A DNA stretch of 64,000 bases from an uncultured Acidimicrobiaceae bacterium (GCA_963834405.1 CAWIBX010000006.1:281577-345576); one strand, 5' to 3'. Positions 1 through 64,000 are shown, counted from the stretch's first letter. A program made the numbers and translations. The notes: generated by a model from the letters alone, not told the origin.

Positions 1-20
1 GTAGCCGGCGTCGACGTAGC

Positions 21-854
21 TCACGGCGCGCCCCCGTCCGTGCCGCGCGCCGGCCCGGCGGGCGTGCCGGCGCCCACCAATTCGGCCGCGTCCGCCGGGG
101 TGGACCCCTCGCTCCAGCGCTCCGCCAGCGAGACCTCAAGCTCCTGGGCGCCTACCGCGTCCTCCAGCACCTCAATGCGATAGCGCACGCCGAGCAGCCA
201 CACGAAGATCAGCGAGAAGGCGATGAACGCGAGGAGGAACGTCCACGCCATGGACGCCGACGCGTGAATCTGGAACCCGGGGTCGAGGAACGTCCCGCCC
301 TGGTGCAGCGTGTTCCACCAGTCCACCGAGAAGTGCACGATCGGCACGTCGATGGCGATGATGATCGCCGCCACGGCACAGCGCTTGGCGCGCACGGCCG
401 GGTCGGCCGGCACCCGGCGCAGCGCCAGGTAACCGATTTCGAGCAGGAGCAAGAGCGCGGTCGAGGTCAGCCGGGCGTCCCAGGTCCACCAGGTGCCCCA
501 CGCCGGGCGGCCCCAGAGCGACCCGGTGACGAGCGTGAGCGCGGCGAACACGGCGCCGACCTCGACGGCGGAGGCGGCCAGGCGGTCCCAGAAGAGCGAA
601 CGCGAGCGGGGCCACAGGTAGAGCAGGCTGCCGGCGGCGGCCACGCCGCCGGCCAGGTACAGCGCCACGGTCGCGATGGGCGGGTGCACGTAGAGCAGCC
701 GGGCCAGGTTCCCCTGGACTCGGTCGGGCGGGGTGATCCACAGGCCGAGCCACACGGTGAACCCGAGCGCCACGACGCCGAGCGCGCCGACGACATCGAG
801 CCAGCGCGGCCGGGGTGGCAACGCCCGCCGTGGTCGGAGCGTGGCCGCGCTCAC
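21..854 (-). CDS. ccmC: Heme exporter protein C (CcmC), cytochrome c maturation System I
   Basis: Trp-rich signature WGRPAWGTWWTWDARL (WGxxWxWD) and a polytopic membrane profile. GTG at 854 overlaps the ccmB stop (GTGA). The listed ORF 21..1139 was trimmed because its 5' third overlaps ccmB and is Arg/Ala-rich junk. Confidence 0.85.
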   Translation of the reverse strand: MSAATLRPRRALPPRPRWLDVVGALGVVALGFTVWLGLWITPPDRVQGNLARLLYVHPPIATVALYLAGGVAAAGSLLYLWPRSRSLFWDRLAASAVEVGAVFAALTLVTGSLWGRPAWGTWWTWDARLTSTALLLLLEIGYLALRRVPADPAVRAKRCAVAAIIIAIDVPIVHFSVDWWNTLHQGGTFLDPGFQIHASASMAWTFLLAFIAFSLIFVWLLGVRYRIEVLEDAVGAQELEVSLAERWSEGSTPADAAELVGAGTPAGPARGTDGGAP

Positions 855-1519
855 TCGGCCTCCTGCAGGGGGCCGTAGAGGACAACGCCGACCACCAGGT
901 AGACGAGCGCGAACGGGATGAGGATTTTGAGCCACTGCGTGCCGGACGCGCTGTTGCCGCTGAGCGCGGCCTCCCACACCTTCGACCCGGCGAGGAGCAC
1001 CGGGGCCAGCACCGGCAGCACGAGCAGCGGCAGCAGCGTGTCGCGCACGCGCAGGCCGGCGGAGAGCGCGCCGTAGAGTACGCCGGCGCAGGCCAGGCCA
1101 ATCGTCGCCAGCAGCGACGCGGTGACAGCGAGCCACCACACGTGGACGCGGACGTCGAAGAGGAACGTCACCCCGGCCCAGAGCACGACCTGCAGGGCGA
1201 GGAGCTGCAGCCCGACCGCCGCGGCCTTGCCCAGGAAGATGCCGGCGGGGTCGATCCCCGAGAGGCGCAGCCCGTCACGCGTGCCCTCCCCGGACTCGAC
1301 CGCCACGCTGCGCTGGATCGCGAGCACCGTGGAGAACAGCAGGGCGACCCAGAAGATGCCGGGTGCGGCGTGACGAAGCGCCGTCTGGTCAGGCCCGATG
1401 GCGAGCGCCAGCAGCACGAGCACCAACAGCGCGAACGGGACCACCTGCCAGAGCGCCACACGCGAGCGCGCCTCGATGCGCAGGTCCTTGCCCGCCACGA
1501 GCACGGCGTCATGCCACAT
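851..1519 (-). CDS. ccmB: Heme exporter permease CcmB
   Basis: 222 aa polytopic membrane protein lying between an ABC ATPase and CcmC. Its start overlaps the ccmA 3' end. Order ccmA-ccmB-ccmC. Confidence 0.8.
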   Translation of the reverse strand: MWHDAVLVAGKDLRIEARSRVALWQVVPFALLVLVLLALAIGPDQTALRHAAPGIFWVALLFSTVLAIQRSVAVESGEGTRDGLRLSGIDPAGIFLGKAAAVGLQLLALQVVLWAGVTFLFDVRVHVWWLAVTASLLATIGLACAGVLYGALSAGLRVRDTLLPLLVLPVLAPVLLAGSKVWEAALSGNSASGTQWLKILIPFALVYLVVGVVLYGPLQEAE

Positions 1520-2222
1520 GGTGGGCCTCCGTCACAGGAACGGGCGCGACGGCGGTCAGGGTGGCGCGGCGGCCGCCCTTCTCCTCGGCGGTGACGCGCC
1601 CGCCCGACATCGACACGACGCGGTCGGCCAGCGGCACGGAGAGGGCGGGCTCGTGCGACGACAGCAGCACCGTGGCGCCGTCGCGCGCGGCTTCGCCGAT
1701 CAGGCGGCCCAGGAGGTCGCGGGTGGCCGCATCGAGGCCGGCGTGCGGCTCGTCGAGAAGCCAGAGCGCGGGGCGGCGGGCCAGCAGCGCGGCCAGCGCG
1801 ACCCGGCGGCGCTGCCCGGCCGAGAGGCGCCCCGCCGGCGTGGCGCGCAGGCGGCCGGTGAGCCCGAGGCGCTCGAGCGCGTCGTCGGCGTCCGACGCGG
1901 GAAGGCCGAGGGCGCGCACGGCAAAGCGGACGTTCTCCACCGCGCTGAGCTCGTCGTAGAGCGGGACGGCGTGTCCGAGAAGGCCGACGTAACGCCGGAC
2001 GGCCGCGTGGTCCGCGGTGAGGTCGACGCCGAGGACGGTGGCCTCGCCGGAAGTGACGGGCAAAAGCCCAGCACAGGCCCGCAGCAGGCTGGTCTTGCCG
2101 GCGCCGTTCGGGCCCACGACGACGACGACCTCACCCTGCTCGAGGGTCAGGTCGACCCCGGCGAGGGCGGGGAAGCGGCCGGCGAGAGCGACCGCGGCAC
2201 GGAGGGAGACGACAGGGGCCAT
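1509..2222 (-). CDS. ccmA: Heme exporter ATP-binding protein CcmA (ABC ATPase)
   Basis: Walker A GPNGAGKTSLLR, ABC signature LSAGQRRRVALA, Walker B LWLLDEPHAGLD. ATG at 2222 (MAPVVSL) chosen over the longer listed ORF. Confidence 0.8.
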   Translation of the reverse strand: MAPVVSLRAAVALAGRFPALAGVDLTLEQGEVVVVVGPNGAGKTSLLRACAGLLPVTSGEATVLGVDLTADHAAVRRYVGLLGHAVPLYDELSAVENVRFAVRALGLPASDADDALERLGLTGRLRATPAGRLSAGQRRRVALAALLARRPALWLLDEPHAGLDAATRDLLGRLIGEAARDGATVLLSSHEPALSVPLADRVVSMSGGRVTAEEKGGRRATLTAVAPVPVTEAHHVA

Positions 2223-2345
2223 GGCCTTGGCCCCAAATGGTAGAGGGGGTCGGTCCCCGGGTACCAAGCGGGGCCCGGCGTGCCGGTGCGCCGCGATCGG
2301 CCCTGGTCGGAGGTCGGTCCGAGGCGGCCGGGCCGAAGGGGCCGG

Positions 2346-2897
2346 TCAGGCCATGTGGGCCAGTGCGTTGATCTCCTCGAGAGAGGTCTCCGTGTTGCCG
2401 GCCAACTCGGCGCGGGCGAAGGCCCGGAGCGCCGCCTCGTGCGCCACGAGCAGGTCCGAGGCGGCCTGCTCGGAGGGGTCGAGCTCGCCGATGCGCTGGT
2501 ACAGGGGGATGTACTGCTCGGTGATGGACTGGGTGGCATCGAGGAAGGCGGCCCAGGCGACACCCTGGGACAGCGCGTCGGCCAGGGTGAACATCTCGGG
2601 ATCTGGATCGGTCGAGATCCCCGCCCGCTCGAGGGCGGGCGCGATGGCCTCCTTGGTGCGCCGCTCCAGCGTGGAGAGGACGCGCATCTTGCGGGCCTGC
2701 TCGGGGTCGTCGAGAGCGTCGGCGATGTTGGCGAAGAGCGCCTCGCCCAGGACCTCCCCTTGATAGGCCCGGACCCAGAGCTCGTTGAGCGGGTCCTCGG
2801 GGGAGAAGATCGGCGACGGAACCGGTGGCTGTGCCTCTGCGCCGGCGGTGGCGTCGGTGTCGGTGTCGGTGTCGGAGTGGGTGTCCGTGTTGGCCAT
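2346..2897 (-). CDS. Hypothetical acidic helical protein with N-terminal Thr-Asp repeat
   Basis: The C-terminal 183 codons of listed ORF 2346..3611 have coding-like composition (MANTDTHSDTDTDTDATAG...). Upstream of the ATG at 2897 the frame is Arg/Pro/Gly junk. No family recognised. Confidence 0.55.
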   Translation of the reverse strand: MANTDTHSDTDTDTDATAGAEAQPPVPSPIFSPEDPLNELWVRAYQGEVLGEALFANIADALDDPEQARKMRVLSTLERRTKEAIAPALERAGISTDPDPEMFTLADALSQGVAWAAFLDATQSITEQYIPLYQRIGELDPSEQAASDLLVAHEAALRAFARAELAGNTETSLEEINALAHMA

Positions 2898-3034
2898 GGG
2901 TTCGACGGTACACCTGGGGTGGTCGGGGCGCTCGGGGCGCCCCGGGGCGCCGAGCGCCCAGGCGGGCCGAGCAGGTCGAGGTCGGGCGTTCGGGGGTGAC
3001 ACTCCTCCGTTCGGGGGGTGGTACTCCCCCGCCG

Positions 3035-3058
3035 CGTATACGTACACGTATACGTACA
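3035..3058. repeat. Perfect tandem duplication of the 12-mer CGTATACGTACA
   Basis: Read directly: cgtatacgtaca cgtatacgtaca. Each unit contains the palindromes GTATAC and TACGTA. It lies in the divergent intergenic region between 2897(-) and 3111(+). Confidence 0.7.
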
Positions 3059-3110
3059 TCGCGAGAGGGATGGTCTCGTCTGCCGGAACCCCTAATGTCC
3101 GGTCGCAGCT

Positions 3111-3971
3111 ATGGCCGTCGTGCTTATGCCCCTGCCGGCCCTCGACTTCGATCCCACTGAGGTGGCCGTCTCCTGGCAGGTCCTCTCCGCCGCGGGACAC
3201 GACGTCGTCTTCGCCACGCCGTCGGGGCACCAGGCCCAGGCCGACGACGTCATGCTCACCGGGCGCGGGCTCGACCCCTGGGGGCTGGTGCCGGGCCTCG
3301 ACCACCTGACGCTCGTCGGACGCGTTCTGCGTGCCGACGCGCGGGGGCGGGCGGCCAACGCCGCGCTGGTGGAGGACGCCGGGTTCCGCGCGCCGTTGCA
3401 CTGGGCCGAAGCCCGGCGGTCGGCCTTCGACGCGCTCGTGCTGCCCGGCGGCCACCGGGCGCGGGGCATGCGCGACTACCTCGAGAGCCCCGAGGTACGG
3501 CAAATCGTCATCGACGCATTCGGCGCCGGCAAACCGGTCGGTGCCATCTGCCACGGCGTCCTGGCCGCGGCGCGGGCGATCGACCCGACGACCGGACACT
3601 CGGTCCTGCACGGACGCCAGACCACGGCGCTGACATGGGAGCTGGAGCGGCGGGCCTGGGAGCTCACGCGGTGGACCCGCTGGTGGGACCGGAACTACTA
3701 CCGCACCTACATGGAGGAGCCCCTGCAGCGCACCGGCTACATGTCCGTCCAGCAGGAGGTGACGCGCGCGCTGGCGGAGCCGTCGGACTTCAAGGACGTC
3801 CCGCGGCGGTCGCCGGACGTCCGGCGCAAGACAAGCGGGCGATCACGGGACACGCTGACCGACGACCGGCCGGCTTGGGTCGTGCGCGACGGGTCATACG
3901 TGTCCGCCCGCTGGCCCGGTGACGCGCACACCTTCGCCAAGACGTTCGGGGCGGTGCTGGCGGGGAGGTAG
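3111..3971 (+). CDS. DJ-1/PfpI-like type 1 glutamine amidotransferase-fold protein
   Basis: Nucleophile-elbow context GKPVGAICHGVLAAA, LVLPGGH motif, 286 aa. Confidence 0.75.
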   Translation: MAVVLMPLPALDFDPTEVAVSWQVLSAAGHDVVFATPSGHQAQADDVMLTGRGLDPWGLVPGLDHLTLVGRVLRADARGRAANAALVEDAGFRAPLHWAEARRSAFDALVLPGGHRARGMRDYLESPEVRQIVIDAFGAGKPVGAICHGVLAAARAIDPTTGHSVLHGRQTTALTWELERRAWELTRWTRWWDRNYYRTYMEEPLQRTGYMSVQQEVTRALAEPSDFKDVPRRSPDVRRKTSGRSRDTLTDDRPAWVVRDGSYVSARWPGDAHTFAKTFGAVLAGR

Positions 3972-4008
3972 GCCGGGCGGGCGGCGGGCGGCGGGCGGCG
4001 GGCGGCGT
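3971..4008. repeat. G-rich tandem heptad (GGCGGGC-like) tract, G-quadruplex-capable
   Basis: ggccgggcgggcggcgggcggcgggcggcgggcggcg begins immediately after the TAG stop at 3969-3971. It has five or more GGG runs on the + strand. Confidence 0.6.
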
Positions 4009-4024
4009 CCGGCACCCGGGCCGT

Positions 4025-4037
4025 CTCCCGGCGGGAG
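4025..4037 (+). terminator. Short GC hairpin (CTCCC-GGC-GGGAG) followed by TGTGTT
   Basis: 5 bp stem and 3 nt loop downstream of the DJ-1-like gene. Weak, with no clear U-tract. Confidence 0.3.
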
Positions 4038-4041
4038 TGTG

Positions 4042-4164
4042 TTGCAACGACTCTAGGGGCGGATTTGGTTGCAACGACCCAGTGGGATCCTCCTTTTCAA
4101 AAGAACAATCACGGGTGTTGATCGTTTTCGGAGGAGCGCGCCCGTTCTCAGGGGGTCGTTGCAA
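4042..4164. repeat. AT-rich element carrying three copies of TTGCAACGAC (two direct, one inverted)
   Basis: TTGCAACGAC at 4042-4051. TTGCAACGACCC at 4069-4080. Its perfect reverse complement GGGTCGTTGCAA at 4153-4164. The interior is visibly AT-richer than the surroundings. It lies between two convergent stop codons (3971 and 4216). Confidence 0.55.
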
Positions 4165-4215
4165 TCAGCTCCCGCAGAGACCCGTCCGTCCGTCCCTCGC
4201 CGCCGGCCGACCGCG

Positions 4216-4995
4216 TCAGCTCTTGGACAAGCGCCCGAGCCCGATGTCGTTGAGCAGGTTCGAGATGTGGTTCGAGAGCCAGCCCACGTTGTCCGTCAGC
4301 AGCAGCACCCCGAAGCCGATCAGCAACAGCCCGGCCACGAGCTCGATGGCCCAGGTCCAGTGCCAGGCGCGGGCGAGGACGCCGGTCATGCGGCCGAACG
4401 CGAGTCCGACCAGTACGAAGGGCAGCGCCAGCCCCAGCGAGTACGCGAAGAGCAGCACGACACCGCCCGTCAGGGTGCCGGACCGGCTGGCCAGGCCCAG
4501 CACCACGCCGAGCACCGGCCCGATGCAGGGAGTCCACGCGAAGGCGAACGCCATGCCCATGACGGGCGCGGCCCACACGCCGAGCTTGGAAGGGCGGACG
4601 TCGAAACGGTGCTCCCCCGTCAGCCGCGTCACGAAGCCGAGGGTTCCCGATCCCGAGGTCGCCCACACACGCGACGGCAGCGCGCTCACGACCAGGACCA
4701 CACCGAGGAGGACGATCACCGCGCCACTCACGTAAATGAGCTCAATCCGGTTGTTCTTGAGCACCTGGCCGATGGTCGACGCCGTCGCACCCAGCGCCAC
4801 GAACACCAGCGTGAACCCCGCGACGAACAGCCCGATACCGCGGAGCACCGGCCGCCGCGCGGTCGAAGGTGTCGCGCCGTCTTCGCCTGCCGAGAGCTCG
4901 GCCGCCGACAGCCCCGAGACCATGGAGACGTAGCCCGGGACGAGCGGCAGGACGCAAGGCGAGACGAACGACAGGATCCCCGCGCCGAACGCCAC
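4216..4995 (-). CDS. ccdA: Cytochrome c biogenesis thiol-reductant transporter CcdA (DsbD-family core)
   Basis: FGAGILSFVSPCVLPLVPGY and AFAWTPCIGPVLG (two conserved TM cysteines). GTG at 4995 is the only canonical start below the gmd stop. The frame stays open and hydrophobic up to a CTG at 5094, so the 5' end is uncertain. Confidence 0.8.
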   Translation of the reverse strand: MAFGAGILSFVSPCVLPLVPGYVSMVSGLSAAELSAGEDGATPSTARRPVLRGIGLFVAGFTLVFVALGATASTIGQVLKNNRIELIYVSGAVIVLLGVVLVVSALPSRVWATSGSGTLGFVTRLTGEHRFDVRPSKLGVWAAPVMGMAFAFAWTPCIGPVLGVVLGLASRSGTLTGGVVLLFAYSLGLALPFVLVGLAFGRMTGVLARAWHWTWAIELVAGLLLIGFGVLLLTDNVGWLSNHISNLLNDIGLGRLSKS

Positions 4996-5090
4996 GAGGA
5001 CGCCGGCGGGGTTCGCTGAGATCGCGGCGATCGCGGCGAGGGAGGCGGGTACGACAGCTGCAGGCAGGAGGAGCGCCCCGACCTCCGCCG

Positions 5091-6086
<996 letters not shown>

Positions 6087-6090
6087 CTAG

Positions 6091-8008
6091 GTGGGTGGTG
6101 TGAAACGGGTCAGTATCCACCGGACGGACTGATCCGCAGAACCACGCGGCCCACGGCGGATCGTGTCGGTGCGGTGGCCGGGGCCGGCAGGCGACCCGCA
6201 GACCGCCAGGCGAGCGGGACAAGCGCCCAGGACGTCCGGAAAGGCTGCAATTGGCGCTCAGGCCACCTGCAAGCGCCCTTCGACACTGCGCCGCACGCCG
6301 AGGACGGCCAGACGTGCCAGGTTCGTGGCGGCGGCCAGCAAACTGAAGTCTGCGCCGACTTTGACGGTGCCGCGGACCCGAGCTCGGCGGCCTCCGTGTC
6401 GGCGGCGCATGAGGTGGGCGAGCTTTCGCTCCACCTTGGGGCGCGTCGTGCGGTAGTCGTCTTGCCACCCCGGGTCGCGTTGACGCTGGCGGGCCCGGGC
6501 CAACGCTGCTTCGTGGGCCCCGATGCTGATCGTGCGCCCGGCGGTCGACCTCGTGCACTGCTCGCGCAGAGGGCAGCCAGCGCAGGCGTCGCCGAAGTAG
6601 GCCATGCCGCCGCCGTCGCGGTGACGGCGGATCGTGACCGTCGCGCCCGCGGGACAGGTGACGGTGTCGTCCTCGAGGTTCACCTCGAAGCGGTCCTTGG
6701 TGAAGAGGCTGCCTGCGGCCGTCGGCTTCTGGGTCTTGCACCTCGACTCGATGCCCTCGTCTTCGAGTCGCTCTTGAAACGGCCCGGTCCCATAGGCGTT
6801 GTCGCCATAGACGGTGGCCTGTTCGTCTCCATCGACGCTCGCGCCATCGTCCTCGGACTCCTCGTCAACCCTTGGCGCCCCAGGGCTGCGTTCGTCGTCG
6901 GCCAAGAGGTCGGCGACGAGTTCTTCGGCCACGGCGGCATCGCCCACGTTGCCCGGGGTGACGACGGTCTCGGTGATGATCTCTGAGTCCGGATCCACCG
7001 CGGCGTGACCCTTGTAGCCGTCGAAGCCCCTGGCCTGGGTCTTGTGCCCATGGCGGGCCTCGGGGTCGACCGTCGAGATGATCCGGTCTGCCGCCACGCC
7101 CCGCACGATGCGAAAGGTGCCCCCCGCATCCTCTTCGATGTCCTGGCCGACGACGGTGGCCAACAGAGCGACGGCCTGGGCGAGGTCGGGACCAAGCTCT
7201 CTTCCTTCGAGGAGCAACAGGACCCCATGGGCGTCCTTGGCCCGCGAATCGATCAGGGCGTCACGGGCGGCGGGGTCGTCCCAGTCGATCTGGGGCTTGG
7301 CCGAGGTGGCGTAGTCGTCACCGCTCTTTATGACCTCGCGCACTTCGGCGGCCAGTTCGGGATCGGCCACCTTGAGCACTCCCCGGATGGCCGAGCGGAT
7401 GAGGGTAACCGTGTCCATGGTGGCCACCGCGTCATAGAGCGGAGTCGAGTCCAATATGCGCTTGCGTCCGACGAGTCCGGCCTCTTTGGCCGCGTCGCGG
7501 GTGACGTCGAAGATGCGGTTGGGAGCGACCGAGTGGCGCAGGCGCTCGCGCATGTCGACGAGCACGGTATGGGCGAATCTCGTCCACCCTTCGGTGTCAT
7601 AGCCGCCGACGCCCGCCGCGTAGCGCCAGCGGGTGTCGAAGCAGTAGCGCTCGACCGCCTCGCGGTCAGAGAGCCCCTCGAGACGCTGGAGCACCATGGC
7701 CACGGCCACGACCGAGGGCGGCACCGAGCGCCGGCCCGAGTCCTCGAAGAGGTCGGCGAAGGCCTCGTCGGGGAAGAGGCGCTCCCGCTCACGGTGCAAG
7801 AACGCGTAGATCGAGTGTGCCTCGAGCGTCTCGTCGCAGAACCTGGTCACGTCGTCGAACAGGTCGCCCTGTTTGTTCGCCACGCCGAGCGTCATCGGTC
7901 CCTCCAGATCGAGAACTACAAGGTTGTAATTCTCTCAGATCCGGACCAAGATCGCGAATCGAACGCCACGCGGTCAGCGTGCCCGATCACGCGAAAGACA
8001 CCACCCAC
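6091..8008 (-). mobile_element. IS1182-family-like insertion sequence, apparently intact
   Basis: Perfect 11 bp terminal inverted repeats: GTGGGTGGTGT at 6091-6101 and ACACCACCCAC at 7998-8008. CTAG flanks both ends (6087-6090 and 8009-8012). Contains a single 545 aa transposase ORF. Confidence 0.85.
6258..7895 (-). CDS. IS1182-family-like DDE transposase
   Basis: N-terminal DUF772-type segment GRRSVPPSVVAVAMVLQRLEGLSDREAVERYCFDTRWRYAAG. Cys-rich CPAG...CAGCPLREQC block. C-terminal RGTVKVGADFSLLAAATNLARL tail. Confidence 0.9.
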   Translation of the reverse strand: MTLGVANKQGDLFDDVTRFCDETLEAHSIYAFLHRERERLFPDEAFADLFEDSGRRSVPPSVVAVAMVLQRLEGLSDREAVERYCFDTRWRYAAGVGGYDTEGWTRFAHTVLVDMRERLRHSVAPNRIFDVTRDAAKEAGLVGRKRILDSTPLYDAVATMDTVTLIRSAIRGVLKVADPELAAEVREVIKSGDDYATSAKPQIDWDDPAARDALIDSRAKDAHGVLLLLEGRELGPDLAQAVALLATVVGQDIEEDAGGTFRIVRGVAADRIISTVDPEARHGHKTQARGFDGYKGHAAVDPDSEIITETVVTPGNVGDAAVAEELVADLLADDERSPGAPRVDEESEDDGASVDGDEQATVYGDNAYGTGPFQERLEDEGIESRCKTQKPTAAGSLFTKDRFEVNLEDDTVTCPAGATVTIRRHRDGGGMAYFGDACAGCPLREQCTRSTAGRTISIGAHEAALARARQRQRDPGWQDDYRTTRPKVERKLAHLMRRRHGGRRARVRGTVKVGADFSLLAAATNLARLAVLGVRRSVEGRLQVA

Positions 8009-8085
8009 CTAGCGGCTCCCGGGCGGGCGGCGCCGCCACCCCAGCCCACGGGGTGCGCCACGGTGGGCGCCCTACAGTGCGCGCG

Positions 8086-9147
8086 ATGCCGACGGCCTGC
8101 ATGATCTCGTTCCGGCTCGGCGGCGGCGACGGGGTCTCCGTCGAGGCGGCGAAGTGGGCGGGTGCGCTGGATGCGCTGGGCTGGCGGGTCTGCACGGTCG
8201 CCGGCGCGGGGCGGGCCGACACCGTGCTCCCGGGGCTCGCCATGGACGCGTCCAATCCCCCGACCGCGGGTGAGCTGCGCGACGCGCTCGCCCCGGCCGA
8301 CCTCGTGGTGATCGAGAACCTGTGCTCGCTACCGCTCAACCCCGCCGCCGCCGTGGCCGTGGCCGCCGCCTGCGCCGGCCGGCCCGCACTGCTGCACCAC
8401 CACGACCTGCCGTGGCAGCGTCCGCAGTTCGCCGGGTTCCCGCCGCCGCCGGACGACCCGGCCTGGGCCCACGTCACGATCAACGCGCTGAGCCGGGGCG
8501 AGCTGGCGGCGTTCGGCATCACCGCGACCACCGTCTACAACACTTTCGATCCCGACCCTCCGTCGGGCCGCCGCGCCGACACCCGCGCCGGCCTCGGTGC
8601 GGCGGACGGGACGCTGCTTCTGCTGCAACCGACGCGTGCGTTGCCGCGCAAGAACATCGAGGGCGGGCTCGCGCTGGCGGCGGGCGTGGGCGGCACCTAC
8701 TGGCTGCTCGGCCCGGCCGAGGACGGCTACGGGCCCGAGCTGGCGCGTCTGGTACGCAGCGCGCCTTGTCCGGTGATCCTCGGGGCGGGCACCGCGGAGA
8801 GTGCGGGCGAGAGCGGCCACGTCACGGTGGCCGACGCCTACGCGGCCTGTGACGCCGTGGTGCTGCCGTCGACGTGGGAGGGGTTCGGCAACCCGTCGGT
8901 GGAGTCGGCCACCCACCGCCGTCCCCTCGCGATCGGGACCTACCCGGTGGCGGCCGAGCTCGCGGCGTTCGGGTTCCGCTGGTTCCCGGCGGACGACCCG
9001 GCACCGCTGGCGAGCTGGTTGTCCTCGCCGGACGACGAGCTGCTGCGGCACAACCACGGGGTGGCGGCCACCCATTTCAACGTGGCCGACCTGCCTCGTC
9101 GCCTCCAGGCCGTGCTGTCCGAGCTGTCGTCCCTCCGGGTCCGCTGA
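8086..9147 (+). CDS. Glycosyltransferase, GT4/GT-B-like
   Basis: C-terminal donor-binding block VLPSTWEGFGNPSVESA (ExFG...E). The N-terminal MISFRLGGGDGVSVEAAKW is typical of GT-B enzymes. Start could be 8086 or 8101. Confidence 0.7.
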   Translation: MPTACMISFRLGGGDGVSVEAAKWAGALDALGWRVCTVAGAGRADTVLPGLAMDASNPPTAGELRDALAPADLVVIENLCSLPLNPAAAVAVAAACAGRPALLHHHDLPWQRPQFAGFPPPPDDPAWAHVTINALSRGELAAFGITATTVYNTFDPDPPSGRRADTRAGLGAADGTLLLLQPTRALPRKNIEGGLALAAGVGGTYWLLGPAEDGYGPELARLVRSAPCPVILGAGTAESAGESGHVTVADAYAACDAVVLPSTWEGFGNPSVESATHRRPLAIGTYPVAAELAAFGFRWFPADDPAPLASWLSSPDDELLRHNHGVAATHFNVADLPRRLQAVLSELSSLRVR

Positions 9148-9167
9148 TCCACTGGTATTGGTGGATC
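9146..9167. promoter_or_regulatory. Inverted repeat GATCCAC-N8-GTGGATC upstream of a TetR gene
   Basis: Read directly. It overlaps the glycosyltransferase stop codon and lies about 40 bp upstream of the GTG at 9206. It could be an operator or a terminator hairpin. Confidence 0.3.
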
Positions 9168-9205
9168 GGCCGCCCCCTCGGTGACTGTTCGGTAACGTCC
9201 TTGGG

Positions 9206-9832
9206 GTGGCAGGAGCACTCCAGGCCTCGGCCCGCCGGCTGACGGCCGAGCAACGGCGCCGGCAGCTCTACGCCGTGGCGCTCGAGCTGTTCTCGCAACG
9301 CGGCTACCGGGCAACGACGATGGACGACATCGCCGAAGCCGCCGGCGTGACCAAGCCGCTCCTCTACCAGCACTTCTCCTCCAAGCGGGCGCTATACCTC
9401 GAGCTGGTCGACTCCATCGCGCGAGACCTCCTCGCCGCCATCCGAGAGGCCGTCACGCAAGCCGACGGCCCACGCCAGCAGGTCGAGCTCGGATTCGCGG
9501 CGTACTTTCGTCTCGTCATCGCCCGCGAGCCGGAGTTCCGGCTGCTCTATGGACGCGACCACGCCGACGACATGGAGCTCGGACGCGCCCTGCGCACGGT
9601 GGAGGACGCCATCGCCGAGGCCATCGACCCCCTGATCGCGGCCGGGCTCGAGCCCGACCACCGGCGCCTGCTGGCCTACGGGATCGTGGGGATGGCCGAG
9701 GGCGCGAGCCGCCGCTTCATGGAACAGCGGCAGCAGGGCGAAGGCCCCGCCATCGACGAGGAGGCGCAGCGCCTCGCCGGGCGCATGGCCGACCTGGCCT
9801 GGGCCGGCCTGCGCTCCGTGCACGCGGACTGA
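9206..9832 (+). CDS. TetR/AcrR family transcriptional regulator
   Basis: HTH block LYAVALELFSQRGYRATTMDDIAEAAGVTKPLLYQHFSSKRALY. Confidence 0.85.
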   Translation: MAGALQASARRLTAEQRRRQLYAVALELFSQRGYRATTMDDIAEAAGVTKPLLYQHFSSKRALYLELVDSIARDLLAAIREAVTQADGPRQQVELGFAAYFRLVIAREPEFRLLYGRDHADDMELGRALRTVEDAIAEAIDPLIAAGLEPDHRRLLAYGIVGMAEGASRRFMEQRQQGEGPAIDEEAQRLAGRMADLAWAGLRSVHAD

Positions 9833-9848
9833 CGCGCGCGCAGAGCAG

Positions 9849-10376
9849 TCAGAGCAGCGTGATCAGCTTCTGGCAGAGCCCCCACAGCTCGTCCACGCAC
9901 GCGGCGTAGAAGTCACCTTCGTGCCCGGCGGGGTCGAGAACGTCCTCCTCGTCGGACACCTCGGCGTCGGCCAGCTTGAGCGCCGCCACGCGCTCGGGCA
10001 GCGACGGCGGCGGCGGTGCGAGGTCGGCGCAGAGCCGCCTGATGGTGGCGGTCTTGGGCGCCGCGTCCGGGAAGCGACGCCGGACGAAGCGCACATGGTC
10101 GGCCTCCATGACGATCACCAGCTCCGCATGCACCAGGTCCGCCCCGTGCACCTGACGGCTGCGGTGATGGCGGTAGTCGATGTCCGCCAGCTCCGGTATG
10201 CGCGTGAGCGCGGTGCGGGTGCGCACCCCCATGGGCTGCCCGTCGATGGTGTGGGTCCCGGCGGTGACGATGCGCAGCGGCTCGCCGGGCCGGTCGTCGC
10301 GCAGGTGCTCGAGCATGAAGCCGGCCATCACCGACCGGGCGGCATTCCCGGTGCAGAGCACGAGGAGGTCGGTCAT
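9849..10376 (-). CDS. Low-molecular-weight protein-tyrosine-phosphatase / ArsC-like phosphatase
   Basis: P-loop VLCTGNAARSVMA (CX5R-S) at the N-terminus and a DP acid loop (DVLDPAG) near the C-terminus. Confidence 0.8.
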   Translation of the reverse strand: MTDLLVLCTGNAARSVMAGFMLEHLRDDRPGEPLRIVTAGTHTIDGQPMGVRTRTALTRIPELADIDYRHHRSRQVHGADLVHAELVIVMEADHVRFVRRRFPDAAPKTATIRRLCADLAPPPPSLPERVAALKLADAEVSDEEDVLDPAGHEGDFYAACVDELWGLCQKLITLL

Positions 10377-10383
10377 CGGCCCG

Positions 10384-11484
10384 TCATGCGGTCGCTCGTC
10401 CGGCGTCGTGGAGCAAGTCGAGCGCCCCGGTGTCGAGCACGTGCTGCGCGTGGCGGGTCGTGCTGGTGAGGAACATCAGGTCACCGCGTTCGGTCCGCTG
10501 GACCACCATGGACGCGACGATCGCCATGAGCACCCCGCCGAAGGTGTCGCGCCGGTAGTCCTGGCGGAGCTGCTCCATGGAGTAGTCGAGGACCCCCTGC
10601 CGCGACAGCTCCTCGTGGTAGTGCGCCAGCAGGTCCTCCTCGTGCGACCGCCGGTCCTCGGTGCTGAGGCAGCCGCCGATGAAATAGGAGACGTCGGCCG
10701 AGCCGGTGCCCCAGACGGCGGTCTGCCAGTCGACGACGACCGGACGGGGGTCACCCGGCTGGAAGAGCAGGTTGTCGAGTCGGAAGTCGCCGTGGCTGAC
10801 CGTGCGCGGACCGCTGCGGCCGCCGACCCAGTCCGGGATGTGCGCAGCAAATTGCCGGCACACCTCCTGATGCTCGGGCGCCAGCTGGTTGGCGTAGCGC
10901 TCCAGGAAACCTGGCAACAGCGACGAGACGAGAGCGGACAGGAGTGCGTCGCTGTCCTCGCTGTTGCGGTTGAGCCAGTCCAGCGCCGCGAGCTCGGGCC
11001 GCTCCCAACAGGGCGCGTGCAGCCCTGCCATCTCGGTCAGGACGGCGGCCGCGACGTCGGGCCCGCACGCCTCTATCTGGTCGCCCTGCGTCGCGCCAAC
11101 GATGTCCTGGAGCAGGAGCGTGAACCAACCCGTCTCGGGCTCTATTTCGGCTGCGTAGGCATCCGGCACGCGGGCGCCGACAAGGGCTGCGACCTCACGG
11201 TAGAAGCGGACCTCTATTTCGTAGGCCCGCAGCGCCAGGCCGGTCGCCCGACTCTGATCGTCGGCCGACGCGAACTTGCCGACGACGCTGGGAGGGCCGG
11301 CGGCGTCTTCGTCGTATTGCAGGGTGAAGCGCGTAGTGTCGGCCATCTGTCCCGTGCCGATCGGCGCGCGCGAAAGCGCGGTGACATGCCCGCCCGTCGG
11401 GACGAGGCCGGCGCCGCGCAACACACCGGTCAACCAGTCCGGAGTCACGTCGGCGGCGAAACGGAGAAGGGTGGGGTGGCTCAC
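10384..11484 (-). CDS. Aminoglycoside-phosphotransferase/ecdysteroid-kinase-like phosphotransferase
   Basis: Catalytic loop SHGDFRLDNLLF followed by VVDWQ. GTG at 11484 (VSHPTLLRF). The listed 586 aa ORF was trimmed because its upstream part is Arg/Gly/Pro junk. Confidence 0.8.
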   Translation of the reverse strand: MSHPTLLRFAADVTPDWLTGVLRGAGLVPTGGHVTALSRAPIGTGQMADTTRFTLQYDEDAAGPPSVVGKFASADDQSRATGLALRAYEIEVRFYREVAALVGARVPDAYAAEIEPETGWFTLLLQDIVGATQGDQIEACGPDVAAAVLTEMAGLHAPCWERPELAALDWLNRNSEDSDALLSALVSSLLPGFLERYANQLAPEHQEVCRQFAAHIPDWVGGRSGPRTVSHGDFRLDNLLFQPGDPRPVVVDWQTAVWGTGSADVSYFIGGCLSTEDRRSHEEDLLAHYHEELSRQGVLDYSMEQLRQDYRRDTFGGVLMAIVASMVVQRTERGDLMFLTSTTRHAQHVLDTGALDLLHDAGRATA

Positions 11485-11594
11485 GGCAGCGCCGAGACTA
11501 TGTGCTCCGGTGATCCGCCCCGGGCCGGAAGACGAACCACCTCTGCCGGGCCGACGGCGCCGACCTGCTGATGTCCCGCGGACGCCGCTGCGCG

Positions 11595-12446
11595 TCAGGC
11601 CGCCGCGCCGACCGTCCGGAGGATCTCCTCCAGGTGGTTCACGACGAGCAGATGGCCCTCGCCCGGGCACGCGTGGAGTTCGGCGCCGGGGATGTGCTCG
11701 GCCACGAACGTCCCGTGGGCGAACGGCACGTTCTTGTCGAGGTCGCCGTGCCAGACGTGCACCGGCACCGAGATGTCCCGGAGCCGGAAGCCCCAGCCGC
11801 GGGCGAAGAGCACGAAGTCCTGCGCCGTCGCCGACGCGGCCGTGGCCGAGGGCGACCGCACGTCTTGCAGGAACACGGCGCGCACGTCGGGGCGAGCCAG
11901 GACCTCGACGTCGGGCTCCGGCAACTGGCTCGACATCGCCCGGAGCGCGGCGTCCGGCCAGCGCCGCATCCAGAAGCCCTGCATGGCGAAGAACGGGGGA
12001 AGCACGAAGGGCGCACGCTGCGCCAGGGCGGTGGCGGCCTTGTTGAAGCCGACCATGCCGACGGCGAATTCGGGGTCGGCCATGGGCCCGACGCCGCTCA
12101 CCAGCGCGGCCGCGGTCACCCGCTCGGGCAGGAACCGCGCGCACACCGCGGCGTGTGGGCCGCCACCCGACACGCCCGCGACCGCGAAACGCTCGATCTT
12201 CAGGTGGTCGGCCAGGGTGGCGACGTCGGTGGCCCAGTCGGCGAGGGTGCGGGCCTTGTGGAACGAGCTGTGGCCGTAACCGGGCCGGTCCGGTGCGATC
12301 AGCCGCACCCCGGAGGCCGCAATGGCCTTCTCGTCGAAGGAGACCTGCAAGCGGGTGCCGGGGGTCCCGTGGAACATGAACACCGGGAACCCCCGCGCCC
12401 GGCCCGCCTCGAGCCAGGCGAGCTCCCGGCCGTCCGGCAGCGTCAT
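11595..12446 (-). CDS. Alpha/beta-fold hydrolase
   Basis: FMFHGTPG oxyanion region and nucleophile elbow AGVSGGGPHA. Confidence 0.8.
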   Translation of the reverse strand: MTLPDGRELAWLEAGRARGFPVFMFHGTPGTRLQVSFDEKAIAASGVRLIAPDRPGYGHSSFHKARTLADWATDVATLADHLKIERFAVAGVSGGGPHAAVCARFLPERVTAAALVSGVGPMADPEFAVGMVGFNKAATALAQRAPFVLPPFFAMQGFWMRRWPDAALRAMSSQLPEPDVEVLARPDVRAVFLQDVRSPSATAASATAQDFVLFARGWGFRLRDISVPVHVWHGDLDKNVPFAHGTFVAEHIPGAELHACPGEGHLLVVNHLEEILRTVGAAA

Positions 12447-12573
12447 CACCCGCGTGTCACCCACGGTGCGACCGTATCCGCCCGCCGCTCCACCCGCTCC
12501 CCACCAGCCAATCCACCCCGGAGTCCACCCCCGGGTTGACGCCGGCCGGGCCCGAAATCCGGACACTGAGGGC

Positions 12574-13134
12574 ATGACCTTCACCGACTACCTCATCGAC
12601 ATCACCCTCATCGGCCTCGTGCTCTTCCAGGTGCGCGGGCGCCGGCTCACGACGCGCCAGCTCCTGCTCCCCGTCGGCCTCGTCGTCTTCGTGGCCTACA
12701 CGTATCTGCGGGCCATCCCGACCGCAGGCAACGACCTCGTGCTGGTCATCGGGTGCGCCGCCCTCGGTGCGCTCCTCGGCGGGCTGGCCGGACGCTTCAC
12801 CTCGGTCATCGCCGGCAAGGACGGCGTGCCGTTCGCCAAGGCGGGCCTCGTGGCGGCCGCCTTGTGGATCCTCGGCACCGGCGGGCGGCTGGCCTTCCAG
12901 GTCTACGCCACCCACGGCGGGGGTGCGGCCATTGCGCACTTCAGCGCGACGCACAGCATCACGACCGTCACGGCCTGGACGTCGGCCCTCATCCTCATGG
13001 CGCTCTCCGAGGCCGTCGTGCGGACCGGCATCCTCGGCTGGCGGGCGGCCGCGGTGCGCCGCCGGGCCCTGGCCGGCGCGCCCGTGCCGGCCCCGACCGA
13101 GTCCTCGCCCTCAACGCCGGTCGCCGCGGCCTGA
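12574..13134 (+). CDS. Polytopic membrane protein preceding a two-component pair
   Basis: ATG at 12574 (MTFTDYLIDITLIGLVLF). Several hydrophobic helices. The stop lies 18 bp before the kinase start. Confidence 0.6.
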   Translation: MTFTDYLIDITLIGLVLFQVRGRRLTTRQLLLPVGLVVFVAYTYLRAIPTAGNDLVLVIGCAALGALLGGLAGRFTSVIAGKDGVPFAKAGLVAAALWILGTGGRLAFQVYATHGGGAAIAHFSATHSITTVTAWTSALILMALSEAVVRTGILGWRAAAVRRRALAGAPVPAPTESSPSTPVAAA

Positions 13135-13151
13135 GCGCCGGGCGCACCATC

Positions 13152-14423
13152 ATGGAGGCGGTGAGCCCAACCTCGGACAGTCCCCCTGGGGGCGCCGGAC
13201 CTTCGGGGCCGGCGCCCCCGCTCCGCGGGGCCCGGTCGGCCGGCGCCAACGCCGTCAGCCTCGTCGGGCTGGGGCTCCTTCTCTGGGGTGTCCTCAGCCA
13301 GTTCCACACGCTGAGCACGGGGGCCTCCCGCACCGCCGCCGTCGTGTTGCTCACGTTGGCGGTGTTGTCGTGGCTGGCCTGGATGCTGCTACGGCCCGTG
13401 TCCGAAGCGGGCACCGCGGTGGCGTTGGCCGCCATGGCCGTTACGGGCGGGGCACTGGCGGGGCTGACGCCGGTGGCGATGATCTTCCCCGCCGTGGCGG
13501 TGCTCAGCACGGCGATGTGGTCGCGCACCGCGGTGACGGCGGTGATGATCGGCGCGGCGGGGTGGCTCGCCATGGCCATCAGCGTGCTCGCGCTGGGCAA
13601 GTCATGGGGGCTCCTGCTGGGAGGCCTCGCGGCCATCCTCGGCGGCGCGGTCGTCGGCATCACGCGACGCCAGGGGATTGAGCACGCCGAGCAGATTGCC
13701 CGGATGGAGGTCGCGATGGCGCGCACCGAGGTGGAGCGGGCCCGGGCCGAGCTGCTCGCCGAGCGCAACCACCTCGCCCGCGAGATCCACGACGTCCTGG
13801 CGCACACCTTGGCCGCACTGTCGCTCCAGCTCGAGGCGTTCCACACGGTCGTGGACGCGGAGCCCGGCACGAGCCCCGCCGTCCGGGAGCATCTCGAGCG
13901 GACGAGCCTGCTGGTGCGGGAGGGGCTGGACGAGGCGCGCGGGGCCGTGGGTGCGCTGCGCGACGAGCCCGCACCCCTGGGGGACCAGCTGACCAAGCTG
14001 TGTGGGCAGCACCAGGCCGCCTTCAGCGAAACAGGCGCGCCGCAGCGGCTCGATCCCCCGATCGTGCTCGGGCTCTACCGCGTCGTGCAGGAGGCGCTCA
14101 CCAACGTGGTGAAGCACGCACCGCGGGCCACCGCGACGGTGGCGCTGCGGTGGTCGCCGGCCGCGGTCGCGGTGACCGTCGAGAACGAGGCCACCGAATC
14201 GTCCGCCGCCCCCACCCCGTTGGGCGGAACAGGCGGGGGCTTCGGCCTGCGCGGCATCGCCGAGCGGCTGGAACTGCTCGGCGGGACCGTCGATTCGGGC
14301 CCGACGCCCGGGGGGTGGCGCGTGACGGCGACCGTGCCACTCCTTGCCGCGGACGCGCACGGGTCCGCGGATCCGGGCCGGAACGGGGCCGCCGGACACG
14401 CCGCCGAGCAGGCCGCGCCGTGA
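13152..14423 (+). CDS. Sensor histidine kinase, HisKA_3 (NarL-partner) type with membrane-embedded sensor
   Basis: H-box LAREIHDVLAHTLAAL and ATP-lid GGGFGLRGIAERLELLGG. The N-terminal half is almost entirely TM helices. Confidence 0.85.
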   Translation: MEAVSPTSDSPPGGAGPSGPAPPLRGARSAGANAVSLVGLGLLLWGVLSQFHTLSTGASRTAAVVLLTLAVLSWLAWMLLRPVSEAGTAVALAAMAVTGGALAGLTPVAMIFPAVAVLSTAMWSRTAVTAVMIGAAGWLAMAISVLALGKSWGLLLGGLAAILGGAVVGITRRQGIEHAEQIARMEVAMARTEVERARAELLAERNHLAREIHDVLAHTLAALSLQLEAFHTVVDAEPGTSPAVREHLERTSLLVREGLDEARGAVGALRDEPAPLGDQLTKLCGQHQAAFSETGAPQRLDPPIVLGLYRVVQEALTNVVKHAPRATATVALRWSPAAVAVTVENEATESSAAPTPLGGTGGGFGLRGIAERLELLGGTVDSGPTPGGWRVTATVPLLAADAHGSADPGRNGAAGHAAEQAAP

Positions 14424-15094
14424 AGGTGCTGATCGCCGACGATCAGCGGGTGGTGCGCGAGGGACTGGCGACCATCGTGGGTGCGTTCCCGGACACCGAG
14501 GTCGTGGGTCTGGCCGGCGACGGCGTGGAGGCACTGGAACTGCTAGGGGCGCGCGGGGCCGACGTCGTGCTCATGGACCTGCGCATGCCGAGGATGGACG
14601 GCATAGAGGCAACCCGGGCGGTACGCGAGCGCCACCCCGGCGTCCCTGTCGTCGTCCTCACGACCTTCGCCGACGACGAGTCGATCCTGAGCGCCCTCTC
14701 CGCCGGCGCCGCCGGCTACCTGACCAAGGACGCGTCCCGTGAGGACATCCGCCGCGCCATAGACGCGGCGATGGCCGGCCAGGCGGTCCTCGACCCCGTG
14801 GCCCAGGCCGCGCTGCTCAAGGCCGCGCAGCACGCCCCGCCGCCGCGGCCGAGCACGCTGCCCGACGGTCTGACCGAGCGCGAGGCGGAGGTGCTGACCC
14901 TCATCGCGGCCGGACTGTCGAACACGGAGATCGCCGAGCGCCTCTTCGTGGCGGAGGCGACGGTCAAGACCCACGTCAACAGGATCTTCGCCAAGACGGC
15001 GAGCCGCGACCGGGCGCAAGCAGCCGCGTACGCCCACCGGCACGGCCTGGCGCCCGAGCCCGACGACCAAGCGGAGGTGCACGACCAGTCTTGA
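14420..15094 (+). CDS. NarL/LuxR-family response regulator
   Basis: VKVLIADDQ...VVLMDLRMPRMDG receiver domain. LTEREAEVLTLIAAGLSNTEIAERLFVAEATVKTHV HTH. The GTG overlaps the kinase TGA (GTGA). Confidence 0.9.
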   Translation: MKVLIADDQRVVREGLATIVGAFPDTEVVGLAGDGVEALELLGARGADVVLMDLRMPRMDGIEATRAVRERHPGVPVVVLTTFADDESILSALSAGAAGYLTKDASREDIRRAIDAAMAGQAVLDPVAQAALLKAAQHAPPPRPSTLPDGLTEREAEVLTLIAAGLSNTEIAERLFVAEATVKTHVNRIFAKTASRDRAQAAAYAHRHGLAPEPDDQAEVHDQS

Positions 15095-15134
15095 TCGTGC
15101 TTCGCAGCGGCCCCGGCCGGTCGAGAATGAAGCC

Positions 15135-16190
15135 GTGGATGTGGAACGACTGCCGCCGGTAGCGGTGCGCTGCGTCGGGTTCCGGTCCGGAACCGACGAG
15201 GAGCTGGCGGCCCAACTCCTGGTCGAGTCGGAAATCGAAGCGGAGCGACATCCCGGATCGGTGGCCCAGCCGTTGGAGTCGTACCGGGCGTTCGCCCGCA
15301 GCCTTCCCTCCCAGTACGACGACCACACCTGGGTGGCGGAGGAGACGGACGGCACACCGGTCGGCTGCGCCGCCTGCTGGTCCAACGCCGCCGGCGACCC
15401 GCGCGCCATGGAGGGCTACGTCTACGTCCGGCGGCGGTGGCGGCGCCGCGGGATCGGATGGCGTCTGGCCCGGGCTGTCGTGGCGGAGGCCGTGGACGAG
15501 GACCGCTCGATGTTGGTCTGGTCCACGTACGACGCCATACCGGCGGGGGAGGTGTTCTCGCGCGTCGTCGGCGGCAACGTGGGTCGCGTCAACCGCACCA
15601 GTGAGCTGTGGCTCCGGGACGTCGACTGGGCGCTGGTGCACGCATGGGCCGGCCAAGGGGCACACCGTGCGGCCGGCTACCGCCTCGAGTTCTGGGACGG
15701 GCCGCTGCCCGCACACCTGATAGACGACGCCACCCGCTTCCATCACCTCATGAACACGCAGCCCCGCGACGAGCTGGCCGTCGCTGACGTCGTCCTCGAC
15801 CCCGCTCAGGTGGTGCAGATCGACCGGCACCTCGCCGAGACGGGCCGGCGGCGATGGACCCTCTTCGTCCGGAACTCAGACGGCAGGTGCGTGGGCGGCA
15901 CCGAACTGACCTTCGAGCCGTGGGAGCCGGAGACGGCGCACCAACAGAACACCGCGATCGATCCGGACCACCGCGGCCTGGGGCTGGCCAAGTGGGCCAA
16001 GGCGGCCATGCTGCTCCGGGTGCGAACCGACCGAACGGAGGTGACCCGGATTCGGACCAGCAACGCCTTCTCCAACGACGCGATGCTCGCCATCAACACG
16101 GCACTGGGGTTCTCGGTCGTCGAGGTCCGTACGGAATGGCAGGGCGACGTCTCGGACCTGAGTCGGCGCCTGACCGGTGGGGGCCCCTAG
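15135..16190 (+). CDS. Tandem-GNAT N-acetyltransferase
   Basis: Two acetyl-CoA loops: RRRWRRRGIGWRLARAV and DPDHRGLGLAKWAKAAM. Confidence 0.7.
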   Translation: MDVERLPPVAVRCVGFRSGTDEELAAQLLVESEIEAERHPGSVAQPLESYRAFARSLPSQYDDHTWVAEETDGTPVGCAACWSNAAGDPRAMEGYVYVRRRWRRRGIGWRLARAVVAEAVDEDRSMLVWSTYDAIPAGEVFSRVVGGNVGRVNRTSELWLRDVDWALVHAWAGQGAHRAAGYRLEFWDGPLPAHLIDDATRFHHLMNTQPRDELAVADVVLDPAQVVQIDRHLAETGRRRWTLFVRNSDGRCVGGTELTFEPWEPETAHQQNTAIDPDHRGLGLAKWAKAAMLLRVRTDRTEVTRIRTSNAFSNDAMLAINTALGFSVVEVRTEWQGDVSDLSRRLTGGGP

Positions 16191-16194
16191 CAAA

Positions 16195-17856
16195 TCAGGA
16201 CGCGACCGGGGTCGGCGTCGACGTCGGCACGAAGGCCAGGTATTCGTGGATCGAGCGGACCGCGGCCGAGCCTTCGCCGACCGCGGTGGCCACGCGCTTG
16301 GTCGACCCGGACCGAAGGTCGCCCACCGCGAAGAGTCCGGGGTGACTCGTTTCGAACGGGAGGGGCACGCGGTCCAACGCCGTCCACGGCCCGTCGAGGT
16401 ACTCGGCGGTGAGGGACCGGTCGGTGAGCACGAACCCATGCTCGTCGAGGGCGGCACAGCCCGAGATCCAACCGGACAGGGGATCGGCGCCGATGAACGA
16501 GAACAGCGCGGTCCCCGGCCGGGTCGCGACACCGTCCGGCCCCTGAATGTCGACTGTCTGCAGGCTCTCGTCACCGTCGATGGCGACGACCTGGCTCAAC
16601 GTGAGCACGTCGATGCGCGGATGATCCTCGAGTCGCTGGACGAGGTAGCCGGACATGCTGGCCCCGAGTTGTGCGGCCCGGATCACCACGGTGACCGCAC
16701 TGCCCTGGTCGGCCAAGAAGATGGCCGCCTGCCCGGCCGAATTTCCTCCGCCCACCACCACCACCGGGTTGCCGGCGCACATGCGTGCCTCCAATTCGGT
16801 GGCGGCGTAGTAGACGCCCTTGGCCTCGAATTCCTCGATGCGCTCGATGTCCAGGCGCCGGTAGCGGGCCCCGGTCGCTGCGATGACCGCCCGACCCGCC
16901 ACCTCCGACCCGTCAGAGAGCTCGACGACGAGATGTCCCGCCCGCTCGCGCAGACCGACGCCCTCGCAAGGGGCGGTCAGCTGCGCACCGAACTTCTCTG
17001 CCTGCACGAACCCTCTCTGCGCGAGATCGGCGCCCGAAATGCCGGTCGGGAACCCGAAGTAGTTCTCGATCCTGGAGCTCGTCCCGGCCTGCCCACCAGG
17101 GGCCACCATGTCGACGCCGAGTGTCCGCAGGCCTTCGGACGCGCCGTAGACGGCGGCCGCCAGGCCGGCCGGACCTCCCCCCACGATGACCAGATCGAAG
17201 CAGCGCCCGGGAAGGCGCTCGACGGTGAGGCCCAGGTACTCGGCGACCAGCCCCGGCGTCGCCCGGCGGATCACCTTTCCCGAGGAGACCGCGACCGGGA
17301 AGTCCGACGGCTCGAGGCCGTATTGCTCGACCATGGTCTCCACGAGCGGATCGCTGTCGGGGTCGAGCCACTCGTGGGGAATCTTCGTCCGCGACAGGAA
17401 CTCTCGCAGCTGCAGCACCTCGGGCGAGTAGCGAGAACCGATGACCCGGGTGGCGGTCTTGGCGTCGTTGGTGAGGTCGTTGCGGCGCGCCATGAAGGTG
17501 GTCAGGATCTTGTCGCTCAGCGCTTCTTGAATCGCCAGGATGTGCCGGAACTCCGCGCCCGGCACGGCCAGGACTTCGCTGTCCTCGACGGCCCGGGTGG
17601 AAACGAACACGCGCAGCCCGGTCAACAGGTTCAACTCGCCGAGAAATCGTCCCGGCCCGTGTGTGACGATGATCCGCTCCTCCCCGTCGACGTCCAACAC
17701 GACCTCGATCAACCCGGAGAGCACGACGTAGAAGTCATAGGTGGGATCACCGGCTCTGTAGAGGTACTCCCCCGCACGGACGACACGCCGCGTGCCATGC
17801 GGCTCCAATTCCGCGATTTCGGAATCGTCGAGAACCTGGATTACTTCGTCAGCCAT
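16195..17856 (-). CDS. cNMP-binding domain / thioredoxin-fold linker / TrxR-like FAD oxidoreductase fusion
   Basis: cNMP domain GRFLGELNLLTG. FAD site DLVIVGGGPAGLAAAVYGASEG. NAD(P) site VVVVGGGNSAGQAAIFL. The canonical CATCDG position reads AATELE. Confidence 0.85.
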   Translation of the reverse strand: MADEVIQVLDDSEIAELEPHGTRRVVRAGEYLYRAGDPTYDFYVVLSGLIEVVLDVDGEERIIVTHGPGRFLGELNLLTGLRVFVSTRAVEDSEVLAVPGAEFRHILAIQEALSDKILTTFMARRNDLTNDAKTATRVIGSRYSPEVLQLREFLSRTKIPHEWLDPDSDPLVETMVEQYGLEPSDFPVAVSSGKVIRRATPGLVAEYLGLTVERLPGRCFDLVIVGGGPAGLAAAVYGASEGLRTLGVDMVAPGGQAGTSSRIENYFGFPTGISGADLAQRGFVQAEKFGAQLTAPCEGVGLRERAGHLVVELSDGSEVAGRAVIAATGARYRRLDIERIEEFEAKGVYYAATELEARMCAGNPVVVVGGGNSAGQAAIFLADQGSAVTVVIRAAQLGASMSGYLVQRLEDHPRIDVLTLSQVVAIDGDESLQTVDIQGPDGVATRPGTALFSFIGADPLSGWISGCAALDEHGFVLTDRSLTAEYLDGPWTALDRVPLPFETSHPGLFAVGDLRSGSTKRVATAVGEGSAAVRSIHEYLAFVPTSTPTPVAS

Positions 17857-17908
17857 GGGGACCGTCTTCGATCTGACGGCCGTCATCACCGCCGTCGGGA
17901 TACGGATC

Positions 17909-18856
17909 CTATTGGGGCGACCCGAGTGCCCGATCAAGGTTGACCGCGGCGCTGATGAGGGCCAAATGGGTGAAGGCCTGCGGAAAGTTTCCTCTGGCTT
18001 CGCCGGTGACGGAGGTCTCCTCGGCGAACAGTCCCAGGTGGTTGGCGTACCCGAGCATGCTCTCGAAGACGAACCTGGCCTCGTCCAGACGGGACCTGTC
18101 CGACCTTCCCGCGCGCGTCATGGCGTCGACCAGCCAGAAGGAGCACATGTTGAAGGTCCCCTCGTCACCCGGAAGTCCGTCGGGGCTGGTGAGGGTGTTG
18201 TAGCGATAGACCAGGTTGTTGGCGACGAGGCCCCCTTCTTCGGGTGGTCGGTTGATGGCGTCGATGGTGGCCAACATCTTGGGGTCGGTCGGAGCTACGA
18301 AGAAAACGAGGGGCATCACAAGGACACTGGCGTCCAACGTGTCGCTGTCGTAGGCCTGCATGAACGCCTGGTGTTTGTCGCTCCATCCATGCGCCATGAT
18401 GTCCTCGTAAATCTGGTCACGCACGCGCAGCCATCGTTCGCGGTCGGCAGGGAACGAACGCGCGTCGGCAAGGCGCAAGGCCCGGTCGACGGCCACCCAG
18501 CACATGACCTTCGAGTACACCCAGTGCCGGCGGCCCCCACGTGTCTCCCAGATGCTTTCGTCCTCGCGCTGCCAGTTCTCACAGACCCAGTCGACGAATC
18601 GGCGAAGTGCGACCCATAGATCGAACGAGACGGGTGTGCCGTGCTTGTTGAACAGGTAGGCGGCATCGACGAGCTCGCCATAGATGTCGAGCTGTAATTG
18701 GCCTGCCGCGTCGTTGCCGACACGTACGGGGCGTGACTCCCGGTAGCCCCCGAGGTGGTTCAACTCCTCCTCAGCCATCAGGCGCCGGCCGTCGATGCCG
18801 TACATGATGGGGAGGGAGCCGTCAGGCCGTCGCCCTCGTTGCCAACTCGCTTCCAC
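17909..18856 (-). pseudogene. 3' fragment of a GH15 (glucoamylase/trehalase-type) glycoside hydrolase
   Basis: Only the C-terminal ~300 aa are present ([10 protein letters not shown]...[21 protein letters not shown]...[11 protein letters not shown]). The N-terminal half expected for this family is absent. Homology begins at the junction near 18830. Confidence 0.7.
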
Positions 18857-19313
18857 TGATCCCTTGCGGAAAGCCGAGGTAATTCTCGATCATGGAGGTC
18901 GTCCCCGCCTGACCCCCGGGCGCCAGTGATTCGATGGCTACGGCGCGCAAGCCCTCGGAGGCCGCGTACACCGCCGCCGCCAGCCCGGCGGGACCGGCGC
19001 CGACGATCGTCAGGTCGTACTCCGACCACATCGGCGCTGACACCATCCCCAGGCCAGCCGCCACGCTTTCCAGCGTGGCGGGAGCAAGCCGGTCGCCGTT
19101 GGGGAGGATACAGACGGGCAACTGGCCCGCGTCTGTCTCGTCGCCCTGCAGCAACGATGCAGCGCGCTCCGCATCGTCGACGTCGACCCACTCGTAGGGC
19201 ACGCCGTTGCGGCTGAGAAAGTCACGGATGCCGTAGCCGACCGCGGACGCCCGCTGCCCGAGCAAGACGACCTGAGGCGTGACGGAACGCGCGTCGTAAT
19301 CGATCATCGACAT
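18822..19313 (-). pseudogene. 5' fragment of a TrxR-like FAD oxidoreductase (paralog of 16195..17856)
   Basis: Thioredoxin-fold segment plus YDLTIVGAGPAGLAAAVYAASEG...[21 protein letters not shown], then a stop. The NAD(P) domain and C-terminal FAD half are missing. Confidence 0.7.
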
Positions 19314-19510
19314 GGCGCTCGACCTGCCTTCATGGTTTTCAGGCTCGCACACGTCGACCTGGTCGGACGCCTGCTCTGCGGAGGCCTGCCCAAGGAGTTG
19401 CTGATCCCACTCACCGAGTCGCTCGAAGCCACTTTTGACCACATTGTCCAGCACGGGACGCTTCCGGGCCCGGCCTCCGAGACATAATCACCGGCGCCCG
19501 TGCCTGACGA

Positions 19511-19867
19511 TTATGGGTGGAGCTGCAGCTGCCAATCGGCCGGAACCCGCCCGCTCGGTCCTGGGACAGTTTGATCAAGGGGGTGGTGCGTGGGCGGTGC
19601 GAGGTGCGGACCCGATACGTAATCTTCGGTCCGGTAGTCGTAGAACCAGTCCTCACCGGGCTCAAAGCTTGCGATGACGGGATGGCCCGTCCCGCGGGCG
19701 TGTTTGCTCGCATGCTGCTCAGGCGAGTTGTCGCAGCATCCGATGTGCCCGCACTGGGCGCAGCGTCGCAGGTGGAGCCACCAGCCGCCGGCGGCGTCAC
19801 ACTCGACGCATCCGGAACCGCTGGGTTCTGCGCTCGGGTCAATTGCCTGGTTGCTCACGTTAGCCAT
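19511..19867 (-). CDS. UBP-type zinc-finger protein
   Basis: CVECDAAGGWWLHLRRCAQCGHIGCCDNSPEQHASKHARGTGHPV, a Cys/His pattern of the zf-UBP fold. Confidence 0.8.
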   Translation of the reverse strand: MANVSNQAIDPSAEPSGSGCVECDAAGGWWLHLRRCAQCGHIGCCDNSPEQHASKHARGTGHPVIASFEPGEDWFYDYRTEDYVSGPHLAPPTHHPLDQTVPGPSGRVPADWQLQLHP

Positions 19868-19957
19868 CACCCCGGACAATAACGGGACGCTCGAACGCTT
19901 GAGACGTGAGAGGGATGCGATGTCGGCCGGCCGACCTTCGCACCCTCGTCCGCGGGG

Positions 19958-20803
19958 CTAGGGGCCCGGAGCGGGAACCCGGAGATCTGAGGAAGCTGCC
20001 GTGCCCATCCGAGCCTGCCACCAGTCGACGGGGACCACCCGCAACGCCAACGCGAGCGTGCCGCGGTCGAGGTCCTCGGCAAGTTGGGCGATCTGCACCA
20101 GCCGGTCAACGAGCAAATCATCGGTGATCTGACCCTCGATCTGCACGGCGCCGCTGGCGCGCGCCAGCCGTCCACGCCTGTGATCGTCCGGTGGACTCGA
20201 GCCGTCGAGAAGGCTGCCTAACCATGCCACGTCGGTTGCGAGTTCTACGTGGCGATCGATGACCTCTGCGTAGAGGTCGGAATTGAGCATCACCGAGGCC
20301 CACCGGCCGAGCATTTGGTCGCCGTGCAGGACTGAAGCTGCTATCTCCTCGTGCAAACCGTGGCGCCTCCTGGGATCGGTGACCAACTCTTTCAACGCGG
20401 GCGCCAGCTGCGTTTGGTCCCTCACGATGGGCGTGCCCACCTCGACGAGCGAGGCGGGGGTGACGTCGGACGGCAGGAGGCCGCTTTGCTCCAAAATGCC
20501 CGTCCATATGAACCGGGCGTTGCGCACCAGATCCAACAAGACGTACTGAGCCAACACGCTCCAGCGCCGGCGCCTGCGGCGTTCCAGCGCCTCGTTGAAG
20601 ATGCCGGCCGACAGCATCACGACGAGGATGCTCGCCGACAGGCCCGCCAGCAGCGCGTGCCCCTGCCAAAAGGAGTCGTCGAGGACATCGGAGAGGATTC
20701 CGGCGGTCAGCGCCAGCGCGGCGACTGCTGCCAGAACCCGCGTGCCCAGCAGATAGGCGTCGATCGAATCCAAGCGCAGGGGGCCGTTGCCGTGACGGGT
20801 CAC
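19958..20803 (-). CDS. Hypothetical protein, two N-terminal TM helices plus helical cytoplasmic domain
   Basis: Coding-like composition across 281 aa. TM helices VLAAVAALALTAGIL and LLAGLSASILVVMLSAGIF are followed by RRRRRRW. No family recognised. Confidence 0.55.
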   Translation of the reverse strand: MTRHGNGPLRLDSIDAYLLGTRVLAAVAALALTAGILSDVLDDSFWQGHALLAGLSASILVVMLSAGIFNEALERRRRRRWSVLAQYVLLDLVRNARFIWTGILEQSGLLPSDVTPASLVEVGTPIVRDQTQLAPALKELVTDPRRRHGLHEEIAASVLHGDQMLGRWASVMLNSDLYAEVIDRHVELATDVAWLGSLLDGSSPPDDHRRGRLARASGAVQIEGQITDDLLVDRLVQIAQLAEDLDRGTLALALRVVPVDWWQARMGTAASSDLRVPAPGP

Positions 20804-20889
20804 TGGCGCGCCAGGTTAGGCCCACGCACGTGTTTATTTGGTCGGCATGCTCGCCGGGAGCGGCGCCACCAACGTCCGACGGAAGAGGC

Positions 20890-21177
20890 TCAGGCCAGCA
20901 CGCCCCGAATGTCCTCCAGCGACAGCTCGGAAGTCGCCTGCACCCCGCACTGGGTGCACTCTGGGCTGTGCCGCCAGGAGCAGATCATCCGGGTGCCCTT
21001 CTCGTTGAGCAACACGGTGAAGGCGTCCGAGTCCACGGCCAATTCGAGCCTGGCGTACGGCCGCCATGAGGTGACGACGGTGCGGTCCTGCACCTCTATG
21101 CCCTTCAGGATCCTGCGAAAGCGCAGGTGATCTGTGTCGAACACCCAGGTGCTGTTGCAGGACTCGAGAACGGTCAT
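20890..21177 (-). CDS. Small hypothetical Cys-containing protein (95 aa)
   Basis: ATG at 21177 (MTVLESCNSTWVFDTDHLRF...). The upstream part of the listed ORF lies in a lower-G+C non-coding stretch. No family recognised. Confidence 0.4.
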   Translation of the reverse strand: MTVLESCNSTWVFDTDHLRFRRILKGIEVQDRTVVTSWRPYARLELAVDSDAFTVLLNEKGTRMICSWRHSPECTQCGVQATSELSLEDIRGVLA

Positions 21178-21334
21178 TGATACCCCGGCCGAAGACATAG
21201 GACCAGTCTGCAGCCTGTGGATAAGAGTCCGATCAGAAGGACCTTGTGATTCTGTGACGATCGGCTGTAACAGCGCTCTGCCAAGCCAAGTCGGATAATT
21301 CGCTCGAGCATTCAGGGCAATCATCTTGCCCGCA

Positions 21335-21631
21335 TCAGGCCACCGCCTTTCCAGCGACATACACCCCGAGCATTGCGATTCCCATGAGCAAGACCCAGAC
21401 ATCGGTGAGACGGCGAAGCACGACGGGGGCGGCACGTACCTCCATGAACTCGCGCATGATGATCCGGACCTTGATCAACGCGAGGCAGATGGCGGCCACG
21501 GTGACCACCGTGCTCGCGGTGGGAAATCCCTGATGCGTGGCCGCGTGATCGATCCACAAGTACGCGAGCGAAATGGCCACCAGGATCAACCACACCCCGA
21601 AGAGCCGTTTGTTGAAGCCGCTTTCCACCAT
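21335..21631 (-). CDS. Prokaryotic cytochrome oxidase subunit IV (CyoD/QoxD)-like small membrane protein
   Basis: 98 aa with three hydrophobic helices (LFGVWLILVAISLAYLWI, VVTVAAICLALIKVRIIM, VWVLLMGIAMLGVYVAG). Its ATG shares one nucleotide with the upstream TGA. Confidence 0.65.
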   Translation of the reverse strand: MVESGFNKRLFGVWLILVAISLAYLWIDHAATHQGFPTASTVVTVAAICLALIKVRIIMREFMEVRAAPVVLRRLTDVWVLLMGIAMLGVYVAGKAVA

Positions 21632-22242
21632 CACCTCACCACGTAGAGCAGGGCGAAGATCAACACCCAGAAGAAGTCGACCGAGTGCCAATAAGTGGCA
21701 CAGGTCTCCACGGTCAGTTGAGAACGCCGCTTCTCGCCTGACAGCTGGTACACGAGCACCCCGAGCACGACGAAGCCGACCAGCAGGTGCACGAAGTGGA
21801 TCGCGGTCAGGAAGAAGTAGTACTGGAAGAACTGGCTACTGGTGAACGTGTCCCCCATGCGGATCAGCCGGACCCACTCGACGATCTTGAGGATGAGGAA
21901 CACCAGCCCGAAACCGGCGGTCAGGAACGCCTCCCGCCGGGCACGTTCGAAACGCCCCGCCCGGGCGTGCTGGACACATCGGGCGACGGCCCACGAGCTC
22001 GAGAGCAGGACGATCGTGTCGAGCACGCCCAGCCACAGCAGCAGGTGGGACTGTCCGAGCAGGAATGCCTGCTCGTGCTGTGTCCGGTTGAACAGGTAGA
22101 CGCAGAAATACGAGGTGAACACGAGGGATTCGAACAGCACGAAGAACCAGATGTCGCGCCCGCCGGGAACGTGCTCCGGCGAACCCTCGTCCGGCGACCC
22201 CTCCTCCGACGCGTGGGACACGTCGCGTTCGGTCGTCGTCAT
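21631..22242 (-). CDS. Heme-copper oxidase subunit III (CyoC/NorE)-like protein
   Basis: 203 aa, five-TM pattern with YYFFLTAIHFVHLLVG and ATYWHSVDFFWVLIFALLYV, hallmarks of subunit III. Confidence 0.85.
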   Translation of the reverse strand: MTTTERDVSHASEEGSPDEGSPEHVPGGRDIWFFVLFESLVFTSYFCVYLFNRTQHEQAFLLGQSHLLLWLGVLDTIVLLSSSWAVARCVQHARAGRFERARREAFLTAGFGLVFLILKIVEWVRLIRMGDTFTSSQFFQYYFFLTAIHFVHLLVGFVVLGVLVYQLSGEKRRSQLTVETCATYWHSVDFFWVLIFALLYVVR

Positions 22243-23015
22243 GGCGCCAGGAACTCGGCCAATACGCGACCTTGACCTTCCGCCGGCGGCAGGTCAGGCA
22301 TCGGCCCCGTGCCGAAGTCCTCGCGGAGGATCATGTTGCGCAGCAACATGATGAAGGCTCCGGTGTACATACCGAAGACGGCCACGTTGATCCACCAGGC
22401 GATCACGCCGTTCCAGGCGAAGACTCCGGCGTGGAAGATCCATGAGGGTGCGACTACAACCTCGGTCAGCCCGTTGCACAGGTTGAGGTAGGCGAACCAC
22501 ACGGGAAAGACGCGGTTCTTGTCGAGCAGGATGGCCAGCATCCAGATCAACGAGCCGATGAGGAAGACGCCCATGGTGCCGGAGAAGGACAGGAACCCGA
22601 GGTCGTAGAGCCACCGGAGGGTCTCCGGGTTGCGATCGGGCCGGAAGGCACCCACCGTCATGGCCACGCAGATGAACAAGAACCCGGGGACCGCACTGAC
22701 GGCGTAGAGGATCAGGTACGAGTAGGCGAAGGCACGGCTGACCGACATGCGCCGGATGGAGTAGGTGATCAGTGCGATCGACGTGGCGGAGAGCCCGCCC
22801 AGGACGAAGATCAGCGCAAAGCCGATGAGCAGGCCCTCGTGGCGGTTGGCGAACCACTCCACCACTTGATGGGGGGTGTACCACGGCTTCCCGGGCGGCT
22901 GGGTGCGCGTGATGATGAAGAAGACGACGGTGTAGAGGGAATAGAAGCCGATGGTGGCGTACCACGCCAGCCAGAGCTCCCGCTTGGGATCGTCGAGAAG
23001 CGCAGGTCTCTTCAC
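22239..23015 (-). CDS. Polytopic membrane protein, paralog B of unknown family
   Basis: GTG at 23015 overlaps the upstream TGA. Clear paralogy to 23012..23719: GAFRPDRNPETLRWLYDLGFLSF vs AAFRPYRPPALTQLYNDLAWITF, and GVFAWNGVIAWW vs GPFAWNGFLSFW. Confidence 0.7.
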   Translation of the reverse strand: MKRPALLDDPKRELWLAWYATIGFYSLYTVVFFIITRTQPPGKPWYTPHQVVEWFANRHEGLLIGFALIFVLGGLSATSIALITYSIRRMSVSRAFAYSYLILYAVSAVPGFLFICVAMTVGAFRPDRNPETLRWLYDLGFLSFSGTMGVFLIGSLIWMLAILLDKNRVFPVWFAYLNLCNGLTEVVVAPSWIFHAGVFAWNGVIAWWINVAVFGMYTGAFIMLLRNMILREDFGTGPMPDLPPAEGQGRVLAEFLAP

Positions 23016-23719
23016 GCCGACGCTTGCTCCGCCAGCCGATGGCGCCCGATCGCCTGCCCCAACACCACGGCCATGACGATGAGCCAGACGGCGATGGCGA
23101 CGTTCTTGACCCAGAACGACAGGAAGCCGTTCCAGGCGAAAGGTCCGGTGAGCGTCAGGCCGGCAAAGGCGGCCGGTACCAAAGCCATGGCGACGAGGAG
23201 GTTGAAGTGGCCGACCCACCGGGCGAACACGGGTCGCGCCTGCTCGTCGAGATAGATCGCCACGGCCAGGAAGAGGCAGAGGGCGACGAGGAAGGGCACG
23301 CCACAGGTGAACGTGATCCAGGCCAGGTCGTTGTAGAGCTGGGTGAGTGCGGGGGGACGATAGGGCCGGAACGCCGCCAGCAGCCAAAAGATCGTGGCCG
23401 TGAGAAACGCGATCGGCGCAGCACCGGCGACCCCGATCACGCAGTACCGGAGTATCGGGGTGCGGTGCGCCATGCCCCGCATGCGCTCCACGATCAGCAT
23501 CAGAATCGGGATCAGCGCGACGCAGAACCAGTTGAACAGGATCATGCTGTAGCGGACCCGCGATGTGTGGTCGGCATAGAACGCGGCCACCCTCCGCGCC
23601 GACCACTGCGGGGACATGGGCGGCAGGAACCCCGGGAAGAGGAAGAAGGCCGCGATCCAGATGATCGCCACGCCGGGCAGCGCCCAGAAGATGATCAGTT
23701 CGGCCGTCGTTCGTCTCAC
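23012..23719 (-). CDS. Polytopic membrane protein, paralog A of unknown family
   Basis: 235 aa with about 7 hydrophobic helices. First gene of the four-gene array. Divergent from the TetR gene at 23801. Confidence 0.7.
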   Translation of the reverse strand: MRRTTAELIIFWALPGVAIIWIAAFFLFPGFLPPMSPQWSARRVAAFYADHTSRVRYSMILFNWFCVALIPILMLIVERMRGMAHRTPILRYCVIGVAGAAPIAFLTATIFWLLAAFRPYRPPALTQLYNDLAWITFTCGVPFLVALCLFLAVAIYLDEQARPVFARWVGHFNLLVAMALVPAAFAGLTLTGPFAWNGFLSFWVKNVAIAVWLIVMAVVLGQAIGRHRLAEQASA

Positions 23720-23800
23720 CGCGCTCCCCCCGATCGGGCCACCACCACACAGAAGATAGCCGATCGACTACCCCAGGCAAGTGGGCTTAGATTTGGGGAC

Positions 23801-24388
23801 ATGGCTCCGTCGAGAACCGCCACTCGAGACAGACGAATGCGGAATCCTCCAACAGCTGCGCAGACCCGCATCATCGAAGCGGCGCTCCGAGAGTTCACGA
23901 AAAACGGCGTCGGGGGGACGTCTTTGCAGATGATCGCCGACGACATCGGCGTCACGAAGGCAGCCGTCTACCACCAGTACAAGACCAAGGCCGAAATTGT
24001 CCGAGCTGTCGCCGGCGCCGAGTTCGACCGCCTCGAATCGGTCCTCGATATAGCCGAATCCGAGGTGGACCAAGATCGGGCGCGCCAACTGGCGTTGACG
24101 ATGATCATCGATCTGGCCGTGGAGCGCCGCCGGGAGAACAGCACCATTCTCACCGACCCGCTCGTGGGTCGGCTCTTTGCGCGGGATCAGCGACCGCGAA
24201 AGGTCCTGAGTCGCCTGAACCGCCTACTCATGGGCCCAGATGGAGAACCGGACTCGGAAATCGCAACGGTCATGTTGACCGCGGCCATCAGCGGTGCCGT
24301 CATGCATCCGCTGGTTATCCGTCGCAACGACGAGACCCTGCGGACGCAACTCAGGACTCTGGCGGAGCGCTTCCTCGGAATCAGTTGA
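23801..24388 (+). CDS. TetR family transcriptional regulator
   Basis: IIEAALREFTKNGVGGTSLQMIADDIGVTKAAVYHQYKTKAEI HTH block. ATG at 23801. Confidence 0.85.
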   Translation: MAPSRTATRDRRMRNPPTAAQTRIIEAALREFTKNGVGGTSLQMIADDIGVTKAAVYHQYKTKAEIVRAVAGAEFDRLESVLDIAESEVDQDRARQLALTMIIDLAVERRRENSTILTDPLVGRLFARDQRPRKVLSRLNRLLMGPDGEPDSEIATVMLTAAISGAVMHPLVIRRNDETLRTQLRTLAERFLGIS

Positions 24389-25595
24389 TGTGGATCCCAG
24401 AGATCGCCCGGCTGATCACGAGCCGCTGAATCTCCGAGGTCCCCTCGAAGATCGTGTAGATCTTCGAGTCGCGGTGCCACTGCTCGACCGGGTTTTCCCG
24501 GACGTAGCCGTACCCACCCAAAATCTGGATGGCCTGCTCGGTCACCCACACGGCGTTCTCGCCGGCGTAGAGCTTGGACATGGAGCCCTCGCCGTTCTCG
24601 AACTTCTTGCCGGTGCTCGCCATGTTGGCCGCCCGCCAGACCAGCAGGCGGGAGGCGTCGGTGTGCATCTTCATGTCGGCCAGCTTGAAGGCGATGGCCT
24701 CGTTCTCGATGATCAGCTTGCCGAACTGCTTGCGCTCCTTGGCGTAGTCCAGGGCGAACTCGTAGGCCGCGCGTGCGATCCCCACCGCCTGCGCGCCCAC
24801 GATCGGACGTGACGCCTCGAACGTCGCCATCGCCGCCTGGGTCGAGGTCTTCTTGCCCTCCTTGGCCCGGGCCAGGCGCGCGTCGAGCTTCTCCTTGCCG
24901 CCGAGCAGGCAGCGCCCGGGCACGCGGCAGTCGTCGAGGATGACCTCGGCCGTGTGCGAGGCGCGAATGCCCATCTTCTTGAACTTCTGGCCCTGCGAGA
25001 TCCCCTTCGTGCCCTCGGGCACCACGAAACTGGCCTGGCCCCGGCTGCCGAGCTCGGGGTCGACCGACAGGACGAGCACGTGCGTGTTGGCGATGCCGCC
25101 GTTGGTGATCCACGTCTTGGTGCCGTTCAGCACCCACTCGTCCTTAGCCTCGTCGTAGACGGCGCGTGACTTCAGCGACGAGACGTCGGAGCCGGCATCG
25201 GGCTCGGACACGCCGAAGGCCGCCAGCTTTATGTCGTCGGGCGTCCCGAAGCACTGCGGGATCCACTCGCCGATCTGCTCGGGCGTCCCGTTGGCGAAGA
25301 TGCCCGCCACGGCGAGCGTCGAGCCGAAGATCGCCAACGCGATGCCGGCGTCACCCCAGCTCATCTCCTCGTTGACGAGGCACATGAGCAGGCCGGTCGG
25401 GTCCGAGAACGCCTGGGCGACGAAGTCGAAGGAGTACAGCCCGATCTTGGCCGCCTCCTCGATGATGGGCCACGGCGTCTCCTCCCGCTCGTCCCACTCG
25501 CGGCCGGCGGGGCGGATCGTGTTCTCTGCGAACTCGTGGACCCACTTGGTGATCTGGAGCTGATCCTCGTTCAGTTCGAGCGAGAAGTCGGACAT
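24381..25595 (-). CDS. Acyl-CoA dehydrogenase
   Basis: ILGGYGYVRENPVEQWHRDSKIYTIFEGTSEIQR C-terminal signature. ATG at 25595 (MSDFSLELNEDQ). Confidence 0.9.
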   Translation of the reverse strand: MSDFSLELNEDQLQITKWVHEFAENTIRPAGREWDEREETPWPIIEEAAKIGLYSFDFVAQAFSDPTGLLMCLVNEEMSWGDAGIALAIFGSTLAVAGIFANGTPEQIGEWIPQCFGTPDDIKLAAFGVSEPDAGSDVSSLKSRAVYDEAKDEWVLNGTKTWITNGGIANTHVLVLSVDPELGSRGQASFVVPEGTKGISQGQKFKKMGIRASHTAEVILDDCRVPGRCLLGGKEKLDARLARAKEGKKTSTQAAMATFEASRPIVGAQAVGIARAAYEFALDYAKERKQFGKLIIENEAIAFKLADMKMHTDASRLLVWRAANMASTGKKFENGEGSMSKLYAGENAVWVTEQAIQILGGYGYVRENPVEQWHRDSKIYTIFEGTSEIQRLVISRAISGIHIN

Positions 25596-25783
25596 CTTTC
25601 TGAGCCCTCCTTGGGCGGCCCGGCCCGTTGGCCGGGTGCTCGGTCGGGCGCCGGACCACCCCCGGACCGGCCCCGCCACCTCCTGCGGCCACCCGGTCCC
25701 GACGCCTTCCTTTGTTACCATACAGTAACCTACCAGCTGGGACCGGGTCCAGTACCACCCCTGACCTGCCGATTCGGCCCCGC

Positions 25784-27199
25784 TCAGCGGTGGATGGCCG
25801 TGCCCGAGGGGGTGTCCTCCACCGTCCAGCCCAGCGCCGTCAGCTCGTCGCGCAGGGCGTCGGCCCGGGCGAATTCCTTCGCCCGTCTCGCCTCGTCGCG
25901 TGCTGCCACCAATTGGGCAGTCACCTCGTCCACTTCGCCGGACTCCTCCCGGAGGGGCAGACCGAGTGTACCCAGTAACACCGCCACCGTGTGCGCCAGC
26001 CGGATCCCTTCCTCCTCGTTACCCGCGTCGGCGGCGCTGTGCGCCGCCGTCACCAGTTCGAAGATTCCGGCCAGCGCGCCCGGGGTGTCGAGGTCGTCGT
26101 CCATCCGGGTGCGGAACGCGGCCACCGCTTCCACGTCCACCGTGCTCGCCTCCACCCCTCCCGCGTCGCGCGCCTCCACCATGACCCCATCCGGGCTGGC
26201 CGCCAGTAGGTCGCCCTCGCCGAAGCGGCGCGCCAGGGCGTCGAGCCTCTCCAGCGCCTTCTCGGCGTCAGCCAGCGTGTCGGGTGTCACCTCAATGGGC
26301 GAGCGGTAGTGCGCCCGCAAGACAAGCAGGCGATAGGCCCGGGCGTCGTAGCGCTCCAGCAGATCGGCCAGCGTGGTGAAGTTGCCCAGCGACTTCGACA
26401 TCTTCTCCGAGCCCACCACGACCCAGCCGTTGTGCATCCAGTGGCGGGCGAACACCTTCCCGTCGGCGATCGCCTGCGCCCGCTCGTTCTCGTGGTGCGG
26501 GAACATCAGGTCTTGCCCGCCGCCGTGCAGGTCGAAACCCTCGCCCAAGAGGTCGAGCGACATGACGACGCACTCGGTGTGCCAGCCCGGGCGCCCCGGT
26601 CCCCAGGGGGAGTCCCAGCTCGGCTCGCCCTCCTTGGCCTTCTTCCACACCGCGAAGTCGAGCGGCGAGCGCTTCTCCTCGTTCGCCTCCACCCGGGCCC
26701 CCGCCCCCGCCTGCAGCGACTCGAGCGACTGGTGGGCCAGCAGCCCGTAGCCCGGGACCATGTCCACCTCCAGGTAGACCCCGTCACTCGTCTCGTAGGC
26801 CACGCCCTTGTCCACGAGCTCCTTCACCAGCTCGACCATGTCCGCGATGTACTCGGTGGCGTGGGGCACCTCGTCGGGCCGGAGATCCCCCAGCGCCCCC
26901 ATGTCCTCCCACCAGCGCGCCTCGAACTCGGCCGCCACGTCCGGCTCGGTGCGCCCGAGCGTGTTGGCCCGCTGAATGATGTTGTCGTCGACGTCGGTCA
27001 CGTTGGCGACGTGGTGGACCCGCAGGCCGGTGAAGCTCAGGTACCGCCGCAGGACGTCGAAGGTCAGGTTGGCCCGGCCGTGCCCGATGTGGGGCAGGTC
27101 GTAGACCGTCGGGCCGCACACGTACATCGACACCTCGCCCTCGGTGCGCAGCTCCAGGGGCCGCACGGTGCCGCTCGCGGTGTCGTACAGGTGCAGCAT
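25784..27199 (-). CDS. cysS: Cysteine--tRNA ligase
   Basis: MYVCGPTVYDLPHIGHGR (HIGH) and KMSKSLGN. Confidence 0.95.
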   Translation of the reverse strand: MLHLYDTASGTVRPLELRTEGEVSMYVCGPTVYDLPHIGHGRANLTFDVLRRYLSFTGLRVHHVANVTDVDDNIIQRANTLGRTEPDVAAEFEARWWEDMGALGDLRPDEVPHATEYIADMVELVKELVDKGVAYETSDGVYLEVDMVPGYGLLAHQSLESLQAGAGARVEANEEKRSPLDFAVWKKAKEGEPSWDSPWGPGRPGWHTECVVMSLDLLGEGFDLHGGGQDLMFPHHENERAQAIADGKVFARHWMHNGWVVVGSEKMSKSLGNFTTLADLLERYDARAYRLLVLRAHYRSPIEVTPDTLADAEKALERLDALARRFGEGDLLAASPDGVMVEARDAGGVEASTVDVEAVAAFRTRMDDDLDTPGALAGIFELVTAAHSAADAGNEEEGIRLAHTVAVLLGTLGLPLREESGEVDEVTAQLVAARDEARRAKEFARADALRDELTALGWTVEDTPSGTAIHR

Positions 27200-27219
27200 C
27201 CAGGTACGGTAACCCGATC

Positions 27220-29775
27220 ATGTCGACGACCGTGACCGGCGCGCCCCGCGTGCCCGAGAAGCCGACGCTGGACGGCCTGGAGGCCCGTTGGGCCGTTGTC
27301 TGGGAGGACGACGGCACCTACCGCTTCCGTCCCGGCGCCACCCGGGCGGAGGTGTTCTCCATCGACACCCCGCCGCCGACCGTCTCGGGCTCGCTGCACA
27401 TGGGCTCGGTCTTCGGCTACGTCCAGACCGACGCCATCGTCCGCTACCGGCGCATGCGCGGCTGGAAGGTCTTCTACCCGATGGGCTGGGACGACAACGG
27501 GTTGCCGACGGAGCGGCGGGTCCAGACCTACTTCGGGGTCAGGTGCGACCCCTCGCTCCCCTACGACCCCGACTTCCGGCCCCCCGACGAGCCGGGGAAG
27601 GACGACATCGGCGTCAGCCGACCGAACTTCATCGCGCTCTGCCACGAGCTGACGGCGCGCGACGAGCAGGCCTTCGAGGAGCTGTGGCGGCGCGTCGGGC
27701 TTTCGGTCGACTGGAAGCTCGGCTACGCCACCATTGACGACCGCGCCCGCCGCACGAGCCAGCGCATGTTCCTCCACAACCTGGCTCGGGGCGAGGCCTA
27801 TCAGTCGGAGGCACCGACGCTGTGGGACGTCGACGACCAGACCGCCGTGGCCCAGGCGGAAATGGAGGACCGGGAGCAGCCGGGCGCCTACTACCGGCTG
27901 CGCTTCGACGACATCGACATCGAGACCACGCGCCCCGAGTTGGTGGCCGCCTGCGTCGCGCTGGTGGCGCACCCCGACGACGAACGCTACGCCGATCGCT
28001 TCGGCACCACCGTGCGCACGCCGCTCTTCCGCGTGGAGGTGCCCGTGCTGGCCCACCGCCTGGCCGAGCCCGACAAGGGAACGGGCATCGCCATGATCTG
28101 CACCTTCGGCGATGTCACCGACGTGGTCTGGTGGCGTGAGCTCGACCTGCCGACGCGCAACATCGTGACGCGCTCGGGTCGCCTCACCGAGGTGCCGCCG
28201 CCCGGCGTCCCCGACGGGGAGGCCTGGCGGGCCATCGCCGGCCGCACCGTCAAGCAGGCCCAGCGGGCCATGGTCGAGCTGCTCGCCGCGTCGGGCGACC
28301 TGGTCGGCGAGCCCCGCGCCATCACCCACCCTGTCAAGTTCTACGAGCGCGGAGCGCGACCGCTCGAGATCGTCACCAGCCGGCAGTGGTTCATCCGCAA
28401 CGGCGGGCGGGACGAGACGCTCCGCCGCGAGCTGCTGGAGCAGGCGGGCGAGCTCGATTGGCACCCGCCCTACATGAGGGTGCGCTACGACGACTGGGTC
28501 AATGGCCTCAACGGCGACTGGTTGATCAGCCGGCAGCGCTTCTTCGGCGTGCCGGTCCCCCTCTGGTACCCGGTCGGCGCCGACGGCGAGCCCGACCACA
28601 CCGCGCCCATCGTGCCCGACGAGTCGCTCCTCCCGGTCGACCCGACCACCGACGTGCCCGACGGGTTCGCGCCCGAGCAGCGCGGCGTCCCCGGCGGCTT
28701 CGTCGGCGACCCCGACGTCATGGACACCTGGGCCACCTCGTCGGTCACGCCCCAGATCGCGTGCCGGTGGGTGGACGACCCCGAGCTGTTCGCGGCGACG
28801 TTCCCGATGGACCTGCGTCCCCAGGGGCCCGAGATCATCCGGACCTGGCTGTTCTCGACGCTGTTGCGTTCGCACCAGGAGCACCACGTCTTGCCCTGGA
28901 AGCACACGACCATCAACGGCTGGATCCTCGACCCCGACCGCAAGAAGATGTCCAAGTCGCGGGGCAACGTCGTGACGCCGATGGCGCTGCTCGAGGAGTA
29001 CGGCTCCGACGCCGTGCGTTACTGGGCCTGCAACGGCCGCCCCGGCACCGACACCGCCCTGGACATCGGGGTCATGAAGATCGGGCGCCGTCTCGCCATC
29101 AAGATGCTGAACGCGTCCAAGTTCGCGCTGGGCCGGCTCGGGGACGGCCCGGTCCCGGGACTCTACTCGGTGCACGAGGCGCTCGACACCGCGCTGCTGG
29201 CGCAGCTGGCCCGGCTGGTCCAGACGGCGACGGCGGCCCACGAGGGCTTCGACTACGCACGGGCGCTCGAGCTGACCGAGGGCTTCTTCTGGTCGTTCTG
29301 CGACGACTACGTCGAGCTGGTGAAGACCCGCGCCTACGGCGAGGGCTCGGCGGCCGGGGCGGACTCCGCCCGCGCCACGCTGGCCATCGCCCTTTCCGCG
29401 CTGCAGCGGCTCTTCGCGCCGTTCTTGCCCTTCGTGACAGAGGAGGTCTGGAGCTGGTGGCGGCAGGGCTCGGTGCACACGGCCCCCTGGCCCACTGTTG
29501 ACGAGGTCGGGCCGCACGCCGGTGCCGAGCCCGGCGTGCTCGACGTGGCCGCGAAGGTGCTCGGCGCCATCCGGCGCGAGAAGACCGCACAGAAGCGCTC
29601 CATGCGCGCCCGGGTGGCGACCCTCACGGTGACCGCACCGCGGGCTCTGCTTCTCGACGTCGAGGCGGCACGCGCCGACATCGTGGACGCGGGCGGCGTG
29701 GACGAGTTCGTGACGCAGGAGGACGAGGAAGCGGAGGACCTCCGTGTCGACGTCGAGCTGGCGGACGGGGCCTGA
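27220..29775 (+). CDS. valS: Valine--tRNA ligase (actinobacterial/archaeal-type, 851 aa)
   Basis: PPPTVSGSLHMGSVFGY (HIGH-like), GWDDNGLPTE, KMSKSRGNVV. Confidence 0.95.
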   Translation: MSTTVTGAPRVPEKPTLDGLEARWAVVWEDDGTYRFRPGATRAEVFSIDTPPPTVSGSLHMGSVFGYVQTDAIVRYRRMRGWKVFYPMGWDDNGLPTERRVQTYFGVRCDPSLPYDPDFRPPDEPGKDDIGVSRPNFIALCHELTARDEQAFEELWRRVGLSVDWKLGYATIDDRARRTSQRMFLHNLARGEAYQSEAPTLWDVDDQTAVAQAEMEDREQPGAYYRLRFDDIDIETTRPELVAACVALVAHPDDERYADRFGTTVRTPLFRVEVPVLAHRLAEPDKGTGIAMICTFGDVTDVVWWRELDLPTRNIVTRSGRLTEVPPPGVPDGEAWRAIAGRTVKQAQRAMVELLAASGDLVGEPRAITHPVKFYERGARPLEIVTSRQWFIRNGGRDETLRRELLEQAGELDWHPPYMRVRYDDWVNGLNGDWLISRQRFFGVPVPLWYPVGADGEPDHTAPIVPDESLLPVDPTTDVPDGFAPEQRGVPGGFVGDPDVMDTWATSSVTPQIACRWVDDPELFAATFPMDLRPQGPEIIRTWLFSTLLRSHQEHHVLPWKHTTINGWILDPDRKKMSKSRGNVVTPMALLEEYGSDAVRYWACNGRPGTDTALDIGVMKIGRRLAIKMLNASKFALGRLGDGPVPGLYSVHEALDTALLAQLARLVQTATAAHEGFDYARALELTEGFFWSFCDDYVELVKTRAYGEGSAAGADSARATLAIALSALQRLFAPFLPFVTEEVWSWWRQGSVHTAPWPTVDEVGPHAGAEPGVLDVAAKVLGAIRREKTAQKRSMRARVATLTVTAPRALLLDVEAARADIVDAGGVDEFVTQEDEEAEDLRVDVELADGA

Positions 29776-29790
29776 CCCCGCGCCCGTGTC

Positions 29791-30357
29791 GTGACCGCGA
29801 TCCCGGCCCCGGCGGATCCACTGACCGACGGCGTGGTGACGATGCGCCGCTTCACGCTCGACGACGTGCCCGCGGTGACGAAGGCCTGTCAGGACCCGGA
29901 GATCCCGCGCTGGACGGCCGGTATCCCCGAGCCCTACGAAGAGCACCACGCCCGGGGATGGATCGGTCTCCACGACCGCTTTTGGAACGAAGAGGGGCGT
30001 GCGACGTTCGCTGTCTGCGACACCTCGGACGGACGGCTTCTGGGGTGCATGACCCTGGGCGAGATGGACTTCACGGCCGGCACCGCGAACGCCGGCTACT
30101 GGGCCGCACCGTGGGCGCGCAACCGTGGCGCCACGACCCGCGCTCTGGCGTTGATCTGCCGGTGGGGCTTCGATGTGCTCGGTCTCCGGGTGGTCAGCCT
30201 GATGACGCTCCACGGCAACGTCGCCTCCGAGCGGGTGGCGCAGAAGGCAGGCTTCGTCCTGGTCGGAACCGTCGAGGATCACAAACCGGCGCGGGCGCTC
30301 GATCCCGCGGCGCGGTACACGGTGAAGGAGTGGGTCCTCGAAAAGGGCACACGGTAG
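29791..30357 (+). CDS. GNAT N-acetyltransferase (RimJ/RimL-like)
   Basis: YWAAPWARNRGATTRALALICRWGF and NVASERVAQKAGF. Confidence 0.8.
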   Translation: MTAIPAPADPLTDGVVTMRRFTLDDVPAVTKACQDPEIPRWTAGIPEPYEEHHARGWIGLHDRFWNEEGRATFAVCDTSDGRLLGCMTLGEMDFTAGTANAGYWAAPWARNRGATTRALALICRWGFDVLGLRVVSLMTLHGNVASERVAQKAGFVLVGTVEDHKPARALDPAARYTVKEWVLEKGTR

Positions 30358-30417
30358 GAAGCGCAATGGTGAACTCGACGGGCCCGACTCCGCTCCGAAC
30401 CTGAAGGTACTGCTGCG

Positions 30418-31098
30418 TCAGGCGCGCGAGCTCAGGATCAGGAGGAAGGTGGGCTCGGACGCCGTCGGTTCGACGATGCGTTCGATCCGGAAGCCCGAGC
30501 CGACGAGCGTGTTGAAAATGGTCGAGAGCGTCCGGTGCGACGAGCCCACGCGAACGCGGACGCCCTGGCGGTTGTGCTCCGACGACGTCCACCAGCCCTC
30601 GTCGAAGTAGGTGCGGTGCGGAGGCCAACTGGACAAACCCGCTTCGTTGCCGGGAAAGCAGGGGTGCACCATGGAGAGGACGAACCAGCCGCCGGGCCGG
30701 ACCGTGTCTCGGATCGCACCGACGGTGGCGGGGAAGTCGTCGATGTCCATGACGGCCATTTCGCAGACCGCACCGTCGAACGGCTCGCCGTCCCACCATG
30801 TCTCGACGTTGCCGACATCGGTCACGTGGTAGCGGATGCCGAGCGCGTCGTCGGCTTCTATGCGTCGCGCCGATTCGACCATTTCGGTGGACAGGTCGAC
30901 ACCGACGACCCGGGCGCCTCGGCGGGCCAGTGCGCGGGAGGCGCGTCCGTGGCCGCACGCAACGTCGAGGACAGAGACGCCTCGAAGATCCGGCGGCAGC
31001 AGGTCGCCGGCGTCTTCGGCGATAAGCCCGTCGCCGTGTTCGCCCACCCACGCCTGGTACCAGTCGGCGATGCCGTCATATCGCGCGGACGTCGACAC
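30418..31098 (-). CDS. Class I SAM-dependent methyltransferase
   Basis: Motif I VLDVACGHGRASRALARRGARVVGVDLS. Confidence 0.85.
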   Translation of the reverse strand: MSTSARYDGIADWYQAWVGEHGDGLIAEDAGDLLPPDLRGVSVLDVACGHGRASRALARRGARVVGVDLSTEMVESARRIEADDALGIRYHVTDVGNVETWWDGEPFDGAVCEMAVMDIDDFPATVGAIRDTVRPGGWFVLSMVHPCFPGNEAGLSSWPPHRTYFDEGWWTSSEHNRQGVRVRVGSSHRTLSTIFNTLVGSGFRIERIVEPTASEPTFLLILSSRA

Positions 31099-31161
31099 GA
31101 CACAATCATGCCCGACGTTCCCACACCGCCTGAACGCAGACGCGATGACGGGCGCGCGTCT

Positions 31162-31509
31162 CTACGGCAATCCTGCGATCATGTCGATGACGTCCTCGCG
31201 TCGGTACCCGTTGTGCCGGGCGAACTCCACCAGCTCGAGGGCACGGCTGAGGACAGCGCTCCGTTCGGCGGTGCCGGCGACGGTGACGCCCCGACCGCGC
31301 CGGAATTCCAACAAGCCTTCGTCGCGCAGGAGCCGCAGCGCGCGTAGGACCGTGTTGGTGTTGACATCGAGGACGGCAGCCAGGTCCTTGGCCGGCGGCA
31401 GCCGGTCGCCCGGGCCAGCTTCGCCGTCGGCGATGGCGCGTCGGATCTCGGCCGCCACCTGGTCGTGCAGAGCGACGTCCTCGGCCCGGTCGACCTTGAC
31501 TCGCAACAT
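31162..31509 (-). CDS. Short GntR-family (winged-helix only) transcriptional regulator
   Basis: LPPAKDLAAVLDVNTNTVLRALRLLRDEGLLEFRRGRGVTV. 115 aa from the ATG at 31509. Confidence 0.8.
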   Translation of the reverse strand: MLRVKVDRAEDVALHDQVAAEIRRAIADGEAGPGDRLPPAKDLAAVLDVNTNTVLRALRLLRDEGLLEFRRGRGVTVAGTAERSAVLSRALELVEFARHNGYRREDVIDMIAGLP

Positions 31510-31530
31510 AGTGCTAGTAATAGTAGCATC

Positions 31531-32358
31531 ATGACCTTGGAGACAACCGGACGAACGCAGACGCCGACCGAGGTGCTGATCCCCGAGGCGCGCGCCCATC
31601 AACGGCGGCGTTATGTGCGCTCCGGTGTGGCCCTCGGTTTTTGTGCGCTCCTGGCGGCGGCTCTGATCGCGGCCGCGGTGGTGCTCTTCGGCCCCATGGC
31701 CGGGGGCAAGACCCAGGGCAGTCCTCCGGCCGCACTCGTCGCAAAGTCCGCGCCCACCGCGTACTTCCGCCCGGTTCTGTGTACGGCTCCACGCTTCAAC
31801 CCAGCCGCGGGCGTCGCGGCGACTGCGGGTTCGCCCTCGTGCAGCCAGGTTTCGGCACTGACGACGAAGAGCCTGAACGTCCAGCCCATCGTGTCGTCGC
31901 CTTCGGGCTTCACGGAGAACAACGTGCCGACCGACTCCGCCCTGGCGGGAGTCCCCTCGACGAAGCCTTCCGCCGATAAAGCCTCTGCGACGGTGCTGCT
32001 TCCCGCGCTTACAGTGAAGGGCCTCCCTGGGAACGGTGCCGAGCGCTATGTGTTGGGACCGGCGGAGATGTCCAGCAGCTCCATCAAGTCCGCCGTGGCC
32101 AAGAGGACGCCACAGACGGGGCAGTGGGTCGTCGACTACACGACGACCACTCGAGGTGCGGCGCTGTGGGACAAGGTGGCCTACCAGAACTTCCATCTCC
32201 TGCTGGCGGTCGACGTGGGCGGCGTCGTGTACTCGGCACCGATCATCCAGCCCACCCAGACGTCCTTCTCGAGCTTCGAAGGACGGGGCGAGATCAGCGG
32301 CAATCTCACCAAAGCGGACGCGCAGCATCTGGCGGGTGCGTTGAGCGACAGGAAATAG
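31531..32358 (+). CDS. Membrane-anchored extracytoplasmic protein with SecD/SecF P1-head-like domain
   Basis: N-terminal anchor VALGFCALLAAALIAAAVVLF. The C-terminal LLLAVDVGGVVYSAPIIQPTQ...GRGEISGNLTKADAQHLAGAL resembles the SecD periplasmic head pattern (LAIVLDG.V.SAP.I...G.IsG.ft..eA..LA). Confidence 0.6.
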   Translation: MTLETTGRTQTPTEVLIPEARAHQRRRYVRSGVALGFCALLAAALIAAAVVLFGPMAGGKTQGSPPAALVAKSAPTAYFRPVLCTAPRFNPAAGVAATAGSPSCSQVSALTTKSLNVQPIVSSPSGFTENNVPTDSALAGVPSTKPSADKASATVLLPALTVKGLPGNGAERYVLGPAEMSSSSIKSAVAKRTPQTGQWVVDYTTTTRGAALWDKVAYQNFHLLLAVDVGGVVYSAPIIQPTQTSFSSFEGRGEISGNLTKADAQHLAGALSDRK

Positions 32359-32415
32359 CCCGCCCCGACCGCCCTCACCGCGCCGGGCCGGCGGCGCCAG
32401 GGGTTGAGCGTTCGA

Positions 32416-33708
32416 TCAGGCCGTGCTCGCGCTCCGGCCGGTGTGCCGGTCGGTGTCCCGGTCTGTGTGCTCGCTCGCGGCGCGGGCCGCTGCGGCCCGG
32501 GCGCCCTCGAGGAAGTCGCCGACGGCCGAAGTGGTGGCCTGGCACCGCAGCGAGGCCAGCACATCGAAGGCGTGCTGGGCCAGGGGCAGTTCCGCGTAGG
32601 CCACCGGCTGCGCCGAAACCGCGCGCAGGCGCCGGACGAACGCGCGCGCGGTCTCGACCGGAACCAGGGTGTCGTTGGCGCCCTGGAGCACGAAGAACGG
32701 GGGCGCGTCAGGCCGGACCCGGAAGGTGGGCGACGCGTCGCGGAAGACCTCCGGGTGCTCTGACTCCTTGACCTTCATGACGGACTTCTCGAGCATCTCG
32801 ACCAGGCCGTTGCCGAAGCGGGACGCTTCGGGCGAGCTGGTCAGGTCCATGACGCCGTAGAAGGGGACGCAGGCCTGCACCGACGTGTCGGCGTCCTCGA
32901 ATCCCGGCTGCCAGGCCGCGTCCCCCGCGCTCAGTGCGGCCAGGGCGCAGAGGTGGCCGCCCGCCGATCCCCCGCTGACGGCGACGAAGGAGGGGTCGCC
33001 GCCGTACTCGGCGATGTGGGCCTTGACCCAGGCCAGGGCCCGCTTGACGTCGACGATGTGGTCGGGCCACGTGGCTTGGGGGGACAGCCGGTAGTTGATG
33101 GCCACGCAGACCCAGCCGCGTGCGACGAGCTCGAACATCATGGGCTTGCCCTGCTCGCGCTTGTCGCCGATCACCCAGGCGCCGCCGTGGACGTACACCA
33201 TGACGGGCGCGGCGGTGGGCGGCGCCAGGCGGGAGCGGTAGACGTCGAGGCGGTGCCGCTTCAGGCCGTCGCCCCAGTAGTCGATGTTGCAGTTCGCCTC
33301 GACCGCACGGGACTTGAGCGGGAAGGCACGGGTCACGCGCCACCAGCGTCCCCACACCGGCGGCGTCGGCACGTCGGGCACGGGGAAGGCGGCGCTGCGG
33401 ACCTCGTCGAGCGACCGAGCGACGACGTCCTCGGCCCGGCGGCCCGCCACGCCCAGTCCGATGAGCCCGACCCAGCCGACGATGGCCAGCGCCAGCCCGA
33501 GCCAGCCCGCCCAGCCGTGGAGTGCACCGAAGATGATGAAGAGCACCGTGGCGATCATCTGCCAGACGATGTTCTGGAGGGCGAGCTCACCCGTGATCCA
33601 CCCCAGCGAGAAGCTGAGCACGCTGAACGGTTCCCGCCGGATGGGACGGTAGGCGAGCACAACGGCGGTGACCCCAACCACAGTCACCGCGAGAAAGGCA
33701 TAGGGCAC
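32416..33708 (-). CDS. Membrane-anchored alpha/beta hydrolase (esterase/lipase, HSL-like)
   Basis: VYVHGGAWVIGDK oxyanion motif and SGGSAGGHL nucleophile elbow. Three N-terminal TM helices. GTG at 33708. Confidence 0.8.
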   Translation of the reverse strand: MPYAFLAVTVVGVTAVVLAYRPIRREPFSVLSFSLGWITGELALQNIVWQMIATVLFIIFGALHGWAGWLGLALAIVGWVGLIGLGVAGRRAEDVVARSLDEVRSAAFPVPDVPTPPVWGRWWRVTRAFPLKSRAVEANCNIDYWGDGLKRHRLDVYRSRLAPPTAAPVMVYVHGGAWVIGDKREQGKPMMFELVARGWVCVAINYRLSPQATWPDHIVDVKRALAWVKAHIAEYGGDPSFVAVSGGSAGGHLCALAALSAGDAAWQPGFEDADTSVQACVPFYGVMDLTSSPEASRFGNGLVEMLEKSVMKVKESEHPEVFRDASPTFRVRPDAPPFFVLQGANDTLVPVETARAFVRRLRAVSAQPVAYAELPLAQHAFDVLASLRCQATTSAVGDFLEGARAAAARAASEHTDRDTDRHTGRSASTA

Positions 33709-33880
33709 GCCGCCATTTTCGCCCGAACCGGCCCTCCGGTGCAGATCCCGCCGTGCGGCCGCCTTTCGCGTGCCCGGCGGACGCCCCTGGTCAGGGGACT
33801 CGCCGGGCCCCCGGTGCCAGTTGCCGCCAGGCCGGCCCCGGTGCGAGGTTATGCATGGAAGCACCGACCAAGGAGAGGCG

Positions 33881-35410
33881 ATGACCCCCGAACGGCTGAG
33901 CGGCCTCGATGCCAGCTTCCTCTACATGGAGACGCCGACGCTGCACATGCACGTGGCGATGACCGCCGTGTTCGACCCCTCCACGGTCCCGGGCGGGTAC
34001 TCGTTCCGCCGGGTCCGCCAGCTGATCAACGACCGCATCCCGCTCGCCCCGGTCTTCCAGCGGCGCCTGGTGGAGGTGCCGCTGCGGCTCGGGCACCCGG
34101 TCTGGGTGGACGACCCGGAGTTCGACATCGACAACCATCTGCGGCGCGCCGCCCTGCCCTCGCCGGGCGGGATGCGCGAGCTGGGCGACTTCGCCGCGGA
34201 CGTGATCAGCCGGCAACTCCACCGCGACCGACCGCTGTGGGAGATGTGGATCGTCGAGGGCGTCGAGGACGGGAAGATCGCGCTGGTGACCAAGATGCAT
34301 CACAGCACGATCGACGGTGTGTCCGGGGCGGAGCTCCTGGGCGTGCTCTTCGACCTGGAGCCGGACCCGCCCGAGGCGGCGGTCCGCGCGGAACGCCAGC
34401 TCGACTCGCGCATCCCCTCGGCGCCGGAGCTGGTGTCGCAGGCGCTCATGGCCAGCGCCGTGCGGCCATTCGGCATCACCCGAATGGCCATGCGGACCAC
34501 CCGGAACATCTTCGACGTGAGCCGCATCCGCAAGGGGCCATCCGGCAAGGGGGGGCTGCCGCTGACCGCGCCGCGCACCTCCATCAACGTGGCGATACAC
34601 GCCCGGAGGCGCGTGGCCTTCGCCGCGGCGAGCCTGGCCGACGCCAAGGCACTGAAGAACAAGATGGGGACGACCGTCAACGACGTCGTGCTCGCCATGG
34701 TCACCGGCGCGCTGCGGACCTACCTGCAAGCGGGCGACGAGCTGCCCGACATCCCGCTCGTGTCGGTGGTGCCCGTGTCCGTCACCCCCGACGTCGCCGA
34801 GCTGAAGGGGTCCAACAAGGTATCGAGCATGTTCGTCCAACTCCCTGCGCAGGTGGACGACCCGCTCGAGCGCCTGGCGCTCATTCACGAGGGGACGAAG
34901 GGCGCCAAGGAAGAGCACAAGGCCTTGGGCGCGACGATGCTGCAGAACTGGGCAGAGCACGCGACGCCCAACGTCTTCGCTGCCGCGGCCCGCTTGTACA
35001 CCGGGATGAAGCTGGCCGACCGCCACCGTCCCGTCGCCAACCTCGTCGTCTCCAACGTCCCGGGCCCGGACTTCCCGCTGTACCTGGGGGGAAGCCAGCT
35101 CTTGGGGATGTTCCCGCTCGGGCCGGTGATGGACGGCATGGGCCTCAACATCACGATCATGAGCTACATGGGCGTCCTGTACTGGGGCCTGGCCTCGGAC
35201 GCCCGGGCCGTGCCGCGCCTGTGGGACATTGCAGCGGCCATCCCCCACGCGCTGACCGAGCTCATGGAGGCGGCGGGCCTGGAGTCCCAGCCCTTCGACG
35301 TCCCCATCCACCTGGGCCCCGGCATGCCTCCCACGGCGCGCTGGATCCGCTCGGCGGCGGCCGTGGAGGCGGACACCGCGGCCGACGCGGCGGATAGCGT
35401 GACTGCATGA
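33881..35410 (+). CDS. Wax ester synthase/diacylglycerol acyltransferase (WS/DGAT)
   Basis: Active-site HHSTIDGVSG. N-terminal LSGLDASFLYMETP. AAGGAGAGG RBS just before the ATG at 33881. Confidence 0.9.
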   Translation: MTPERLSGLDASFLYMETPTLHMHVAMTAVFDPSTVPGGYSFRRVRQLINDRIPLAPVFQRRLVEVPLRLGHPVWVDDPEFDIDNHLRRAALPSPGGMRELGDFAADVISRQLHRDRPLWEMWIVEGVEDGKIALVTKMHHSTIDGVSGAELLGVLFDLEPDPPEAAVRAERQLDSRIPSAPELVSQALMASAVRPFGITRMAMRTTRNIFDVSRIRKGPSGKGGLPLTAPRTSINVAIHARRRVAFAAASLADAKALKNKMGTTVNDVVLAMVTGALRTYLQAGDELPDIPLVSVVPVSVTPDVAELKGSNKVSSMFVQLPAQVDDPLERLALIHEGTKGAKEEHKALGATMLQNWAEHATPNVFAAAARLYTGMKLADRHRPVANLVVSNVPGPDFPLYLGGSQLLGMFPLGPVMDGMGLNITIMSYMGVLYWGLASDARAVPRLWDIAAAIPHALTELMEAAGLESQPFDVPIHLGPGMPPTARWIRSAAAVEADTAADAADSVTA

Positions 35411-35865
35411 CGGTCCGCGAACTGGGGCACCTGGTGCTCTACGTGCGCGACGTGGGGCGCTCCGCCGCCTTCTACCGCGACGTCCTCGGGTGGCGCCAGG
35501 TCATCCCCGACCCGGCGGCCGACCCGGTCGGCGTCGCCGCCTTCTCGTCGGGGCGGACCCACCACGAGCTGCTGTTGATAGAGGTCGGCGCGGACGCGAC
35601 GCCCATCCCGGCGGGGCGGCGCGTCGGGATGTACCACTTCGGCCTCAGGGTCGGCGACACCGACGACGACCTGCGCGCCGCGCTGGCCGCCGTGCAGGCC
35701 GCCGGCGCGACCGTGGTCGGCGCGTCCGACCACACGGTGACCCACAGCCTCTACATCCTCGATCCCGACGGCAACGAGGTGGAGCTCTACGTCGACGTGC
35801 CCGGGGTGGACTGGGAGGCGGACCCGTCGCTCATCGGCGCCGCCGTGCGCCCCCTGTCGCTCTGA
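35407..35865 (+). CDS. VOC (glyoxalase/bleomycin-resistance/dioxygenase) family protein
   Basis: LGHLVLYVRDVGRSAAFYRDVLGW. ATGA overlap with the WS/DGAT stop. Confidence 0.85.
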   Translation: MTVRELGHLVLYVRDVGRSAAFYRDVLGWRQVIPDPAADPVGVAAFSSGRTHHELLLIEVGADATPIPAGRRVGMYHFGLRVGDTDDDLRAALAAVQAAGATVVGASDHTVTHSLYILDPDGNEVELYVDVPGVDWEADPSLIGAAVRPLSL

Positions 35866-35889
35866 CCGCGACGACTGCGGCCCTCCTCC

Positions 35890-36582
35890 ATGCAGACGGG
35901 TGAGCAGGGCGTGCCGGCCGTGGTGACGACGGTGCACGCCGGGGCCGGCGACGACCGGGGGACATTGGGACAGATGGCGGCGGCGGTCGAGGCGGCGGCC
36001 GCGGCGCTGCGGTCGGGCGGGATCGTCGTGGTGCCGACCGACACCGTCTACGGGCTGGCGGCACAGCCGGACGTCCCGGACGCGGTGCAGGCGGTGTACC
36101 GGGCCAAGGGCCGCCCGGCGGGGATGCACCTGCCCGTCCTGGCGGCGTCGGCCGAACAGGTGCGCGCGCTCGGCGTGGCGTTCGGCGCGCCGGCGTCGGT
36201 GCTGGCGGCGCGGTGGTGGCCCGGGCCGCTCACGCTGGCTTTCGCGTTCGAGCCCGGTGCGGCGCGGCCCGACTGGCTGGCCGACCGCGACGAGGTCGCC
36301 GTGCGCGTGCCCGACCACGCCTTCGTCCGCGCCCTGGTGCGCGAGACCGGCGTGCTGGTGGTGACGAGCGCCAACCCGCACGGGGCCGCCACCCCGCTGA
36401 CCGCGGAGGCCGCCTCGGCCAGCCTCGGGATGGCCTCCGACCTGGTGGTGGACGGCGGTGCGCTGACCGAGACGCCCTCGACCCTCGTGAACCTGGTCGG
36501 GCGCGTGCCCGTGGTGGAGCGGGAGGGCGCGATCCCCGCCGCCGAAATCTTCGAGGCGCTCGAGGCGCTGGGGCGGCGATGA
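35890..36582 (+). CDS. tsaC: L-threonylcarbamoyladenylate synthase (TsaC/YrdC family)
   Basis: GGIVVVPTDTVYGLAA and VTSANPHG. The true start may be the ATG at 35974. Confidence 0.85.
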   Translation: MQTGEQGVPAVVTTVHAGAGDDRGTLGQMAAAVEAAAAALRSGGIVVVPTDTVYGLAAQPDVPDAVQAVYRAKGRPAGMHLPVLAASAEQVRALGVAFGAPASVLAARWWPGPLTLAFAFEPGAARPDWLADRDEVAVRVPDHAFVRALVRETGVLVVTSANPHGAATPLTAEAASASLGMASDLVVDGGALTETPSTLVNLVGRVPVVEREGAIPAAEIFEALEALGRR

Positions 36583-37583
36583 GCGGGCTCCTCCTCGCGA
36601 TCGAGACGTCGTGCGACGAGACGGCGGCGGCCGTGGTCGACGACACGCTCGCGGTGCGCTCGTCGGTGGTGGCGAGCCAGGTCGATCTGCACGCCGGCTT
36701 CGGCGGCGTCGTGCCGGAGCTGGCCAGCCGCGCCCACGTCGAGACGATCACCGCCATCGTCGACCGGGCGCTCCAGGAGGCGGATGCCCGCGGGCCCGAC
36801 CTCGACGCCGTCGCCGTCACGGCCGGGCCGGGCCTGGTCGGCGCGCTGCTGGTGGGCATCGCCACCGCCAAGGCGCTCGGGCTCGCCTGGGGCGTGCCGG
36901 TGGTCGGGGTCAACCACCTGGAGGGCCACCTGGCCAGCGTGTTCCTGGCCGACCGCACGGTGCCCTACCCGCAGACCGCCCTGTTGGTCTCGGGTGGGCA
37001 CTGCATGCTCACCCGCGCCACCGCGCCGGGCCACTACGTCCTGTTGGGCGAGACGGTCGACGACTCCGTCGGGGAGGCCTACGACAAGGTGGCCCGGTTC
37101 CTCGGGCTCGGGTACCCGGGTGGGCCCGTGCTCGACCGCCTGGCGGCCGAGGCGGAGGCGGGGGACGTGCTGGGTTTCCCGCGGCCCATGCTCGGGGACG
37201 GGTACGCCTTCTCCTTCTCCGGGTTGAAGACCGCGGTCGTCAACCACGTGCGGGCCGATCCCGGCTTCTCGGTGGCCGAGGTGGCGGCGTCCTTCGTCGC
37301 GGCGTGCATGGACGTGCTGCTGGCCAAGCTGCGCCGCGCCCTGCAGGAGTACGGCGATCCGGCCGTCGCCATCGTCGGCGGCGTGGCGGCCAGCCCGATC
37401 CTGCGGGCGCGGGCCCGGGCGCTGGCCGACGAGTTCGGCGCGACGCTGCTCATTCCGCCCCAGGCGATGGCGACGGACAACGCGGCGATGATCGGCGTGG
37501 CCGGCTGGCAGAAGCTGGAGGCGGTGGGTCCGAGCGAGCCGTCGTTCGGCCCCGAGCCCGATCTGCGGCTTTCGTTCTCCTAG
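36579..37583 (+). CDS. tsaD: tRNA N6-adenosine threonylcarbamoyltransferase TsaD
   Basis: LLAIETSCDETAAAVV, VNHLEGHL, LLVSGGHC. ATGA overlap with tsaC. Confidence 0.95.
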   Translation: MSGLLLAIETSCDETAAAVVDDTLAVRSSVVASQVDLHAGFGGVVPELASRAHVETITAIVDRALQEADARGPDLDAVAVTAGPGLVGALLVGIATAKALGLAWGVPVVGVNHLEGHLASVFLADRTVPYPQTALLVSGGHCMLTRATAPGHYVLLGETVDDSVGEAYDKVARFLGLGYPGGPVLDRLAAEAEAGDVLGFPRPMLGDGYAFSFSGLKTAVVNHVRADPGFSVAEVAASFVAACMDVLLAKLRRALQEYGDPAVAIVGGVAASPILRARARALADEFGATLLIPPQAMATDNAAMIGVAGWQKLEAVGPSEPSFGPEPDLRLSFS

Positions 37584-37605
37584 GCACGCTGCTTGCGCGG
37601 TCGGG

Positions 37606-37905
37606 TCAGACGGCCTCGCGGTGGTGGCGGCGCGCCCGGCGGCGTCGCGCCCGCCCCCCGAACACGGTCGAGGAGAGGTCGAGGAGGAGGCCCAGGGCCA
37701 CGATCACCCAACCGAACCCGTCCACGCCCTTCCCCGGCGCATAGACGAGCGCGTAGAACAGGGTCGCATAGGGGATGAAGAGGAAGCCGAGGATCCCCTC
37801 CCAGCCCGAGCGGAACGCGATGGTCAGCCGGTCGGTGAAGAGCCAGACCAGGAAGAGCGCGAAGCGCGCGGAGAAGGCGGCGACGAGGGCGAAGAGGCAG
37901 CCCAC
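37606..37905 (-). CDS. Small membrane protein with Arg-rich C-terminal tail
   Basis: 99 aa, three hydrophobic segments, then RARRRRARRHHREAV. No family recognised. Confidence 0.45.
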   Translation of the reverse strand: MGCLFALVAAFSARFALFLVWLFTDRLTIAFRSGWEGILGFLFIPYATLFYALVYAPGKGVDGFGWVIVALGLLLDLSSTVFGGRARRRRARRHHREAV

Positions 37906-37928
37906 GGCTCAGACCGCTCCCACCGCGC

Positions 37929-39164
37929 TCAGACGGGCAGGCCGCCCGTGGCGGCCGCGGTCGACCCGGTGTCCTTGTACGCGGCGATGGTGCGCTCGGC
38001 GATCCGCATCTGGTGGATTTCGTCCGCCCCGTCGGCGAAGCGGGCCCAACGCGCGTGCTGGAGCATGTTGGCCAGCGGCGTGTCGGTGGAGTAGCCGAGC
38101 GCGCCGTGCACCTGCATCGAACGGTCGATGATGCGGTTGAGGCTGTTGGCCACGAAGTGCTTGGCCATAGAGACCTCGGTGCGGAAGTCATCACCGCGGT
38201 CGATCTTGTACGCGGCGTGCAGGACCATGAGCTTGCACTGGTAGAGCTCCATGGCGGAGTCGGCGATGAGCCACTGCACACCCTGCTTCTCCGCCAGGAG
38301 CGAACCGTGGGAATAGCGGTGCAGCGCGCGGTCGACCATCATGTCGAGCGCGGTCTCGGCCTGGGCGATCCAGCGCATGCAGTGCGCCAGGCGCGCCGGT
38401 CCCAGCCGGTACTGCCCGAGCCGGTGGCCGTTGCCGCGGCCACCCAGGATCTGGGCGTCGGGCACGCGCAGGTCCTGAATGACGATCTCCGAGTGCCCGG
38501 TCGCGCCGTGCATGGTCTCGACCTCGCGCACGTCGTTCCAGCCCTCGGCGGGCAGGTCGACGAGGAACGCCGTGTTGGCGCCCCGCGATCCGGACGGCAC
38601 GTCCGGCTCGGTGCGGGCGATCAGGATGGCGAACTGGGCGCGTCGCGCGTTGGAGATGAACCACTTGTGCCCGTTGATGATCCACTCGTCGCCGTCCTTC
38701 TCGGCGTGGGTCTGAATCAGGGTGGGATCGGAGCCCGCCACTTCGGGCTCGGTCATGGCGAAGCACGACATGGCGGTCCCCTCGCAGAGACGGCGCAGGT
38801 AGTTGTCCTTCTGCGCGTCCGTGCCCCAGTGCAACAGCGTGTGCATGTTGCCCTCGTCGGGCGCCATGCAGTTCAGGATCCAGGGGCCGAGACGGGTCTT
38901 GCCCGCCTCGGCCTGCACCATGGCCAGCTCCACGTGCCCGAGCCCCAAGCCGCCCCACTCCTCGGGCATGTGGGGCAGCCACAGGCCGGCCCGTTTGGCC
39001 TCCTCGCGGAGCTCCAGGATGGTGACCAGGTACTCGTGCCGCGCAGTGACCCGCCCCTCGTCGTCGAAATCCGCCACCCGTGGCTTGACGGTCTCCTGTA
39101 TGAACGTCCGCACCCGGGCACGGATCTCCTCGTGCTCGGGGGCGAGCGTGAAGTCGATGGCCAT
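37929..39164 (-). CDS. Acyl-CoA dehydrogenase
   Basis: MAIDFTLAPEHEEIR start, WFISNA, VHGALGYSTDTPLANMLQHARWARFADGADEIH. Confidence 0.9.
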   Translation of the reverse strand: MAIDFTLAPEHEEIRARVRTFIQETVKPRVADFDDEGRVTARHEYLVTILELREEAKRAGLWLPHMPEEWGGLGLGHVELAMVQAEAGKTRLGPWILNCMAPDEGNMHTLLHWGTDAQKDNYLRRLCEGTAMSCFAMTEPEVAGSDPTLIQTHAEKDGDEWIINGHKWFISNARRAQFAILIARTEPDVPSGSRGANTAFLVDLPAEGWNDVREVETMHGATGHSEIVIQDLRVPDAQILGGRGNGHRLGQYRLGPARLAHCMRWIAQAETALDMMVDRALHRYSHGSLLAEKQGVQWLIADSAMELYQCKLMVLHAAYKIDRGDDFRTEVSMAKHFVANSLNRIIDRSMQVHGALGYSTDTPLANMLQHARWARFADGADEIHQMRIAERTIAAYKDTGSTAAATGGLPV

Positions 39165-39322
39165 CGGCCGGATCATGCCAGAACAGCCGGCCCGGGCGCG
39201 CCGGGCCCCCGCAAAAGGGACCAAAGCCCCTACGCCCGGCGGCCGGACCCGGACGACAGTGGCAGCCCAGGAGCGGCGACCCGCCCGCCTGACGCGGGCC
39301 GCCCCGAACGAGGAGTGTTGCC

Positions 39323-39835
39323 ATGGCCAAGACCGACGGCGTCTTCATCTACATCGGGACCTACGGGAGCGAGGTCGACGCCAAGGCCGACTACGAGGTC
39401 GTCAAGGAGCTCCATTCCATGGGCGCGGTCGGCACCTACGACGCCGCGGTCGTCACCAAGGACGACAAGGGCAAGGTGCACGTCAACAAGGACGAGACGA
39501 CCACGCGTCACGGCGCCTGGGGCGGCGCCGGTGTCGGTGCGCTGGTCGGTATCCTCTTCCCTCCCTCCATCATCGGCTCGGCGCTCGTGGGCGCCGCGAT
39601 CGGCGGCGTGTCCGGTCACCTGTGGAAGGGCATGTCGCGGGCCGACGTGAAGGAGTTCGGCGACGCCATCGACTCCGGTGAGGCCGCGCTGGTCATCGTC
39701 GGCGAGACCACCATTGAGTCGTACATCCAGAAGGCACAGCTCAAGGCGCAGAAGCAGGTGGCCAAGGAGCTCCAGATCGACAAGAAGGACGTCGACGCGG
39801 CCGTGCAGGAGGCGGCCAAGGCGATCAAGTCCTGA
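39323..39835 (+). CDS. DUF1269-like membrane protein with glycine-zipper segment
   Basis: GAWGGAGVGALVGILFPPSIIGSALVGAAIGGVSG glycine-zipper helix flanked by soluble Lys/Glu-rich domains. Confidence 0.65.
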   Translation: MAKTDGVFIYIGTYGSEVDAKADYEVVKELHSMGAVGTYDAAVVTKDDKGKVHVNKDETTTRHGAWGGAGVGALVGILFPPSIIGSALVGAAIGGVSGHLWKGMSRADVKEFGDAIDSGEAALVIVGETTIESYIQKAQLKAQKQVAKELQIDKKDVDAAVQEAAKAIKS

Positions 39836-39862
39836 CGGCTGCGCCGCCCGCCCCCCGCGGGT

Positions 39863-41262
39863 CTAAAGGTGGCTGAAGCCCCCTGACTCCTCCTTCGTCA
39901 TGGGCACCGTGGCCGGGTGCTTGGCGAAGTGGGCGATGGACTCACGCAGGTCCGCGATGAGGAGCTCGCACAGGTCCCGGCTGACGCCCTGGCGTACCAG
40001 CACGCGCTGGACGGAGATGTCCGAGACCGAGCCGGTGAGCGGATAGGCAGGCACCTGCCAGCCCCGCACCCGCAGGCGGTCGGCGAGGTCGTAGAGCGTG
40101 TAGCCCGGGTCCTCGCCCTGCTTGATGCGCCAGGCCACCGACGGGATCCCCGTCTGCGGGTCCGAGTCGCAGAGGAGATCGAAGGGGCCGAGGTCGACGA
40201 TGTGTTCCGCGATCAGCTTGCCGGTGTCGTAGCAGGCGCCGTGGACGTTGCGATAGCCGTCACGGCCGAGCCGCACGAAGTTGTAGTACTGCGCGACGAT
40301 CTGGCCGGCGGGTCGAGAAAATTGATCTGGAAGACCGGCATGTCCCCGCCCAGGTAGGTCACGTGGAAGATCAGGTCGTCGGGCAACTCGGCGGTGTCGC
40401 GCCACAGGACCCATCCGACCCCCAGCGGTGCGAGCCCGAACTTGTGCCCCGAGGTGCTGATCGACTTCACCCGCGGGACCCGGAAGTCCCACGGGATGTC
40501 CGGCGCGCAGAAGGGGGCGAGGAAGGCACCGCTGGCGCCGTCCACGTGGATGTCGATGTCGAGGCCCTTCTCCTCCTGCAGCGTGTCGAGGGCCTGCGAG
40601 AGCTCGAGCACCGGCTCGTAGGAACCGGTGTAGGTCACCCCGAACGTCGGCACCACCATGATGGTGTTCTCGTCCACCCGCTCGAGCATCTGCTCGGCGT
40701 CCATCTGGTAACGCCCCGGTGCCATGGGGATCTCGCGGATCTCCACGTCCCAGTACTTGGCGAACTTGTGCCAGACCACCTGCACGGGCCCGCAGACGAA
40801 GTTGGGCGAGTCGGTGGACTTGCCGGCGGCCCGTCGCTTGGCGCGCCAACGCCACTTGGCCGCCATGCCGCCAAGCATGCACGCCTCCGAGGACCCGATG
40901 GCCGAGCAACCCACGGCCTCGCCCTTCTCGGGGGCGTTCCACAGGTCCGCCAGCATGTGCACGCACCGTCGCTCCAGCTCGGCGGTCTGCGGGTATTCGT
41001 CCTTGTCGATCAGGTTCTTGTCGATGGAGATGTCCATGAGCGCGTGGATCTGGGACTCCTCCCACGTCTGACAGAAGGTCGCCAGGTTCTGGCGGGCGTT
41101 GCCGTCGAGGAGCAGCTCGTCGTCGATCGCCTGGAAGGCCACGGTGGGCAGGACCTCCGCGGTCGGGAACGTGCTCGTGGGCAGTGCCCGTGTGGCGTCC
41201 CGGCTGGCGTAGACGGAATCGAGCATCTCCTCGCGCAGCGACTCCCGTTTGTGTAAAGGCAT
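39863..41262 (-). pseudogene. gad: Glutamate decarboxylase, interrupted by a 1-nt frameshift
   Basis: The N-terminal 315 aa are in one frame ([12 protein letters not shown]-Lys [14 protein letters not shown], ...[11 protein letters not shown]). The remainder, [22 protein letters not shown]... to the C-terminus, is in another frame. The switch is at the A4 run 40318-40321. Confidence 0.85.
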
Positions 41263-41365
41263 CGCGTCTCCCGGTCACTCGTCGGTCGACCGGTACGGTA
41301 CCGGCCGCCCGGGTGACGGTCGACCGCCTCCCTGGAGCCTCTCGGCGCTTTGGCTCTTTGGCGCG

Positions 41366-42268
41366 CTAGCTGGCGAGGAGCTGCAGATGCGGCTGCCCGG
41401 CGCGGCGCACGTTCGTCATCCGCCGAGCGGGCGGACGAGGAACTACGCGGTGCGGCGCGCCGTCGGAGCGATCGGCCAGCTTGGAGCGGAGCTGGCGCAG
41501 GGCCTTGGTGTGGATCTGGCACACCCGGCTCTCGGTCACACCGAGGACCTCCCCGATTTCGCTGAGCGTCAGCTCGTCGTAGTAGTACATCAAGAGAACG
41601 GTCCGCTCCCGTTCGGGCATGCCGTCCACGGCCGCGACGAGCGCCCGCTTGGACTCCTTCGCCTCGAGCGTGTCGACCGGGCCGACGCCGCGGTCCGGCA
41701 ACGACTCACCGAGGGTCGAGCGCTCGGTGCGGTCGCCCCGCGTCACCTCGTCGAGCGCCATGATGCCCACCGTCGAGATGCTCCGCATCACCTTGTGGAA
41801 CTCGTCCACCGTCAGCTCGAGCTCACCCGCCACCTCGACCTCCGTCGGGGTGCGGCGCAGCGTGGCCTCGAGGTGCGACACGGCCTGCTCGACCGCGCGG
41901 CCCTTCGTGCGCACCGATCGCGGGACCCAGTCGATGGACCGGAGCTCGTCGATGATGGCGCCCTTGATGCGCGGGATGGCGTAGGTCTCGAACCGCAGGT
42001 CGCGCTCGGGCTCGAACCGCTCAATGGCGTCGATGAGCCCGATGATGCCGTAGCTGACGAGGTCCTCCTCGTCGAAGTGCCGGGGGAGTCCCCCGAGCAC
42101 CCGTCCCGCCACGTACTTGACGAACGGTGCGTAGTACACGATGAGCTGGTTGCGCAGGGTCTGCGACCCGCACTGCTTGAACTCCGCCCACAGTGCGTCG
42201 ATACCACGCTCTACGGAGCTCTCCGCCTCCAGCGTCGTCGACGAACGACGCGACGAAAGTGTTGCCAC
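41366..42268 (-). CDS. Group-3 (FliA/WhiG-type, sigma-28-like) RNA polymerase sigma factor
   Basis: LIVYYAPFVKYVAGR and DLVSYGIIGLIDAIERFEP (region 2). LTLSEIGEVLGVTESRVCQIHTKALRQLR (region 4.2). Confidence 0.85.
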   Translation of the reverse strand: MATLSSRRSSTTLEAESSVERGIDALWAEFKQCGSQTLRNQLIVYYAPFVKYVAGRVLGGLPRHFDEEDLVSYGIIGLIDAIERFEPERDLRFETYAIPRIKGAIIDELRSIDWVPRSVRTKGRAVEQAVSHLEATLRRTPTEVEVAGELELTVDEFHKVMRSISTVGIMALDEVTRGDRTERSTLGESLPDRGVGPVDTLEAKESKRALVAAVDGMPERERTVLLMYYYDELTLSEIGEVLGVTESRVCQIHTKALRQLRSKLADRSDGAPHRVVPRPPARRMTNVRRAGQPHLQLLAS

Positions 42269-42791
42269 GATGTGTCCCCCTCTTCACGTGACATCGTCCG
42301 ACTCGATGCCACTCCCCCCTCTCAGGGTCACACCAGTCTGAAGTGATGACCTCTGTGCGATCAGGAGTATCGATTACTCTATCTGATCACGTTTCCGCAG
42401 GTGGGTTGCGTATTCGGTGTAGTCCGGTTGCGGAGCGAACGGGTCAAAACGTCCGCGGTCGTGCGCTGGCCGACCCAACCCCCACCCCCGAATTCAGGGC
42501 TTCGCGAAACATCTCGACGCGGGTGCGCGACCGCCCGCGCGGAACGTCCCGCGGCGAGCCCGCGGCACCGGCAGGGGCGGGCTGACGATGCGCCGTGACG
42601 GACAGTGACCCCGCCACCATGGGGCTTTGGACCCACTCGGACGCGCAGCGTCGCCGCTCACGCGCTGTGTCGGAGTCAGGCGGCGCATGCAACCTGAATG
42701 CCACCGGTCTCTGGGCATTTTGATCACACATCTTTCTCAAGATGGCTGGCCAAACGGCCGAAATTGTCTGTACCGAGGGGGGTGGGAATCA

Positions 42792-43637
42792 GTGAGCAAG
42801 ACAGTGCTCGATATGCCCGAAGACAGCGTGCGGCGTTCGGATGTCCCGATGGACAGCGCGACCCGTGCGCCGTCCCGTCACACGCTCCTGCCGGTCGGGC
42901 CCCAGGAGACCGTGACGCCGGCTGCGTTCGGCACCGGTGAGCCCAAGACGGCCCGGACCATCCTGGTGGCCGAGGACGACCCCAGCTGCCGTTCCGCCCT
43001 GCACCACTACTTCGAGCGTTCCGGTTACCGCGTCACCGAGGCGGCGGATGGTCCGTCGTCGCTGCGGGCCGTGTTCTCGCAATCGGCCGACCTGGTGATC
43101 CTGGACCTCGGACTGCCCGGTGTGGACGGTGCCGAGGTCCTGACCAAGATCCGCCGGCACAGCGCCATCCCGGTGATCGTGTGCTCCGGGCGGGACTCGG
43201 AGGACCAGCGCATCCGGATCCTCAACATGGGCGCCGACGACTTCGTCGTCAAGCCGTTCTCGTTCGCCGAGCTGGAGGCCCGGGTCCGCGCCGTGCTGCG
43301 GCGCGGCGTCGCCACCCCGACCTCCTCGCGCATCACCCATGGTGACCTGGTCGTGGACCGTGGCACCCGGACGGTGGCGATCGGGGACGAAGTGATCCCC
43401 ATGACGCGCAAAGAGTTCGACCTCCTCGCCTTCATGGCGGCGTCGCCCGGACAGGTCTTCTCCCGTGAGGACCTGCTCGAACGGGTGTGGGGCTCGACCG
43501 CCCAGTGGCAGGGCCGCTCGACCGTGACCGAGCACGTCCGGCGGGTGCGACTCAAGATCGAGACCGACTCCGACCACCCCGAGTGGATCACCACGGTGCG
43601 CGGAATCGGCTACCGGTTCTGCGCGCCGGAGGCGTAA
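42792..43637 (+). CDS. OmpR-family response regulator with ~60 aa N-terminal extension; no adjacent kinase
   Basis: ILVAEDD...LVILDLGLPGVDG...VKPF receiver domain. Winged helix MTRKEFDLLAFMAASPGQVFSREDLLERVWG...TVRGIGYRF. Start could be the GTG at 42792 or the ATG at 42813. Confidence 0.85.
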   Translation: MSKTVLDMPEDSVRRSDVPMDSATRAPSRHTLLPVGPQETVTPAAFGTGEPKTARTILVAEDDPSCRSALHHYFERSGYRVTEAADGPSSLRAVFSQSADLVILDLGLPGVDGAEVLTKIRRHSAIPVIVCSGRDSEDQRIRILNMGADDFVVKPFSFAELEARVRAVLRRGVATPTSSRITHGDLVVDRGTRTVAIGDEVIPMTRKEFDLLAFMAASPGQVFSREDLLERVWGSTAQWQGRSTVTEHVRRVRLKIETDSDHPEWITTVRGIGYRFCAPEA

Positions 43638-44073
43638 GCACCGCACTGGTCCTGTCGCGAGGCGCTCGAGGCCCGGAGATCGCCCCGGCCCTCGCCGCCG
43701 CCGCACCAACGGTTCGACAACCAATGGTCCAAAGGGCCTATGGAGTGAACCGGGCGTTGCCGAGAGACTGGTACTGCGGAGCCCGGGGGTGAGGGCGTAG
43801 CCCGCAGGCCTCCGGCCGGGCGGGTCGCAAACGCCGGGTGACGCACCGCACCATTGCGGACGAGGGGGAAACGTTCACGGTCGATTCGCTGTGCGCGCCC
43901 GGCCGGCTGTGCCGGGACGTACGCATGCAGCCGATGCACCGGATCTGGTGCCCGCCGCCCAGCTGTGGTCGCCGGACGGACCGGTCGCTGTCCGGCCCGA
44001 GCCACGCACCACGTAGCGGCACCCGCAGGAACGAGCGGACGGGACGACGGGAAGGCCTGCGCTCGAGCATTGG

Positions 44074-44870
44074 GTGGGAACGATGACGTCCCATCTCGAC
44101 GTGGGCCACGGTCCCGCGCTCCGGTACCCGGACCTGCGTTCGGTGCGCGACACGCACGGCCCGACGCTGCGCTCGGGGACGGGACGCACCATCCTCGTGG
44201 CCAAGGACGACGACGCCTACGGCGGCGCGTTGCACGAGTACTTCGAGCACTCCGACTACCGCGTCAGCGAGGCCGCCGACGGCCCGGCGTCGCTGCGGGC
44301 CGTCTTCCAGCACTCGGCCGACCTCGTGATCCTCGATCTGGCGCTGCGGGGCGGGGGCGCCAAGGTTCTGACCAAGATCCGCCGGTCACAGTGCGCTCCC
44401 GGTCATCGTGTGCTCCGGCCGCGACTCGGAACACGACCGCATCCGCCTGCTCAACCCCGGTGCCGACGACTACGTGGTCAAGCCGGTCTCCTTCGCCGAG
44501 CTGGAGGCCCGCGTGCGCGCCGTACTACGGCGGGTCGCCGTTGTCCCGGCGGTGGCGCAGCTCGACCTGGGCGAGCTCGTGATCGACCTGGCGACCCGCA
44601 GGGTCACGGTGCACGGCGACGAGATCACCATGACCCGCAAGGAGTTCGACCTGCTCACCTTCCTGGCGTCCTCGCCCGGGCAGGTCTTCTCGGCGTGAGG
44701 AGCTGCTCGAGCGGGTCTGGCGCTCCACGGCGCAGTGGCAGGCCCGCTCGACGGTGACCGAGCACGTCCGCCGGGTGCGCCAGAAGATTGAGCCCCGGCC
44801 GGGCACGCCCAGGTAGATCACCACCGTGCGCGGGATGGGCTATCGCCTCAGCCTGCCCGACGCCTCCTGA
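44074..44870 (+). pseudogene. Decayed tandem paralog of the OmpR-family response regulator
   Basis: Collinear with 42792..43637 but spread over three frames. It has two +1 insertions (near 44385-44400 and 44690-44698) and a TGG-to-TAG change (PRPGTPR*ITTVRGMGYRL). The acidic pocket is altered (AKDDD, DLALRGGG). Confidence 0.8.
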
Positions 44871-45027
44871 GCCCGGATCGCACTTGACCCGATCGGGCCA
44901 GGTGGGAGCCCGGGGGCGTCCGGGACGGACCGTCGGGCCGGTTTTGTGCCCGGAGCCCGAAAAAGGGCCGAAGGACCCCCTTTCATTCCTCACCGAAACC
45001 TCGCAATTCCAGGTCAGATGGGCCAAA

Positions 45028-47739
45028 ATGAGTGCACTTGGCATTCTTGGGGGGGATGGACCGATGACGGTAGATGTTGGCGGCGCGCGCGCGGCGACGC
45101 GCGCGGACATGGGCCGTTGGCCACTGGTGGGCCGCGCGAAAGAAATCGGCGAACTGCGGGAGGCCATCCGCGCCCGGCGGGGGGGCGCCGTCACGGGCCC
45201 GGCCGGCGTGGGCAAGACGAGGCTGGCCATGATCGGGGTCGACTTCGCCGAGGACCAGGGCATGGCCGTCGCGTTGGTCGCGGGCACCGAGGCCGCCCGC
45301 CCCTACCCGTTCGGCGCGTTCGCTTCGCTGCTGCCGGTGGACCGGGTCCCGCATGCCTGGGGCCCCGAGTCGCACACCGAGCTCCTTCGTCACTACACCC
45401 GCGAGCTCACCGAGGACGCCGGGGGGCAGCCGCTGCTCGTCTTCGTCGACGACGCCCATCTCCTCGACGACGGCTCGGCCATGCTGGTGCACCAGCTCTC
45501 GCAGACCGGGTCGGCCACCGTGCTCGCCTGCGTGCTCGCCACGGGACGGACCGGACAGCCCACCGTCGATCCGATGGTCGTCCTGTGGAAGGACCATCTG
45601 GCCGAGCGCATAGAGCTGGGTCCTCTGGACGAGCCGACGATGGAGGACCTCCTCGTGACGGTCCTCGGCGGGCCGATTGACGCGGCCTCCATGCACCACG
45701 TCGCCGAGCGTTCGCTCGGCAACCCCCTGTTCCTGCGCGAGCTCGTCGCCGGGGCGCTGGAGTCGGGGGCGCTGGCCGACGAGAACGGGCTGTGGCGCCT
45801 GCGGGGCACGCTGCGGCCGACACCCCGCCTGGTGGAGCTGGTCACGCTCCGGCTCGGCAATCTCACCGACCCCGAGCGCCACGTGATGGAGCTGGCCGCG
45901 CTGGGCGAGCCGTTGGCCCAGCCCGCGCTCGACGAGCTGGCCGAGACGACCGCGGTCGAGGCGCTCGAGGACCGGGGCTTCATCACGAGCCGCATGGACG
46001 GCCGGCGCCTGCAGATCTGGCTGGCGCACCCCGTCTACGGGGACGTCGTGCGCATGGGCATCAGCGCCCGCCGCGAGCGGGCACTGGCGCGTGCGCTGGC
46101 CGAGGCCTCCGGTGGCCGGCGCCAGGAGGACACGCTCCTCCTCGCGTCGCTGCGCCTCGTCGGGGGCGGCGGGAGCGGCGAGCTGCTGCTGGCCGGCGCG
46201 AAGGCGGCCCGCGAGCGGCACGACTACGCCCTCACCGAGAAGATGGCGCGCGCCGCCGTGGAGAACGGCGAGGGCTTCGACGCCCGCTTCCTCGCCGCCG
46301 AGGCCGCGCACGTGCGGGGCCGCCACGCGGAGGCCGCCCAGGACCTGGAAGCGCTCGCCCGGGACGCGACCAGCGAGGCGGAACGGTCGCGCGTCGCCCT
46401 GTTGCAGTTCGACCACGAGTTCTTCCTGCGCGGGCACGCCGACATGGCGTCCATCGACGCGCTGCTCGGCATGGTGACCGACCCCGGCTGGCGCGACGAG
46501 CTGCTGGCCCGGCGCCTGTGCCAGAACGGCCTGATCCACGGGCCGAAGGCGGTGACCGAGGGTGCGGGCGTCCCGCTGGAGCGGGACGCCTCGGCCCCGC
46601 GCACCAGCCTGCAGGTGGTGGTGGGCGAGAGCCTCGCCCGGCAGGGGAAGCTCGACCAGGCCTTGACCTTCCTCGTGCCGCCGGAGGGTGCGACCGTCCA
46701 CCAGGGCCGCACCGTGCGCTCGGAGCCGTGGAGCCCCTACGGCAACCACGCGCTCTCGTTGATCGCGCTAGGGCGGCTCCGTGAGGCCGAGGACCTCCTG
46801 TCCTCGGCGCACGAGGCACAGATCGCACAGCCCGGATCGCTGGAGAACGCCGTCGTCGCCCTGTCGCTCGGTGCACTGCGCTTGGAGCAGGGCCGTGTGC
46901 AGAGCGCCTTCATGCAGGCGACGAGCTCCGCCGCGTTGTTCCTGGAGCTCGGGCTGCCCGTGTCGGCCCGGCTGTCCTACGCGCTCTCCGCGCTGTCGCT
47001 CGCGCTCGCCGGCGTGGCCGGGAAGGCGACCGAGACGCTGGCCGAGCTGGACGCGCTGGGCCTGCCGACGGACATGGAGTACGAGTGCGAGGTCCTGCAG
47101 GCGCGCGCCTGGGCGGCGGCCGCGGGAGGCGACATGGCCACCGCCCGCCAGCACCTGGAGGCGGCGGTGGAGCTCGGCGTGCAGGTGGGCGACCTCGTCG
47201 GGGCGACCCGGGCCCTGCACGGCCTGGCCCGCGTGGGCCGGGCGCGCCAGGCCACGGACCAGCTGGGCCAGCTGGTCGGACAGGTCGACGGGGAGATGAC
47301 GGCGGCGCGCCGCGCGTACATGACCGCCGCCGCGGCCAAGGACAGTGTGGCGCTCCAGGCCGCGGCGGCGGGCTTCGAGGACATCGGCGCCAACCTCTAC
47401 GCCGCGGAGGCGTTGGGGGAAGCGGCCGTGCAACTCCGGCGCGACGGGTCCTCCCGGGAGGCGGCGGCGACTCAACAGAAGGCGGCGCGGCTGCTGGCGC
47501 GCTGCGAGAGCGCGGTGACGCCGTTCGTGCGGGCCATCGGGGCCCGGGCCCAGCTGACGCCGGCCGAGCTGGACACCGCGCTGCAGGCGGCCACGGGCAG
47601 CACCGACAAGCAGATCGCCGAGATGATGCACCTCTCCGTCCGCACGGTCGAGAACCGGCTGCACCGCGCCTACCAGAAGCTGGGTCTGTCGCACCGGCGC
47701 GAGCTGGCCGAGGCGCTGCGCGACCTGCCCGGGGCCTGA
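45028..47739 (+). CDS. Large ATP-binding LuxR-family (LAL/MalT-like) transcriptional regulator
   Basis: N-terminal P-loop VTGPAGVGKTRLA and Walker B LLVFVDDAHLLDD. Long helical-repeat middle region. C-terminal LuxR HTH TDKQIAEMMHLSVRTVENRLHRAYQKLG. Start could be 45028, 45064 or 45109. Confidence 0.85.
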   Translation: MSALGILGGDGPMTVDVGGARAATRADMGRWPLVGRAKEIGELREAIRARRGGAVTGPAGVGKTRLAMIGVDFAEDQGMAVALVAGTEAARPYPFGAFASLLPVDRVPHAWGPESHTELLRHYTRELTEDAGGQPLLVFVDDAHLLDDGSAMLVHQLSQTGSATVLACVLATGRTGQPTVDPMVVLWKDHLAERIELGPLDEPTMEDLLVTVLGGPIDAASMHHVAERSLGNPLFLRELVAGALESGALADENGLWRLRGTLRPTPRLVELVTLRLGNLTDPERHVMELAALGEPLAQPALDELAETTAVEALEDRGFITSRMDGRRLQIWLAHPVYGDVVRMGISARRERALARALAEASGGRRQEDTLLLASLRLVGGGGSGELLLAGAKAARERHDYALTEKMARAAVENGEGFDARFLAAEAAHVRGRHAEAAQDLEALARDATSEAERSRVALLQFDHEFFLRGHADMASIDALLGMVTDPGWRDELLARRLCQNGLIHGPKAVTEGAGVPLERDASAPRTSLQVVVGESLARQGKLDQALTFLVPPEGATVHQGRTVRSEPWSPYGNHALSLIALGRLREAEDLLSSAHEAQIAQPGSLENAVVALSLGALRLEQGRVQSAFMQATSSAALFLELGLPVSARLSYALSALSLALAGVAGKATETLAELDALGLPTDMEYECEVLQARAWAAAAGGDMATARQHLEAAVELGVQVGDLVGATRALHGLARVGRARQATDQLGQLVGQVDGEMTAARRAYMTAAAAKDSVALQAAAAGFEDIGANLYAAEALGEAAVQLRRDGSSREAAATQQKAARLLARCESAVTPFVRAIGARAQLTPAELDTALQAATGSTDKQIAEMMHLSVRTVENRLHRAYQKLGLSHRRELAEALRDLPGA

Positions 47740-48063
47740 GCTTCCGACTGCGACACGGCGACACTCAACGGCGCATCAACAGAAAAGTGACCTTGGGCCT
47801 GGCCGGGGCGTGACTTTGGCCCCTACGGCGGCGGACGGCTTCATCCGATACTGAAACCCTCGGAGCACACCGGGGATATATGACCAGCACCTCCTTCTCG
47901 CGCAGCGCCCTCTGCGGCGCTGTCATGTTCGTGGCCCTTGGCGAATCGGCCAGTCAGCGAGCCGGCAGCCGACGACAGGCTGCCGGCTGCGCTGGCGGCT
48001 TGTCGGCCCTGTCGACCCTGGCGTCCTGACGGCCCGGGCGCAGCGGAAGGACCGGGCGGGCGA

Positions 48064-48597
48064 ATGGGTCAGATGCGGGTTCCCTCAGGGCCGCCGCCGG
48101 CGTCACCGTCCCTCGGGCCTCTCGGAGCGGGCCGTGCACCGCGTGCGGAGAAGGCGGGTGCCGACGCGGAGTGGCGTGGCACGTTCGTCGATGAGTTCGG
48201 TGAGCTCGACCTGGTGCCCGACCGGCCGCGGGCCGCGATGCGGGTCCTCGGCTTCATGGTCGTCTGCCGACCCCCGGTGCAGAGCGCGCAACAGATCAGG
48301 GACGCGCTGTCGCTCTCGGCCGGGAGCGTGAGCACCGCGGTGAACGCGCTGCACGACGACGGCCTCCTCGAGCGCGTGAACAGGCCGGGCGACCGCCACG
48401 TCTACTACCGGCTCACTGCACAGTCCTGGGGGCGCGTGGTCGAGGCGCGTTTCCAGGCTCTCATTGAGGTGCGGCGGGCCGCCGACCGTGCGTTCCACGC
48501 CTCACGGGGCGAGGCGGACCACCGGCTCCGCCAGTTGCGCGAGACCTACGCGCGCGTCGAGGCCGGATTGGCGGAGCTACTCGCGCACGACGGTTGA
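48064..48597 (+). CDS. MarR/GbsR-like winged-helix regulator
   Basis: RVLGFMVVCRPPVQSAQQIRDALSLSAGSVSTAVNALHDDGLLERVNRPGDRHVYYRL. The 5' end is uncertain. Confidence 0.6.
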   Translation: MGQMRVPSGPPPASPSLGPLGAGRAPRAEKAGADAEWRGTFVDEFGELDLVPDRPRAAMRVLGFMVVCRPPVQSAQQIRDALSLSAGSVSTAVNALHDDGLLERVNRPGDRHVYYRLTAQSWGRVVEARFQALIEVRRAADRAFHASRGEADHRLRQLRETYARVEAGLAELLAHDG

Positions 48598-48622
48598 GGG
48601 CCGCGGCCGCCCGCCGGCCCGC

Positions 48623-49207
48623 TCAGCGCGCCGCCTCCCAGATCGCCCAGCCGCCCAGCGCCACCAGCACGACGGCGGTCACGATCCGGACCGTGCGGAT
48701 GTCGACGATGCGCAGAATGCTCTGGCCGCCCACCACGGCGAGCGCCGCCACCGCCCACAGCGCGAGAACCGCGCCCACCCCGACCGAGAGCGCCGACTGG
48801 TAGTGCGCGGCCAGGTTGGCCGTCAGGATCTGGGTGAGGTCGCCCCATTCGGCGATGAAGATGACCAAGAAAGCGGTGACGAGGATGCGATGGTGCGACG
48901 CCACCTCCTTCTCTATGAGCGGACCCTGGTCGGGCTCCTTCGTCGCCTCCCGAATGGCCAGCGCGGCGCCCGCGAAGAACATGGCGGCGACGATCGCTTC
49001 CAACACCCGATGCGGAACAAGATGGAACAGCGCGGCGCCGATGGTGACCGCAATGACGACGTGCACGGCGAAGGCGGCCGCGGCGCCCACCCAGACAACG
49101 AAGGGGCGACCCCGCGTGGACATGACGAGGGAGGCGAACATCGTCTTGTCGGGAAGCTCTCCCAGGAAGATGATCGGGAAGACGGCGAGGACGACGGAGA
49201 ATTCCAC
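48623..49207 (-). CDS. UPF0016/GDT1 (TMEM165)-family cation (Mn2+/Ca2+) transporter
   Basis: Two E-x-G-D-(K/L)-T repeats: GELPDKTMFA and AEWGDLTQIL. GTG at 49207. Confidence 0.8.
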   Translation of the reverse strand: MEFSVVLAVFPIIFLGELPDKTMFASLVMSTRGRPFVVWVGAAAAFAVHVVIAVTIGAALFHLVPHRVLEAIVAAMFFAGAALAIREATKEPDQGPLIEKEVASHHRILVTAFLVIFIAEWGDLTQILTANLAAHYQSALSVGVGAVLALWAVAALAVVGGQSILRIVDIRTVRIVTAVVLVALGGWAIWEAAR

Positions 49208-49314
49208 GCGGACCTTTCTGTCGGGCTCCGAACGTACCGGCCGGGGCAGAGGAAGACCGTGCATGGCTAAGTTGGAGGCCGGAGAGATGGAGACACGGAC
49301 ACGAGGAGGCGACC

Positions 49315-49503
49315 ATGGTGATAGACCTCACCGAGGAGCAATGCGCCGAGTTGCAGCGGCTCCTCGAGGCGTCCCTGGGTGATCTGAGCACCGAGATCGC
49401 CGACACCGACAACGCCCAGTACCGCGAGGGGCTGCGCGAGCGGCGCACGGTGCTGGAGTCGGTGCTGTACCAGCTCGACAACCCGCCGCGGGTCGACGCG
49501 TAG
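49315..49503 (+). CDS. Small acidic helical hypothetical protein (62 aa)
   Basis: Coding-like codon bias. GAGGAGG lies upstream of the ATG. No family recognised. Confidence 0.4.
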   Translation: MVIDLTEEQCAELQRLLEASLGDLSTEIADTDNAQYREGLRERRTVLESVLYQLDNPPRVDA

Positions 49504-49531
49504 GGAACGCGCCGAGAAGAGGCGCGGGCCG

Positions 49532-50146
49532 ATGGGCTTCTACCGGGAAAGGGTCTTGCCGCATCTGATCGACAAGATGTGCGGCATGGCCGAACTCGAC
49601 AAGTGGCGCGTCCAGGCCACCGAGGGCCTCAAGGGCCGAGTGGTCGAGATCGGGTTCGGCTCGGGCTTGAACGTCCCCCACTACCCGACCGAGGTGGAAG
49701 TCGTCCTGGCGGTCGAGCCCGCGTCGAGGGCGTGGCACATCGCGGAGAAGCGGGTGGCCGCGTCGACGGTGCCGGTGCAACACGTCGGCCTGGACGGGCA
49801 GAGTCTTCCGCTCGACGACCTGAGCTGCGACGCCGCGCTCTGCACCTTCACCCTGTGCACGGTGCCCGATCCGGGACGGGCGCTCTCCGAGGTGCGACGC
49901 GTCCTCCGCCCCGGCGGTGAACTCCACTTCCTGGAGCACGGGCTCTCGCCCGAGCCGAAGGTGGCGCACTGGCAGCACCGGATGGAACCCGTACAGCGCC
50001 GCCTCTTCGACGGCTGTCACTTGACCCGTGACGCCGTGGCGCTCGTCGAAGGCGCGGGCTTTCACTTGACGCGCAGAGAGCAGCGCTACGCGCCCGGCCC
50101 CAAACCGTGGTCCTACATGACGGTGGGTGTGGCTCAGCGGTCGTAG
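49532..50146 (+). CDS. Class I SAM-dependent methyltransferase
   Basis: VVEIGFGSGLNVPHY motif I and LRPGGELHFLEHG. Confidence 0.8.
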   Translation: MGFYRERVLPHLIDKMCGMAELDKWRVQATEGLKGRVVEIGFGSGLNVPHYPTEVEVVLAVEPASRAWHIAEKRVAASTVPVQHVGLDGQSLPLDDLSCDAALCTFTLCTVPDPGRALSEVRRVLRPGGELHFLEHGLSPEPKVAHWQHRMEPVQRRLFDGCHLTRDAVALVEGAGFHLTRREQRYAPGPKPWSYMTVGVAQRS

Positions 50147-50487
50147 GCCGTGGGATGCCGGGGCTCGTAGAGGAGCATGGTCCCGGCCCCGGGCACCCGC
50201 ATGGCGATAGTGCGCCCGAACCCGCGGTCCTGAATCCCGCCCTCGAACTCCACGCCCTTCTCCTCGAGGTCCGCGACGGTCTGCTCCACGTCGTCGCACA
50301 GCAGTGAGATCTCGTGGTGCACCGGTCCGTCGCCCGACGGATGGACGCCGAGCTCCGACGGCCCGGTCCGGAAGATGAGCCAGCCGTCGTGCGCGTCCAC
50401 GAAGGGCCAGCCGAGGACGTCGCGGAAGAAGGCACGGGCCGCGTCGGGATCTTCTGCGTAGGCGAGGGTATGGACGGCGGTGATCAT
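50134..50487 (-). CDS. VOC/glyoxalase-family protein
   Basis: ARAFFRDVLGWPFVD and HEISLLCDDV. 117 aa. Confidence 0.8.
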   Translation of the reverse strand: MITAVHTLAYAEDPDAARAFFRDVLGWPFVDAHDGWLIFRTGPSELGVHPSGDGPVHHEISLLCDDVEQTVADLEEKGVEFEGGIQDRGFGRTIAMRVPGAGTMLLYEPRHPTAYDR

Positions 50488-50583
50488 GCCGCGACCCTAC
50501 GCGAGCCGCGCTTGGCCGCCTCCTGCACATGCGGGTCGGGGTGGCGGACCGCTCGTGCAAAACGCCCTCGGTGCTGGTAGGAG

Positions 50584-51414
50584 TTGACGAACACGAGCGA
50601 GGAGAGTGAGGCGATGGCAACGCTGCGAGTCGACCGGCCCGAGACGGGCATCACGCGCATCACACTTGACCGGCCCGACCGGCTGAACGCCATGAATGTG
50701 GAGCTCATCAGCGAGCTCCACCAGGCACTGGACGACGTCGCAGCGGACCGCACGTGCCGGGTGGTGGTCCTGACCGGTGCGGGGCGTGGGTTCTGCGCCG
50801 GCCTCGATCTCGGCGGGTACGGAGACCCGCCCGGCGCCGATGGGTTGGGGCGGGTGGAGTCGGGCTTCGCCACCCAGACGCACATCGCCGCCCTCGTCCC
50901 GAAGCTGCGCTCGCTCCCCCAGCCGGTCATCGCCGCCGTCAACGGCGCCGCCGCGGGCGGTGGCCTCGCGCTCGCGCTGGCCTGCGACGTGCGCGTGTCG
51001 TCGGAGTCGGCTCGCTTCAATGTGGCGTTCGTGCGGCTGGGCATTTCGGGATGCGACATCGGCGTCAGCTGGATGCTGCCCCGGCTGATCGGCGCGTCAC
51101 GGGCGTGGGAGTTGATGCTGACGGGACGGATCATCAATGCGGCGGAGGCGGACCGCATCGGGCTGGTGCTGCGGGTCGTACCCGACGAGGCCCTGCTGGA
51201 GTCGGCGTTCGAGACGGCGCGTCTGATCGTGGCCAACAGTCCCTGGGGCGTCCGCATGACCAAGGAGGTCATGTGGTCGCAGCTCGAGATCCCGTCCCTG
51301 CGCGCCGGCATCGACCTCGAGAACCGGACCCAGGTCCTGTCCTCGTTCACCGGGGACATGACCGAGGCCGTGGCCGCCTTCTTGGAGAAGCGGCCGGCGC
51401 GCTACCAGCAGTAG
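50584..51414 (+). CDS. Enoyl-CoA hydratase/isomerase (crotonase) family
   Basis: RPDRLNAM, VLTGAGRGFCAGLDL, IAAVNGAAAGGGLALALACD. Start could be 50584 or 50614. Confidence 0.9.
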   Translation: MTNTSEESEAMATLRVDRPETGITRITLDRPDRLNAMNVELISELHQALDDVAADRTCRVVVLTGAGRGFCAGLDLGGYGDPPGADGLGRVESGFATQTHIAALVPKLRSLPQPVIAAVNGAAAGGGLALALACDVRVSSESARFNVAFVRLGISGCDIGVSWMLPRLIGASRAWELMLTGRIINAAEADRIGLVLRVVPDEALLESAFETARLIVANSPWGVRMTKEVMWSQLEIPSLRAGIDLENRTQVLSSFTGDMTEAVAAFLEKRPARYQQ

Positions 51415-51505
51415 GGGGCGATGGGCGTTCGGCGTTCCGGGGCGAAGCGGCCCGGTCGTGGGGCCTGGCTACGTTGGTGCCCCTGATGGCCGGAGGGACC
51501 CCCGA

Positions 51506-52981
51506 ATGAACGTGTCTGTCCGGGCGCGGGGTCATCTCGGACCTGCGATGGCCATCGCGGCGACGCTCCTCGCCGCCGGCATCCTCTCGGGCTGCGCCGC
51601 CGGCGCCGCCGGTGCACCGACCGCCACCGCCAACCCGAGCAACTCACTGGCGCCGACGCCCAACTACGGCGACGTCTGCGCACCGGTCGGCGCGGACACC
51701 TCGAGCACCTGTCTGCGCATCACGCTCCAGGCGATCGACAGCGCTCGCGCCAAGGAGGGCCTCGGGCCGATGCGGCTGCCTGCCGACTTCGCCGATCTCA
51801 GCGTGCCCGAGCAACTCTTCGTCGCCATCGACCGCGAGCGGGTGGACCGGGGTCTGACCCCGTTCGCGGGGCTTTCCGCCACCCTGGACAAGCAAGCCGC
51901 GAAGGGCGCGGACTCCGCGCAGTTGCCCTCCCGCCCGGGAAACCGGTACAGCGCGGCGGTCGCCGAATGGATCGGGGCGGTCGACAACGGGCTCGACGCC
52001 GACTACCAGTGGATGTACGACGACGGTCCCGGCAGCGGGACCCCGGGGTGCTCTATCGGGCAGAGTTCGGGGTGCTGGGCCGACCGTGACATCGTCCTCG
52101 GTTCGTACAACCGGCATCAGCTCGTCATGGGGGCGGCCTACGACCCGAACGGCGACACTTCGCCGGGCGACCGCGGCGGGTCCTCCCTGGCGGCCACCCT
52201 GGCCGCGACCAGTGCCGGGACGGAGCCCTTCACGTACACGTGGGCGCAGGCGCTGGCGGCGACCGAACAGGGCATCCTGCGGCCGCTGCGGGCGTTGCCG
52301 GCGTCCGTCTCCGACGGCGGCATCCCGGACCCGCCGCGCAACGTCCCGCCCTCGCCCGACTACACGCGCACGTGCCGCGGGGCGGGACTGGACAATTCGA
52401 CCGCTTGTATCAACGCGGTGCTTGCCGCCATCAACCACGCCCGCGCGCTCGAAGGCGTCCGCCCCATGGTCCTGCCGTCCGGCTTCTCGAGCCTGAGCGT
52501 CACCAACCAGCTCTTCGTCGTGGTCAACCTCGAACGCGTCGACCGCGGCCTGGCCCCCTTCGTCGGGCTCACCGCGCCGCTCAACCACAACGCACAGGTC
52601 GGGGCGGACGAGGCGGACGATCCGCCCGTGCTCGGGCCGGCCTACGCACTGGACGACGCCGAGTGGGCCGGCGGCGCCTCCAACGGGCTCGACGCGGACT
52701 ACGGCTGGATGTACGACGACGGCTACAACAGCGGGAACCTCGACTGCCCGCGGCGCACCTCGTCGGGCTGCTGGGGCCATCGCAAGGGCATCCTCGACGA
52801 TTTCGGCACCGGGGCGGACCTCGTGGCGGGCGCCGCCTACGACACGGCGAGCGACGTCCACCAGGGTGACGTCGGCGGGACGTCCATGGCGGTGACGCTG
52901 GCCGTGCAGAGCGAACCGCCCACGACCTTCACCTACACGTGGGCGCAGGCGCTGGCCGCCATGCCGGGCGAATCGGGATGA
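51506..52981 (+). CDS. Lipoprotein made of two tandem ~210 aa CAP/SCP-like repeats
   Basis: Lipobox LLAAGILSGC. Two collinear repeats each contain ...ERVDRGL.PF.GL..., NGLDADY.WMYDDG, SSGCW, and end in F(T)YTWAQALAA. GGAGGGA RBS before the ATG at 51506. Confidence 0.7.
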   Translation: MNVSVRARGHLGPAMAIAATLLAAGILSGCAAGAAGAPTATANPSNSLAPTPNYGDVCAPVGADTSSTCLRITLQAIDSARAKEGLGPMRLPADFADLSVPEQLFVAIDRERVDRGLTPFAGLSATLDKQAAKGADSAQLPSRPGNRYSAAVAEWIGAVDNGLDADYQWMYDDGPGSGTPGCSIGQSSGCWADRDIVLGSYNRHQLVMGAAYDPNGDTSPGDRGGSSLAATLAATSAGTEPFTYTWAQALAATEQGILRPLRALPASVSDGGIPDPPRNVPPSPDYTRTCRGAGLDNSTACINAVLAAINHARALEGVRPMVLPSGFSSLSVTNQLFVVVNLERVDRGLAPFVGLTAPLNHNAQVGADEADDPPVLGPAYALDDAEWAGGASNGLDADYGWMYDDGYNSGNLDCPRRTSSGCWGHRKGILDDFGTGADLVAGAAYDTASDVHQGDVGGTSMAVTLAVQSEPPTTFTYTWAQALAAMPGESG

Positions 52982-53015
52982 GGCGCCGAAGCCGCGGCGA
53001 GCGCGCGTGCGGCGC

Positions 53016-53543
53016 TTACGGGAGCACGAGCTTGGCCACGCTCTCGAGCTGCGCCGTGCTCGCCACGCCGCTGTTGTCGAGGAACTCGTAGACCTGCGAG
53101 CCCTTCTGCACGAGCAGGATGTCGAAGCCGGGATGACCACCCTTGAGGCCCTTGTCGCCGTCCACCGTGACCGACACGAAACGCGTCCCGGAGAAGGACT
53201 CGTGGGCCAGCGATTTCACCGTGCTCCCATCCAGCGCCTCGTGTGAGATGAGGAAGGTCGCGCCGGTCGACGACGACATGTAGGTGCACAGCTTCTGGCC
53301 GGGCGACAGCCCCGCCGAGACGGTCGGGCCGGACCAGGTGGCGCCGACCGTTCTGCTCAGCTTGGTTGCGGACAGACAAGTGCCCGACGAGCCCTTGCCC
53401 TTGTGGCCCGACGCCGCCGCCGGTGTCGCCGGCAACAGGCCCAGAGCCAACATTCCGGCTCCCGTCACCGACGCGACGAACAGGGAGCACGCGACTCCGG
53501 CCGGCTGGCGGACGACCGATCGGAACCACCGATGTCTTCGCAC
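53016..53543 (-). CDS. Secreted hypothetical protein
   Basis: Signal-peptide-like VACSLFVASVTGAGMLALGLLPATPAAASG. 175 aa. No family recognised. Confidence 0.5.
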   Translation of the reverse strand: MRRHRWFRSVVRQPAGVACSLFVASVTGAGMLALGLLPATPAAASGHKGKGSSGTCLSATKLSRTVGATWSGPTVSAGLSPGQKLCTYMSSSTGATFLISHEALDGSTVKSLAHESFSGTRFVSVTVDGDKGLKGGHPGFDILLVQKGSQVYEFLDNSGVASTAQLESVAKLVLP

Positions 53544-53671
53544 GACCCTCCTCTCGGCCGGCGGAGCCGCCTCCCGGGTGGGTGCTGCGCGGTCCCGCTG
53601 TTCCCTCCCTCCGCAGTCTGCGCCCCGCCCGGCCGGTGGGCAAACGGCTTCGGGGAGTCGCGTCCGCTCGT

Positions 53672-54022
53672 ATGGTGGCGGCCGTGAGCGAGACCCCGAC
53701 CCAGAGCCAGATCTACTTCAATCCGTCCTGCTCGAAGTGCTCCGCCGTGTCCATCCTCGACGAGCACGGCCACGACGCCGAGGTGGTCCGCTACCTCGAC
53801 CAGCCCCCGACGAGGGAGGACCTCCGGCAGCTCATGGGACTGCTGAACGTGGACGATCCCCGCCTGATGATGCGCACGGGTGAGCCGCTGTACGCCGAAC
53901 TGGGCCTGGCCGGGCGTGAGGGTGACGCACTGCTCCGGGCGATCACCGAGCATCCGATCCTGCTTAGGGTGTGCGCACCCGCCCCGCACGAGACGAGCGG
54001 GCGAGGAGGAGGACTGGGATGA
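53672..54022 (+). CDS. ArsC/Spx-family (glutaredoxin-type arsenate-reductase-like) protein with atypical C-terminus
   Basis: IYFNPSCSKCS, YLDQPPTREDL, EPLYAELGLA and EHPILL align with the ArsC pattern. The expected xRPIVV segment after HPIL is replaced by RVCAPAPHETSGRGGGLG. Confidence 0.65.
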   Translation: MVAAVSETPTQSQIYFNPSCSKCSAVSILDEHGHDAEVVRYLDQPPTREDLRQLMGLLNVDDPRLMMRTGEPLYAELGLAGREGDALLRAITEHPILLRVCAPAPHETSGRGGGLG

Positions 54023-54489
54023 CCGCACAAGAGACGATCTCCGCCATCCTGGGCATCGCGACCATTGCGGTCGCCTTCTGGGTGAACCGGCACCTCTTCG
54101 CCGGCCGCGCCGCCGGCCCCGTCACCCTGCTCGAGGGCGTGTACTACGTCGTCGGCGTCTGCTCCATCGTCCTCGGCTGGTACTTCAACGTCCGCTACAC
54201 GCACACCTACCACAACGCCAGCTACTGGAACTACACGAAGATGCTCTTCACAAACTGGGCGGCCGACTCGGCGGCGCAGGACTACATCATCGTGAATGTG
54301 GTGCTGATGCCGTTGTGGACCATCGTCGAGGGCGGCCGGCGGGGCCTCAAGTGGGCGTGGATCTTCTTCGTGATGAGCCTCTTCACGAGCCTCGCCTTCT
54401 CCATCGCGATGTTCCTCGCCTTCATGGAGCGCCAGCTCCGCTACAACAACAAACTGGCTCAGGAGCCGCTCGCCTCCAGCACCGCGTAG
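54019..54489 (+). CDS. Small four-TM membrane protein (DUF2834-like)
   Basis: ATGA overlap with the preceding stop. Four hydrophobic helices. The family assignment is from memory only. Confidence 0.55.
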   Translation: MTAQETISAILGIATIAVAFWVNRHLFAGRAAGPVTLLEGVYYVVGVCSIVLGWYFNVRYTHTYHNASYWNYTKMLFTNWAADSAAQDYIIVNVVLMPLWTIVEGGRRGLKWAWIFFVMSLFTSLAFSIAMFLAFMERQLRYNNKLAQEPLASSTA

Positions 54490-56018
54490 CCGCAGTTGTA
54501 CCCGGGGATGAACGTCACCCCGGGGCCGCCGTGGCAGCCCGCGCCGCACAGGTAGAGCCCCTCGACCGGCACCGGGTTGTCCGGCCACCCCCGGGGCCCG
54601 GGGCGGAACGGGCCCATGAACTCGGGCTGCAGCAGGCCGTGGGTGAAGTCGCCGCCGGTGCACCCGAACATCAGCTCGTAGGTGTAGGCGGGATAGTTCA
54701 GCTGACGCTCGATCAGGTCGGGGAAGTTGGGCGCCACCCGGGCGATCTTGCGCACAATCCGGTCCGCCATTTCATCGCGCAGCCGCGTCTGCGACTCGCG
54801 GTCGGCCCCGATCGGGAGGTAGAAGGCGAAACTGCTGGCGGCGTGTTTGCCGGGCGGCGCCAGATCGGGCTCGCTGAGCGAGGGGATCTGGATGTTGAAC
54901 GAGGGCGACTCGGGCACCTCACCCCGCACGCAGCCCTCGAAGTCGCGTTGCATCTGCTCGGCCGTGCCGAAGAAGGTCACGTTGCGCCCGAGCTCGCTGT
55001 CGTTCAGCGCCTCGTAGGGGGCCCGGTACTCGGGCAGCCCGGACAGCGCGAAGTGCACCTGGAAGTAGGCGGCGCGGTGGTCGATAGCCCTGACGCGTTG
55101 GGTGAAGGCGTCGGGCAGCGCGTCGGCGTCCATGAGGTGGATGAAGGTGGCGGTCGGATCGAGGTTGGACACCACGACCGGGGCGGTCGCGATCCCGCCG
55201 TCACCCAGCTCGACGCCGCGGACCGCGCCGCCGTCGACGACGATGCGAGCGGCCTTGACGTGGCGGCGCAGCTCCCCGCCGTGCCGCTCGAACAGGGCGC
55301 AGAGGTGGTCGGCGATCGTCCCCAGGCCGCCCTTCACCTTCGACATGGTGGCCGTCCCCGGCGACGCCAGCGCGAAGGCGAGGCACAACGCGCTCCCGGG
55401 CGAGTAGGGGCCGCGGAAGGTCGAGTTGACCGACAGGAAGGCCAGCATGCTGCGCACCGGCGCGTGCTTGACCGGGTCGGGCAGGTAGCGGTCGACCACG
55501 TCCATGACGCTCCCGAACATGGCGATGCGCAGGTTCTCGCGCTCCGCCTCGTTGGTGGCGCTCGCCCACATGTCGTCCAGGGACTTCGGTGGTGTGCGCA
55601 CGTCGAAGCGGCCGATGGCCCGGGCCGGCGCCTCGGCCCAGGCCGCCACCTCGGCCATGCCGAGGACGGCCTCGATGCCGAGCGTCTCGCTGAGGTGCTC
55701 CAGCAGCCGTTCGGGGTCGGAGTAGAGGAGGATCGGCGGCTGCTCGCCCTCGTTGATGCTGGCCGACTGCACCTCCGGCTCGTAGATGGGGCACGACGCC
55801 AGGTCGAGGTCGGCGTAGATGTCGTTGGGGACCGGGAACTGGATGGAGCCCGCCAGCTCGAAGCGGTAGCCCCGGATCAGCTCGGTGGTCGAGGCCATCC
55901 CGCCGATGAAATGGTTCTTCTCCAGGCACAGGACGCGCAGGCCACCCCGCGCCATAACCGCGGCCGCGGTCAGGCCGTTGTGGCCGGCGCCGATGACGAT
56001 GGCGTCGTAGTCGGGCAC
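54459..56018 (-). CDS. Phytoene-desaturase-family NAD(P)/FAD-dependent oxidoreductase
   Basis: YDAIVIGAGHNGLTAAAVMARGGLRVLCLEK dinucleotide fold and C-terminal GLYLCGAGCHGGPGV. Confidence 0.85.
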   Translation of the reverse strand: MPDYDAIVIGAGHNGLTAAAVMARGGLRVLCLEKNHFIGGMASTTELIRGYRFELAGSIQFPVPNDIYADLDLASCPIYEPEVQSASINEGEQPPILLYSDPERLLEHLSETLGIEAVLGMAEVAAWAEAPARAIGRFDVRTPPKSLDDMWASATNEAERENLRIAMFGSVMDVVDRYLPDPVKHAPVRSMLAFLSVNSTFRGPYSPGSALCLAFALASPGTATMSKVKGGLGTIADHLCALFERHGGELRRHVKAARIVVDGGAVRGVELGDGGIATAPVVVSNLDPTATFIHLMDADALPDAFTQRVRAIDHRAAYFQVHFALSGLPEYRAPYEALNDSELGRNVTFFGTAEQMQRDFEGCVRGEVPESPSFNIQIPSLSEPDLAPPGKHAASSFAFYLPIGADRESQTRLRDEMADRIVRKIARVAPNFPDLIERQLNYPAYTYELMFGCTGGDFTHGLLQPEFMGPFRPGPRGWPDNPVPVEGLYLCGAGCHGGPGVTFIPGYNCGYAVLEASGS

Positions 56019-56087
56019 GGCACGGACTGTAGCGACCCTGCCGCCGGGGTCGCTGCGGTCGGCCCGGGGGGCCGGTGCGGCGCCGGC

Positions 56088-57284
56088 TCAGGCGGCGTGT
56101 GCGGCGGGCGCCGCCGCCTCCGCCCCCGCGTGCGGGTGCAGCCGTCCCCGGGTGCGGTAGAGCCAGTAGAGGACGCCGAACAGCGCGAGGAAGACGAAAT
56201 TGAGGTAGCTCGTGTAGTTCCACGAGAACCCGTCGGGCACGATGGTCGACGGCCGGGTCGTCGGCACGATGCCGGCGCCGCGGAACACCGCCTCGGTGAT
56301 GAGGCCGGCCGCCGACATCAGCGCCCAGAAGACCGCGAGCATGCGCAGCATCATGCGAGGCCCGTAGTAGCGCCGGTAGATGAACAGCAGGGGAAGGGTG
56401 ATCAGGTCGGCGAAGATGAACGACACCACGCCGCCGAACGAGATCCCGCCCTTCCACAGCGCGGCGGCCAGGGCCACGTTGCCGATGGAGCACACGCAGG
56501 CGATGATCGCGATGAACGGACCGACCACCACGTTCTCGACGCTTGTCCAGAAGCCGTGCCCGCTGGCGAAGGCGGCCTGCCACACCGAGGTCGGCACCAC
56601 CACGGCGAGGAACCCGGCCACCACGTACCCCACAACGAGCTCACGGCGGATCATGGTCAGGTCCGCCATGGTGTAAGTGGCGCTGTCGGTCCAGGTGGCC
56701 CTCGAGCGGACCCGCGCCGGCCACGATGCCGCGGGATCGGGCTCTGAAGCGCCGCCGCCGTGCATGTGCATGTGGTCGTGGTCGTGCTCGCCCGCCTGCG
56801 CCGCCGCCGTGAGGTGCTCGCGTGCCCGCACCACCGCCCGGCCCCGCAGCCACAGGGCGCCGAGGGTCGCCAGCAGCACGATCATGACGATGCCGCCCAC
56901 GAACTCGGCCACCGCGAATTGCCATCCGATCAGCACGAGCAAGACGATGCCCATCTCGATCACCAGGTTGGTCGAGGCGAACATGAAGACCATGGCGGAG
57001 ACGAAGTCGGCGCCCTTGGTGATCAGAGACTTCGCCATGGCCGTGGCGGCGTACGAGCACGACGACGACGCCATGCCGTAGCTCGAGGCGCGGAGCACCC
57101 CCGGGGCGCGGTGGTTCCCCAGCTTCCGCTGCATGGCGGCCGGGCTCACGAAGGTCTGGACCCCACCGGCGATCCCGAAGCCGAGCACGAGGGGCCACAG
57201 CGTCACCCAGAACATGAAGAAGGCCTCGCGGAGCGAGCGACCGATGTCCACCAGGAAGGTGGCCGTCCCGACCATTGCGCTCAA
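56088..57284 (-). CDS. DUF318/ArsP-type permease with cytoplasmic His-rich loop
   Basis: Cys-containing helices SSSCSYAATAMAKSL and IACVCSIGNVALAAAL. Central loop AGEHDHDHMHMHGGGAS. The start is 8 bp after the csoR stop. Confidence 0.8.
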   Translation of the reverse strand: MSAMVGTATFLVDIGRSLREAFFMFWVTLWPLVLGFGIAGGVQTFVSPAAMQRKLGNHRAPGVLRASSYGMASSSCSYAATAMAKSLITKGADFVSAMVFMFASTNLVIEMGIVLLVLIGWQFAVAEFVGGIVMIVLLATLGALWLRGRAVVRAREHLTAAAQAGEHDHDHMHMHGGGASEPDPAASWPARVRSRATWTDSATYTMADLTMIRRELVVGYVVAGFLAVVVPTSVWQAAFASGHGFWTSVENVVVGPFIAIIACVCSIGNVALAAALWKGGISFGGVVSFIFADLITLPLLFIYRRYYGPRMMLRMLAVFWALMSAAGLITEAVFRGAGIVPTTRPSTIVPDGFSWNYTSYLNFVFLALFGVLYWLYRTRGRLHPHAGAEAAAPAAHAA

Positions 57285-57291
57285 CGCCGGC

Positions 57292-57579
57292 TCAGGACCG
57301 CACCAGCCGGCCGATGGCGGCCGATGCCTCGCTGAGCTTCTCCGCGGCCTCGTCCCCGCCCTGACGGACGGCGTCGGACACGCAGTGGGCCAGGTGCTCG
57401 TCCAGCAGTTGCAGCGCGACCGCCTGCAGCGCCTTGGTGGCCGCGGAGAACTGCTCGAGGATCTCGATGCAGTAGCGGTCCTCCTCCACCATGCGCTGGA
57501 GGCCCCGCACCTGGCCCTCCACCTTGCGCAGGCGCCGCAGGATCGCGTCCTTGTCGTCGATGTACCCGGGCTGTGCCAC
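57292..57579 (-). CDS. csoR: CsoR-family Cu(I)-sensing transcriptional repressor
   Basis: LRKVEGQVRGLQRMVEEDRYCIEILEQ ... LLDEHLAHCV gives the x-C-H-C ligand fingerprint. The GTG at 57579 is preceded by GAGGAGG. Confidence 0.85.
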   Translation of the reverse strand: MAQPGYIDDKDAILRRLRKVEGQVRGLQRMVEEDRYCIEILEQFSAATKALQAVALQLLDEHLAHCVSDAVRQGGDEAAEKLSEASAAIGRLVRS

Positions 57580-57608
57580 GCCGCACCTCCTCTTTCTTCT
57601 TCCCACCT

Positions 57609-57627
57609 TATACCCCCCTAGGGTATA
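57609..57627. promoter_or_regulatory. Candidate CsoR operator TATACCC-CCCTA-GGGTATA
   Basis: Perfect 7 bp inverted repeat with a C/G-tract core, 30 bp upstream of the csoR start. It resembles the GC-tract-centred ATACCC...GGGTAT boxes described for actinobacterial CsoR. Confidence 0.6.
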
Positions 57628-57762
57628 GGCCAACCCGCACCACCGGCGCGGCGAGCCCCTCGGCAATCCCTCCACCGGTTCGCCCCGTAACGCGATGTGG
57701 AGGGCCCGCCTGCGGCCCTTTTTCAGGTGCATGTTCCGGGAATCCCCCTCCAGGAGGTCGCC

Positions 57763-59013
57763 ATGGCACATCCGTCACACCAGTCACACCAGTCCCGCGT
57801 CAAGTCCCCGTACCCTCCGGTGCAGTCTCCGAGCGCCCGGCACCGGCGCGCGCCGGCACGCCGGACCCTCCGGACACTGCGGTCCCTCCGGACCGGCGCG
57901 TGCGTCGCGCTCGCCGTGTCCGCCGCGGCCGGCTTCGCCACCTTGGCCGCCGCCGGCGGCGGCGCGCCGGCCGGCGCCGCGCCGCCGCCCTTCCTGTCGC
58001 ACTTCCACACCGTGACGAACCTCGGGACCACCGTTCCCGGCAACGGGGACGTCAACCCCTACGGCATCGTCCAGGTCCCGCAGACCGAGGGCAAGCTGGT
58101 GAAGGGCGACACCCTGATCAGCAACTTCAACGCCAGCTCCAACCTGCAGGGGACCGGCACCACGATCGTCGAGATGACCCCCCACGGCGCGCAGAGCCTG
58201 TTCGCCCAGATCGACCCCAACCACCTGCCCGGGCCCTGCCCCGGCGGGGTCGGCCTCACGACCGCGCTCACCGTCATCGGCGACGGCTTCGTCGTCGTCG
58301 GGAGCCTCCCCGTGACGGACAACGGGAACGGGTCGCCCATGCCTGGATGCCTCATCGTCCTCAACAACGAAGGCATGCCCGTCGAGACGATCGCCGGACA
58401 CGGCATCAACGGACCGTGGGACCTCACCGCCGCCCACTTCGGCGTCGTCGATGAGCTCTTCGTCACCAACGTGCTCAACAACACCGTGCTCGCCGCGCCG
58501 ACGCCCGACGGCACCGTCGTGCGCCTCGACCTCTTCGACTTCGGCGAGCGCGCGCCGATCCTGGTCGGCGCGACCACGATCGCCACCGGTTTCGAGGAGC
58601 AGCTCAACGGCAGCGCCCTCGTGATCGGCCCCACCGGCGACGCCCTCGGGGCCAACGACACGCTCTACGTGGCCGACTCGCTGATCAACCGCATCGGGGC
58701 GATCCCCGACGCCTCCACCCGGCATTCCGCCGCCATCAACGGCGGCATCACCGTGTCCGAGGGAGGCTCGCTCAACGACCCGCTCGGCCTGACGCTGGCG
58801 CCGAACGGCGACATCATCACCGTCAACGGGGGCGATCCGAACGCCGTGGAGACCACGCCGTTCGGGAACCAGGTCGACACCGTCCAGCTGGACCCGCTCC
58901 CCCAGGGGGCGGCGGGCGGCGACCTCTTCGGCCTGACCATCCCCCGCGACGGGAACAGCGTCCTGTTCGTGGACGACGGCGACAACACGCTGGAGCGCTT
59001 CGGTCCCGGCTAG
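57763..59013 (+). CDS. Secreted beta-propeller (NHL-like repeat) protein with Arg-rich signal peptide
   Basis: HRRAPARRTLRTLRSLRTGACVALAVSAAAGFATLAAA leader. Recurring blade-like units (INGPWDL, LNDPLGLTLAPNGDIITVNGGD, GDLFGLTIPRDGNSVLFVDDGDN). Confidence 0.6.
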   Translation: MAHPSHQSHQSRVKSPYPPVQSPSARHRRAPARRTLRTLRSLRTGACVALAVSAAAGFATLAAAGGGAPAGAAPPPFLSHFHTVTNLGTTVPGNGDVNPYGIVQVPQTEGKLVKGDTLISNFNASSNLQGTGTTIVEMTPHGAQSLFAQIDPNHLPGPCPGGVGLTTALTVIGDGFVVVGSLPVTDNGNGSPMPGCLIVLNNEGMPVETIAGHGINGPWDLTAAHFGVVDELFVTNVLNNTVLAAPTPDGTVVRLDLFDFGERAPILVGATTIATGFEEQLNGSALVIGPTGDALGANDTLYVADSLINRIGAIPDASTRHSAAINGGITVSEGGSLNDPLGLTLAPNGDIITVNGGDPNAVETTPFGNQVDTVQLDPLPQGAAGGDLFGLTIPRDGNSVLFVDDGDNTLERFGPG

Positions 59014-59026
59014 ACCGGCCGGGCGT

Positions 59027-59938
59027 TCACCACGCTCGCTCGAGCGCGGCCCGGTCCCACCCCGCCCGTTCGGCCGCCGCCTCGTACGTGCTCTGCAGGA
59101 ACGTGAGGAGCACGGTGTCGGGGTCGGCGGCTGTGCGGACGGTCTCGTAGGGGAGGATGAACTCGCGCAGCTCGGCGTCGTACGCCGCGCCCTCCGGAGC
59201 CACAGGCCACTCGGCGTAGCCGTCCGGCTCGGGGTAGGCGTACGAGTAGAACGACCCCTCGGCGCTGCCACCGGGCCAGAACCCGCAGCTGCTCACCTCG
59301 TGGCTGTAGGCCAGCTCCATCACCCAGTCGGCGCAGTTGGGCGCGCCGCCGGGATGCTTCGGCGCCGGGCGCCCCGAGAAGCGCGTCGTGGCGAGGTCGA
59401 GCGCGCCCCAGAAGAAATGGACCGGGCTCGCCTTGCCGATGAAGCGGTCCCGGAACTGCGTCATGACCCGGTGCGCCTGGACCAACGCCAGCCAGAAGTC
59501 GTGCACCGCGGCCGCGTCGTAGTCGTAGTGCGTCTCGTCCTCGGCGAAGGGGATGGCCTCGACCACTTCGACCGGGCGGCCCAGGATGGAGACGCTGATG
59601 CCGAGGTCACCGAGCGCCGCCATCGTCGCCTCGTAGAAGCGTGCAACCGACTGTGGCTCCAGAAGGACCTCCGCGTGCTGGCCGTCCGTGGTACGCAACC
59701 CGAGGCGATGGTCGACGAGGTCGAACTCCATCTCCAGCCCGAGGTCGCCGGCGTGCGTCAGCGAGGTCGTCAACCCGCGGCTCGAGACGTAGAACGGCAC
59801 CTGCCACCAGTGGTTCCTCATCGGCTCGAGCGCCAGCCGGACCTTGCCCACGATCTGGGTCCACATGTGGAAGGTCGTGCGCGTGTCCTCCCAGCGCGAG
59901 AGCGTCAACTGGGGCCAGTTGTCCTTGGCGTCGGTCAC
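59027..59938 (-). CDS. DUF5996-like conserved protein
   Basis: WPQLTLSRWEDTRTTFHMWTQIVGKVRLALEPMRNHWWQVPFYVSSRGLTT matches my recollection of that family. 303 aa. Confidence 0.65.
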   Translation of the reverse strand: MTDAKDNWPQLTLSRWEDTRTTFHMWTQIVGKVRLALEPMRNHWWQVPFYVSSRGLTTSLTHAGDLGLEMEFDLVDHRLGLRTTDGQHAEVLLEPQSVARFYEATMAALGDLGISVSILGRPVEVVEAIPFAEDETHYDYDAAAVHDFWLALVQAHRVMTQFRDRFIGKASPVHFFWGALDLATTRFSGRPAPKHPGGAPNCADWVMELAYSHEVSSCGFWPGGSAEGSFYSYAYPEPDGYAEWPVAPEGAAYDAELREFILPYETVRTAADPDTVLLTFLQSTYEAAAERAGWDRAALERAW

Positions 59939-60005
59939 CCGGCCTCCTTCCTCAGCCTACGCGCTGCGGCGCATGCCGAGCCGCTCGGTCTCCCGGTCGC
60001 GCCGA

Positions 60006-60812
60006 TCAGCCGCTGGGTTGCAGCGTGACGGCGGCGTCGGGCTCCACGACGTGGAAGCTGAAGCTCTCCTCGAGATACAGACGGACGACGTCGGCGTCGT
60101 GGTCGCTGTACCCGATGGAGATGTCCTGTCCGCAGTCGAGCACGAAGTCCCCGCCGCGCAGGCTGAGCACCACGCCCCCCTGCACCCCCGGAGCCCAGAC
60201 GAGCGGGCCGCCCAGGATGTCGCGCAGGTGGTCGAAGAGCAGATGGCCGCCGTGCTCGTCGGTCTCGACGATGCTCGTGTAGATCTCGGGGCCGATGGCG
60301 AGCCCGTAGGGCCCGCCGATGCCCGAGCGGCGGAGCACATCGGTCGCCTGCGCCACCACCTTCGGGTATTGCTCAACGTCCGCCTCTATCGCGATCGGCG
60401 GATGCGAGCTGGACTCGGTGATCCCGAGCATCCCTGCGGATGCATAGCCGTGGAAGACGGTCACGTTCTCGCCCAAGGAGATCTGGCGCACCGCATCGTC
60501 CAGCTCGCGCAGCTCTATGTTGCTCGCGCCGCGGTCGGCGTCGTCGAGCTCCGGCCGCGAGACACGGAACTCCGCCCGCAGCTCGACGAGCGGCAGGACG
60601 CGGCGCTGCATGGCGGAGACGCCCTCCGTCGGGCTCGACACCTCGCTCACCCGGCCCAGGTCGGTGGCCGAATGCCCCCACCCGTGGGGGCCGCTGAGGT
60701 CGACGAGCTTGCGGGCGGCCAGCTGGGTGGCGAGCCGCCCCTTGGCCTCGTCCTCTATTTGGGACCAGGCCGCTTCGGAAATCGGTGCGAGATCGCGGTA
60801 GAGATGATCCAT
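60006..60812 (-). CDS. Family 1 encapsulin nanocompartment shell protein (linocin M18-like)
   Basis: MDHLYRDLAPISEAAWSQIEDEAKGRLATQLAARKLVDLSGPHGW matches the canonical encapsulin N-terminus. About 268 aa. The ATG shares one nt with the cargo gene TGA. Confidence 0.9.
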   Translation of the reverse strand: MDHLYRDLAPISEAAWSQIEDEAKGRLATQLAARKLVDLSGPHGWGHSATDLGRVSEVSSPTEGVSAMQRRVLPLVELRAEFRVSRPELDDADRGASNIELRELDDAVRQISLGENVTVFHGYASAGMLGITESSSHPPIAIEADVEQYPKVVAQATDVLRRSGIGGPYGLAIGPEIYTSIVETDEHGGHLLFDHLRDILGGPLVWAPGVQGGVVLSLRGGDFVLDCGQDISIGYSDHDADVVRLYLEESFSFHVVEPDAAVTLQPSG

Positions 60813-61180
60813 CACTCACGCCCTCGCAGGCTGCCGATGCCGAGCGAGCCGGGCGCGACGAGCGCGTCCTCTCCGCCGGCCTCGGCCTCGGCCTCGACCT
60901 CGGTCACGGGCTCGGTCGTGAAGAGGTAGGTGCGGAGATGGCGGTCCAGCACCGGGTCGCGCCTCCGCAGCCACTCGAGCGTCATGGAAGCGTGCTCCTT
61001 CTCCTCGTCCCGGTTGTGGGCGAGGACGTCGGCCAGGCTCGAGTCCTGGGTCGCGTGCACCCGCTGGTCGTACCAATCGACGGCTTCGAGCTCCTCAATG
61101 AGAGACGCGAACGCCCGGTGGCGGTCGATCGTCTCCTCGCCGAGCAGCTCGGCCGCCTCGTGGAGGCCTTCGCTCGCCAT
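60812..61180 (-). CDS. Encapsulated ferritin-like cargo protein (EncFtn) with C-terminal targeting peptide
   Basis: Ferroxidase-type EELEAVDWY ... NRDEEKEHASMTLEWL. Acidic linker EVEAEAEAGGED. Terminal GSLGIGSLRG targeting motif. GAGGAGAG RBS before the ATG at 61180. Confidence 0.85.
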   Translation of the reverse strand: MASEGLHEAAELLGEETIDRHRAFASLIEELEAVDWYDQRVHATQDSSLADVLAHNRDEEKEHASMTLEWLRRRDPVLDRHLRTYLFTTEPVTEVEAEAEAGGEDALVAPGSLGIGSLRGRE

Positions 61181-61549
61181 GGTCTCGTCTCTCCTCGGGG
61201 TCCGGGTCACTCCCTCCGACGGGAGCGACGTCGCCGTCAGTATGCAATACCCGCTGGTTCTTTTCCCGCCCGAGTGCCCATCCGAAACCCGGACCGCAGC
61301 CTGCCCGGTCCGGCCGCCCGGGGCCAGGCAGGGCAGAATGGGGAAAGGAGGTGTCGAGGATGGCGATGGGCAACCGTCCGGAGGTGAAGACGGCGCCGGC
61401 TCCGATCGTCGCGCTCGACGTAAACCTGATGGCACAACAGCTTGCCACTGCGATGGCCCGCGTTCCGTTTCGCCATCCTCTTTCGGGTGATTCCTCACCG
61501 GCGACGAACTTGGCCATTTCCGTGACCCGCGAATTCATCGCGCGCCTTC

Positions 61550-62446
61550 ATGGGCTATTCCTCGTCGTTGCGGATCCCGGAGTTCCGGTCGCTCGAGCTC
61601 GTGATGGACAACGTCTGCAAGGTGATCATGCCGCCCTTCGTCCGGTCGCTCGACGTCGAGAGCCATCCGATGGAGCTCGGTGGCGTACCGGGAATCCTCT
61701 ACCGGCCACGCCACACGGATCCGGTCGGAGGCCTGCTCTATTTGCACGGTGGCGGTTACATCGGGACGTCCCCCCAGATGTACGCCTTCTTCACCGCTCG
61801 GGTATGCCGCGACACGGACTGCGCGGTATTCGTCGCCGACTACAGACTCGCGCCCGAGTTCCCGTTCCCGGCCGGCGCGGAGGACGCCGCGGCCGTGTAC
61901 GCGGACATCGTCGAACGGGGCGTCCCGCCCGAGCGCATCTTTTTGGCTGGGGACTCGGGTGGTGGGGGGCTGGCCACCACGCTCATGCTCCAGTGCCGTG
62001 ACCTCATGCTCCCCGGCCGGCCCGCCGGACTCGTGCTGTTCTCACCCGAGGTGGACCTCCTGCTCGACGAGCCGTCCATCACGGAGAATGCCCCGCGCGA
62101 CATCCTGCCCTGGAACATCCCGACGGCTGCCTACCTGCACGGAATCGACCCAACCAGCGCGGAGGTGTCCCCTCTCACCGCAGACCTCTCGGGCTTCCCG
62201 CCCACTTGCGTGACGTGGGGCGGCGACGAGATGTTCCGAGATTCGATCCGGGGCTACGTCGATCGTCTCCGCGTGGCCGGGGTGCCCACCGAGGCCCAGG
62301 AGTTTCCGGGGATGTTCCACGTCTTCCAGATCCTGATGCCCTGGGCGGACTCCAGTCGGGCAGCCTTCCGGCTGGTGCGGAGCTTCATCCACAAGATCGT
62401 GGCGGACGCACCGCCCCTGGCCAAGAAGAACTGGTACGAGGGCTGA
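61550..62446 (+). CDS. Alpha/beta hydrolase (HSL-type esterase); 5' end possibly frameshifted
   Basis: LYLHGGGYIGTS oxyanion motif and GDSGGGGLA nucleophile elbow. Coding-like bias continues upstream in another frame from about 61360 (see findings). Confidence 0.75.
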   Translation: MGYSSSLRIPEFRSLELVMDNVCKVIMPPFVRSLDVESHPMELGGVPGILYRPRHTDPVGGLLYLHGGGYIGTSPQMYAFFTARVCRDTDCAVFVADYRLAPEFPFPAGAEDAAAVYADIVERGVPPERIFLAGDSGGGGLATTLMLQCRDLMLPGRPAGLVLFSPEVDLLLDEPSITENAPRDILPWNIPTAAYLHGIDPTSAEVSPLTADLSGFPPTCVTWGGDEMFRDSIRGYVDRLRVAGVPTEAQEFPGMFHVFQILMPWADSSRAAFRLVRSFIHKIVADAPPLAKKNWYEG

Positions 62447-62487
62447 CGGGCTGACTCCCCTATCAACCGGCGCCGAAGGAGGAAAAA

Positions 62488-62916
62488 GTGACCCCTGCTC
62501 TGAAGAAGGCGCTCTACACCGCCGAGGCCACCGTGCACGGAGGCCGTGACGGGCACGGGCGGTCCTCCGACGGCGTCCTGGACCTCGACATCAAGCCCCC
62601 TCCCGAAGTGGGCGGGCCCGGCGGCGCGACGAACCCCGAGCAGCTCTTCGCCCTGGGCTACGCCGCCTGCTTCCAGAGCGCGATGTCCGTCGTCGGCCGG
62701 CGCATGAAGGTGGACACCAGCGCCTCCGAGGTCACGGGGCGGGTGACGCTGGGCACGATTGAAGGAGGCGCCTTCAACGTCGCCGTCGAGCTCGACGTGC
62801 ACATCCCCGACGTCGACGAGGAGACGGCGAACAAGGTGGTGGCCGCGGCGCACGAGGTGTGCCCGTACAGCAATGCCACCCGGGGGAACGTCGAGGTGAC
62901 GCTCAAGATCCTCTGA
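62488..62916 (+). CDS. ohr: Organic hydroperoxide resistance protein (Ohr/OsmC family)
   Basis: TNPEQLFALGYAACFQSA and HEVCPYSNATRGN (two catalytic Cys). AAGGAGG RBS before the GTG at 62488. Confidence 0.9.
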   Translation: MTPALKKALYTAEATVHGGRDGHGRSSDGVLDLDIKPPPEVGGPGGATNPEQLFALGYAACFQSAMSVVGRRMKVDTSASEVTGRVTLGTIEGGAFNVAVELDVHIPDVDEETANKVVAAAHEVCPYSNATRGNVEVTLKIL

Positions 62917-62959
62917 GCGGGATCCCTCAGCTCCCCGGTTGGACGGGGCCCCGCTCCAG

Positions 62960-63553
62960 TCAGGCGCGCGCCGGCGTGCGCCCCATGGGTGCCGCCGTCA
63001 TCGTCCGCAATTCCTCCGCGCAGGAGCCGATCACCGCGGCGAGCGCTGGGCTCTTCACGTCGGCCGTCCAGCGCTCGAACGCGACCTTGAAGATGGTCAT
63101 CCCGGTTTCCGCCGCCAGCGCGGCGGACGGATCCGGTACGCGGCGTCGCCGCAACGCGTCGGCCAGGGCCGACGCCAACCTCGAGAGCTTCACCTGCTCG
63201 CGCTCCTGAAGCTCAACGTTCGCTGCAATGATCGCCTGCCGGTCTCGTGCGAAATCGCGCCGCTCCTCGAAGATGTCGGTGGCCGCGCCGGTGAATGCCT
63301 GCACCACCGTGTCGATGGCGGACAACGAAGGCGGGGCCTCTTCGACGCGCCCGACGAGAAAGTCCTGCAGCATGCCGGCGCCTCCGAACAGCACCTCGCG
63401 TTTGTCCGCGTAGTGCCGGAAGAAGGTCCGCTCGGTGAGGCCGGCCCGTTCGGCGATGTCCGCCACCGTCGTGTTCTCGAAGCCGCGCTCGCGGTACAGC
63501 TCCATCGCCGCCTGCTCCAGGCGCCCCCGCGCGTCGGGTTCCCATCGGCCCAT
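62960..63553 (-). CDS. TetR family transcriptional regulator
   Basis: LEQAAMELYRERGFENTTVADIAERAGLTERTFFRHYADKREVLF. ATG at 63553. Confidence 0.85.
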   Translation of the reverse strand: MGRWEPDARGRLEQAAMELYRERGFENTTVADIAERAGLTERTFFRHYADKREVLFGGAGMLQDFLVGRVEEAPPSLSAIDTVVQAFTGAATDIFEERRDFARDRQAIIAANVELQEREQVKLSRLASALADALRRRRVPDPSAALAAETGMTIFKVAFERWTADVKSPALAAVIGSCAEELRTMTAAPMGRTPARA

Positions 63554-63567
63554 GGACCGATGGTACT

Positions 63568-63628
63568 TGACAGTGATGTCAGGGACTGTCATGATGATGA
63601 CAGCAACTGACATCAGCAGGTGATGTCA
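63568..63628. promoter_or_regulatory. Three adjacent palindromes built on TGACA/TGTCA half-sites (candidate TetR operators)
   Basis: TGACA-GTGA-TGTCA (63568-63581). CTGTCAT-GATG-ATGACAG (63586-63603). TGACATCA-GCAGG-TGATGTCA (63608-63628). They lie between divergent starts at 63553(-) and 63690(+). Confidence 0.55.
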
Positions 63629-63689
63629 TCGATCCAGGGAGTGCTCCCCCTTTCCCCGGGAGGGCGCCCCACGAGCGGGAGGTACCCCC

Positions 63690-64000
63690 ATGCGTGTCCT
63701 CGTCACCGGCGCGTCCGGACACATCGGCTCCGCCGTCATCCCCGAGCTCCTTGGCGCCGACCACCAGGTCGTCGGCCTCGCCCGTTCGGACGGCGCCGCG
63801 GCTGCCATCTCAGCCCTCGGCGCCGAGGTGCGCCGGGGTGACCTCGACGACCTCGACGGGCTGCGGGAGGCGGCGGACGCCGCCGACGGCGTCATCCACC
63901 TCGCGTTCAAGCACGAGTTGAACGACCTCGTGCGCGCCGCCACCTCGGACCTGATGGCCGTCGAGGCGATGACGGCCGCGCTCAAGGAATCCGACAAGCC
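63690..64000 (+). CDS. Atypical SDR / NmrA-like NAD(P)-binding protein (5' part, runs off window)
   Basis: MRVLVTGASGHIGSAVIPELL Rossmann start. GGGAGG RBS. No stop before the window end. Confidence 0.8.
   Translation, partial: MRVLVTGASGHIGSAVIPELLGADHQVVGLARSDGAAAAISALGAEVRRGDLDDLDGLREAADAADGVIHLAFKHELNDLVRAATSDLMAVEAMTAALKESDK

Follow-up and report, generated by a model that had tools for sequence, protein, structure and literature searches.

A conserved four-gene operon joins two paralogous membrane proteins of no known family to oxidase subunit III- and IV-like proteins

The roles of subunits III and IV of the heme-copper oxidases and of NorE/NorF are still debated, because no study is known in which these proteins were not bound to a catalytic heme-copper subunit. 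Supply of O2 or protons through a lipid-filled cleft is a proposed role of oxidase subunit III, and NorEF assists NO reductase in Paracoccus and Rhodobacter. NorE/NorF (NirO/NirP) are encoded by adjacent genes, one for a 5-TM COX3-like protein and then one for a small 3-TM protein, with neither cofactor ligands nor a catalytic subunit of their own. In actinobacterial aa3 oxidases, subunit IV is CtaF, which is of a different family from COX4_pro. Our literature searches returned nothing relevant on COX4_pro, NorE/NorF pairs or the PGAP product name. Here, we describe four genes, A-B-C-D, of an uncultured Acidimicrobiaceae bacterium, located in a stretch of 64,000 nucleotides that was analyzed as a whole (the window). 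C and D belong to the same families and keep the same III-then-IV order as CyoC/CyoD (bo3), QoxC/QoxD and CtaE (aa3); unlike the cyoABCD, qoxABCD and ctaCDEF operons, however, no subunit I or II is found here. The operon, apparently TetR-controlled, is real and strongly conserved, and it probably encodes an undescribed membrane complex; please note that no physical evidence shows the four proteins to assemble, and that their assembly, like any function, is inferred and unproven.

Table 1. Features of the operon and its surroundings, in window positions
Feature	Position	Strand	Description
Gene A	23012-23719	minus	235 aa, membrane protein, 6 TM helices
Gene B	22239-23015	minus	258 aa, membrane protein, 6 TM helices, A paralog
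Gene C	21631-22242	minus	203 aa, 5 TM, heme-copper-oxidase subunit III homolog (NorE/CyoC/CtaE-like)
Gene D	21335-21631	minus	98 aa, 3 TM, prokaryotic subunit IV family (CyoD/NorF-like)
TetR-family regulator	23801-24388	plus	195 aa, divergent from operon
Acyl-CoA dehydrogenase	24381-25565		convergent with TetR gene
14-bp palindrome	23757-23770		candidate TetR operator; no binding data
Possible operon promoter	23753-23780	minus	TTGCCT, 16 nt, TATCTT; weak inference

All of the overlapping stop/start codons that the preliminary description had reported are present: the A stop and the B start are joined by GTGA (23015-23012), the B/C junction is ATGA (22242-22239), and C and D meet in TGATG, with one base (21631) common to both genes. 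Gene A has a GTG start with GGGAG ahead of it, B has a GTG start overlapping the A stop, and D has an ATG start sharing its one base with the C stop; the start of D is supported by the gene called in Pseudofrankia, which is 97 aa long. Among 80 related loci, the 4-nt overlap is retained in 75 at A/B and in 71 at B/C. The divergent TetR gene was also correctly placed, as was the convergent acyl-CoA dehydrogenase gene, which faces the TetR gene.

Protein C passed Pfam COX3 (PF00510; 37.5 bits, cutoff 23.8, E=3.2e-9, profile positions 81-255 of 258) with five hydrophobic segments, and D passed COX4_pro (PF03626; 35.0 bits, cutoff 28.9, E=1.8e-8, profile positions 2-70 of 72) with three, which bears out their first assignment as subunit III-like and small subunit IV-like proteins, YYFFLTAIHFVHLLVG and YWHSVDFFWV in C included. 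The subunit III signature of C, seen as FES (acidic residue of the first core helix, TM1), IHFVH (H-x2-H, in TM4) and YWHSVD (WHxVD), is conserved among its relatives, and so is K-x3-E in TM3; in D, the conserved residues are W, K in TM2 and FMExR. By sequence, the best PDB match of C is M. smegmatis CtaE (6adq_G, E=1.5e-14), and C aligns over its full length with the solved subunit III chains 6adq_G, 6kob_C and 1fft_C; for D, no PDB relative was detectable by sequence. The equivalog models of CyoC, QoxC and CtaE gave C only 53-74 bits against cutoffs of 190-240: the best NCBIfam model, aa3_CtaE_Actin, is sub-cutoff (74.2 vs 190), and C also fails CyoC (68.9 vs 223.75), QoxC (53 vs 239.9) and PRK10663 (49.3 vs 340).

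One close likeness of C/D is to NorE/NorF, since C/D too are an adjacent pair of a COX3-like and a small membrane protein that lacks cofactor ligands and a catalytic subunit of its own. When C and D were turned into profiles, they matched two neighboring genes, COX3 and COX4, that adjoin hemerythrin-NorQ-NorD on a plasmid of Thiothrix fructosivorans (C, E about 1e-61; D, 6e-6), which directly supports the NorE/NorF analogy. The Thiothrix pair has K-x3-E, H-x2-H and WHxVD in common with C (35% identical to the Thiothrix COX3-like protein), and K and FM in common with D. In contrast to NorE/NorF, C/D have no nor or nir genes within 5-8 kb in 95 related loci, nor any oxidase gene; their constant partner is a protein family, here called X, to which A and B belong, instead of NorCB; the operon is apparently under a TetR-type repressor; and the hosts detected are mostly Actinomycetota. 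In the sampled loci, nor/nir genes were likewise absent among the neighbors called by Pfam or annotation. A scan of all frames of the window for GHPEVY, WxHHMF, the CuA motif, NorB HLWVE and GHHYY (matching motifs only, without profiles) found no signature of subunit I, subunit II or NorB, in agreement with the earlier statement that no subunit I/II gene occurs there, and the 95 loci, scanned in all frames, had none of these motifs either. By this test, the operon lacks what would mark a heme-copper oxidase operon, namely a catalytic subunit I with heme/CuB histidine motifs together with a subunit II; A and B have no invariant His.

That A and B are paralogs of each other, as first proposed, is supported by BLASTP (25% identity over 199 residues, E=9e-13) and by hhalign (probability 98.8%). 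Two details had to be corrected: instead of about seven TM segments, each protein has six long transmembrane helices and one short helix, and the single aligned His (ADH/NRH) is conserved in neither the A family, the B family nor the superfamily. The view that A and B cannot be assigned to any family stands. Neither matched Pfam (COX3/COX4-type or other), NCBIfam or PADLOC; the superfamily profile, run against PDB sequences, found a chance match only (E=7.9); and the AlphaFold2 model of B (pLDDT 92.4, pTM 0.84) had no fold relative in the PDB by Foldseek (best match E=0.8), an earlier, poorer model (pLDDT 73) also giving a best E of about 0.7-0.8. The 105 representatives of the X superfamily have no family match except a weak one to DUF4386 (PF14329), seen in seven of them (best E=3.4e-5). 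DUF4386 is an uncharacterized membrane family whose members, like X proteins in size, are polytopic and about 210-250 aa long. Two database relatives carry a precomputed PF14329 match, and one relative scored 18.6 bits, under the gathering threshold of 27.6; unlike DUF4386 members, neither A nor B matches the family even at E up to 1. Membership would explain nothing, because DUF4386 has no known function, and our literature searches gave nothing relevant on it.

Homologs of A number 1,962, all named 'hypothetical' (the best 120 listed are 72-91% identical), and those of B number 979 (the best 120 listed, 71-94%). A retains the superfamily signature residues PPxxP, RPxR, ND, D, PVFxRW and GPFAWNG, and its profile outscores that of B on single-copy relatives; judged by these residues and scores, A is the canonical member of the uncharacterized X superfamily, and B is the diverged paralog of A that is found in the four-gene form. 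Part of the signature is gone from B, e.g., the Arg of PVFPRW, and the B-specific invariant residues include K11-R12-E13, C116 and T184-E185, the latter inside TM5. Clustering at 50% identity divides the superfamily into at least 1,655 clusters. No His, Cys or Met is invariant across it, and no cofactor ligands are apparent; Pro, Arg, Asp, Trp and Gly are what is nearly invariant. Hhalign relates A/B to neither C nor D (probability below 1%), and the idea that X is a diverged COX3 or COX4 was rejected (0.3-0.4%). A-B and A-B-C fusions in MAGs (P0391, P0392) were considered as Rosetta-stone evidence and discarded as out-of-frame translation, i.e., assembly frameshift artefacts; the partial X+C products P0245, P0322 and P0338 resemble such artefacts and were left out of the evidence.

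A collection with one genome per species had detectable relatives of the operon in 306 stretches, from Acidimicrobiia, Frankia, Mycobacterium, Streptomyces and Nocardia, and 80 loci were examined for gene order. A-B-C-D was intact in 80 of 80, so that the arrangement, with the same genes in the same order throughout, is more than chance. Protein identity among the 80 loci is 47-95% (A and B 60-95%, B alone 62-95%), and the conservation of A and B is at least that of C and D. Beyond the four-gene form, single-copy X proteins of only 23-29% identity also adjoin COX3+COX4 genes in Rhodococcus, Pseudonocardia, sphingomonads and Diaphorobacter, and the linkage of X to COX3/COX4 is therefore older than the operon. 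X-C-D is found on plasmids of M. branderi, Novosphingobium, Rhodococcus and Pseudonocardia, C-D-X in R. koreensis, and AraC-A-B-C-D as well as X-C-D on metagenome contigs; the deep X/COX3-COX4 linkage outlasts rearrangement. A reciprocal search from C met X upstream in three of four plasmid matches. The metagenome scan used a narrower alignment than the highly diverse one (A3), which had no conserved stretch; C+D accompanied X in 18 of the 44 metagenome loci that had both flanks, and in 27 of the 57 that had enough downstream sequence, i.e., 41-47% of the informative loci. X is the constant partner of C/D across Actinomycetota and Proteobacteria and also occurs without C/D at some loci; since X can stand alone, C/D look accessory.

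The regulator gene encodes a TetR_N domain (Pfam, E=6.8e-13, 48.6 bits vs cutoff 24), and no Pfam TetR_C model matched its ligand-binding part. Of the 80 loci from the genome scan, 53 have a detectable TetR homolog (38-92% identity; 57 when all 84 loci are counted), in most of these upstream of A on the opposite strand. The spacer holds a palindrome, TAGTCGATCGGCTA on the operon strand, with one mismatch to the family consensus TAGCCGATCGGCTA and unique in the window at up to two mismatches. One to four perfect copies lie in the TetR-A spacer of Acidimicrobiia, Frankia, Mycobacterium and Streptomyces loci. Within 1.2 Mb of related loci, 74 of 79 matches (one mismatch at most) fall within 350 nt upstream of A, and 54 of 79 loci have a site of that kind. 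The TetR gene and the palindrome travel with the operon; that TetR binds the palindrome is inferred, with no binding data, and nothing relevant on the operator sequence was found in the literature. The palindrome fills the spacer of a putative promoter (TTGCCT/TATCTT boxes, read by eye), and in mycobacterial loci TTGAC(C)-N17-TAGCTT surrounds the same palindrome. A consensus scan of 21100-24000 for promoters and terminators called zero sites; the putative promoter agrees with the consensus at only 8 of 12 positions and hence escaped it. TetR/TetA and AcrR/AcrAB-type units likewise have a divergent TetR_N regulator and a palindrome in the common spacer, apparently within the promoter; in contrast to those units, the genes under control here are no known pump or pathway.

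The preliminary description had suggested that an uncharacterized membrane complex puts the subunit III/IV scaffold to use with some unknown partner, in the manner of NorE/NorF. This proposal is supported, and all of the refuting conditions named with it came out in its favor: the paralogs match no characterized transporter or enzyme family, the linkage is conserved, and no relative has a cyoABCD-like operon at this place (by motifs, 95 loci). Our preferred reading, to which we give a probability of roughly 45%, is a cofactor-free, TetR-regulated complex in the membrane that consists of A/B as its core and of an accessory pair like NorE/NorF, and that handles a hydrophobic compound; the function is inferred. 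The five genes would form a self-contained module of a TetR repressor, a palindromic operator and the translationally coupled A-B-C-D, the latter encoding one integral-membrane complex of about 20 helices and no redox cofactor. A/B would be a pseudo-symmetric heterodimer core docking to the NorE/NorF-like C (COX3) and D (COX4_pro). Ancestrally, only one X would have stood beside the pair (X-COX3-COX4), presumably forming a homodimer; X would have duplicated in this lineage, A keeping the superfamily signature and B becoming specialized. TetR, bound to the palindrome inside the promoter, would be released by a lipophilic ligand, and the A/B core would bind, move or convert that hydrophobic compound in the membrane, our preferred guess being that it translocates the compound or exchanges it with soluble catabolic enzymes, in either direction. 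C/D would play a stabilizing, lipid-cleft role like that of subunits III/IV beside subunit I. No homology to a transporter, enzyme or sensor was found for this reading, and an energy-coupling component is absent. The conservation of A/B, well above that of typical xenobiotic transporters, would be no less expected of an enzyme or a tightly packed machine, and the conserved charges in the membrane (B E185; C E38, K117, E121; D K54) could point to ion or proton movement instead.

That very conservation invites a reading that we hold to be rather unlikely, i.e., that A/B (X) is a cofactor-independent membrane enzyme (an isomerase, cyclase, hydratase or cofactor-free oxygenase) with a lipophilic substrate, to which C/D would feed O2 or protons via a lipid-filled cleft. 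Conservation across classes is indeed very high (B 62-95%), with many invariant polar residues in the helices, and the Asp and Arg that are near-invariant superfamily-wide are possible acid/base catalysts; some relatives adjoin AveC-like, NTF2-like, epoxide-hydrolase and oxygenase genes, and the hosts belong to taxa that are mainly aerobic soil and water bacteria, with no data on oxygen use itself. However, homology to known enzymes and a PDB fold match are both lacking, and no consistently linked gene points to a pathway. The loss of part of the signature from B (Arg of PVFPRW) fits a non-catalytic partner and does not identify a catalytic site.

The four proteins could instead be conditional accessory or replacement subunits for an oxidase or NO reductase encoded elsewhere, with C/D swapped in and A/B serving assembly or tethering, which we consider distinctly improbable. 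C lies well under every equivalog cutoff, CtaF and not COX4_pro is the subunit IV of actinobacterial aa3 oxidases, oxidase/nor genes are absent within 5-8 kb of the 95 loci, X is the constant partner across two phyla and occurs without C/D, and control by TetR or AraC is unlike respiratory regulation. These points have to be set against the facts that C is truly homologous to COX3, with actinobacterial CtaE as both the nearest solved structure and the best NCBIfam model (6adq_G and aa3_CtaE_Actin, given above), that NorE/NorF-type pairs assist an enzyme from other genes, and that C and D have detectable relatives in a pair linked to NorQ/NorD. Still less credence can be given to a proton or ion mover, i.e., a channel or PMF-linked device using membrane-buried charged residues: the charges in predicted helices are conserved, E185 in B TM5 and those of C and D listed above, but the B glutamate is missing from A and from single-copy X proteins, the charged residues of C/D are not specific to this system because the Thiothrix NorE/NorF-like pair has them too, and no similarity to known ion-translocating folds was seen. 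The idea that a cyoABCD- or ctaCDEF-type operon has decayed here, leaving degenerate or spurious upstream ORFs, has the III-then-IV order and the missing subunits I and II as its sole support; it is already refuted by the census and retains practically no weight, since A and B are 60-95% identical over 80 loci with their stop/start overlaps intact, each has roughly 1,000-2,000 homologs, hhalign relates neither to C or D (<1%), and no relative has an intact cyoABCD-like operon, or a subunit I or II, at this place (95 motif-free loci); on motif and gene-order evidence, the operon does not encode a respiratory oxidase, nor is it what is left of one.

A III/IV pair under strong selection beside a partner without detectable relation to it (306 stretches) is a natural experiment on the intrinsic role of the pair. 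We suggest only tentatively, as something possible but short of even chances, that X is the core of widespread, unrecognized cofactor-free membrane machines that recruited the III/IV pair independently of heme-copper chemistry. If this is true, subunits III/IV and NorE/NorF would have a generic, transferable function, e.g., as a lipid-lined conduit or stabilizer for gases, protons or hydrophobic substrates, which could be studied without oxidase catalysis. The partner X, whose hosts include Mycobacterium, Frankia, Streptomyces, Rhodococcus and sphingomonads, has no name, solved fold or annotation and often lies among genes for the breakdown of hydrophobic compounds. Cultured carriers include Mycobacterium gastri, Mycolicibacterium hippocampi, Streptomyces fuscichromogenes, Pseudofrankia, Rhodococcus oxybenzonivorans and Novosphingobium resinovorum. 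TetR and its operator offer an experimental handle, i.e., once the inducer is found, the substrate is likely to follow.

Besides TetR, no consistent fifth linked gene was found in the 80 loci. The recurrent neighbors are P450, Rieske, luciferase-like and FAD monooxygenases, SDR, hydrolases, APH-type kinases, sulfotransferases and acyl-CoA enzymes, i.e., enzymes acting on hydrophobic substrates, which counts in favor of the preferred reading; against it stands that such catabolic genes are common in these genomes; P450 genes occur in 19 of 80 loci, near a rough chance estimate for P450-rich genomes. The lower G+C that had been noticed for this stretch is real (0.637 in the operon vs 0.703 in the rest of the window), but the drop lies mainly in the first and second codon positions and thus reflects the hydrophobic amino-acid composition. 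Horizontal transfer argued from low G+C alone is weak for this reason and was not adopted. GC3 is 0.82-0.89 in the operon vs 0.93-0.95 in neighboring genes, and the only clearly atypical gene is that of TetR, with a GC3 of 0.74.

Four minus-strand ORFs span 21335–23719 and form an operon (genes A to D) that is real, under selection and translationally coupled. The junctions given in the preliminary description, made from the sequence alone, are exact: GTGA at A/B, ATGA at B/C, and TGATG with one shared base at C/D. That description also took the last two products for subunit III/IV-type proteins, and both indeed exceed their Pfam cutoffs, i.e., C for COX3 (37.5 bits, cutoff 23.8) and D for COX4_pro (35.0 bits, cutoff 28.9). 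A and B are mutually paralogous membrane proteins (25% identity, E=9e-13 by BLASTP; probability 98.8% in profile–profile comparison); no Pfam, NCBIfam or PADLOC model matched either. Signatures of oxidase subunit I, subunit II and NorB are absent from every frame of the window. As first described, the TetR gene is transcribed divergently from the operon and the gene for an acyl-CoA dehydrogenase converges on TetR. The lower G+C is real (0.637 vs 0.703), but it is due mostly to codon positions 1 and 2; GC3 is only slightly lower (0.82–0.89 vs 0.93–0.95), TetR (0.74) being the exception.

Features of the operon and its surroundings (positions in the window)
Feature	Position	Strand	Remarks
Fusion of cyclic-nucleotide-binding and pyridine-nucleotide-disulphide oxidoreductase domains	16195–17937	minus	580 aa, Pfam cNMP_binding + Pyr_redox_2
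Glycoside hydrolase 15 (GH15) ORF	17909–18856		matches only profile positions 79–426 of 427
210-aa ORF	18822–19454	minus	FAD-binding N-terminus only of pyridine-nucleotide-disulphide oxidoreductase
UBP-type zinc finger protein	19511–19879	minus	122 aa, zf-UBP E=9e-16
ORF	19958–20803	minus	no Pfam match
ORF	20890–21324	minus	no Pfam match
Gene D	21335–21631	minus	98 aa, COX4_pro
Gene C	21631–22242	minus	203 aa, Pfam COX3
Gene B	22239–23015	minus	258 aa
Gene A	23012–23719	minus	235 aa
Palindrome copy, one mismatch	23757–23770		sole match in 64 kb
TetR gene	23801–24388		divergent from operon
Acyl-CoA dehydrogenase	24381–25565	minus	8-nt overlap with TetR 3' end
CysS-like ORF (cysteinyl-tRNA synthetase)	25784–27199	minus	HIGH, KMSKS motifs
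Class I aminoacyl-tRNA synthetase	27220–29775	plus	Pfam

Scanning one genome per species, we found 306 stretches encoding a B relative, the closest (90–95% identity) in soil Acidimicrobiaceae MAGs, which makes this family the very probable source of the window. The A-B-C-D order is intact in every complete locus among the best 80, which come from Acidimicrobiia, Frankia, Pseudofrankia, Parafrankia, Mycobacterium, Mycolicibacterium, Streptomyces, Nocardia and Rugosimonospora, and from one short contig assigned to a Burkholderiales bin. Of the 80 loci, 75 retain the 4-nt overlap at A/B and 71 that at B/C, and the C/D junction is a 4-nt overlap in 40 and a 2–4 nt gap in 34. At distant loci, A and B are conserved at least as well as C and D (in Mycobacterium, about 62–68% vs 52–65%). 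All 95 loci examined lack motifs of subunit I, subunit II and NorB within 5–8 kb, so the reading of the operon as a decayed oxidase operon is ruled out.

Two observations concern the assemblies. The 3.7-kb contig of the Burkholderiales bin (L037) and a 1.4-kb contig of a Methylomirabilis bin (P0097/L004) have an actinobacterial-type four-gene operon with 74–80% identity to that of the window, reflecting either mis-binning or recent horizontal transfer. Two database proteins from Acidimicrobiaceae MAGs, P0391 (493 aa) and P0392 (612 aa), looked like A+B and A+B+C fusions, but their wrong-frame stretches are assembly indel artefacts; gene calls in these MAGs should thus be taken with caution.

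Associated with the operon are a TetR gene of its own and a palindrome that is position-specific. We detected a TetR homolog at 53 of the 80 genome-scan loci, mostly encoded on the other strand and upstream of A, and the TetR–A spacer contains one to four copies of a perfect 14-bp palindrome, TAGCCGATCGGCTA, which spans classes although the TetR proteins of distant loci are just 38–51% identical to that of the window. When one mismatch was allowed across 1.2 Mb of related loci, 74 of 79 matches lay no more than 350 nt upstream of A; the palindrome is missing from the distant three-gene loci. Read by eye, −35/−10-like hexamers flank it (TTGCCT-16-TATCTT in the window, TTGAC-N17-TAGCTT in mycobacteria); a consensus promoter scan did not call them. 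We infer that TetR represses the operon via the palindrome.

A and B belong to an uncharacterised superfamily, here called X. A collection of 5.8 billion proteins contains 1,962 homologs of A and 979 of B, all named "hypothetical", the best 120 listed for each being 71–94% identical. An A+B profile collected 1,655 clusters (50% identity) at E up to 0.001 and 985 at E up to 1e-10, most members being 230–270 aa long. Among 105 representatives, seven gave a weak match to Pfam DUF4386 and no other family recurred. A and B each have six long helices and one short helix rather than the roughly seven helices first proposed. In the AlphaFold2 model of B from a diverse alignment (pLDDT 92.4, pTM 0.84), the six helices are transmembrane and the short one lies in the first loop; the model has no PDB relative in Foldseek (best E=0.8), and the superfamily profile found no PDB sequence either. 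A and B are uncharacterised, and the B model is without a solved fold relative. A relationship of X to C or D was rejected (hhalign probability <1%). The near-invariant residues of X are Pro, Arg, Asp, Trp and Gly close to the helix ends. A retains the signature (PPxxP, RPxR, ND, D, PVFPRW, GPFAWNG), and B relaxes it in parts and has acquired other invariant residues, T184-E185 within TM5 among them. The histidine aligned between A and B did not prove conserved, and X has no His, Cys or Met that is invariant throughout; judged from sequence, binding of heme or copper is therefore unlikely.

The hallmarks of subunit III are retained in C, which can be aligned over its full length with solved chains of CtaE, QoxC and CyoC. 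Its scores against the NCBIfam models of these three are only 53–74 bits, far under the cutoffs of 190–240, so it is a family member and not an ortholog. Among described systems, the NorE/NorF pair comes closest, followed by the CyoC/CyoD-type subunits III/IV; both have the gene pair in common with our operon, which, in contrast, is without the linkage to a heme-copper catalytic subunit that defines them. We found no paper describing X, the X-COX3-COX4 module or the operator, and an earlier description is not excluded. The new aspect is a subunit III/IV-type accessory pair with a new non-oxidase partner, and the chance that it represents a new class of membrane machines is substantial.

The linkage of X to the NorE/NorF-like pair is robust and ancient, and has survived changes of gene order. 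The pair lies near X in all but one of ten records, among them Mycobacterium branderi, Novosphingobium resinovorum, N. pentaromativorans, Rhodococcus oxybenzonivorans and Pseudonocardia; it is three genes off in Sphingobium herbicidovorans and the order is permuted to C-D-X in Rhodococcus koreensis. The pair is missing from a Streptomyces plasmid, with an IS element just downstream of X. A reverse search from C gave four plasmid loci. X is directly upstream of C in three (Diaphorobacter, Rhodococcus sp. ZPP, Streptomyces CA-256286), and the fourth has COX3+COX4 beside hemerythrin, NorQ and NorD, i.e., a NorE/NorF-type locus without X. Conserved charged residues are common to C/D and this NorQ/NorD-linked pair (K-x3-E, H-x2-H and WHxVD in C; K plus FM in D). 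In metagenomes, C+D follow canonical X genes in 18 of 44 loci with both flanks and in 27 of 57 with at least 900 nt downstream. Sampled arrangements include AraC-A-B-C-D, with an A-like gene followed by a B-like one, X-C-D, stand-alone X, tandem X-X with an AveC-like protein and an APH-type kinase, and an X::DUF1214 fusion. Every single-copy X protein scores higher with the A than with the B profile; from this and the linkage pattern, X-COX3-COX4 is, as far as sequences can tell, the ancestral unit. It is the old duplication into A and B that defines the four-gene clade.

Some X loci have features of their own. On R. koreensis plasmids, COX3-COX4-X occupies 2964–4672 of L103 and 2583–4450 of L104, the X copy on the small plasmid being fragmented. 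The tandem row (L096, 3240–6953; APH-type kinase, AveC-like protein, two X genes) is TetR-controlled and has no COX3/COX4 on the available sequence; the fusion (L098, 6001–8118) is near sulfotransferase, luciferase-like and TetR genes. On two Rhodococcus megaplasmids (L087, L094), X-COX3-COX4 adjoins Mce/MlaD lipid-transport operons, which may hint at lipid handling or be chance, because these plasmids hold several mce operons.

Function is the weakest step of our interpretation. We infer that A–D would assemble as one complex, a 12-helix A/B core next to C/D, which by analogy would echo the 12-helix subunit I beside subunits III/IV; C/D would be accessory, because X is also found alone. The regulator types at X loci (TetR, AraC, HxlR) and the recurrent neighbours (P450, Rieske, flavin and luciferase-like monooxygenases, SDRs, hydrolases, small-molecule kinases, sulfotransferases, acyl-CoA enzymes) suggest that a hydrophobic small molecule is handled in the membrane. 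This evidence is soft, since these genomes are rich in catabolic genes and no gene besides TetR is consistently linked to the operon. We favor a complex that would bind or translocate the molecule, with C/D possibly as a lipid-cleft stabilizer. It is nearly as likely that A/B would act as an enzyme without cofactor, with C/D serving it. Less likely is a set of conditional accessory proteins for an oxidase whose genes lie elsewhere; the motif scan of the window and the 95 loci found no oxidase or NO-reductase genes in the operon neighbourhood. An ion-moving device is also less likely.

Synteny with even the closest Acidimicrobiaceae stops immediately after D, where 19958–21330 has the lowest G+C of the area (0.59–0.63); its two ORFs have no homolog in 84 related loci (the 80 of the genome scan and L001–L004), and the segment may be a strain-specific insertion. 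The zf-UBP protein has a counterpart at one related locus only (L008). Further on, the 210-aa and GH15 ORFs adjoin and both look truncated, which suggests a rearrangement in this lower-G+C region (17909–19454). On the other side, the TetR/acyl-CoA dehydrogenase arrangement is identical in about 14 close Acidimicrobiaceae loci, the CysS-like ORF is read as such because of its two motifs, and the genes from 24381 to 29775 are ordinary housekeeping genes of normal G+C (about 0.70).
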